In this document: positions 1 to 39,743 of the stretch, one piece after another | Numbering within the stretch: the stretch's first letter is position 1 | How the letters are laid out: each line of letters begins with the position of its first letter | Assembly: GCA_963715195.1 (NCBI GenBank) | Contig: CAVQRT010000016.1 | Location: 1 to 39,743, forward strand | Source: Thermodesulfovibrionales bacterium | Lineage (GTDB): Bacteria; Nitrospirota; Thermodesulfovibrionia; Thermodesulfovibrionales; SM23-35 | Direction of reading: 5' to 3' | DNA length: 39,743 bases | Made by a program: the position numbers and the translations under genes | Notes under the pieces: model-generated | The model's database searches: none | Seen by the model: only the letters and a program-made list of their open reading frames with translations | What the model was told of the DNA's origin: nothing

Positions 1-981
1 GAAGCTAAGCGTCTGGTAGATATTGAGAAAATCTGAGGACTTTATAGGGGGAACCCGAAGTTACGCACTTAAAGTACTGAAAATTTATTCCTTACTTACA
101 GGTATTGGAATTATTTTGTTACTACTTATGGGAGTAGATGGATTTCAAGCTATCGTGCATACCCTTGCAGCAGTGTCCACTGGTGGATTCTCAAGTTATG
201 ATAACAGCCTTTTGGGTTTAGGATCATGGGCACCACAAGTCGCTGTTTCCATCATATCGCTCACTGGTGCGCTATCATTCATTCTCTTTCTATCGAACTT
301 ATAGGAAAGGCTGGAAAACATTTTGGAAGGATCTTGAGGTTAGAGCACTGTTCATCTCGGTGCTCATAGTAATGTTATTCCTCTTCTTACTCATGAGGTT
401 CAAGATGGGAATTCCCTTGCTGGAATCACTTCGAAATGCTCCTCTCCTGGCTTTATCAGCCCAAACAACCACGGGTTCTCAGTCCTTTAAATGTGCCAGG
501 GCTTGATCCTGCGGCAAAGCTGATCTTAGCAGTTTCAATGATAGTAGGCGGATGTATAGGCTCCACTGCCGGTGGCTTTAAGATATTCCGTTTGCTCATA
601 CTCATAAAGGTTATGAAGCTGGCTCTTGTTCGAACAAGCCAACCAGAACATGCGGTAATGGAACCGAAGCTTTCAGGACAGAAGATCGGAAATGAGGAAA
701 TACAAAGAGCCATGTTATTAATATTGTTATTTATTCTTATAGTTATAGCGTCTTGGATACCTTTTATCATTATGGGTTATGAACCAATAGATTCATTATT
801 TGAGGTTGTATCAGCAGTCGGTACTGTCGGTCTCTCATCAGGCATTACAAGCTCCGATCTTCCTGCATTGCTCAAGGGCATCCTGTGTGCAGATATGTTA
901 ATGGGAAGACTTGAAATAATTGCACTTTTGATAATACTATACCCGAGAACATGGTTCGGGAGGAGGGTTAAATCGACATGA
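1..981 (+). CDS. trkH: TrkH-family potassium uptake membrane protein, 5' end outside the window, split by two apparent single-base frameshifts (~290 and ~480)
   Basis: Three consecutive ORF pieces carry TrkH pore motifs: VSTGGFS, SAQTTTG(FS), GGCIGSTAGGFK, SAVGTVGLSSG and MGRLE. Stop overlaps the trkA start (ATGA). Confidence 0.9.
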
Positions 982-1619
982 GAATTGCCTTTGTTGGTGC
1001 GAGTAAATTAACGCTAATGACAGCCCGGTACCTTCTTGAGCATAAACATGAAGTGATTATTGTCGAAAGCGATAAAAATGTTATCGATGAACTTTCAAGT
1101 GAACTTGACTGTGGATTTTTGCACGGAGATGGAAGCAGACCAGAACTCCTTCGTGAACTTTCTCCTGAACAAACCGATTTTCTTTTTTGTTTAACTGAAA
1201 ATGATCAAACCAATATTATCGCAAGTCTCGTTGGGCGTTCACTGGATTTTAAAACAGTGATAACGAAGATTGAAAACCAGGAATTCGAGCATATCTGCAC
1301 CGAGTTAGGATTAGAGCATACGATTATACCAACACGGACAATCAGCCGCTTCCTTATTGACATGTTATCAGGGAAGGATATTCTGGAGCTTTCAACAATG
1401 ATAAAAGATGAAGCCCGATTCTTCAGCTTTATTGCCCGTGATGAAGATGAACAGGAGATTAGTGCACTACAATTACCTGAAACAGCGCACGTGATCTGCT
1501 ATTACCGTGAAGGGAAATTTATGCTTGCTGACAAAGACGACAAGCTAAAAAAGGGAGACGAAGTTGTTATCCTTACGCACAGCAAGAATCTGCCATCTCT
1601 TAGAGAACGTTGGACATAG
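978..1619 (+). CDS. trkA: TrkA-family potassium uptake regulatory subunit (TrkA-N + TrkA-C)
   Basis: Rossmann-like N-terminus, GDGS motif, DQTNII, C-terminal LKKGDEV; coupled to trkH. Confidence 0.9.
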   Translation: MRIAFVGASKLTLMTARYLLEHKHEVIIVESDKNVIDELSSELDCGFLHGDGSRPELLRELSPEQTDFLFCLTENDQTNIIASLVGRSLDFKTVITKIENQEFEHICTELGLEHTIIPTRTISRFLIDMLSGKDILELSTMIKDEARFFSFIARDEDEQEISALQLPETAHVICYYREGKFMLADKDDKLKKGDEVVILTHSKNLPSLRERWT

Positions 1620-1740
1620 GATATATCCTTGCAACTGTGTAAAGGGACAAAGGATACAGTAGAAATAGCATTTTACTCATAAGCCTAAAATATAAAATTT
1701 CACATTTACATAATACATAGATTTTTCTAAAGCTAAAGAG

Positions 1741-2649
1741 ATGGAAGACTTCATAACCAAATCATTTTCTGATCCTATAGTGCAAAAAATTTTTATTGCT
1801 CTCATTGGCATAATAGTTATAAATGTTATATTCCGCTTACTCAAGAGATATCTCGGTCGTCAAATAAAGGATACAAATAACCGTTACCGGATACGAAAAT
1901 TCATCTCATTCATTGGATATCTTATCGTAATCTTATTTGTCCTCACTACCTTTAGAGCACATTTGAAAGATATCCATATAGCTGTCGGCATAGCAGGTGC
2001 CGGCATTGCTTTTTCACTCCAGGAAGTTATTGTCAGTCTCGCAGGATGGATAGCTATTTCATTTGGTAATTTCTATAAAACCGGAGACCGTGTTCAACTG
2101 GGTGGAATCAAGGGAGATGTTATTGACATCGCAATGCTCCGAACTACTCTTATGGAAATCGGGGACTGGATAGGGGGTGATCAGTACAATGGACGTATTG
2201 TGCGTATTGCCAACAGCTTTGTATTTAAAGAACCGGTTTTTAATTATTCAACGGACTTCCCTTTCCTCTGGGATGAAATCACTGTGCCTGTAAAACATGG
2301 AAGCGATTTTCGACTTGCAAAAGATATCTTTCAGCGCATTTTGAATGAAATTACAGGAGATTTTACGAATAATGCACAAAATGCTTGGAAAGAAATGGTA
2401 AGCAAATACCTTATTGAAGCTGAAAGTGTAGAACCTGCAGTTATTATGATTATCAATGATAATTGGTTAGAATTTACCCTCAGATACGTTGTTGATTTTA
2501 AAAAGCGCCGCTTCATAAAAGATAAAATCTTTACCCGCATCCTTGAGGAATTTGAAAAGACTGATGGTCGTGTAGCCATAGCTTCAACAACTTTCCAGCT
2601 TACTGATGCGCCAGCATTCGATGTCAGAATTACTAAGGAGACAAAATGA
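1741..2649 (+). CDS. MscS-family small-conductance mechanosensitive channel
   Basis: GIAGAGIAFSLQE and YKTGDRVQLGGIKGDVIDI motifs; N-terminal TM helices. Confidence 0.9.
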   Translation: MEDFITKSFSDPIVQKIFIALIGIIVINVIFRLLKRYLGRQIKDTNNRYRIRKFISFIGYLIVILFVLTTFRAHLKDIHIAVGIAGAGIAFSLQEVIVSLAGWIAISFGNFYKTGDRVQLGGIKGDVIDIAMLRTTLMEIGDWIGGDQYNGRIVRIANSFVFKEPVFNYSTDFPFLWDEITVPVKHGSDFRLAKDIFQRILNEITGDFTNNAQNAWKEMVSKYLIEAESVEPAVIMIINDNWLEFTLRYVVDFKKRRFIKDKIFTRILEEFEKTDGRVAIASTTFQLTDAPAFDVRITKETK

Positions 2650-3730
2650 AGGGGCTTTTCCCTGATATTCAAGCTCTATTTGGGCTATAGGCATATTAGC
2701 GGGAGCTGTAATTATAGGATTAGCCCTACACTACATCTTTTTTCAAATTGTTACACGTCTAATCAAGCACACTTCTGTTAATCTGTACGAAGCATTACAT
2801 AAGCAGAGTCAAAGACCTTCACGTGTTATTTTTTTACTCATAGCCATTTATTTTTCTCTCACTTTTACTGAAATCTATCCGAAAGTTAGCGATATCATTG
2901 ATAAAGTTTTTGTCGTTTTTTTGATCAGCTCGATAGCATGGTTTATTATAAAGCTAACGGCTGTGCTCGAGAACCTCATTCTCAGCAAATATGAAGTTGA
3001 TGAAAAAGACAATCTGCAAGCAAGAAAGATATATACCCAAGTTAGAATCATACGAAAAATACTCGTTGTCATTATCATAATAGTCGCCTTATCAGCTATT
3101 CTCATGAGTTTTAAGCAGTTTCGCCAACTGGGTACAGGTATTTTAGCTTCTGCAGGACTTGCAGGTATCATCATTGGGTTTGCTGCCCAGCGCACCCTTT
3201 CAAATCTTCTGGCTGGAATCCAGATAGCTATAACACAACCCATACGCATTGATGATGTAGTAATAGTAGAAAATGAATGGGGGAAAATCGAAGAAATAAC
3301 ATTAACGTATGTAGTCGTTAAGATATGGGATTTACGCCGGCTGATATTACCAATTAGTTATTTTATTGAAAAGCCATTTCAGAACTGGACAAGGGTCTCA
3401 GCGGACCTGTTAGGGACTGTTTACTTATATGTTGATTATTCCGTGCCAGTTGAAGAGATACGGAAAGAATTGCATCATATTTTACAGAACGCTCAATGGG
3501 ATGGACTTGTCTGGGGGCTACAGGTAACCGATACAACAGACAAAACAATGCAACTTCGTGCCCTTATGAGTGCACCAGATGCCTCGAGTGCATGGAATTT
3601 ACGTTGTGAAGTGAGAGAAAAACTCGTTGAGTTCATTCAACAGAAATATCCGAATGCTCTACCAAAATTACGAGCAGAAATACAAGAAAATGATCCCCTA
3701 AAACCAGCTTCTGGTGAAGTCCAAAAGTAG
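2646..3730 (+). CDS. Second MscS-family channel; probable start ATG 2646 with an apparent frameshift near 2665-2680
   Basis: SAGLAGIIIGFAAQRTLSNLLAG and PIRIDDVVIVENEWGKIEEI. The frame stays open and hydrophobic back to ~2666 (IWAIGILAGAVIIGLALH), and ATG 2646 overlaps the previous stop. Confidence 0.85.
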
Positions 3731-3802
3731 TACCGACTGGGAGATCGGATTTCAAACGGCAATCCGTAGGAAGCAGCATTTTTTGAAGTGCGCAGTACTA
3801 TG

Positions 3803-4524
3803 GTATGCCGTGTAAAACGTATGACTTGTTGGTTCAAGTCCGACGGCTGGAATTTGGTAGTTCGCCCGCATAGCTTGAGGGAGGTGTGAAGGGTAACCTG
3901 AAGCACTAAGTTTCCTGACAAAGGCTCCGAAAGGGAGTTGAGCAAACCTGCGGGTCGCAGCGAGTAGCGAACTCAGGTGTAGCCTCGAAATGCACAATGG
4001 AGTTGTCGACCCTCTCATAGACAGGGGAAGACCGACGCATCTATCCTAACAAAAACTACCGTAACCGATAGATGGGCTCCCGGGGTAACAGGGGTGACAC
4101 GCAGGGGAAGCCATACGACAATGAACACGGGAGACCCTTATGGATGTCCCGATACTATTGGGACAACTGGTGGATATAAGGGAACGAAATTCCACTGGGT
4201 CTATAAGGGAGTCGGAGTTGCCCATACTACCGTTTGGATCTCAAAGACAACATAACTGTGAGAGAGGGAAGGGGCAATACCTTCATCGCGTTTCCGAAGG
4301 AGAGAAGGAAATGGAGATTGCGGTAACGCTATAAACTCCTGACTATTCCGGGAACTTCGGAGGAGACTATACCAGAGAGCCAAGCAGAGGAGAATTGTGA
4401 AAGCCTCTGGAAGAAGATGATTGGAAAGCCGTGTGCCCGAAAAGGGCACGCACGGTTTGATGTGGCAGGGGATGGAGAAGTGCTATGGATTATACTGTAG
4501 TAACTCGCCATTCCTTGACCCTAC
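3803..4524 (+). mobile_element. ORF-less (non-autonomous) group II intron, copy 1, 722 nt
   Basis: 5' GTATG. Domain V GAAAGCCGTGTGCCCGAAAAGGGCACGCACGGTTTG (~4424-4459) with AGC triad. Domain VI ends GACCCTAC with a bulged A. EBS1 loop CATAG (4016-4020) is complementary to the 5' exon CTATG (3798-3802). Domain IV holds only an IEP remnant. Confidence 0.92.
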
Positions 4525-4749
4525 TGGACTACGGTACTCCGCGGTGACTCCGTGATATATTGTTCAGAAGTATGCTCGCCCTTCAAAGACTCTCTGGGAC
4601 TTGTATTAGCAATATCAGTAAGCGGATGAATGTCTCAGGAATTCTGCATCTTCCTCCGGGATTGAAGGGTTAATGTTGATGCCTGAACCGATCTCGAAGC
4701 CGGCGCGCGTCATGAGTCGCGGCAATATCTGCAAGTACCAGTGCAATTG

Positions 4750-6108
4750 GAGTGTCAAGATTTTTTCGCACATTTTGTGTGGTGTCCTCGATCTGGCTTC
4801 CATTACGCTGCTGCTAGTTCCCTGAGTTGCTCGTCTATCCGGTCCATCTTCAAATACTGTTTGATACCCCACCTTGTTCCTGCAATGTGCCTGAGTCTGG
4901 CTGCAACAAGCATAAGTGCCGAGTTACCGTCCGGGAAACAACCAACTACCCGAGTACGCCGGCGGATCTCCCTCATAATCCGTTCGAGAGGATTATTGGT
5001 ACGGATACGGAGCCAGTGTTCGCTGGGAAACTCATAATACCGTAATGTCTCCTCGATTCCATCACGAACGATCTCAGCTGCTTTACCCAGTTTCATCTCC
5101 TCAAGCTTCTTAACAACCATCGTCGCCTTCTTCAAAGCCTCCTTCCGATCTTCCTGGGCATGTATTGCCTTCAGCATCGCTACAACTGCTTTCACTTTTC
5201 CCTTCGGTACCACGGTAAAAACATTACGGTAAAAGTGCACCATGCACCGCTGCCATGAGGCCTCAGGATAGAACTCGCCCAATGCCTCTATAAGCCCAAG
5301 ACACTTGTCCGTGATAAAAAGCCTGGCGCCACTGAGCCCGCGCTCCTTGAGATATCTCAAAAAGGCTACCCAACTCGCCTTGTCCTCCTTCGCCCCTTCT
5401 GCTACCCCAAGAATATCACGATACCCGCCCTCATCAACTCCCACGGCCACCAGTACCGCAACAGTCTTTACCTCTCCTCCCCAACTGCGCTTCAGTGCTA
5501 TACCGTCAAGATAGACGTACGGATGACTTCCCTCTATGGGCTTCTTCCTCCACGTCTCAATAGTTTTATAGATCTTGGCATTCAGGTCAGATACGGTACC
5601 CGGACTTACTCTCGTACCCCATAATGCCTCTGTGATATCTTCAACCCTTCTGACTGATACTCCAGCCAGATACATCTGCACCAGCGCTTCTTCTACCGAT
5701 ATCTCCCTGCGCCGATATCGCTCGATCACCGCTGTCTCAAAAGGCAAGTTCCTCAGTTTCGGTACCTTCAGCGTCACCTCTCCAGAACTCGTTTGCAATC
5801 CCCTTGTGTAATGCCCAGCCCTTGTGTCTTTCCGTTGCGGCGTTCGTTCATATCTTTTTGCATTACAAAGCCTGTCAGCTTCTTCACGTAAAAGGGTATT
5901 GAGGGTCTCCTCCACCGCACTCCTCACTACTTCCCCCACATGTGACCTTACTTGCTCTTCGTCAATTTTGATAATCCTTCCCTTTTTTGGTGTACAATGC
6001 GTCTGAGCCATGGTGTGCCTCCTCTGGTTTTTTTGTTTCTGGCGAAACTACATTACCAGATTCAGAGGACACCATGACTCAATTGTGCGAAAAATATCGT
6101 ACGTTATC
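4750..6108 (-). mobile_element. IS256-family insertion sequence, 1359 bp, 6-bp target duplication CAATTG
   Basis: Imperfect terminal IRs (GAGTGTCAAGATTTTTTCGCACA vs GATAACGTACGATATTTTTCGCACA). CAATTG at 4744-4749 and 6109-6114; removing the IS plus one copy restores the galT frame. Confidence 0.92.
4803..6011 (-). CDS. IS256-family (Mutator-like) DDE transposase
   Basis: YVYLDG, FITD, WQRCMVHFYRN and RTNNPLERIMREIRRRTR motifs; 402 aa, intact. Confidence 0.95.
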   Translation of the reverse strand: MAQTHCTPKKGRIIKIDEEQVRSHVGEVVRSAVEETLNTLLREEADRLCNAKRYERTPQRKDTRAGHYTRGLQTSSGEVTLKVPKLRNLPFETAVIERYRRREISVEEALVQMYLAGVSVRRVEDITEALWGTRVSPGTVSDLNAKIYKTIETWRKKPIEGSHPYVYLDGIALKRSWGGEVKTVAVLVAVGVDEGGYRDILGVAEGAKEDKASWVAFLRYLKERGLSGARLFITDKCLGLIEALGEFYPEASWQRCMVHFYRNVFTVVPKGKVKAVVAMLKAIHAQEDRKEALKKATMVVKKLEEMKLGKAAEIVRDGIEETLRYYEFPSEHWLRIRTNNPLERIMREIRRRTRVVGCFPDGNSALMLVAARLRHIAGTRWGIKQYLKMDRIDEQLRELAAA

Positions 6109-7180
6109 CAATTGAGGTTCATTCGCCCTGTAACGCACTGACGTATTGATCACGTAGTTATAATCAGGGTCTCCGAGTTTTTGATAATATTTTGCGAGCG
6201 TATCCCTTAGGATGCTGGTCAGATCTCCTTTCTCAGCATCCGATATGTTTCCGAAATCCGCTTTATGTATCTTGGGCATGATCCAAACTTCAAAGGGCAC
6301 CTCAGCTGCATAAGGCACAAATGCTGCAAATGAGTCATTTTCGGATACAATGCGCTGAACATGATTTAGCTCATATGCAAGCACATCACAGAAAATACAC
6401 TTCCCCCATTCATCGAAATAGTGCTGCGCTTCCTCTTCGCGCCATCGTATGTGATGGGGCACCATTCCGGTTGCAATGATTTGTGAGTGAGGATGAACAA
6501 GTGAAGTACCGGCACGGAGACCGTGATTTCTAAATATGATAATCATCATGTTCTCATCCTGTTTCATGAGATCGACGTATCTCCTATGATAGGTCTCAAT
6601 CACAAACCCAATTTCATCGGCTGCCATGATGCCCAGTTGCCGATTGTGGAAAGGAGTTTCAATAACTACCTCATGATGTCCGTAACCCTGTATTGCAAGG
6701 TAAATACCCCTGGTGACCCGCTCCAGACTGCCCTGCGGTGTAAGAGCCGGGTACTTGTTCGGAACGACCTTTGTCTTCCATTCACCCTTAGTGTCCCTTA
6801 TTTCCATGATTACCGACGGCAACTTATGTTCATTTCCCTTGCAAAATGGGCAGTTATTATCATGTGCCGGTACGTCTGATTTGCTTGCACGCATGTGAAA
6901 GTCCTTGGGTCTCTTTTTTCTCGCAGGTGAATAGATTACCCATTGCTTTGTTATCTTGTTCTGTCGAATATCACTTATTTCCATATACACCCTCCCTGAT
7001 GTTTCATAATTGTCAGCACTTTAAAGTTTTATGTGAACTGCTTATCTATATGAGAATTAGAAGGTTATCATTTCAGAAAGAAGAACTGACCATACATAAG
7101 GATAAAATAATTTATTACAGATGTCCGTTTCAAGATAGATTAAACAGAAGATGACGCTTTCAGTTTTGCGTATTTCTATG

Positions 7181-7900
7181 GTATGCCGTGTAAAACGTAT
7201 GACTTGTCGGTTAAAGTCCGACCGTGGGAATTTGGTAGTTCGCCCACGTAGCTTGAGGGAGGTGTAAAGGGTAACCTGAAGCATTAAGTTTCCTGACAAA
7301 GGCTCCGAAAGGGAGTTGAGCAAACCTGCGGGTCGCAGCGAAAGCGAACCTAGATGTAGCCTCGAAATGCACAATGGAGTTGTCGACCCTCTCATACAAA
7401 GGGGAAGACCGAAGCATCTATCCTAACAAAAACTACCGTAACCGATAGATGGACTCCCGGGGTAACAGGGGTGACACGCAGGGGAAGCCATACGACAATG
7501 AACACGGGAGACCCTTATGGATGTCCCGATACTATCGGGACAACTGGTGGATATAAGGAAACGAAATTCCACTGGGTCTATAAGGGAGTCGGAGTTGCCC
7601 ATAGTACCGCTTGTATCTCAAAGACAACATAACTTTGAGAGAGGGAAGGGGCAATACCTTCATCATGTTTCCGAAGGAGAGAAGGAAAGGAGATTGCGGT
7701 AACGCTATAAACTCCTGACTATTCCGGGAACTTCGGAGGAGACTATACCAGAGAGCCAAGCAGAAGAAAATTGTGAAAGCCTCTGGAAGAAGATGATTGG
7801 AAAGCCGTGTGCCCGAAAACGGCACGCACGGTTTGATGTGGCAGGGGATGGAGAAGTGCTATGGATTATACTGTAGTAACTCGCCATTCCTTGACCCTAC
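7181..7900 (+). mobile_element. ORF-less group II intron, copy 2, 720 nt
   Basis: About 95% identical by eye to 3803-4524, with the same GTATG...GACCCTAC ends and domains V/VI. EBS1 loop variant CATACAA (7393-7399). Confidence 0.92.
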
Positions 7901-8105
7901 TGAAATGTGCTACTCGATAATGACTCATTGGTGCGTTGACTCCAGAAAGAACTGATGGAATATCACAGAAAAGATGAAGGAAATTTCATTTGCTCTTCAT
8001 GCTTTTTTTTTATAAATTATACGAAGGATAAATTCTAGATTTCGGAGGAGATAGATATGAAGAAATTCGTTAGCCTTATGTTACTTGTTTTAAGGGAGGC
8101 TTAGA

Positions 8106-8768
8106 ATGAAAAGAACAGTGGCCCTTCTCTTAATTCTTTCTATGTTAGGTTCTATTGCTGGGTGTGCCTCAATGAAACAGCGTGATACCGGAGCCATTAT
8201 TGGAGCTGCAAGTGGTGCAGTTGTCGGTGGGATAATAGGCAACAAAGCTGGCAGTACTGCTGCAGGTGCTATTGTTGGAGCAGTTGTTGGTGGAGTTGCT
8301 GGAGGCTATATTGGAAACTACATGGATAAGCAAGCTGAGGAAATGAGGCGCGATATAGAAGGTGCTAAAATCGAGCGAATAGGCGAAGGTATAAAAATTA
8401 CTTTTGACTCCGGTGTTCTCTTTGATGTCGACAAAGCCACTTTACGTCCGGATGCAAAAACTAACCTTATAAAACTGTCTGCTATTTTGAACAAGTATCA
8501 AGATACTGATATTTTAATTGAAGGTCATACTGATTCGACCGGATCTGAAGACTATAACATGGATCTTTCGATAAGAAGGGCTCAATCAGTCAGTTCATAT
8601 CTTGCCACCAACAAAGTTTTACCAACTCGTTTCACTGTGGTTGGGTATGGTGAAACTCAGCCGATTGCTGACAACACAACCATTGAAGGACGCCAGCTCA
8701 ACCGCAGGGTTGAGCTGGCCATCATTGCCAATGATAAACTGAAAAAAATCGGTCAAGAGAAAACCTAA
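8106..8768 (+). CDS. OmpA-family outer-membrane lipoprotein with glycine zipper (YiaD-like)
   Basis: Lipobox IAGC, Gly-zipper GAIIGAASGAVVGG, and OmpA_C motifs IEGHTDSTG, LSIRRA, NRRVE. Confidence 0.92.
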   Translation: MKRTVALLLILSMLGSIAGCASMKQRDTGAIIGAASGAVVGGIIGNKAGSTAAGAIVGAVVGGVAGGYIGNYMDKQAEEMRRDIEGAKIERIGEGIKITFDSGVLFDVDKATLRPDAKTNLIKLSAILNKYQDTDILIEGHTDSTGSEDYNMDLSIRRAQSVSSYLATNKVLPTRFTVVGYGETQPIADNTTIEGRQLNRRVELAIIANDKLKKIGQEKT

Positions 8769-8907
8769 ACTCTTTCATACAATTTTTGTTCTTGATTCTA
8801 ATATTAGGGGGCTAGATTAAGAAATCAAGCCTACATGAGTGGTAGAAGAAGCTTTTTTTCTATTGATTTTCGGCAGAAATATTACGCTTCCTGTAAGACA
8901 TCACCTC

Positions 8908-9201
8908 TTATGGTGTCTTCTTTTTAGGCGGGCTTTTCTTGGTTTTTGTTTGTAAACTGCTTTTTGAAGTTTTCTTGGAAGTCTTCAATGGTTTAGCGTC
9001 GGTTTTGCCTGATGCCTTTTCCCTTTTGGTTGCCCCGATAATATTAGCTTCCTGCTCTATTTCCGTAGCATGTCTCTTCAATACAATCTTCTCTGCCTCT
9101 AACCAATCTTCTAAATCATGTCCGTGAGCCATTCCTCTTTTTTCATAAAGTTCGTACGCAACCCTTACAATCTCAACAGATAAATTCTCGATGTTCCCCA
9201 T
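8908..9201 (-). CDS. DUF2934-like small protein with Lys-rich tail
   Basis: AYELYEKRG...HDLEDWLEAE signature; RBS AGGAG upstream. Confidence 0.75.
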   Translation of the reverse strand: MGNIENLSVEIVRVAYELYEKRGMAHGHDLEDWLEAEKIVLKRHATEIEQEANIIGATKREKASGKTDAKPLKTSKKTSKSSLQTKTKKSPPKKKTP

Positions 9202-9319
9202 TCTATTTCTCCTTCTATAAAAATATTATCAGGAGGAATTGTTTACCCACCTGTATTTTCCATAAATAAAACGACCTTTGCTGACTGTTAAAGATTTGGC
9301 TAATCATTACTAATTTGTC

Positions 9320-9679
9320 TTAAGAAATAATCAAAATCTTCTGCTCAATGTCAACCAGTAAAAACATGACATTTCTTGAGATTTTATCTAACTTCTCTAA
9401 CTCCTCCTTTTCAGCATAGATATTTCCAACTTGTTTCAACGATATGATATTCTTGACAGTCCTATGAAGTTCAAAATGTATTTTCTCAAGTTCTTGCACT
9501 TCTGGCATTGTGCCATATTTTTTCAAACCTTTAGAGTATAACCATTTACCCACGTCGCAAGCCTCATGAGAAGTTGCTTGTTCCTCGGTCATGACCGGTT
9601 TCCCTTCAAGAAAGTCATTGAGTTTGACTCTCCAAGATACATGCTTTAGTCTTATGCCCGTAAAATCAGTTTTACTCAC
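9320..9679 (-). CDS. Stand-alone CZB (chemoreceptor zinc-binding) domain protein
   Basis: H-x-x-W, SHEACDVGKWL and H-x3-H give the His/Cys ligand pattern of CZB domains. Confidence 0.8.
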   Translation of the reverse strand: MSKTDFTGIRLKHVSWRVKLNDFLEGKPVMTEEQATSHEACDVGKWLYSKGLKKYGTMPEVQELEKIHFELHRTVKNIISLKQVGNIYAEKEELEKLDKISRNVMFLLVDIEQKILIIS

Positions 9680-9939
9680 TTTTTAATATTATCTCCTGAG
9701 TATACGATGCACCATTATTGACATCCAGTGTCTTCATTTCCTTACTGATAAAGTTTAGCAGATTCTGTATCTTTCTTCTTTTCAAAACATCTCACATTAC
9801 GAAGAACGATGAGTATTATCTGTAGTCTGCAGCATCAAAGAAAATATTCTATCGAGGAGGAAGAACTTAACCCAGCGCAGCTCAATCTTTTCCGGTTCTC
9901 TTTTAACTATCGCCTGTAGCTGAAAAAAAGGGGATTAAT

Positions 9940-10122
9940 CTATTTGGGAATATAAGCGTTCAAACCAATAGTTAATAGTTTTCCGTTTACGGTCAACGAT
10001 GTTTTCATGTTGCCTCTCGTGCTGGCTACTACAAGGGTTTTCCCCGAGGCACTTGGTGTAGGCTTTTCCAAGTCGCATATGATAATAAGCTTATTTCCTT
10101 CTATTTTTGTCTCAATTGCCAT
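9940..10122 (-). CDS. Hypothetical 60-aa beta-rich protein
   Basis: GAGGTGA RBS before ATG 10122; protein-like sequence PSASGKTLVVASTRGN...IGLNAY. Confidence 0.7.
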   Translation of the reverse strand: MAIETKIEGNKLIIICDLEKPTPSASGKTLVVASTRGNMKTSLTVNGKLLTIGLNAYIPK

Positions 10123-10901
10123 TGGCTTCACCTCAGCGTAAAGGCGCCCCTTATTTATTCCTCTTCGAACTGTTTGGATACTGATAGAAATTTGCTTTTC
10201 CCGTATGGGAAAGAATAACACGTGAGGAGCAAATTCACAATGAGCCCATCCTTTTGCACTCCGCACACCGATATCACTTCACGACCTTGGAAATTTTCTG
10301 ATTGCGCAAGAAATTAGCAGTCTACCAGATCTTGAATTTTATTGAGTACTATGTGTATCTATGGCTGTCAATGACCATCTCGATGGCCTTGAGTATAGGA
10401 AGAAGGGTTGCCTCTCATAAGCCCGGGAAAGCTTTTTGTCTCTTTCACACCGAAGGTAGCATGCCTTTATTCTCAAAAATATAGAAGAAATATGCATAAG
10501 CAATAATTTTTGAGATTGTTGATTTCCTTTTATAGTATGAATATTCATTTCGCATAACCGTGTATATTTGGGTTATCTATAAGGCAAGTCTTGATCTCAT
10601 TGGAATATTTGTTCATCATTCTGTGGCATTTTGAGAAATTGGAGTTCATGAGGATTATTGTGACTTAATATAAACCAGCACAAGATCTTCCAAATTTCCT
10701 CCCAAATACTTGTCATTACTCCTTTTTGCATTTTTGACATTAAAAAGACCGATTGCTACGATACAACTGTAAATTTATTGATTCTCTCGTATAGAAAGGT
10801 CAGACTGTCAAAGTCTTTTTTTCTTTGGGAGTTTGACTTTATTATTTTTTGAAAACAGGAGAGCCAGACATTAATGGACATTGGGAAGAAAGGAGGAGAA
10901 T

Positions 10902-11330
10902 ATGTCAAAGGCCAAAATTGGTGATACGGTAAAGGTTGATTTTTCCTGTTTCTCTGAAGACGGGGAAGTAATCAATCGAACGACAAACGAGGAACCGCTG
11001 CAATTTACAATAGGAAAAGGCCAGATGATCCCTGGTTTTGAGGAAGCTATTTTAGGAATGGATGAAGGTGAAGAGAAGAAATCAACTGTTCCCATGGAAA
11101 AAGCCTTTGGGCCGCGAACAGAGGAGAATATCGTCGTAGTTGAGAAGGAAAAGTTCCCGCAGGATATTAACATCGAAGTCGGCAAGCAACTTCAAATACA
11201 GTCTGCAGATGGCAGGACAGCGCAGGTAAGAATTGCCGACATCTCAGGAAATCTCGTTACTTTGGATGCAAACCACCCACTTGCAGGAAGAAACCTTATT
11301 TTCAGTATAAAACTTTTGGATATCGTTTGA
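10902..11330 (+). CDS. FKBP-type peptidyl-prolyl cis-trans isomerase (SlyD/FkpB-like, no His-rich tail)
   Basis: PLQFTIGKGQMIPGFEEA, AFG and LDANHPLAG motifs; AGGAGG RBS. Confidence 0.92.
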   Translation: MSKAKIGDTVKVDFSCFSEDGEVINRTTNEEPLQFTIGKGQMIPGFEEAILGMDEGEEKKSTVPMEKAFGPRTEENIVVVEKEKFPQDINIEVGKQLQIQSADGRTAQVRIADISGNLVTLDANHPLAGRNLIFSIKLLDIV

Positions 11331-11445
11331 CATTTCTCTCTAATTCAATGTTCCAAAGAGAGATAGACTGGAAGGATTCATCTTTTTTGATCGGTATTGT
11401 GCAGAAAAAGTCTGCGCAAGCCACCAAGGGAAGGGAGGATAGACC

Positions 11446-11991
11446 ATAACTAACACAGGTACAGTTTCCATAGGAAGGGTAGTTGACAAGACCCGAGTAA
11501 ACAGCGAGATCCGCCTGATCAGGGCAAAGGAGATACGTGTTGTCGCCGATGGTGAGCAAATCGGCATAATGGATATCGATTCGGCACTGAAGATCGCTGA
11601 AGAGAGGGATTTGGATATCGTTGAAATCAGCCCGAATGCTGAGCCGCCGGTATGCAAGATAATGGATTACAAAAAATTCAAATTCGAGCGGGGCAAGAAA
11701 CAGCGGAAGACCAAAAAACAACAAACGACTCTTAGCCTCAAGGAAATCAGGATGAGGCCGATGATCGGCGCCCACGATTATGAGTTCAAGAAACGCAATG
11801 CGCGGAAGTTCATCGATAATGGGGACAAGGTCAAGGTGATCATCAGATTCAGGGGGCGTGAACTCAACCGTGAGGATCTGGGGATGAGGGTTCTGAACAT
11901 CTTTGCCTCTGAATTACAGGATATTGCAAAAATAGAAACGCGGCCAAAGATGCACGGACGCCAAATGGTGATGATTCTCAGGGCTTCATGA
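11446..11991 (+). CDS. infC: Translation initiation factor IF-3 with predicted non-canonical ATA start
   Basis: RVNSEI, PPVCKIMDYKKFKF, KEIRMRPMIGAHDYEFK, GDKVKVIIRFRGRE. GGAGG lies 7 nt before an in-frame ATA at 11446. Confidence 0.9.
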   Translation: MTNTGTVSIGRVVDKTRVNSEIRLIRAKEIRVVADGEQIGIMDIDSALKIAEERDLDIVEISPNAEPPVCKIMDYKKFKFERGKKQRKTKKQQTTLSLKEIRMRPMIGAHDYEFKKRNARKFIDNGDKVKVIIRFRGRELNREDLGMRVLNIFASELQDIAKIETRPKMHGRQMVMILRAS

Positions 11992-12087
11992 CATGCAGTA
12001 GTCAAAAAAAACGTTTCTAAGGATTAAGACAATTTTTTGATAACTGTTCAATTCCACATTTGTAAGAGATGATGGTTTGAGAGAGGA

Positions 12088-13542
12088 TTAATAGGCACCT
12101 CCATGATGCTTTATTAAATCTTCGATTTCTTTGTGTCCTTTTAAGGATGCTGCTTTTAGGGGGGTAATCCCGCTTGTTTCCGTAGCGTTTATATCTGCCC
12201 CTTTCGCTATGAGCAACTCAGCGATGTCTTTATACCCTTTAATTGCTGCCCAATGCAGTGCGGTAACACCTATGTCACTTTTGGCATTAACATTGGCTCC
12301 ATTATTAAGTAAAAAGCAAATCAGGTCTATATATCCTTTCTGAGCAGCAATAAGTAGCGGGGTATAATCTTCGGTTTGTTTCACGTCTATGTCCGCACCT
12401 TTTTCTATTAGTAATCTTGCTGTAGCTATATGACCTGTCTCCGCAACTATATGAAGAGGAGTTGCTCCTGCGTTTGTTTTCGCATTGATATTAGCTCCGT
12501 GACTGATTAAGAGTTTCGCAATTTCTGTAAACCCTTCTGAGCTTGCTAAATGTAATGCGGTCCATCCATCTTTTTGTGTCATATCAATATCAGTATTATT
12601 TGAAATTAATAGAAGCACTATATCTTGGAGCTGTTTTTTAACTGCCAGATGCAGGAGGGGAAGTCCGTCTTCATCCTTGATGTTTGCCAATTCAGGCTTA
12701 TGCTTGAGTAATGTATCAACTTTTAAAAAATCCTCAGCAAAAACTGCATCAAACAGGTCTTCTGAATGAATATCTTTTTCTTCTTTGCATATATATTCAA
12801 GTATTGCTTCTGCAACTGAATTGGGTGAAGGGGTCTCCCAGGATGGATCTGAAAATTCTTCTGTTTCTTTAGTGCCATCTGTAAAGTGTATAGTTATCGC
12901 ATGACACCGCATCTGTCCATTGTTACAATCAAATTCTTTATGAGCTATATAGTTTGACATTAATTTGTTTTCGAACTTGGACATGCGGATTATGGGATTA
13001 CTCCAAGCCATTTTATAGTTCGCTCTCAGAGTCTTCTCAGGACTTCTTTTAATGCTATTGTTGTCTATATATGCAGAGGCTTCGTCAGATGCTCCGAGTA
13101 CCACGAGTTCCCATTCTTCTTCAGAGGTCTTGGAATTATATTGCTTGTCTGATTCATCAACGAGTTCCATGGTATTACCGCGTAATTTGCCAGCATTGTT
13201 AACGCTTCCATATATTTCGATTATCCTTTCCTTAACAGCAGTATTAGAGATGGCATATTCTTTCCCATCCTTTGTCCTAATAAAAAACTCGGCTTCGTCA
13301 TCCCATCGGATAACTTTGGGATACTTTTCTGTTCCCATTTCCCAATATAAAGGATTTTTTACTTGGCCCATTATTGTATTTCCAGCTTCATCTGTAAAAG
13401 TGAGGTTTAAAATATTGCCACCGCCCGGATTCCACCCAGATACCATAGCCCCATGACTTATTGCAATATTCAAAGCCAAGGAAAGGATTCCCAAACAGAA
13501 ATTCATTTTTAAGATCTTAGCTCCTATTAATTTTGGTTTCAT
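12088..13542 (-). CDS. Secreted protein with central surface-adhesin-E-like domain and C-terminal ankyrin repeats
   Basis: Hydrophobic N-terminus; YIDNNSI...EFDC...W...PNSVAEAILEYIC; about six G-x-T-P/A-L-H ankyrin repeats. Confidence 0.8.
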   Translation of the reverse strand: MKPKLIGAKILKMNFCLGILSLALNIAISHGAMVSGWNPGGGNILNLTFTDEAGNTIMGQVKNPLYWEMGTEKYPKVIRWDDEAEFFIRTKDGKEYAISNTAVKERIIEIYGSVNNAGKLRGNTMELVDESDKQYNSKTSEEEWELVVLGASDEASAYIDNNSIKRSPEKTLRANYKMAWSNPIIRMSKFENKLMSNYIAHKEFDCNNGQMRCHAITIHFTDGTKETEEFSDPSWETPSPNSVAEAILEYICKEEKDIHSEDLFDAVFAEDFLKVDTLLKHKPELANIKDEDGLPLLHLAVKKQLQDIVLLLISNNTDIDMTQKDGWTALHLASSEGFTEIAKLLISHGANINAKTNAGATPLHIVAETGHIATARLLIEKGADIDVKQTEDYTPLLIAAQKGYIDLICFLLNNGANVNAKSDIGVTALHWAAIKGYKDIAELLIAKGADINATETSGITPLKAASLKGHKEIEDLIKHHGGAY

Positions 13543-13897
13543 TCTCTTACCCTGACAACTCGTTTCTTTTAGAATCTAGCCTGTATTCAGGATGCTTATT
13601 GATTGCCAATCAAAAACTGCACAATTATATCAAATTTCACAAATGCCAGTATTTAAAGCATTCTATACCGAGTGTTTCCGAGTTTAAGCCTTGAAGATGC
13701 AAGAAGCTCAGAGGTGCATATTGGAATTGGAAATCGACAGTGTGCAATAGTTTTAATGATCAGGACTACTATGTGCAGTCCTCGAAAACGCCATGTTTCC
13801 TGCGGGGTGAAAGACGCCCCGCTGAAATGTTCAATGAACAGTGCATAATAAAGAGTAGAGTAAACTTTAAATCTTTGGTACGTCTGTAAAATAAAAA

Positions 13898-14611
13898 ATG
13901 AATATTGGCACAATAATAGTCTATCCTGATGAACTAGGGCTATGAGACGTTGACCTGCTTCAAATCAGTGTTTACTATGGCATGAAAGATAATGTTGAGG
14001 TTATGAAGAATTGTGTCCGCAGATGCAGAGAAAAGGGAATACGGTATGTAATTCATCCTATACAGTATTCTCTGATGGATAGGGAAATGTTTAGAGGCCT
14101 TCAAGAAATGGCGGAGTGGTCGGACCTTGCCCTTATCCTTCATGATGAAAAAGAACGCGACTGGCAAGGGATTACCGGAGAGCATGGAACAAATTTTAGA
14201 ATATTAGTTTCTGAATTACAGTCCGTGACCCCTGTTTCCTTTGAGAATGCTACTGATACGAGAGACGTTGTCTGGTTCTGGAACAATTATGCCGAGTCGA
14301 TTACCATCGATATAGGGCATGTTGAATCAGCTAGAATAGATTCAATTGAATTTCTTCAATCTCTCGATAAAAAAATCATTGATAAAATTCAGTACGTCCC
14401 TTTGCACAGAAACAATGGCTGGAGAAATGGCTTAACAGACCACTGGTATATTATTCCTGACTGTAAAGAAATGAATGCACTCAGAGAACTTTTGCGAATA
14501 AAACAGGATATTGGAATTATTCTCGAAGTTAATGAAACTGATAAGATTGGAAAAAACCTTGAGTTACTCAAAACACTCAGGGATAAACTCGGTGTTGATG
14601 CAGGTCGATAG
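13898..14611 (+). pseudogene. Sugar-phosphate isomerase/AP-endonuclease-2-like TIM-barrel protein with in-frame TGA at codon 16 (or a shorter CDS from 13982)
   Basis: Metal-site-like motifs SFEN, TIDIGH, DHW, ILE. ATG 13898 is in frame with 13982 except for TGA at 13943-13945. Confidence 0.55.
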
Positions 14612-14755
14612 AGAGAGAAAGACGCACACGATGCCGCGTATATTGTACCAACGCAAGGTTCCTTCCTCTTCTATGGAAGAATGATTTTTAGAAATTGCTC
14701 TGGGATGCTATAGTACAGATAGAAATCAATATGATGGGAATAAGGAGGTAACGAA

Positions 14756-15412
14756 ATGAAAAAGATACTTTTAGGGATAATTCTCTTGACGTTGGTAAAT
14801 GTCGTTCCTATTCCAGCAATGGCAAGGGTAGATGTAAGTATTGGCATTGGAATCCCTCTGCCACCACCCGTTGTATTTCCAGCACCTCCGGCCGTGATAG
14901 TGCTGCCTGATACGAACTATGTGTACGTTGTTCCTGACATAGATGCAGACATGTTTTTCTGGTACGGTTTGTGGTGGCGTTTATGGGATGGTCGTTGGTA
15001 TCGCTCACGTTATTATGATCGGGGTTGGGCTTATTATGACCGTGTTCCAAGTTTCTATTTTGATCTTGACCCACGTTGGAGACAACACTATCGAAACCAT
15101 AATTGGTACGGACACCGATGGAACTATGAACGGATTCCTACCCGACGACTTCAGCAGAACTGGGGGAGATGGCAAAATAATCGATACTGGGAAAGGCATG
15201 GAACCTGGGGCGTCCAGAGCTATAAACCTCGACCGCCACAGCAGAGACTGGAACTGAGACATCAACGGCAACAGCAATATCAACAGAGACCTCAAATTCA
15301 GCGACCACAACAACGGTATCCACAACCCCGGGGGCAACAAAAGATGGAGAAATCACAACACCAAAAGTCTCGAGGAAAACCTGAGCCAGAGGGTAGAGGA
15401 CATAGAAGATAA
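14756..15412 (+). CDS. Secreted hypothetical protein, Pro- and Trp/Tyr/Arg-rich with Gln-rich tail
   Basis: AAGGAGGT RBS, signal peptide ending AMA, VDVSIGIGIPLPPP, low-complexity C-terminus. Confidence 0.8.
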   Translation: MKKILLGIILLTLVNVVPIPAMARVDVSIGIGIPLPPPVVFPAPPAVIVLPDTNYVYVVPDIDADMFFWYGLWWRLWDGRWYRSRYYDRGWAYYDRVPSFYFDLDPRWRQHYRNHNWYGHRWNYERIPTRRLQQNWGRWQNNRYWERHGTWGVQSYKPRPPQQRLELRHQRQQQYQQRPQIQRPQQRYPQPRGQQKMEKSQHQKSRGKPEPEGRGHRR

Positions 15413-15529
15413 GAGAACAAGAAGTTTTATAGCATTGCCATCTTTCATGTCCATCTGGTAGAACAAGAGATCGTACATAGGGAAAGCTACCATTTTTTGA
15501 CAGGTGAAATTTAACGAGTCTATTACGAG

Positions 15530-15780
15530 ATGTGCCGAAGATAGCTGGTAAGCTCAGTGTCTTAGAGACACAGCGAAAACAAGCATCCTTCCTCCTACCA
15601 ACAGATGTGCTATAAAAGAACAAGGGTAAAGGCAGGAGAGCTTAGTCCTTCCTGGGCCATTGAGTCCTGAGTACAGTTTGTTCCCTGCCTCCTGAAACCA
15701 TGATAAGTTGATTGGGCTTTGAGTCCTTGTTACGCGGGAGGATTGGTTTGGAGGCATACCCTGCCTGATCCTGAAACAAT
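15530..15780 (+). ncRNA. Putative IS110 bridge/guide RNA
   Basis: TTGACA-18-TATTAC promoter at 15497-15526; complementary segments AGGCAGG/CCTGCCT and CCTCC..AAACCA/TGGTTTGGAGG; located in the IS110 non-coding end. Confidence 0.55.
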
Positions 15781-15795
15781 AGGAGGAGGTAAGTT

Positions 15796-16980
15796 ATGGG
15801 TAAGGTTTATGTGGGAATCGATATCGCAAAGGATAAATCTACTGCCCATGGGATCGAAGAAGGTGGCAGAAGTCTTTTTGAACTAACCTTTGACATGAAT
15901 GGTACAGGGTTTGCCGAACTACTGCAAAGAATAGAAGCCTGTGCCGGTTCTCCGAGAAATGTTGTAGCGGCAATGGAATCTACAGCATGCTATCACATTA
16001 ATCTGTATTCTTTTCTTTCGGCAAAAGGGATTGAGACCATCATAATAAATCCGCTTCTGATTGCAAACTATGCCAAACTCTCGCTGAGAAAAACAAAGAC
16101 GGATAAGAAAGACGCAAAGACCATAGCCCAGTTTCTGCTTGCTCACAGGGATAGCGTGAAACAGCTTGCTGTCTCTCAAGATTTGCAGGATATCAGGGAT
16201 ATGGCCAGGGAGCGCGAATCTCTCTGCCATCACATATCGGCAACAAAGGTGGAGATACAGCGGATTTTACAAACGACATTTCCTGAATTAGCGACCTTGA
16301 CCAATCCTCTTACGAAAGTAATGCTGCATTTCATACAGCGGTTTCCTTCTGCCCGTCTTGTGAGTGTTGCAAAGCCGAGGGTTATTGAAAAAACACTCAA
16401 GGAAAGGCCGTGCAGCTGCCGACTACGGTTCACTCCGCAGGACCTTATAGAACTGGCCCGCAAATCGATTGCAACAGTGAGCCCGGCAAAGGAGTTTATT
16501 CTTTCAGGGAAGATCGAGACGCTTCTACACCTTGAAAAAAGATGTGAAGGCCTTACGAAGGCACTCACAAAGTATTGCGAATCGACAATGGTAGAAGATC
16601 TTCGCATCGTGACCTCCATTGACGGCATCAATAACAAGATGGCAACTACACTGCTGGCAGAAATTGGGCAGATCAGTAATTACCATTCGCACAAGAACTT
16701 AATCGCATTTGCAGGTATTGATCCTACGGTGTATCAGTCAGGCAAGTATGAAGGGGCAAGCAGAATATCCAAGAGGGGAAATCGTCATCTCAGGAGAGTG
16801 ATATGGCTTATGGCGATTAGCGTTATCCAGCATAATCCCATATTCCGAAAGTATTTCATGAAGAGGCGAAATGAGGGATATCCGTTTAAGAAAGCCGTAT
16901 TTGCCACAGCTCATAAGCTCATGAGGGTCATCTTTGCCATGTTGTCACATAGAACTTTTTTTGAGGAGCAGTGCGTATAG
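15796..16980 (+). CDS. IS110-family DEDD transposase/recombinase
   Basis: GIDIAK, AMEST, KTDKKDA, AFAGIDPTVYQSG and ISKRGNRHLR motifs. Confidence 0.95.
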   Translation: MGKVYVGIDIAKDKSTAHGIEEGGRSLFELTFDMNGTGFAELLQRIEACAGSPRNVVAAMESTACYHINLYSFLSAKGIETIIINPLLIANYAKLSLRKTKTDKKDAKTIAQFLLAHRDSVKQLAVSQDLQDIRDMARERESLCHHISATKVEIQRILQTTFPELATLTNPLTKVMLHFIQRFPSARLVSVAKPRVIEKTLKERPCSCRLRFTPQDLIELARKSIATVSPAKEFILSGKIETLLHLEKRCEGLTKALTKYCESTMVEDLRIVTSIDGINNKMATTLLAEIGQISNYHSHKNLIAFAGIDPTVYQSGKYEGASRISKRGNRHLRRVIWLMAISVIQHNPIFRKYFMKRRNEGYPFKKAVFATAHKLMRVIFAMLSHRTFFEEQCV

Positions 16981-17061
16981 TTGACTGAAATACTTTACTT
17001 TTAAACCTGATATAATTCTAATCAATGGTGATCATAATCAACACCTGTAAGCTGTAGCACA

Positions 17062-17396
17062 ATGAGTTTAGATATCTATCAAATAGTTTTTTTCATAGGC
17101 TATATCTTCATCCTATTCCACGTTTTTTTTGCCATCAAAATTGATAATTCTATAACTTTAAAAAAAATGTGCTCATTTTATGTTTAGGATGTTTGATGTT
17201 GTTTGTTGGCGTTCTGAGCGATATTCTGATTTATGGCTGGAATATGAAAAGATTATTTCAACTTCTAATATTGAAGAAACATGAATCTTGGAGTGGATTT
17301 TTAGCTATTGGGTTATCTTATGCATTGATTTTGTATGGTTTAGAAGCCTCCATAATATTTCTTATAAGAAACATAAGGCTGAAAGCACGACAATAA
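17062..17396 (+). CDS. Hypothetical membrane protein with apparent frameshift in the A-run at ~17160-17167
   Basis: Hydrophobic frame from ATG 17062 joins the 17169-17396 frame if one A is added. Confidence 0.45.
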
Positions 17397-17499
17397 TATC
17401 TTTCTGAAAACCGCATTACTTCGGTTTCCAGAAAGGAGCAATAGTTCTCCTGGAAAGAAACGTCATCGCATGAGCACCTTTTTCTGAGCAGGAGGCCGA

Positions 17500-18327
17500 T
17501 TAACGGCTTCTTGACTTCAAAGCCTCTTGTCCGAGAGTTTTTGCTGAAGATGCCTCTCTGCTGAGAAGACTTTTATCAGGTGAGCGTGGAGGAGAATAGA
17601 CGTTTCGACTGGCCTCTACTGAAAGGGCTCGTGAAGATAATAAGACCGTTGTTCCTACAGAAAACCGAACCTGTAAATCTGAAAGCGCTGGCGGGAGTTG
17701 CACTTCCTGCATAAAAGAGGTGACGTCAATACTAACGAAGTTTCGCCGATCGGCCGAGAAGAAGTCTAATGTCATAAACGACGTCGGCGTCAGAATGGGT
17801 GAGTCATAATCTACCGCAGATAAACCTCGGAACGGATATTGAACAAGGTCCAGGAACGTGGGGATAACTGATGCAAATTTGACCTTCTTTACGAAAATCT
17901 CCAGGAATGCTGAAACGATTAACGCATTGCTCGGCACAACTGGCTGCCCTGTGATGCCGTCTAAGGGGAATGTCAGGAAAGCGCGAAATTCCGGGCGATT
18001 GGCACGCGAGCTATCCTCTCCAAAAAAGACTACAAGGGGTCCCGTAGTTACCGTGAAAGTGTCGAACACGGGATTATAAGCGATATCTCCATCCGATGAG
18101 GGGTCACTTAAAATGTCCGCGGTGATGAGAACGGGCGAAGGCGGAACAGTGTATGTAACGGTCAGAAGTGGAGCCGTATTCTCTATGCTGTCATCGATAC
18201 CGACGAGGCCGGGTCCGGTGATGAAGACCTTCTTGTCATCATCTTCACCGCACCCTAGCAAGAATAACATCGAAACCAGCAAAAAAACTGCGAGCAAAAG
18301 AGGCCTCATTAGTTGATTGATCCGCAA
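17500..18327 (-). CDS. Hypothetical lipoprotein
   Basis: Signal peptide with LLGC lipobox followed by GEDDDK; 275-aa ORF. Confidence 0.7.
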   Translation of the reverse strand: MRINQLMRPLLLAVFLLVSMLFLLGCGEDDDKKVFITGPGLVGIDDSIENTAPLLTVTYTVPPSPVLITADILSDPSSDGDIAYNPVFDTFTVTTGPLVVFFGEDSSRANRPEFRAFLTFPLDGITGQPVVPSNALIVSAFLEIFVKKVKFASVIPTFLDLVQYPFRGLSAVDYDSPILTPTSFMTLDFFSADRRNFVSIDVTSFMQEVQLPPALSDLQVRFSVGTTVLLSSRALSVEASRNVYSPPRSPDKSLLSREASSAKTLGQEALKSRSR

Positions 18328-18761
18328 TGCCTTTAAGCTAGAGTCATGGATTCTGCCTAAAATCTTAACACAAAATTAACATGCAAATTTGATGCATTCC
18401 TCAGGAAAGATCTTTGCTCATTAGTACCGTTTCGTCATCTTCTATCACAAAAGATACAAACTGTCAACTTCTGCTCTGAGAATTGTCGGTTCACGGTTCA
18501 ATTTCTTCCTGAACGTCACACCTCATTGATTAACGAAAACGATGCAGATTATTACCCAATATCAATACATGATAATCTTGTCCCCTAATAAATTTATCTT
18601 TTCTGAATATGTAACCCATCTGTAACCTTCCCTATGGTAAAAAGTACTATGGGTCAGACCCCTCATATGCTCTGGGTGAGACAAATGGTGGGGGTCTTGT
18701 TGATGAGGGGTGCATTTCCTGCCCCTCATCCAACAAGAATCTATGACCGGAGGTGTGAAAA

Positions 18762-18947
18762 ATGAAAGGTATCATGATCATTATTTTCGCATTGGCTCTT
18801 TTGACAGTAATATTTTTTTCTGTCCTATATGTACTGACTGAAACAAGTTGGGGAGACTGGATTGCAAACTTAGTTACCCATCCACAACTCTCTAACACAA
18901 CTGCAAAGGATTTGATACATGCCCTCCATAGCCATATTCACTTTTGA
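18762..18947 (+). CDS. Small hypothetical membrane protein
   Basis: GGAGGTG RBS; single TM helix. Confidence 0.5.
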   Translation: MKGIMIIIFALALLTVIFFSVLYVLTETSWGDWIANLVTHPQLSNTTAKDLIHALHSHIHF

Positions 18948-19176
18948 TCCTTATAAATTTGACGAAGTCATCGAAAGGCGAAAACGGGAGCACGTTTCAG
19001 CGTGCAGAAAGTTAAAAATACTTGGTGAGTGGTGCGATACGACGAACGGACGAGTAATTCGGCTTATTGAGGATGGAGACCACGGGGAAATCTTAGCTGC
19101 TTACCGCATGTGGTCTGATCTTGGAACTCTGGAAATATTTCCCGTGACTGATACACATGATTTGATTAACCAATAA
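18919..19176 (+). CDS. DUF3303-like small alpha/beta protein
   Basis: KILGEW...GRVIRLIE...WSDLGTLEIFPV pattern. Confidence 0.6.
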   Translation: MPSIAIFTFDPYKFDEVIERRKREHVSACRKLKILGEWCDTTNGRVIRLIEDGDHGEILAAYRMWSDLGTLEIFPVTDTHDLINQ

Positions 19177-19198
19177 GTTGTGAAATGGAGGATAGTTG

Positions 19199-19384
19199 AT
19201 GAAAGCCAATCAATGCATTGTATGTGGTATTGAAACAGCTCAAGGAAGCATCTGTGCATTATGTACCGCAGGTATCACACGGATGCACAATGATTTAATG
19301 AAATTGGTGAAGATGGATAATAATCGGAAACTCGTTAAAAAACTTGTCATAAGTGAACGAAAACAAAGATTTTCATTAAATTAA
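19199..19384 (+). CDS. Small protein with two CxxC motifs (possible zinc ribbon)
   Basis: GGAGG RBS; CIVC and CALC. Confidence 0.5.
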   Translation: MKANQCIVCGIETAQGSICALCTAGITRMHNDLMKLVKMDNNRKLVKKLVISERKQRFSLN

Positions 19385-19464
19385 ACTTGTCAGTTTAGTT
19401 TTCAACCAAATTATTTACCAATCCCGAATGTAAAAGCGTCTTGTAAAGTAATCTGCCTTGGTTG

Positions 19465-19630
19465 GTTCTTCCTCAAGCAGAGATTTTTAAACTTAACATT
19501 TCGGTAGCAGATTACTTTTGAAAATTAATACCCTTACACCGATAGTTGGCAAAAATATTTTCAAAAGTGCAATATTACCTATAAAAGAAGCAAGAATCTT
19601 ATATTATTCTGATATGTAAATCGCTATAAT
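19465..19630. repeat. Diverged intergenic repeat, copy A (partner 21432-21600)
   Basis: Ungapped similarity at offset 1967: GTTCTTCCT, CAGATTACTT, ACCCTTACACC, TTGGCAAAAATATTTTC. Confidence 0.85.
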
Positions 19631-19636
19631 TATATA

Positions 19637-19775
19637 TAGATACCCACGGGCAAGCCCGTGGTACTTTAACGGAGTACAAGCTTCGCTTGACCGGCTCCGC
19701 CGGAAAGCCTCCGCTTCGCTCCGGGACGCATTCACCCACGGGTAAACACCGTGGAACTCTGCGGTGGATTAGATA
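19637..19775. mobile_element. Non-autonomous palindrome-ended mini-element (IS200/IS605 or REP-like)
   Basis: GC-rich island in AT-rich DNA; related hairpins CCACGGGCAAGCCCGTGG (19644-19661) and CCACGGGTAAACACCGTGG (19736-19754); TAGATA at both edges. Confidence 0.65.
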
Positions 19776-19815
19776 AGAAAGACGATTTAATTAAAGTGTG
19801 GAGAGGAGGTACAAA

Positions 19816-20316
19816 ATGAAGGTTATTGCTTTCTTGTTGTTTCTATTTATGCTCCTTACGGGAGGGCTAATTAATGCTGCAATAGCAAAAAAACCTGATC
19901 CAGCAAAACAATGTATCCGAGGAGCGGCAAAAGATTATCAGGAATGCAGGAGACAGTGCCAAGCTGATTTCAAAGAAGCTAAGGAAGTCTGTCGCGACGT
20001 TTCTCACTCTTGTGCATTAGCTTGTGCAGAAAGTTTAGACCAGTGTGAAGAAGTTCCGCTGACAACATTGGAATTCTGCAAGAATGCTTGCAACTCACAG
20101 CTTGATGCCGCGAAAGAAAATTGTCGTTCTCAGTATAACAGAGGGACCGAGGAACTTGATGTTTGTATTGATCAGGCACAGGTTAATGCTTTCTTGTGCC
20201 GAGATGAGTGTAGGGAAGGCGTAAGCAATCAAATGCAGCAATGTCGTACGGCATTTCGCAACTGTATTAGCGCTTGTCAAGCATCACAGGACGACGACGA
20301 AGACGACGATAACTAA
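19816..20316 (+). CDS. Secreted cysteine-rich helical protein (16 Cys) with acidic tail
   Basis: AGGAGGT RBS, signal peptide, regular C-x10-C-x3-C-x10-C spacing, C-terminal DDDEDDDN. Confidence 0.85.
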   Translation: MKVIAFLLFLFMLLTGGLINAAIAKKPDPAKQCIRGAAKDYQECRRQCQADFKEAKEVCRDVSHSCALACAESLDQCEEVPLTTLEFCKNACNSQLDAAKENCRSQYNRGTEELDVCIDQAQVNAFLCRDECREGVSNQMQQCRTAFRNCISACQASQDDDEDDDN

Positions 20317-20356
20317 AAAGATACTTTTTCGTATATTCATTGGTGATCCGGATTTA

Positions 20357-20401
20357 AAAAGGGCGGGTCTTTCTTTCACGGGGAGCATTTTCCTGCCCTT
20401 T
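20357..20401 (+). terminator. Probable intrinsic terminator
   Basis: AAAGGGCGGG ... CCTGCCCTTT stem 40 nt after the stop codon. Confidence 0.5.
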
Positions 20402-20524
20402 ATTGTTGTAGTCATCCATTTGAGAGCAAACGTTTTTTATTCTCTGTGTTGGAACTGAGATAGATATGGATGACTGGATTGTGAAATTAGTAATCTATCC
20501 GAAACTCAGGGAGAGAGTTATTTT

Positions 20525-21253
20525 GTGATAAGAAATCGCCTGTTATTACTTCTTGTGTTTTCTCTATACATCGTTTCTTTTACAACTGTTTCTCAAGCAG
20601 CTGTTTCAATCTTAGATAGCTTTGACCGGTCTGACGGTCCTATCAATGGGAATTGGACAAACCAGGGAGGTACCTTCAATATTATCAATAATGCTGCACA
20701 AGGCGGTGACTACGCAATTGCCACTTTTAATGGAATATCAAGCAATATACTTGAGGCAGACATCGAGGCTACAGGTAGCGGCGTACAATATGTAGCCTTG
20801 GTACTCGGATATCATGATGTAAATACCAATTATTTTATCAAAGCACAGGACGATGACGGCGGCACTCCTGATTTCAACAGACTCTATTGTTATTATGGAA
20901 ATAATAGGCACCTTCCCATATGGAGTGATGATTCTTTTTCCCTTAGCCCATCTTTTACCTCTGCACACATGAGGGTTGAGTACAATCCTGACATCCACGA
21001 TATAACAATCACTTTCTCTAATATCGACGGTGGTTCTAATACGCAACAGTATATTTGCCCTGATGCTCCACTGACAGGAGGTAGCGGTATCGGCATTGGC
21101 TCCTATAATATTAGCCGAGGAAGAATTGATAACTTCGCTGCTGACCTCCCTTCGGTTTCTGTTCCCACCTTGACAGAATGGGGAATGATAGTCTTTATAG
21201 TATTTGCAGGTTTCGGTGCCATATATCATCTGAGAAAATCTAGAAAAGCATAA
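20525..21253 (+). CDS. Secreted beta-rich protein with IPTL-CTERM sorting signal
   Basis: Signal peptide; C-terminal VPTLTEWGMIVF + TM + basic tail LRKSRKA. Confidence 0.85.
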   Translation: MIRNRLLLLLVFSLYIVSFTTVSQAAVSILDSFDRSDGPINGNWTNQGGTFNIINNAAQGGDYAIATFNGISSNILEADIEATGSGVQYVALVLGYHDVNTNYFIKAQDDDGGTPDFNRLYCYYGNNRHLPIWSDDSFSLSPSFTSAHMRVEYNPDIHDITITFSNIDGGSNTQQYICPDAPLTGGSGIGIGSYNISRGRIDNFAADLPSVSVPTLTEWGMIVFIVFAGFGAIYHLRKSRKA

Positions 21254-21431
21254 ATTCTATAGCGAATTGTCAGAGTGAGTGCATTCCCTTTTGATATGTC
21301 GGTTATAAACCGTAATATTTGATACTGCAACTTATCTGACACTGAGGACTTGTAGGTGTCGTCGAGAAAAATGGTATGTTGCCTTCGGGATAAAAGACGC
21401 ACGATCCTGCATTAAGGCCATTATGGCAAAT

Positions 21432-21600
21432 GTTCTTCCTGAAAGTGAGATTTCCACAATAAGCTTTCCAGCAACAGATTACTTCTGAAAATCAACACCC
21501 TTACACCAACAATTGGCAAAAATATTTTCCGAAGAGCAATATGACCAAGAAAAAAAGCAATAATCGCATAGACATTCTATTGATTTCCGACAATAATATA
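21432..21600. repeat. Diverged intergenic repeat, copy B (partner 19465-19630)
   Basis: Same conserved blocks as copy A, at offset 1967. Confidence 0.85.
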
Positions 21601-21762
21601 ATGACTTGCCAATATCAGAAGCAGATCCAGTAATTTACTTTGTATTGTCGTGTATTAGGAATATCGATTTTTTGTCTAAAGGGGAAAGGAGGTGACATGC
21701 GAAGCAGTTCAACCGCAATCATTTATATTAACAACGTGGTTATTCTTTAAAGGAGGAAGCAA

Positions 21763-22476
21763 ATGAAAAAGACAGTTGTTCTACTTTTGATTTTCACTGC
21801 AATGATGTACACGGCAGTCTGCCCAAGCTATGCCCGTGATCCTGCCCCGGCATCCGTACTCCAACTGTTGAATGAGATCAAGGCACAGATTACCTCAGGT
21901 CAGCAACAACTTGAGGGACTTCCGGCAAAGGTCGATGCGTTAACGACAAAAGTTGATACATTGACGACGAAAGTTGATAGCCTAACAACAAAGGTCGATG
22001 AGCTTTCGGGCAAGTTCGATGCGGGACTCACGGTCACGGTCACGCCCAAAAGCTACTATCTTACTAATAATCCTGTAGAGGCAGACGATGTTGACTCAGC
22101 TTGTGATCCAGGTTTCCACATGGCCAGTTATTGGGAAATCCTGGATACAACCACATTGTATTATGACCAGGAAGCGAGCAGATCGTATCTGTCTCAACCT
22201 GACCAGGGCAGTGGTCCTCCGTCGGACATAGCTGGATGGGTTCGCACCGGAAATGCATCAAATGCTGGAGACACCGCCGGCACAGCCAACTGCAACAATT
22301 GGACTAGCACAGAACATGATGAATATGGCACAGTTGTTCGACTCCTCGAGGTGTGGAAGCGTGAAGTACCTATAGATACAACAAACCGTTTCACCGAGTT
22401 CGCTCCTCCTTGGTGGTTACCTGGCGTTGCCTATTGCGATGCCACTTCTGTTCGAGTCTGGTGTGTCCAAGACTAA
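21763..22476 (+). CDS. Secreted protein with heptad coiled-coil stalk and Cys/Trp-rich C-type-lectin-like head
   Basis: Signal peptide; four KVDxLTT-type heptads; ACDPGFHMAS, GWVRTG, NCNNWTS, VWCVQD. Confidence 0.75.
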   Translation: MKKTVVLLLIFTAMMYTAVCPSYARDPAPASVLQLLNEIKAQITSGQQQLEGLPAKVDALTTKVDTLTTKVDSLTTKVDELSGKFDAGLTVTVTPKSYYLTNNPVEADDVDSACDPGFHMASYWEILDTTTLYYDQEASRSYLSQPDQGSGPPSDIAGWVRTGNASNAGDTAGTANCNNWTSTEHDEYGTVVRLLEVWKREVPIDTTNRFTEFAPPWWLPGVAYCDATSVRVWCVQD

Positions 22477-22489
22477 TTAGCCGAAAAAG

Positions 22490-22516
22490 AGGGGAGGTCA
22501 TAGGGCTTCCCCTTTT
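22490..22516 (+). terminator. Intrinsic terminator
   Basis: AGGGGAG/TTCCCCT stem plus T-run directly after the stop codon. Confidence 0.6.
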
Positions 22517-22855
22517 CCCCTCATAAAGTTGGACCGCTTTATTTGCCCTATCGCTCCACTGCTATTCCACGTCCTTATTCATGCTTCCTTTCTATCCGCA
22601 ACTGCTAATATTCAGGATCATATCCTATTGAACATTAGTAGTAAAGCCCTCGAAAATGCTATGTTCACTTCGGAGCGAAAGCCGCAAGCCCTCCATATGG
22701 TCTTTCAAAGGCAAGCATCCTTCCTCCCACGCTTGAATAAGGCATATAATGAGAGTGCTGATTATTACCCGCATTATGCAATTTGAGAATGATATAATGA
22801 GTCTCGTGGATAAAGTTCCAAGAGAATATAGAATATTTGCAAGAAAAACCATCCA

Positions 22856-23401
22856 CTAAAACTTATGTAATTTTTCCCCAAGGTCCTTTATTTCCTTAAA
22901 TATCTTCGATACCAAGGTATCCCTGTTCTCTTGTTTCACTTGAAATAACTTTACGTCATCCCTTTTCTTTATGTCTGCGATCATGCCACTTCCTTTCAGC
23001 GCTATCGTCGCAACGAGCAGTTTATCAGAGTCGAGGATGTCCTCTACGAGGGACCTAAATTTTCCGGAAAAGCACTCCATCTTTCCGATCTCGTCAATGA
23101 TGACAATGGACGTAGTCGGATCAAGGAGAGAAATGGAATCCAGAAAGGTTTCGAACCTCTCAACATCAACGCCATACTTGGAAACCCTGCACGGACTTTT
23201 AATATCTACATGAGAAAGGATGCCTTTTCTTCCGTCGAGGCTTATCAGTTCAAAACCTTTACGAATACCTGTTACTCTTATCTCCGTCGTATAAAAACCG
23301 GAGGGATGTAAATCCTTCAACTCTTCGGCCAGCTTCTTTATAAACGTTGTCTTTCCTATGCCAGGCTGACCTGTGATGAGGATGTTCTTTTTTCTGTTCA
23401 T
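22856..23401 (-). CDS. Nucleoside-triphosphatase, THEP1/NTPase_1 family
   Basis: Walker A GQPGIGKTT, GFYTTEIR, VSKYGV, IIDEIGKME. Confidence 0.9.
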   Translation of the reverse strand: MNRKKNILITGQPGIGKTTFIKKLAEELKDLHPSGFYTTEIRVTGIRKGFELISLDGRKGILSHVDIKSPCRVSKYGVDVERFETFLDSISLLDPTTSIVIIDEIGKMECFSGKFRSLVEDILDSDKLLVATIALKGSGMIADIKKRDDVKLFQVKQENRDTLVSKIFKEIKDLGEKLHKF

Positions 23402-23512
23402 ATCCTAATTTACAAAAATTTCCTCTTCTAAGGTAATTTCATTTCAAATGAAGACGTTTGATTATGTTGCATGCTGTGGACATCGCGACCTGTTACAATA
23501 CTTCTATTCACA

Positions 23513-23869
23513 ATGGTTTATAAAGTGCTTGCAGATATAGTTGTCTGTGTACATTTTTTGTGGATACTTTTCTTAATATTCGGCGTATTTTGGGGAACAA
23601 GAAATCTAATGGTAAAGGTTATCCATATTTTCGCATTGGCCTTTGCTATCTTCATACAGGCATTCAATTGGTATTGTCCTTTAACTCATCTTGAGGCTTG
23701 GCTTAGAGCGAAACACGACCCAACCTTGTCGTATACAGGTTCATTCATTGCTCACTATGTAGAGAAGATCGCATATATTGAGCTCCCCCCCGCCTTAATT
23801 TTCGTTTTGAGCATTTTCTTGGTGGGAATTAGTTCATGGCTGTATCTGAAAAGGAAGAGTCCAAGATAA
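23513..23869 (+). CDS. DUF2784-family membrane protein
   Basis: LADIVVCVHFLWILF and CPLTHLEAWLR...Y.GSFIAHYVE signature. Confidence 0.85.
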   Translation: MVYKVLADIVVCVHFLWILFLIFGVFWGTRNLMVKVIHIFALAFAIFIQAFNWYCPLTHLEAWLRAKHDPTLSYTGSFIAHYVEKIAYIELPPALIFVLSIFLVGISSWLYLKRKSPR

Positions 23870-23943
23870 TTTTCTTCCTGGGACACTTCTACCTTTGACT
23901 TCTAAGAAAGATGTCATTTCAAATGCCATTGAATGAAAAAAGG

Positions 23944-23972
23944 TTGACAAATGAAACGCATCTTCTTAGCAT
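23944..23972 (+). promoter_or_regulatory. Sigma70-type promoter
   Basis: TTGACA-17-TAGCAT. Confidence 0.6.
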
Positions 23973-24110
23973 ACGGATAATTCGGGGGGGCAAGCTATTC
24001 GATTAAAACCTTTTCTTAGAGTGTAACATCTTATAACGTATTGGACTACCTATACCATTAACCTAAAATCTCAACAGTGGGAGGAAAGTTTGGGGGGTTA
24101 AGGAAAGATA

Positions 24111-24157
24111 GCTGAACTAACCAAGGATAACCTTCGGATAAGTTCGGCCTTTTTTTT
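24111..24157 (+). terminator. Intrinsic terminator inside the leader of the cNMP kinase gene
   Basis: GCTGAACT/AGTTCGGC stem followed by 8 T, ending 65 nt before ATG 24223. Confidence 0.6.
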
Positions 24158-24222
24158 GTAGGAATGAGGAAAGAATGAAAAAGCTGAGCATTATTGGTTT
24201 TAAGATTCTGTAAGAAGGGCAC

Positions 24223-25344
24223 ATGAACAGTAAGAATGAAGCAGAATATTGGTTTTCTCAGAGTTCCTTCTTCTCAGATATACTCGAGAAGGTCATGCAA
24301 GAGTTTGCTCTCATTGGTGAGGAGAAAACCATACCAGCACATACTCGCATCTTTCAGCAGGGAGACCCAGCAGATAGCTTTTATATTATCAACTCCGGCA
24401 GTGTCAGAATAGTGAGAAAATGTGATGACGGGCTGGAAACTGAATTAAGAAAGCTAGGGCCAAGTGACAGTTTTGGTGAAGTGGCTCTTCTAACTGGTGC
24501 CCCCCGATCCGCAAGTGTTGAGACACTTGAAAACTCTCATCTTCTAGTCATTTCAAGAGAACGATTCATTCAAATGCTCAAGGACAATCCAAATATTTCA
24601 ACCTTCTTTTTAAAACAATTTTCTAACTGGATTATTCAGACTGATTCAATCATTGAACGATCTGAGGAGGAACTAAGAAAATCGTATGAACGTTTACATA
24701 TGCTTTCTTTACGTATTGCTGAGATTGAAGAAGCTGAGAGACAAAAGTTGGCTAGAGAACTGCATGACGAAGTAGGGTCAAAATTAACTGCTCTGAGTAT
24801 AAATTTAGACTTCTTAGTTGAGCAGTTATCAGATGAATCAAAAAAAGTAATGGTTTCAAGGTTGCATGACTCTAAGATTTTAATTAAGGAGACAATGAAG
24901 ATCATTAGAAGTACAATGGCTAATCTTCGCCCATTAATCCTTGATGATAATGGCTTGATAGCAGCAATATATGGATACATCGAGAAATTTTCTAAACGTA
25001 CGAGAATACCTGTCATCTTTGAAGGAAAAGAAATTAAAGTACGCTTCCCATCGAATATTGAGACTAATCTGTTCCGTATTATCCAAGAGTCATTGACCAA
25101 CATAGCTAAGCATGCCCATGCAAGTAAAGTCACATTAACATTAAAAGAAGTTGAAGGAAAGATAACACTTACTATTACTGATGATGGTATCGGTTTTAAC
25201 CCTGCTGATATCGACAAAGTAGGTTATAACAAAGGGTTAGGACTAATTGGTATGAGAGAACGCACCGAGGCTTTAGGTGGAAACATAAGTGTATCCTCTT
25301 CACCAGGAAAAGGAACAAAGGTTATAATTGAGGTCAAGAGATAA
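24223..25344 (+). CDS. Cytoplasmic sensor histidine kinase: cNMP-binding domain + HisKA_3 + HATPase (NarX/UhpB type)
   Basis: IFQQGDPADSFY, FGEVALL..PRSASV; ERQKLARELHDEVG; QESLTNIAKHA, DDGIGF, GLGLIGMRER. Confidence 0.92.
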   Translation: MNSKNEAEYWFSQSSFFSDILEKVMQEFALIGEEKTIPAHTRIFQQGDPADSFYIINSGSVRIVRKCDDGLETELRKLGPSDSFGEVALLTGAPRSASVETLENSHLLVISRERFIQMLKDNPNISTFFLKQFSNWIIQTDSIIERSEEELRKSYERLHMLSLRIAEIEEAERQKLARELHDEVGSKLTALSINLDFLVEQLSDESKKVMVSRLHDSKILIKETMKIIRSTMANLRPLILDDNGLIAAIYGYIEKFSKRTRIPVIFEGKEIKVRFPSNIETNLFRIIQESLTNIAKHAHASKVTLTLKEVEGKITLTITDDGIGFNPADIDKVGYNKGLGLIGMRERTEALGGNISVSSSPGKGTKVIIEVKR

Positions 25345-25471
25345 AATCCATGGCCACAAGCTATTTTGGGAGAATAAATATCTCGCCCTTTTATTTTATA
25401 TTTCTGCCTGACCTTACCCCGAATTGATGGACACACCTAAAGATTTGTAAGATGACAGAGGAGGTGTGTGA

Positions 25472-25774
25472 ATGGGGAAAGAGGATAAGCGCCGTCATTT
25501 TGCTCGTGAGTTCAAGAGAGACGCAGTACAGCTAGTCACGGAAAAGGGAATGCCAGTAGGCAAGGTAGCTCGAGATCTTGATATCCATCCGAATCTGCTT
25601 CATTTGTGGAGGAGGGAATTTCTGAAAGATGGTGAGAAGGCCTTTACAGGTAAGGGATGTGTTAAGCCGGAGAACGCGGAAATCAGGAAGCTTCGGAAGG
25701 AATTAGAACGGGCGAGGGAAGAGAGGGATATTTTAAAAAAAGCCTTGGCCGTATTCTCCAAACAAAACAGATGA
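25472..25774 (+). CDS. IS3 OrfA (HTH)
   Basis: EFKRDAV...VARDLDI...ERDILKKA; A7G -1 frameshift motif at 25735-25742. Confidence 0.92.
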   Translation: MGKEDKRRHFAREFKRDAVQLVTEKGMPVGKVARDLDIHPNLLHLWRREFLKDGEKAFTGKGCVKPENAEIRKLRKELERAREERDILKKALAVFSKQNR

Positions 25775-26628
25775 AGTATGAGTTTATGGAAGAACACAGA
25801 GAGACCTATAAGGTAAGAAGCATGTGCGAAGTACTGAAGGTATCCAGAAGTGGTTATTATGCGTGGAGTACTCGTCGGCCGAGCATACGACAGAAAGCCA
25901 ATGAGGAGTTGTTGCAACGCATACGGAAAGTTCACTGTCAAAATAGAAGGCTTTATGGAAGTCCGCGGATCGCGGCGGAACTGAATGACGATGGTGTCAG
26001 ATGTGGGAAAAACCGTGTGGCCAGGATCATGAAGGACCATTCCATAAGGGCAGATGTAAAGAAAAGGCGATTCAGGCGGACCACCGATTCACGGCATAAC
26101 TATGCCTTGGCTGCAAACTTGCTGATTGACCATCGACGGACAGAGGGGGTATGGGCCTCCGATATGACATATGTCCAGACATCAGAAGGATGGCTTTACG
26201 TGGCAGCAGTGATGAATGTGCAAAGCAGAAAGATCATTGGATTGACCATGAGCGATAAACTCTCACAGGATTTGGCTTCTGCAGCACTCAAGGATGCAGT
26301 TGGCAGACAAAGCCCTTCTGAAGGATTAATTCACCATTCTGATCGAGGTAGGCAGTATGCAAGCTATGCTTATCAGGAGCTTCTCGGAGAATACGGCATT
26401 ACCCCGAGCATGAGCAGAAGTGGCAATTGCTACGATAACGCTTATATGGAGTCGTTCTTTGGGACTCTCAAGACGGAATTGGTCCATGGTGAGCGTTACC
26501 GTTCAAGGCTGGAAGCGAGGCTTAGTATTTTTGAGTATGTAGAAGTGTTCTATAATCGTCAGAGGAGGCATTCTGCCTTAGGGTACAGGAGTCCAGAGCA
26601 GTATGAAAAACTCCTTAATGAAACTTAA
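25771..26628 (+). CDS. IS3 OrfB (integrase-like DDE)
   Basis: YGSPRI, WASDMTY, HHSDRGRQY, DNAYMESFFGTLKTE, YNRQRRHSALGY. Confidence 0.95.
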   Translation: MKYEFMEEHRETYKVRSMCEVLKVSRSGYYAWSTRRPSIRQKANEELLQRIRKVHCQNRRLYGSPRIAAELNDDGVRCGKNRVARIMKDHSIRADVKKRRFRRTTDSRHNYALAANLLIDHRRTEGVWASDMTYVQTSEGWLYVAAVMNVQSRKIIGLTMSDKLSQDLASAALKDAVGRQSPSEGLIHHSDRGRQYASYAYQELLGEYGITPSMSRSGNCYDNAYMESFFGTLKTELVHGERYRSRLEARLSIFEYVEVFYNRQRRHSALGYRSPEQYEKLLNET

Positions 26629-26714
26629 CTACGTGTCCACTTTTTCGGGGCAAGCTCAGCCGATAATCTTCAATTGTTGAAACCCTCTTAATGTGAGTAT
26701 TAGTAGTGCAGGAA

Positions 26715-26796
26715 AGACTCTAAAAACTATCAAACCAGCAGTTCGTCTTTTTCGCATTTGAGAGGCTTATTTTTATTGATTTTCATTTGAACGTCT
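26715..26796. repeat. 82-bp diverged intergenic repeat, copy A (partner 36166-36247)
   Basis: Ungapped match including ATCAAACCAGCA and ATTTTCATTTGAA. Confidence 0.75.
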
Positions 26797-27098
26797 CACA
26801 TCAGTTAAAGTAGCCGCTGTGTTTCTTTGATGAAGACATCTTTCATGTTTGTTTCCAAAGATAGTCTTGATTGGTCAAAAATGAAGTTGCCTGTGCATGT
26901 TTGAATAGGAAATAAACGATGTCGAAAAAATCCAGCGATACACATTTCTATGTGAAGGTCCTTAGAAGAGCAAACATAGTCCGCATAAATATTTTTTCCC
27001 ATATAGAACAAGCAAAGGCGTTCAGGAATCCAATAATAAACTTGACCCCGCAGCCTATTTATATTAAACTTTACTATTAATTAAACAGGTTTAATTTA

Positions 27099-27701
27099 AT
27101 GAACCGGCGTGAAGCATCGAAAAAAGAGACCAAGCGGCTTATAGTGAAAGCTGCGAGGATACTATTTGCCCAAAAGGGGATGGAAGATTGCACACTTAGG
27201 GAGATCGCGAAAAAAGCGGGCGTATCGCCGGCTTCTGTCGTAGTCCACTTTAAAAACAAGACTGGATTGCTCGAAGAGGCCTTGGGAAGTGACCTGGAAA
27301 AGACAGTCAACGACCTTATTGCTTCGATGCCAGACGGGACTATGTTTGATCGGGTTATGTATCTGTCGAAGGGGTTTTTCGCACTATACGAAACAAACAA
27401 GCACCTTTACAGGGCCCTAATCTGCCGGACCGTTTTCGAACCTGTCAGCGAGACCCCTCATATTACCCGCACCTCTGAGCAATACGTATCTCTCCTGTCC
27501 GGTATGATTGAGGCCGAGAAGAGACGAGGAACTGTAAAACCAACCATTGATTCGACTGTAGCAGCAATTTGCCTGTTTTCTCTATACATGGGAGCGCTCA
27601 TAATGTTTTTCCGCACGCCTGAAATGACCGTCAAACAGGTACTGGAATACCTTTCAGTAATGACACAACAGTATCTCGCCGGAATTATGAGCCGTGAATG
27701 A
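27099..27701 (+). CDS. TetR/AcrR-family transcriptional regulator
   Basis: AARILFAQKG..TLREIAKKAGVS..HFKNKTGL HTH. Confidence 0.92.
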   Translation: MNRREASKKETKRLIVKAARILFAQKGMEDCTLREIAKKAGVSPASVVVHFKNKTGLLEEALGSDLEKTVNDLIASMPDGTMFDRVMYLSKGFFALYETNKHLYRALICRTVFEPVSETPHITRTSEQYVSLLSGMIEAEKRRGTVKPTIDSTVAAICLFSLYMGALIMFFRTPEMTVKQVLEYLSVMTQQYLAGIMSRE

Positions 27702-27770
27702 AAAGTTTCAGCATACAACCTAAGAAGGCACTCGGAAGACCAGGTCTTGTAAGTGGTGTAGGAGGTTTCC

Positions 27771-28601
27771 TTGGGGAATGCATTTGAGCATTTCGGCCTT
27801 TTTCTTTCTCAGATTTTGTTCAGCATCATTACCCCTTTTCTGCTGATGCCCGAAATAGCTAAATTCCCCTTGACCCGTAAATTTGTCGTTTTTTTCTTCG
27901 GGAAGTCCTATCGCGGGAAGTATCAAAGTATTATTGATTCCTTTGGTGGCAAATATGGAACGGCAATGGATGCCGCGTTGGTGAAAGTCAAAGACATGGG
28001 GCATGAAATTGCAGTCATATTGGATTCAGGTACGGGGACAGGTTTTGTCGCTCGGCAGGCTGCAGGTTATTTCCCTCATTCCGCATTTATCGCAATCGAT
28101 TTGCTTCCTGAAATGTTGAAACAGGCGAGGCATAATTGCAGAGACATTGAGCATATTCTTCATATACAGGCTGATGTCTTTTCGCTGCCATTGGCAGATC
28201 AGACTGTAGACCTCATCCTTGCACAGAATACTATGCCATGTTTTTCGGAATATGCCAGAGTATGCCGTCCGGGAGGAGTGGTTATATACGTCGATACTGC
28301 TGCAGGTTGGATTGGAGATACAGCAAAGCGATTGATCGAGAAACAGAAACTATTCGAAACTGTCAGCGTGGGAAGAGTCGATTTGGGTTTCTACATAATT
28401 GCGCAGAAAGCCTCGAATGTATTTAATGCTGCAAATCAGCAAAAAGAAGGAAAACAGCAGGGTATAAAGTTATTTGAATTATTGCGCTGCCCATTGGATA
28501 AGAGCAGCCTCAGAATGGAAAATGGCCAGATCTTATGTGCTCGCGGGCATTATTACAATTTCGAAGACGACTTTCCTATCATGCTGGCGCATGAATATTA
28601 A
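27771..28601 (+). CDS. Class I SAM-dependent methyltransferase with C-terminal Trm112/RlmA-like zinc-ribbon module (start may be ATG 27698 if the G-run at ~27773 has an extra base)
   Basis: LDSGTGTG, IDL..EML, ADV..LPL, RVCRPGG; C-terminal LLRCPLDK...C..GH.Y....FPIML. Confidence 0.8.
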   Translation: MGNAFEHFGLFLSQILFSIITPFLLMPEIAKFPLTRKFVVFFFGKSYRGKYQSIIDSFGGKYGTAMDAALVKVKDMGHEIAVILDSGTGTGFVARQAAGYFPHSAFIAIDLLPEMLKQARHNCRDIEHILHIQADVFSLPLADQTVDLILAQNTMPCFSEYARVCRPGGVVIYVDTAAGWIGDTAKRLIEKQKLFETVSVGRVDLGFYIIAQKASNVFNAANQQKEGKQQGIKLFELLRCPLDKSSLRMENGQILCARGHYYNFEDDFPIMLAHEY

Positions 28602-28618
28602 GTAGGCAAGGAAGAAAT

Positions 28619-29632
28619 ATGAAACTGGGATACCTGATTGCATTACTCCGAACACTTAAAATACCGGGTCTCTTTCCTGTAATCAAAGACTGGAAATCTT
28701 TTCTGAGGCTGCACTTCATATATGCTGCTATTCAATCGGGCCTTCTCACAGCTTTACGCAGTCCTTCAACGAGGGAGGAACTGATCCAAAAACTTGATGT
28801 CAAACGTTCTGAAATTCTCGATGCACTTCTTGATCTTGGTCTTGCGTTGAAAGAACTTTCTCATCAGCAAGGCGTCTATCATATTCGAGGAAAAAGATCC
28901 AGGGCAGTTGTGGAAGCCACAGGTGACATAGTGGCATCCATGATTGAGGCAAATGTTACTTATTATAGTTCAGTGTATCGGCAGGCTGCAGATCGTATGC
29001 ACGGTGCACCTTTGGGCGATGACCTTGCATATATTGGTGATCTTGTCGCCAGGTTCTCAAAAATTGGAGAGCCATTTATACGAAAATTCATAAAGGATCT
29101 TGTCAAAGCAAGAAGAGATTTACGGGTCCTGGATATCGGATGTGGTTCAGGGTTATTCCTGAAAAGTCTTTATGATTTCAATCATAACGCGCACGGTATC
29201 GGAATTGATATAGACGAGCAGGTAGTAAGGCAAGCCAGAGAAAACATGCAACGCTGGGGCCTCAGTGGTCGATTCACAATCATTGCAGGAGATATCTGTG
29301 CCATGGCGGATGAAGGTCACTTTGACTTTGTTACCCTTTTTAACCTTCTTTACTACTTTTCTTTAGAGCAGCGTTTAAGAGTGCTTCAGAAAGTTCGGGA
29401 TGTTTTAAATCCGGGTGGAATGGTGGCTATTGCAATGAATTTTAAAAGCGAGGGCACAGATCCAGGAGCTGCGAATCTCAACATGGTAAATGTTTCATTG
29501 AGAGGATTGACGCCCTTGCCTGATCTGAAAGAAGTTGCCGCGCAATTAGAGACAGTCGGATTCACGAGAATATCATTACAAAGACTTATTCCCGCCGGCA
29601 CATTTTACGGTATTACAGCAAGTATAGTTTAA
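28619..29632 (+). CDS. Class I SAM-dependent methyltransferase with N-terminal winged-helix/dimerisation region
   Basis: VLDIGCGSG, GIDID, AGDI, LNPGG. Confidence 0.88.
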   Translation: MKLGYLIALLRTLKIPGLFPVIKDWKSFLRLHFIYAAIQSGLLTALRSPSTREELIQKLDVKRSEILDALLDLGLALKELSHQQGVYHIRGKRSRAVVEATGDIVASMIEANVTYYSSVYRQAADRMHGAPLGDDLAYIGDLVARFSKIGEPFIRKFIKDLVKARRDLRVLDIGCGSGLFLKSLYDFNHNAHGIGIDIDEQVVRQARENMQRWGLSGRFTIIAGDICAMADEGHFDFVTLFNLLYYFSLEQRLRVLQKVRDVLNPGGMVAIAMNFKSEGTDPGAANLNMVNVSLRGLTPLPDLKEVAAQLETVGFTRISLQRLIPAGTFYGITASIV

Positions 29633-29710
29633 TGCAATTCGTTTACTAAACACTTGCCCTGAGTCATCGACAAAATATCTATAAATGGTGGGGAAGGTAG
29701 GAGAAAAAAT

Positions 29711-30061
29711 ATGATGCCAGAACCGAAGACATTCGCAGCAGAATGGATCGAAGCATGGAACTCCCACGACCTTGACCGGATACTCAGTCATTATGCAGAA
29801 GATATTGAGGTTACATCCCCCATGATCCAGTTCGCCCTTGGAGTAGATAACGGAACCGTTCGAGGCAAGGAGACTGTTCGGCAGTACTGGGCCGCAGCAC
29901 TCCAAAAAATGCCGGACCTGCACTTTGAGCTTGTGGAGGCAACGCAGAGCGTGAACTCTATTGCTCTTTACTACAAGTCAGTTATGGGCAGGATGGCCAT
30001 CGAGACGATGTTCTTCAACGAGAAGGGCAAGGTAAACAAGGTTATCGCCCATTACAATTGA
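29711..30061 (+). CDS. SnoaL-like/NTF2-family protein
   Basis: WIEAWNSHDLDRILSHYAED...SP...GKETVRQYW. Confidence 0.88.
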   Translation: MMPEPKTFAAEWIEAWNSHDLDRILSHYAEDIEVTSPMIQFALGVDNGTVRGKETVRQYWAAALQKMPDLHFELVEATQSVNSIALYYKSVMGRMAIETMFFNEKGKVNKVIAHYN

Positions 30062-30204
30062 AGCTTTAACAAGACGGCACAGACTCTAATAAAGTGGTAA
30101 GCTGTCTCTTTCTTTGCATTAATATTTCCTGTACTAAATAGCAATCATAATTGATATAATTGGAGACAGTACAACTGCAATTCCTCGACTATAAGGAGAT
30201 TACG

Positions 30205-30372
30205 ATGCCTGCCTATGAATATGCCTGTAGAGACTGTAAGGATGAGTTTATCGTTTTCCTTTCAATTAGAGAATTTGAATCTAATCCGAAAATAAAATGT
30301 CCTCACTGTGGGAGTGATAACGTGCAAAAAAAGATTTCGGAATTTACTGCTAAGACAAGCAAGAAGTCATAG
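30205..30372 (+). CDS. FmdB-family zinc-ribbon protein
   Basis: AAGGAG RBS; MPAYEYACRDC...CPHCGS. Confidence 0.88.
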   Translation: MPAYEYACRDCKDEFIVFLSIREFESNPKIKCPHCGSDNVQKKISEFTAKTSKKS

Positions 30373-30470
30373 TTGTTTCTAATAAGTTCCTAAAATCTCC
30401 AACAATTTCATCTATTATAATAGGACGGATCAATTGTGTAATTGGCAGACCTGATTTACAATGATGCTGA

Positions 30471-30674
30471 ATGGGTTCTCTTACTAATATTTTCAACCTT
30501 GTTTTTGGGATCAACCTTATTGTGGTTGGTTTGGTAGCACTCATCTCAGGCATCGTATCTCTGACAAAGAGAAACAGATCGGTAAAGAGACTCACTTCTC
30601 TAGTCATTATCATTGCTGGAGGTGCTGCTGTTTACTTTGGTGTTATTCTATCGAGAAGCGCATATGATATGTAA
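30471..30674 (+). CDS. Small two-TM hypothetical protein
   Basis: Two hydrophobic segments separated by a basic loop. Confidence 0.55.
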   Translation: MGSLTNIFNLVFGINLIVVGLVALISGIVSLTKRNRSVKRLTSLVIIIAGGAAVYFGVILSRSAYDM

Positions 30675-30842
30675 AGGTTGGAATATGTACTATTGAAAAA
30701 GGGACCTCAACTCAACTGCTTCTTGGCACAAACACCTCTAAACCCTGATATAATTATCCTCATTTGAAATGCTAATTCACATTTGCTGGAGAAATCTGCA
30801 CAATATGGTGTAATCTTTGGTTTAAAAAAGGAGACAAATGAA

Positions 30843-31043
30843 ATGGCGCAAGGAACTGTGAAATGGTTTAATGAGAGCAAGGGTTTTGGATTCATTACTG
30901 CTGAAGACGGTACTGATGTTTTTGTCCACCATACGTCTATTCAAGGCAGCGGGTTTAAGACCCTTGCTGAAGGTAACAAAGTTAGCTTTGATATTGAAAA
31001 AGGTGAGAAAGGTCCCAAGGCGGTCAATGTCGTTAAACTATAA
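30843..31043 (+). CDS. Cold-shock protein (CspA family)
   Basis: [15 protein letters not shown] (RNP1) and DVFVHH (RNP2); AAGGAG RBS. Confidence 0.95.
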
Positions 31044-31145
31044 ATAGATTGAGAAGTTCCCTTTTTCTTGATGAGCCCTTCTTTATTTGAAAGAAGTATC
31101 ATAATAATACTTGACAACCACTACGAGATGGGATATAAGTAAATC

Positions 31146-31305
31146 AAGGAGAGTGAGATTACGATAAGTGGTGGTCTTCCTCCTCTCAAACTCAGCATAC
31201 GTTGTAAGGTCGTAGACGTAAAGTAGCAGACGTAAAAAGTCTTAAGCTGTATGTCTCAGGATGTACAATCAACTGAGTTATGGGGGAGGAAAGCACCACT
31301 TTTTT
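31146..31305 (+). ncRNA. Candidate structured small RNA of unknown family
   Basis: TTGACA-17-TATAAG promoter at 31111-31139; long-range stem 31166-31195 with 31273-31301; ends in a T-run. Confidence 0.5.
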
Positions 31306-31377
31306 GTTCACATCAAAAAATTCTACCTCATCCCTAATAGTGATATAACTGTGCTGAATACAACCGGGAATCACTAA

Positions 31378-31866
31378 ATGAAAGCAGGTCAGATTCTATA
31401 TAATTTTGTTCTCGCACTTTGGGTAGGCGGGATTTTCATCTTCACGTTTTTAGTGACTCCAATCATCTTTCAGTCATTCAGCAGGGATACCGCAGGAGAA
31501 ATAGTTGGAAAGCTTTTCCCCTATTACTTTCCTTATAACCTAGTTCTCTCTATTGCGGCATTAGCTATTTTTATTGTATTTATCGGGATAAGGGGATATT
31601 TCCGTGGAAAGATCGCAATCATCCTTTTAAGCATTGCTGTTGTGATTAACCTGTTTATAACCTTCAAGCTCTATCCCGACATCATAAACGTCAAGCAACA
31701 AATCAAAACCTTCGAGACACAATCTGACGAATCTCCGGCACGGAATCAGTTCAGGAAACTGCATGCAACAAGTGCAATATTGAATATACTGTTGTTAATA
31801 GATGGTACCGCTTTAATAATCCTTAATAATATTTCAAAAAAATCAGGAGATATAACATTTGACTGA
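31378..31866 (+). CDS. DUF4149-family membrane protein
   Basis: LWVGG..F...VTPIIF, AGEIVGKLFP, FRKLHATSAILN. Confidence 0.85.
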   Translation: MKAGQILYNFVLALWVGGIFIFTFLVTPIIFQSFSRDTAGEIVGKLFPYYFPYNLVLSIAALAIFIVFIGIRGYFRGKIAIILLSIAVVINLFITFKLYPDIINVKQQIKTFETQSDESPARNQFRKLHATSAILNILLLIDGTALIILNNISKKSGDITFD

Positions 31867-31940
31867 TTGGAAGAGAACAGTACTAGAATAGCAAGGCAAT
31901 TCTCTGGCTTGACAATCCATTTTGTTAATTGGAAAATAGC

Positions 31941-32032
31941 TAGGGTTCAGAAATTGTTTCTATTTCTGAAGGGAGCACAAAAGGATAGTGGGGCCGCTAT
32001 TAGGTGGATATCTACCTGATAGCGGCTTTTTT
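31941..32032 (+). promoter_or_regulatory. Candidate cation-sensing riboswitch/attenuator (DUF1646 Na+ or nhaA-type-like) with overlapping terminator
   Basis: TTGACA at 31909. AGGGTT-hairpin-GGGAGCAC..GTG-GGGCC, whose 3' GCC is shared with a 16-bp terminator stem (31993-32026) plus T6, upstream of a CBS/NhaD-type operon. Confidence 0.55.
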
Positions 32033-32063
32033 ATTGCGAATAATTTATCTCAGGGAGGTGTGA

Positions 32064-32558
32064 ATGAAGGCTAAGGATTTGATGATTCCTTTGCTGGAAT
32101 ATTTAAGTCCTGATCATACGCTCAAAGAAGCAGGCTATATCCTCAGGATAGCCCGGAGAGGAGAAGAGAAGATTGGAGCTAAGGCTTTGCCAGTTCTTGA
32201 TTCAAAAGGCAAATTGATAGGTATTCTTTCGATCGGAGATATCCTCAAGGCGGTTTATCCGAAATATATGTATCTCATGGAATTAGGAAGCTTTACGTGG
32301 GATGGGATGGTAGAAGCACTTGCTCAAAAAATGGCGGACAGAAAAGTCAGCGATTTAATGACAAAAACGGTTATTACCGTCAAAGAAGATTCACCAATCA
32401 TGGAATGTATCGATCATATGCTGAAACATAATGTTAAGAGAGTCCCTGTCTTGAATAGAGAAAACAGAGTTATTGGGATGTTGTATGAAAGAGATGTTTT
32501 CTACTACATTACAGAGTTCATGTCGAACAGTAAATCAGAGGTAGGTGAAAATGAATGA
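32064..32558 (+). CDS. CBS-domain pair protein
   Basis: MKAKDLM, LPVLD..GKLIGILSIGDI, KVSDLMT, KRVPV. Confidence 0.9.
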   Translation: MKAKDLMIPLLEYLSPDHTLKEAGYILRIARRGEEKIGAKALPVLDSKGKLIGILSIGDILKAVYPKYMYLMELGSFTWDGMVEALAQKMADRKVSDLMTKTVITVKEDSPIMECIDHMLKHNVKRVPVLNRENRVIGMLYERDVFYYITEFMSNSKSEVGENE

Positions 32559-33778
32559 AACATTTACCTCAACACAGCCTTTTGTTATGGATACCGCATT
32601 TTGGATAGCAACGGCTATCTTCATTATTGCTTACGCAATAATCGTATCTGAAAAGATCCATAAGACGATCGTTGCAATTTTTGCCGCCAGCCTGATGATC
32701 GTGTTAAAGATCCTTGAACAACATGAAGCCTTTCATGTTGAGGAACTTGGTGTGGACTGGAATGTCATATTTCTTCTCATATCCATGATGATAATTATAA
32801 ACCTCATGAAGCCAAGCGGTATTTTTGAGTATATAGCAATAAAGAGCGCTAAATGGGGCAAAGGTGAGCCATTCAGAATCATGGCGATCTTTGCTATTGT
32901 CGTAGCTGTACTTAGCGCCCTGCTTGATAATGTCACGACAGTGCTTTTAATCACCCCCGTGACATTATTTATCGCAGACGCACTGGAAGTAGATCCGATA
33001 CCCTATCTTCTCTCGTGTGCCCTCGCATCGAATATCGGTGGTACAGCAACACTCATCGGTGACCCTCCGAATATTATGATTGCGTCGAAAGCGTACCTCA
33101 CCTTTATGGACTTTATTTATAATTTGACGCCAATTGTTGTCATTTTGATGCCTATCTATATTCTTATTATTAAACTCATTTGGGGCAATAAGCTCAAGGC
33201 AAGTGATAAACAAAAACAAAGAATTATGGAAATGGATGAAAGAGGGGCAATTAAAGACCCTGTTATGATGATAAAATCTCTTTCCGTCCTTGCCCTTGTT
33301 CTAACAGGCTTTGTGTTGCACGGCATTCTTCATTTGCAGCCCGCTACCATAGCACTCTTTGGAGCAGGGCTCCTTTTGCTGCTTTCAATGACGCATGACC
33401 CGCATCATATTTTGGCCGAAGTAGAATGGCCGACCATCTTCTTTTTTATAGGGCTTTTTATAATCGTGGGGGGAATTGCAAAGGTGGGTCTAATAAAATT
33501 GATGTCCCTGCAGATGCTGGATTTGACCCAGGGCAATATGTTTGCCACTTCAATGGTCATCATATGGTTTTCCGCGTTTGCTTCAGCAATCGTGGATAAC
33601 ATCCCTTATGTCGCAACTATGAATCCACTGGTAATTGATATGGCAAAACAACTCTGAAAAGGCGGTCAAGAAAATTTCTTTCTTGAAATTTATGGCCTAC
33701 GGAATGCCGATCATGATAATCACGGTTGCGATTTCGAGTGTCTACGTTTGGCTGAGATACTATGTAATGAAAATATAG
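32551..33778 (+). pseudogene. ArsB/NhaD-superfamily transporter (Na+/H+ antiporter-like) with internal out-of-frame deletion at ~33655
   Basis: SALLDNVTT, ASNIGGTATLIGDPPN, SAIVDNIP. The frame stops at 33657, but the C-terminus SEKAVKKISFLKFMAYGMP...YVWLRYY* follows in another frame, and the second GGN..IGASAN motif is missing. Confidence 0.8.
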
Positions 33779-33850
33779 GGTAAAAGAGCTAACACGTATC
33801 CAAGACAAGAACAAATCAGGAATTACGGTTGAGACAGCTATACATAAGAC

Positions 33851-34939
33851 CTAATTCCTTTCCTGCAATCTAACCCTTCCCATTGGAATACGAACGCAAA
33901 AAGTTGAACCGCTGCCAACTTCGCTCTCAACGTTAATTTTACCGCCCATGAGATCCAGAAGTTGTTTGACAACGAACAGGCCTAGGCCGACGCCGCCATG
34001 CTCACGTGTAAGAGAACTCTCAACTTGTCGGAAAGGATCAAAAATGATTGTGATGTCCTGTTTTGCAATGCCAATGCCCGTGTCCGAAACACAGACCTCG
34101 ACTCCTTTATCCTTTTTATGAATAGCAACGACAACACTCCCTCTATCGGTAAACTTTACCGCGTTGCTGATCAAGTTATTCAGGATGATTTTTACTTTTT
34201 CCGGATCTGTTTGAATAACATGTAATTGAGGGTCTATATCCCAGACGAAATCAAGTCCTGAACTTTCAATCAAATTCCTGTTTTCAGATTTGATCTCTTC
34301 GATGAATTGAGAGATATCTATACTTCTAAATTCTACAGATTGCAAATCAGAACGGGTTACATTGAGGATGGAATTGATGATCTCAAGTAATTTTTTTGAA
34401 TTCCTGTCAATCTTCCTCAGAGCATCTACTTGTTCTTCGTTCAGACTGCCGGCGACGCCATCAAGAAGAAGGTCATTATAGCCGATAATGCTAATGAGCG
34501 GCGTCCGCAGTTCATGCGATGTCATAGACAGAAAATCCGACTTAACACGGGCAGTGTCTTCGGCCTGCTTGCGCGCCTTGCGCTCCGCTTCAATCCTGGC
34601 ACTCGCTTCTGCTTTTCGTCTTTCAGATATAAGACCTAATACTATAGCAACAATATTTAACAGAAAAATTTCCAATACCCTGTCCGAATCATTCGGCGAG
34701 AAGCCGTTCCAGTTTGAAACTATTATCGGCAGATAGAGAACAGTAATGCTGACAGAAGTTGCAAGACCGCCCTTGAAACCGAACCAGACTCCTGCAAGGA
34801 TAACGGGAAGGAAGTATAGTTCCCGATAAAAGAGATTAAAATAGGCGATCTGCATTTGGGGGAAGTAGTGAAATAGATTGATGAGAACAACAAGAACGAT
34901 TACAAGAACTTTTTTTTCTCTACTTCTGTGTTCTTCCAT
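33851..34939 (-). CDS. Membrane sensor histidine kinase (HisKA + HATPase_c)
   Basis: TM N-terminus; SHELRTPL; NLISNAVKFT, DTGIGI, IFDPF, GVGLGL. Confidence 0.92.
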   Translation of the reverse strand: MEEHRSREKKVLVIVLVVLINLFHYFPQMQIAYFNLFYRELYFLPVILAGVWFGFKGGLATSVSITVLYLPIIVSNWNGFSPNDSDRVLEIFLLNIVAIVLGLISERRKAEASARIEAERKARKQAEDTARVKSDFLSMTSHELRTPLISIIGYNDLLLDGVAGSLNEEQVDALRKIDRNSKKLLEIINSILNVTRSDLQSVEFRSIDISQFIEEIKSENRNLIESSGLDFVWDIDPQLHVIQTDPEKVKIILNNLISNAVKFTDRGSVVVAIHKKDKGVEVCVSDTGIGIAKQDITIIFDPFRQVESSLTREHGGVGLGLFVVKQLLDLMGGKINVESEVGSGSTFCVRIPMGRVRLQERN

Positions 34940-35119
34940 AATCAAGATCTTCTCTATGCCTGATTTCCCCACTGAAAGAAGTCTGCAACAAGATGCTTAT
35001 CCCTAAAATGCAGAACATTATTTAGCAAGAATCAATAGCTGAATCCCGGAGTCGAGAACCAAAGATAGGTATAATGAATTTTATCCGCTCATACAGTCTC
35101 CAATTCACCGCTGCAGTCT

Positions 35120-35464
35120 TCACGAATATTGTACCTTATATCCTTGTATCCTTCCGAAAGCTTCCAATATCTCAACCTCCTTTGCTTCGTCCTCGCTGCA
35201 TTGGAATATTAACGATAAAGCCTTCATGCAATTAATATTACTGGCATAAGAGACTATGCAGTGATCTGAAATCAAGGCAGTCAATTTACTTCTAAGGGAT
35301 TCCTTTTGATGTTGCGGTAACGTAACATCCGGATAACATTGGATGACAAGGGTATTGTTATTCTCCAGAGGCCCAATGTATATAATATTATTTTTAATTA
35401 TCGCAATATTTTTTTTGCCCTGCAACTCGCCTATGATATATTCTACTAATAGTTTAGGAGGCAA
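35120..35464 (-). CDS. Hypothetical protein (start uncertain)
   Basis: 114-aa ORF filling an intergenic gap; no recognised motif. Confidence 0.35.
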   Translation of the reverse strand: MPPKLLVEYIIGELQGKKNIAIIKNNIIYIGPLENNNTLVIQCYPDVTLPQHQKESLRSKLTALISDHCIVSYASNINCMKALSLIFQCSEDEAKEVEILEAFGRIQGYKVQYS

Positions 35465-35508
35465 GGTGTCGAAGTATAATTTACGATAATGAATGGAGTA
35501 AACAGGAT

Positions 35509-35928
35509 ATGTTCAATTTATTAAAAAAGTATGAAAAGTTTATGATTCAAGCGCTTATGGTCATGATGGCTATTGTCTTGGGACTTGCCACTATTGACCT
35601 CGGTTGGCTCATTATCAAAGATATTATAGAACCTCCCTTGTTCCTTCTGAGTGTTGAGCAGTTGCTTGATATATTTGGCCTTTTTATGCTTGTTATCATA
35701 GGCATCGAACTGCTTGAAACTATCATGAAAACTTACATAACTCATAATCAGCCGCATTATGAGGTTGTTCTTTCAGTGGCAATAATCGCAATTGCCCGCA
35801 AGGTCATTATTCTCGACATAAAGGAGGTGGATAGTCTTATCTTAATTGGAATTGCTTCAATTATTATTGCACTTACAGGCGGCTATTTCTTAATGAAGAG
35901 AAGTCGGTCTTATGATAAAGCAAATTGA
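35509..35928 (+). CDS. PsiE-family (phosphate-starvation-inducible) membrane protein
   Basis: LVIIGIELLETI and VAIIAIARKVIILD signature. Confidence 0.85.
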   Translation: MFNLLKKYEKFMIQALMVMMAIVLGLATIDLGWLIIKDIIEPPLFLLSVEQLLDIFGLFMLVIIGIELLETIMKTYITHNQPHYEVVLSVAIIAIARKVIILDIKEVDSLILIGIASIIIALTGGYFLMKRSRSYDKAN

Positions 35929-36033
35929 AATTGTCTGTTTGTCAGAGCATGTCTTTAAAAATAAAGCACATCAAAAGAAGATTTAGAAAGCAAAGCAATC
36001 TTTTATTTTAGGACAAATTATCCGCCTCGTTCT

Positions 36034-36158
36034 TTTAACGCATAGACTTTCTTCCTATAATCATTAATTCCTTCAATCAGCTAAACATGTTTGTGATTTA
36101 ACGCATAGACTTTCTTCCTATAATCATTAATTCCTTCAATCAGCTAAACATGTTTGTG
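36034..36158. repeat. Perfect tandem duplication of 62 bp (period 63)
   Basis: 36034-36095 is identical to 36097-36158. Confidence 0.95.
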
Positions 36159-36165
36159 GTCTCTG

Positions 36166-36247
36166 AGACCCTGAAAAACATCAAACCAGCATTCCATGTT
36201 TTTCACATTTAAATGATCCTTTCTTATTCATTTTCATTTGAAAGTCT
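36166..36247. repeat. 82-bp diverged intergenic repeat, copy B (partner 26715-26796)
   Basis: Ungapped match to copy A. Confidence 0.75.
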
Positions 36248-36602
36248 AAGCCTGAAAAGAGTATCCACACTGTTGATTAGACGAAGATCTGCACCTGCAA
36301 GTTGACAAGTGTCTTTATATAAAGTATTGCAAACTGCACATAGAAGAAAGGGAGATTCTGTGTTATATCAGACTTATCCCAGTTTCCCCTCTGATAGTCA
36401 ACACCGGAGCATCTCTTGCAAGTTGTGATGGTTTCGTGAGGAAATAATTGCCGGATCTTATATTTGTTGTCTTGAACACAGAAGTACTTTCTGGTATTAT
36501 CGAGAAACTATCTAATAACTTGTTGGAGATTTAATTTATTTTCACTGAACCAATGCTAAGATGAACTTTTTCTTCCTATAACATTTGAATTGAAATTTCG
36601 TC

Positions 36603-37826
36603 ATGCCCAACAAAGAAGAAGCGCTACAAATAATCTATCAAAAAAATCTACCTTTATGGGAAGAACTATTAAACGATATTTCCAATACCATCATTAATAA
36701 ACTTCAAGCAGAAGAATTAAAATTTTCCTTCAAAAAAAGAGTCAAATCCCTTGAAAGTCTTAATGCAAAAAAACAGGGACTCGTTAACAAAGGACTCAAC
36801 CAAAATAAAAAGATTAAAGATTTGCTTGGTTTACGTTTTATTGTTCCATTTTTAGAAGATGTAGAGCGAGTAGTTGATATTGTTAAAGAATCTCTTGATG
36901 TGGTAGACATCGAGCGAAAATCTGAAGCATTGTCTTATCGAGAATTTGCTTATGATAGCGTTCATATGGAAATCTCATTGGAAAATCTGACTATTGAATT
37001 ACCAGAGTTTTGCTGTCAGTCGTGTGAAATCCAAATCCGAACAATATTACAAGATGCTTGGGCTGAAATAGAACATGAGGTAGTTTACAAAAGTGACATT
37101 GAATTGCCAGATCAGGCTATTCGCAAAAAAATGGCGGCGCTCAATGCAAATCTTGCACTTTCAGATATGATTTTTCAGGAAATACGAGACAAACAAAAAG
37201 AATTAGAAATCTGGGGCCATGAACGTTTTAAAGAACTACAAAAAAGAGCAAAAGAAGTCTCTATAGATTCACTTCCCAAGTATCAAGTAGTAACTGAAAA
37301 GGATGACTGGGGAAAAATACAAAAAAAGGAATCAAAAGAAAGTATTGAAAAAACGCTTCTCAAAGCATTGGAAGCTCATAATGATGAAAATTATAGACGT
37401 GCCATTGATCTTTACAGCGAAATCCTATCTACTGATCCCCCCTTAAAAGTACGTGCTATTATTTACAATCACCGTGGACTTGCTTTCATTATGCTATATA
37501 AAGAACGTCAAGCATTAAAAGACTTTGAAGACAGTTTTAAATGTGATCCAAGTTATTATCAAGTCCTGAACAATCGTGCACTGGTGCTTAGACGAATGGG
37601 ACTAACCAATGAGGCACTGTACAACTTCAATAAATCTCTAGAGCTTGAGGAAAAACAAGCTGAAGTTTATTACCTTAGAGCACAAACCAATTGTGAAACG
37701 CAGAATTATCAATCTGCTCTGAATGATGTTGAAATGGCTATTCATTTGAGTCCTAATCATCAAGAAGCCCAAAAACTTTTAAAACGAATCTTAAAAAAAC
37801 TTTCCGAACTTGAGAAAGGAAAATAA
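36603..37826 (+). CDS. RelA/SpoT-domain small alarmone synthetase fused to C-terminal TPR repeats
   Basis: KRVKSLESL, DLLGLR, YDSVH, EIQIRTILQDAWAEIEH; about four TPRs (YNHRG, LNNRA, YYLRA). Confidence 0.9.
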   Translation: MPNKEEALQIIYQKNLPLWEELLNDISNTIINKLQAEELKFSFKKRVKSLESLNAKKQGLVNKGLNQNKKIKDLLGLRFIVPFLEDVERVVDIVKESLDVVDIERKSEALSYREFAYDSVHMEISLENLTIELPEFCCQSCEIQIRTILQDAWAEIEHEVVYKSDIELPDQAIRKKMAALNANLALSDMIFQEIRDKQKELEIWGHERFKELQKRAKEVSIDSLPKYQVVTEKDDWGKIQKKESKESIEKTLLKALEAHNDENYRRAIDLYSEILSTDPPLKVRAIIYNHRGLAFIMLYKERQALKDFEDSFKCDPSYYQVLNNRALVLRRMGLTNEALYNFNKSLELEEKQAEVYYLRAQTNCETQNYQSALNDVEMAIHLSPNHQEAQKLLKRILKKLSELEKGK

Positions 37827-37920
37827 ACAACAAGCAATATTGTTCTTCGATTCTAATTCGGCAGTTTGAAAATATCGTTCTTTGAACGAAACTCATTTTA
37901 CTTTATATTATTAATATCAC

Positions 37921-38013
37921 CTCTAACAAATCGCTCCACCTGACCGCTAACAGCTGGTGAGAAATTGACTAGCCATGATCTCCTATGGGCGGTAGGTGAG
38001 CTTTGCTTTAAAC
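37921..38013 (+). other. Degenerate integron attC-like recombination site
   Basis: R'' CTCTAAC, arm GCTCCACCTGACCGC pairing with GCGGTAGGTGAGC with two extra bases on one arm, degenerate R' TTTAAAC. Confidence 0.6.
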
Positions 38014-38431
38014 AATTCTTCTGTAAAACCATTCCTTTTCGTCTTTCGCAACTTTTACGCAATTGTGGCTGGCATTCGCATTTATTTCTCCATTTAGAGT
38101 GCGTTGACTTGATGAAGCAATGTTTAGTTGTGGCCAAAAAAAGATATTTTGATTCGTTGCAGAACAATCTCATCGATTATTTTTCAAAAACCAACTGGAT
38201 ACTCGGCATTGTATTGGAATGAAGTTCTGGTCTTTTTTTGATACACTATAACTACGCTGTTCCACAGAAACATCAATCAGAAATCATTGAGTTTGAGCAA
38301 TCATGGAACTGGAAATTCTATCCCGAAACAAGTCTTGGATATGAGATCAAACGAATGACCCAGGATGAAACAAAAAGGATTCCGGGCTGCATGAAAGTCT
38401 CAGAGATTTATTCCCGGAAAAGGAGGGAACA

Positions 38432-39331
38432 ATGCGCAGAGTACTGTATTTCCTGATAACGAACCTAGCGATTGTAATAGTGCTGGGAATTGTATTGAGG
38501 ATTCTCGGCGTTGAACCTTATCTGACCGCTTACGGACTAAATTATCAGTCGCTCCTCATATTTTCCGCCGTTTTCGGTATGGGCGGGGCATTCATAAGTC
38601 TTGCTCTCTCGAAGTGGAGCGCAAAGAGACTTACAAGGGCTCAGGTGGTAACATCCCCTGCAAATGAAACAGAGCGTTGGCTCGTCACAACGATAGGAGA
38701 ACTTGCTTCCAGGGCAAGCATAAGAATGCCCGAGGTTGCCATATTTCCCTCTGATGACATGAATGCGTTTGCAACTGGCATGAAGCGAAACAACGCCCTT
38801 GTAGCTGTCTCAAGCGGGATGCTGCGGCGCATGGACAAGGAGAACATCCGCGCGGTGCTGGCGCATGAAGTGGCCCATGTAAAAAATGGAGACATGATAA
38901 CCCTTGCGCTCATACAGGGTGTGGTGAACACATTCGTCATATTCTTTGCGCGTGTTATCGGGTATACCGTTGACAGAGTGATTTTCAGAAATGAGAGGGG
39001 ACATGGTATAGGTTTCTGGGTAACGACGATCATCGCAGAGATATGCCTTGCAATGCTTGCCTCGATTATCGTCCTCTGGTTTTTCAAGAAAAAGGGAATA
39101 TCGTGCCGACAGCGGTTCTGCGGATTTGGTTGGAAAAAAGCCAATGATAGGTGCACTCGAAGCCTTGAAAATGCTCTACTACAGCAGCCTCATCTGCCTG
39201 ACCAAATGGCGGCTTTTGGTACTCCGGGACTAGAAGAGCAGGGGTTGAAAGCGCTCTTTGCAACCCATCCGAACCTCGATGACCGGATTAATACCCTTAT
39301 GGCGTCGAAGTATCCGGATTACAAGCCTTGA
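38432..39331 (+). CDS. htpX: Protease HtpX (M48 zinc metalloprotease) with compensating apparent frameshifts at ~39082 and ~39175
   Basis: ISLALSKW, MPEVAI, NAFATG, AHEVAHVKNGDM, ATHP. The conserved FSRKREYRAD is present but in the shifted frame. Confidence 0.92.
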   Translation: MRRVLYFLITNLAIVIVLGIVLRILGVEPYLTAYGLNYQSLLIFSAVFGMGGAFISLALSKWSAKRLTRAQVVTSPANETERWLVTTIGELASRASIRMPEVAIFPSDDMNAFATGMKRNNALVAVSSGMLRRMDKENIRAVLAHEVAHVKNGDMITLALIQGVVNTFVIFFARVIGYTVDRVIFRNERGHGIGFWVTTIIAEICLAMLASIIVLWFFKKKGISCRQRFCGFGWKKANDRCTRSLENALLQQPHLPDQMAAFGTPGLEEQGLKALFATHPNLDDRINTLMASKYPDYKP

Positions 39332-39743
39332 TTGAACAGGGCAGATCCTTTTTTCTTACCAACCGGGCGATAGCGGATATATTGCCATTTCAGGACAGTA
39401 ATCATGAGAATTTCCTGTTCAAAGCAATATCTTTGAAAAATATCCTTACTGTTTGATTGATGAAGTAGCTGAAAAAGTATTTATTACGCCTGCCAAACAG
39501 GAAAACGTTTTGAGCACCTGCTTTCAACACTCAGCAAAAATCAAATTTGTTAAAGAGTACATCCCAGATTAAATATGCCAAAATTTGTATATGGAGAATC
39601 TTTCAAATGGAAAGAAAGAGCTGGTCTCGTGAGGAGACGTGTTTGTTTCTTTTGGGAGTGAAATAATTTTTAGAGAAAAGTCTGCTTTTGGGGGAAGTTG
39701 TCAGACTCCAGCTTCCCAGCGGACTATTCAGGGCAGATGACTT

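What the first reader, a model, noticed from the sequence alone, without database searches (positions are those of the whole stretch)
3776..4580. Both introns sit in the loop of the same kind of cryptic structured element (TGCG-N5-CTATG^TG-N8-TACTC-N5-TGACTC)
Seen: removing each intron gives site 1 GTGCGCAGTACTATG^TGGACTACGGTACTCCGCGGTGACTCCGTG and site 2 TTGCGTATTTCTATG^TGAAATGTGCTACTCGATAATGACTCATTG. Four blocks are conserved at identical spacing. The variable positions form a stem closing a TATGT loop in both (GCGTATTTC/GAAATGTGC in site 2; an imperfect GTGCGCAGTAC/GGACTACGGTAC in site 1). A second small hairpin carries TGACT in its loop, and an outer stem closes the unit (AGCATTTTTTGAA/TTCAGAAGTATGCT; TCAGTTTT/AGAACTGA). 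Established: EBS/IBS pairing explains only CTATG and perhaps TGCG, and IEP contacts usually reach roughly +10 into the 3' exon; IIC introns are known to target terminators or attC hairpins. Inference: conservation out to +26 points to an unrecognised repeated host RNA/ssDNA element used as a landing pad, possibly one that only folds after splicing.
Basis: partly seen in the sequence, partly recalled or inferred. Interest (0 to 1): 0.85.

Follow-up and report, generated by a model that had tools for sequence, protein, structure and literature searches.

The report
Introns homing to cassette junction sites
Two self-splicing introns have landed in the same spot of a repeated DNA join that separates small swappable gene units in this bacterial family; the join is real but is not a folded RNA, and it may belong to an undescribed gene-shuffling system.

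Summary
The two ORF-less group II introns (3803-4524, 7181-7900) and the quoted joined flanks are real. The landing pad is real too, but larger and not folded. It is a fixed-spacing DNA junction: a 45-bp upstream module, a 7-bp core CTATGTG and a 47-bp downstream module. About 40 intron-free copies lie in this genome, none of 45 inside a long ORF, and 35 of 56 same-family genomes carry it. Shared sequence between loci switches at the core, so it is an exchange point between gene-carrying units. TACTC and TGACTC are degenerate parts of the downstream module. The proposed hairpins show no folding or covariation signal. EBS1 reads five core bases and EBS3 the next; sister introns with other EBS1 loops sit in sister cores (GTAGGTG, CTGTGAG). 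The enzyme is not shown. The best candidate is the IntI-like tyrosine recombinase of IS91-family elements, whose ends sit at the same edge; this genome keeps only remnants. The scan earlier noted a similar intron-in-junction case on other DNA (e1-7455534, not checked here).

The parts
3753..3759 (+). Upstream repeat of the junction site (7-bp core position at -45, CAAACGG, with the arm pattern around it)
   Evidence: Arm pattern TG-n5-T-n-[n6 G]-n-A peaks at -45 over 114 junctions (3.48 of 5 against about 1.2); window sequence
3760..3802 (+). Site 1: upstream module U and first five core bases CTATG (IBS1)
   Evidence: Model R1 hit 3748-3802, E 5.6e-5; distal part ranks 19 of 4144 CTATG sites with a model built without this genome
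3803..4524 (+). ORF-less group II intron, copy 1 (722 nt; GTATG...CCTAC)
   Evidence: Rfam RF02003 and RF00029; boundaries; no long ORF
4016..4020 (+). EBS1 (CATAG), pairs with CTATG
   Evidence: Columns 4016-4020 pair with exon -1 to -5 in 92-97% of 36 introns, four pair types each
4088..4088 (+). EBS3 (A), pairs with the +1 T
   Evidence: 92% paired in 25 introns, three pair types
4424..4524 (+). Domains V and VI of copy 1
   Evidence: RF00029 43.7 bits
4525..4570 (+).
   Evidence: D profile 5.6 bits, p 2.5e-4; first 28 nt 11.7 bits, p 5e-5; 20 of 28 identical to intron-free L328 and L157; same stretch found intron-free behind a different upstream sequence in run X1
4525..7180 (-). The unit between the two introns: one cassette, D - galT (opposite strand, split by IS256) - U
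   Evidence: galT TIGR00209 129.9 bits, IS256 transposase NF033543; layout matches the general one
4750..6108 (-). IS256-family insertion in galT, flanked by CAATTG on both sides
   Evidence: IS-free allele in a contig of run X1
7131..7180 (+). Site 2: upstream repeat (7131-7137), module U and CTATG
   Evidence: R1 hit 7120-7180, E 0.009; distal part ranks 32 of 4144
7181..7900 (+). ORF-less group II intron, copy 2 (720 nt); EBS1 CATAC at 7393-7397 has one mismatch to its IBS1 and one domain V pair is broken
7901..7949 (+). TG and downstream module D of site 2, ending in a second core CAGAAAG (7943-7949)
   Evidence: D profile 21.5 bits, above all 20000 random 40-mers; 35 of 47 identical to intron-free L328 and L184
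10300..10355 (+). Intron-free junction, core CTATGTG at 10349-10355
   Evidence: R1 E 0.0055
13711..13775 (+). Intron-free junction, core at 13769-13775
   Evidence: R1 E 1.2e-10, a training copy; first found
21352..21358 (+). Intron-free junction with the sister core GTAGGTG
   Evidence: 5th of 505 candidate cores by the profile of sister-intron sites
26891..26954 (+). Intron-free junction, core at 26948-26954
   Evidence: R1 E 4.7e-13, a training copy; same upstream module with a different downstream sequence in L327

Best explanation
The introns sit in the core of a double-stranded DNA recombination junction, not in a folded element. Shown: the site has the form TG-n5-T-n-[7-bp core ending in G]-n-A and recurs at 45-47-bp spacing. 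Units of DNA, from 45-165 bp of non-coding sequence to one or several accessory genes usually on the opposite strand, are joined at these cores, and shared sequence between loci switches there. Shown: this intron lineage inserts after the fifth core base, reading those five bases with EBS1 and the sixth with EBS3; the window copies are an EBS1 variant for CTATGTG, most sisters read GTAGGTG. Inferred: the junctions are attI-like sites cut at the G|nA edge by a tyrosine recombinase acting in trans, most likely the IntI-like integrase carried by IS91-family elements, whose hairpin right ends would be the attC-like partner. Inferred: the ORF-less introns move with a sister intron's protein and use the junctions as many-copy intergenic safe sites; insertion splits the core and probably blocks that junction, while the two 96%-identical copies could excise the galT unit by homologous recombination. 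My odds: junction of exchangeable units 0.9; tyrosine recombinase 0.7; this particular integrase 0.5.
For: Copies: 48 model hits in the genome, 45 against 0 in shuffled and reversed genomes, 35 of 56 same-family genomes, 29 metagenome loci. Position: 0 of 45 inside ORFs of 150 aa or more, which cover 79% of the genome; neighbours co-oriented 20 to 3; nearest upstream ORF on the opposite strand in 83 of 109. Breakpoints: 9 of 11 listed pairs share only one side and switch at the core; L308 and L321 are identical for 600 bp plus U and D and diverge right after the second core; run X1 holds window 4525-4749 intron-free behind another upstream sequence ending CTATG. Arm pattern at -45, -46 and +47. 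Introns: of 48 distinct 5' junctions 23 are GTAGG, 3 CTATG, 3 CTGTG; EBS1 and EBS3 covary; 15 of 22 GTAGG sites keep distal similarity above the 99th percentile of 1851 genomic GTAGG; contigs of two studies show this intron followed by a standard D module. Candidate enzyme: 22 distinct left flanks of integrase-plus-IS91 elements carry 3.64 of 5 arm letters against 1.1-1.6 at shifted registers; their right ends are mostly hairpins (z -2 to -4.8 in most rows) followed by junction modules; the integrase scores 222 bits on NF040815 and its best solved relative is IntI4; IS91 transposase in 15 of 35 junction-positive against 3 of 21 negative genomes (Fisher p 0.039; kin not independent).
Against: No recombinase or transposase recurs within 3 kb of the junctions: tyrosine-recombinase hits beside only 3 of 114 junctions, none in 29 metagenome loci. 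The U model finds 1 of 30 integrase loci and nothing better than E 0.02 in 37 IS91 and serine-recombinase loci. This genome has no IS91 transposase hit and no close copy of the candidate integrase, only a left-end remnant and hairpins. The integrase lacks about 40 residues of the IntI insertion, which PMC8138268 (passages) calls essential for integron function. Five of the 22 element flanks read G-TT, not G-nA, and one looks like chance. The breakpoint pairs are not independent (three share one locus set), and in BLAST two of them run 43-55 bp into U because U copies resemble each other. The genome is 6.57% contaminated, so some duplicated contigs may be strain mixtures. No recombination, splicing or homing was observed; the one RNA run laid covered only intron-internal pieces.
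Confidence: 0.6

Rival explanations
1. The junctions are ends of non-autonomous rolling-circle units moved by an IS91-type HUH transposase: U is an origin end and the G-n-A-n after it is the target tetranucleotide.
For: GAAC is the commonest tetranucleotide from the last core base (19 of 113) and IS91-family targets are GTTC, CTTG, GTCC on the other strand, with no target duplication (PMC13181058, passages). Units end sharply at the core and decay upstream. IS91 transposases occur in 18 of 57 family genomes.
Against: IS91 ends carry subterminal palindromes (PMC13181058); U and D do not fold. The same arm pattern lies on both sides and constrains the flank left of inserted elements, which a four-base target would not do. 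No IS91 transposase lies upstream of a U module as its own end.
Confidence: 0.18
2. The junctions are pdif-like sites of the host XerC/XerD or of another resident tyrosine recombinase such as the two-gene module on contig C14.
For: XerC/D-like genes are the only intact simple tyrosine recombinases seen in this genome; some modules have two like ends in opposite orientation; the C14 module is flanked by GATGAAG, one of the core variants.
Against: The single dif-like site (C7:154508) has the 11-6-11 layout and is shared with a genome of another family that lacks U hits; the junction has no such left arm. The C14 genes are in pieces.
Confidence: 0.12
3. Large serine recombinase attachment sites left by stacked elements.
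For: 45-47-bp spacing fits such sites (own knowledge); earlier scan notes describe such stacks elsewhere.
Against: No PF07508 match in this genome or in junction-rich G215 (complete), G216 and G004; no U hit at 15 such loci; the symmetry centre is odd (7 bp), not a 2-bp core; sites are not at tRNA genes (2 of 22 measured within 300 bp).
Confidence: 0.04
4. One reading: a structured RNA or ssDNA element that folds across the insertion point.
For: Site 2 alone can form 8 pairs around TATGT, and site 1 has a complementary outer pair.
Against: No excess pairing, no covariation, no folding signal, no strand bias; no Rfam match at the flanks.
Confidence: 0.04
5. The shared letters are only the target consensus of the intron's protein, with no host element behind them.
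For: T at -7 (36 of 48), TG at -14/-13 (21 of 48) and G at +2 (24 of 27) recur at intron sites, the range such proteins read (own knowledge).
Against: Similarity extends to -60 and +54 and about 40 copies are intron-free.
Confidence: 0.02

Closest known systems
Group IIC-attC introns, and IIB/class E introns in integron arrays (PMC7923331, passages)
   Same: Group II introns that use the recombination sites of gene-cassette arrays as targets, in the orientation opposite to the cassette genes; proposed there to help form cassettes by recombination between copies.
   Different: There the target is a folded attC bottom strand with IBS1/IBS3 TTGT/T. Here the target does not fold, IBS1 is 5 nt, and the lineage is retargeted to several different cores.
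Integron attI1 site and attI-type cassettes (PMC12901181, passages)
   Same: Double-stranded site of about 65 bp with upstream direct repeats and a crossover after a conserved G; cassettes bounded by attI-type sites can be excised and inserted by IntI1.
   Different: No GTTRRRY box, G-nA instead of G-TT, dozens of such sites per genome, no adjacent intI gene, cargo genes mostly point away from their site on the opposite strand.
IS91-family rolling-circle elements (PMC13181058, passages), here with an upstream tyrosine recombinase gene
   Same: No target duplication, tetranucleotide G-n-A-n next to the end; such elements are found inserted at these junctions.
   Different: U and D lack palindromes and carry no transposase; flanks show a longer arm pattern.
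dif and pdif sites of XerC/XerD (pdif recalled, not from a call)
   Same: Modules flanked by short asymmetric tyrosine-recombinase sites with a variable spacer, sometimes in opposite orientation.
   Different: The genome's own dif-like site has another layout and sequence.

Membership tests
Group II intron | Domain V/VI and domain I-IV structure | tested here: met
   RF00029 and RF02003 at or above gathering score for both copies
Group II intron | EBS1-IBS1 and EBS3-IBS3 pairing | tested here: met
   Covariation over 36 and 25 introns; copy 2 has one EBS1 mismatch
Group II intron | Own reverse transcriptase/maturase gene | tested here: not met
   No ORF in the window copies; sisters carry one (L279, TIGR04416 407.6 bits); the sister on C25 has a broken ORF
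Group II intron | Splicing or homing activity | not testable with these tools
   The RNA run laid gave no junction-spanning contig
Group II intron ORF class (A-F, CL, ML) | Placement of the protein in a reference tree | not tested
   No reference set was fetched; EBS2 covariation was not found
Group IIC / IIC-attC intron | Stem-loop upstream of a 3-4-nt IBS1 | tested here: not met
   No conserved fold in U or across the site; IBS1 covaries over 5 nt
attC site | RYYYAAC ... GTTRRRY ends | tested here: not met
   Absent from the consensus of U, core and D on either strand, by inspection; no attC finder was run
attC site | Bottom-strand hairpin | tested here: not met
   Junction folding z about -0.2 and -0.5 on the two strands, 2 of 28 below -2 on each
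attI site / integron | Double-stranded site with upstream direct repeats and crossover after G | tested here: inconclusive
   Arm pattern repeats at -45 and breakpoints fall at the core; exact cut and protein binding not shown
attI site / integron | Adjacent intI gene with the IntI insertion | tested here: not met
   No such gene near junctions; candidate scores 195 bits, below the 265 cut-off of TIGR02249, and lacks the insertion
IS91 oriIS/terIS | Subterminal palindromes | tested here: not met
IS91 oriIS/terIS | Target tetranucleotide beside the end | tested here: inconclusive
   G 108 of 114 and A 87 of 113 at the right places, GAAC only 19 of 113
dif/pdif | XerC arm, 6-bp spacer, XerD arm like the host dif | tested here: not met
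   dif-like site found once and differs in layout
Large serine recombinase att site | Cognate recombinase in or near the stack | tested here: not met

The most novel reading that the evidence does not exclude
A cassette-capture system parallel to integrons: an IntI-like tyrosine recombinase that lacks the IntI insertion and travels on IS91-family elements shuffles accessory genes between dozens of unfolded attI-like junctions per genome, cutting at G|nA, with each unit type carrying its own 7-bp core; a group II intron lineage has co-evolved with it by switching EBS1 to follow the different cores.
Probability: 0.35. Interest if true: 0.85.

Novelty: new variant of a known kind. Interest (0 to 1): 0.62.

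Why it matters
Cassette arrays are found today by looking for attC hairpins and intI genes. These junctions have neither, so a family-wide gene-shuffling layer (sensor kinases, transporters, metabolic genes) would be invisible to such searches. The finding gives testable sites, a candidate enzyme and a possible role for the unexplained integrase gene on some IS91-family elements (that its role is open is recalled, not from a call). For intron biology it is a natural case of one lineage retargeting a five-base EBS1 across variants of one host site. The intron habit itself, homing to repeated recombination sites, is known.

Tried and rejected
Literal motif search: no intron-free copy. Hairpin model: rejected. 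EBS2 search by covariation: best excess 0.27 with about half paired, not accepted. Integrase with an IPGRKW-type N-terminus beside one junction (L044): only 1 of 30 integrase loci had a U hit; rejected as the partner. Serine recombinases. dif. tRNA-island model: distances. An exact pattern scan of all GTDB genomes gave 1 hit, in Arcicella, and a viral scan 3 hits; none had a D module or the other U features, so I read them as chance. Model R1 hit 0 of 16 other-family genomes and 1 of 150 in a phylum sample, but a looser pattern found a related right-end module with core CTGTGAG in G163 of another family (11 matches against 4 control, 4 sharing the module), so the range is wider than R1 shows; the other four genomes were at control level. 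RNA runs X15-X20 held small shares; X15 gave intron-internal pieces only. Ten paper searches listed no paper whose title or abstract describes these sites; the library lacks most subscription papers. Papers were seen as search passages only (PMC12772301, PMC8138268, PMC13181058, PMC5737581, PMC12584367, PMC7923331, PMC3753933, PMC12901181); no supplements were opened, and figures with IS91 end sequences could not be seen, so the oriIS comparison is limited to the text. Dropped rows: hits with no CTATG anchor (3 of 48, 5), intron-occupied sites, identical duplicates, 7 introns left out of the alignment; only part of the family hits were fetched (74 junctions used).

Full report
Observation. The window holds two group II introns at 3803-4524 and 7181-7900 (Rfam), 95.8% identical and without an ORF. 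The literal motif has no intron-free copy in the genome, and TACTC-N5-TGACTC occurs only at these two places. The left part TGCG-N5-CTATGTG occurs intron-free six times, which led to the wider element. Earlier scan notes call the organism a sediment Nitrospirota bacterium; I did not check that.

The element. An alignment of 29 copies gives a fixed-length upstream module U ending in CTATGTG, with no predicted pairs. A sequence-only model finds 48 copies in the genome, 45 against 0 in shuffled and reversed genomes, and hits 35 of 56 same-family genomes, 0 of 16 other-family genomes and 1 of 150 in a phylum sample. None of 45 sites lies inside an ORF of 150 aa or more, and neighbours within 8 kb are co-oriented 20 to 3. 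With a model built without this genome and without the 14 bases next to the core, the two window sites rank 19 and 32 of 4144 CTATG, and a third, truncated intron on C30 ranks 3.

The downstream blocks. From 114 non-identical intron-free junctions (40 from this genome, 74 from loci of relatives), 23 seeds define a 47-bp module D ending in CAGGAAG. Scored on columns not used to pick the seeds, site 1 gives p 2.5e-4 and site 2 exceeds all 20000 random 40-mers; 16 of 90 non-seeds also pass p 0.01. In an independent metagenome set 10 of 29 loci have D. Both window flanks belong to one D subfamily: 20 of 28 and 35 of 47 identical to intron-free loci. So TACTC and TGACTC are shared variants inside D (exact in 1 and 0 of 142), not invariant blocks. 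Contigs of two studies show this intron followed by a standard D without the blocks.

No structure. D folds like its shuffles and has no strand bias. The stem around TATGT averages 3.75 of 8 pairs against 3.66 +/- 0.11 for re-dealt halves (p 0.21); the ligated window sites have z between -1.71 and +0.19; 28 whole junctions average z -0.2 and -0.5. What exists is a short dyad, T-n-C-TATGT-G-n-A (T 110 of 114, G 108 of 114, A 87 of 113), which happens to give a full stem at site 2.

A junction between units. Of 11 pairs with long similarity, 9 share only one side and switch at the core; the other two are a duplicated and an overlapping pair. These pairs are not all independent, and BLAST extends two of them 43-55 bp into U. 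L308 and L321 are identical through 600 bp, U and D and diverge right after CAGGAAG, so D's far end is also a breakpoint. A contig of run X1 matches window 4525-4749 without a difference, lacks the intron and the IS256, and is joined to a different upstream sequence ending CTATG. The pattern TG-n5-T-n-[n6 G]-n-A recurs at -45 of CTATGTG sites (3.48 of 5 against about 1.2), at -46 of GTAGGTG sites (3.23) and at +47. Each module type ends in its own core, while what follows varies, which puts the exchange near the G|nA edge (inference). The nearest upstream ORF is on the opposite strand in 83 of 109 cases. The stretch between the two introns is one such unit: D, galT on the minus strand split by IS256, U.

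How the introns use it. Over 36 aligned introns, columns 4016-4020 pair with exon positions -1 to -5 in 92-97% of cases and column 4088 with +1 in 92% of 25; nothing comparable appears for -6 to -14. Of 48 distinct 5' junctions, 23 end in GTAGG, 3 in CTATG and 3 in CTGTG. For 22 GTAGG sites, 15 keep distal similarity above the 99th percentile of 1851 genomic GTAGG, and all 13 with a known 3' exon continue TG. More distant introns have unrelated exons. So the lineage lands after the fifth base of these cores, and the window copies are an EBS1 variant. Sisters carry an intact protein (L279, TIGR04416); the sister in this genome has a broken one, possibly from assembly errors (inference). Mobility in trans is inferred. 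The ORF class was not determined.

The enzyme. Nothing recurs beside the junctions. Serine recombinases are absent from this genome and from junction-rich relatives. The dif-like site is single and different. One class of element stands out: IS91-family transposase genes preceded by a tyrosine recombinase (NF033538 and NF040815). Their 22 distinct left flanks carry 3.64 of 5 arm letters, against 1.1-1.6 at shifted registers; 21 have the G. Five read G-TT rather than G-nA. Their right ends are mostly hairpins ending TTATTCG, TTAACCG or TTTAATG and are in several cases followed by U-, D- or GTAGGTG-type modules. The recombinase's best solved relative is IntI4, without about 40 residues of the IntI insertion. 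The transposase is in 15 of 35 junction-positive and 3 of 21 negative genomes (p 0.039; kin are not independent). This genome keeps a left-end remnant at a junction and several hairpins but no intact gene. These elements could also be passengers that favour the sites, as the introns do.

Comparison with what is known. Introns that home to cassette recombination sites are known: IIC-attC, and IIB or class E copies in integron arrays (PMC7923331, passages). attI1 is a 65-bp double-stranded site with direct repeats and a crossover after G, and cassettes bounded by attI-type sites are active (PMC12901181, passages). IS91 ends have palindromes and four-base targets (PMC13181058, passages). The junction works like attI but fails membership in attC, attI with intI, oriIS/terIS and dif. 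Ten searches of the held library listed nothing that describes it. Earlier scan notes report a similar intron-in-junction case and fixed-spacing stacks on other DNA; I did not test them.

Verdict. Observation partly confirmed, interpretation partly supported. The intron behaviour is a known habit; the landing site is an undescribed family of cassette junctions with a candidate enzyme. New variant of a known kind, interest 0.62; 0.85 if it proves a separate cassette system (probability 0.35).

Noticed in passing
L017 (G000:C25:58001-61887) and L018 (G000:C15): Both sister introns in this genome are interrupted in domain V at the same place by a second group II intron with an intact 458-aa protein (TIGR04416 369.6 bits).
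   Followed up: partly
G000:C30:247673: Only the first 20 or so bases of a fifth intron remain at a CTATG junction.
   Followed up: partly
window 4750-6108: IS256-family element in galT with CAATTG on both sides; an IS-free allele exists in run X1.
   Followed up: partly
L010 (G000:C14:78.7-84.0 kb): Two copies of a two-gene tyrosine recombinase module in pieces; the complete copy has terminal inverted repeats starting CTATACGTAAC and GATGAAG on both sides.
   Followed up: partly
L082, L084, L085, L089-L091, L107: Stand-alone integron-like integrases with an extra N-terminal IPGRKW-type domain and their own palindromic flanks; not linked to the junctions.
   Followed up: partly
L282 (G004:C1): Three tyrosine recombinase genes in a row inside a sister intron, probably a RIT element (name recalled).
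   Followed up: no
G000:C11:5209-5380 and C12:6951-7122: A 165-bp unit with no ORF between two cores, an almost empty cassette.
   Followed up: partly
L334-L337 (G163): A different right-end module of over 100 bp ending in CTGTGAG, four copies with unrelated downstream sequence, in another family of the order.
   Followed up: partly
G000:C7:154508-154531: Probable dif site, identical in G215 and G030.
   Followed up: yes
window 36034-36158: Two perfect 62-bp copies 63 bp apart.
   Followed up: no
window 19465-19603 and 21432-21570; 26715-26796 and 36166-36247: Further intergenic repeat pairs of 139 and 82 bp at 76-78% identity, possibly more module types.
   Followed up: no
window 19625-19770: Two short GC-rich palindromes of the same kind in an intergenic stretch.
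   Followed up: no
window 23-981 and 2646-3730: Transporter-like genes appear split or shortened by frame breaks; possibly assembly errors.
   Followed up: no
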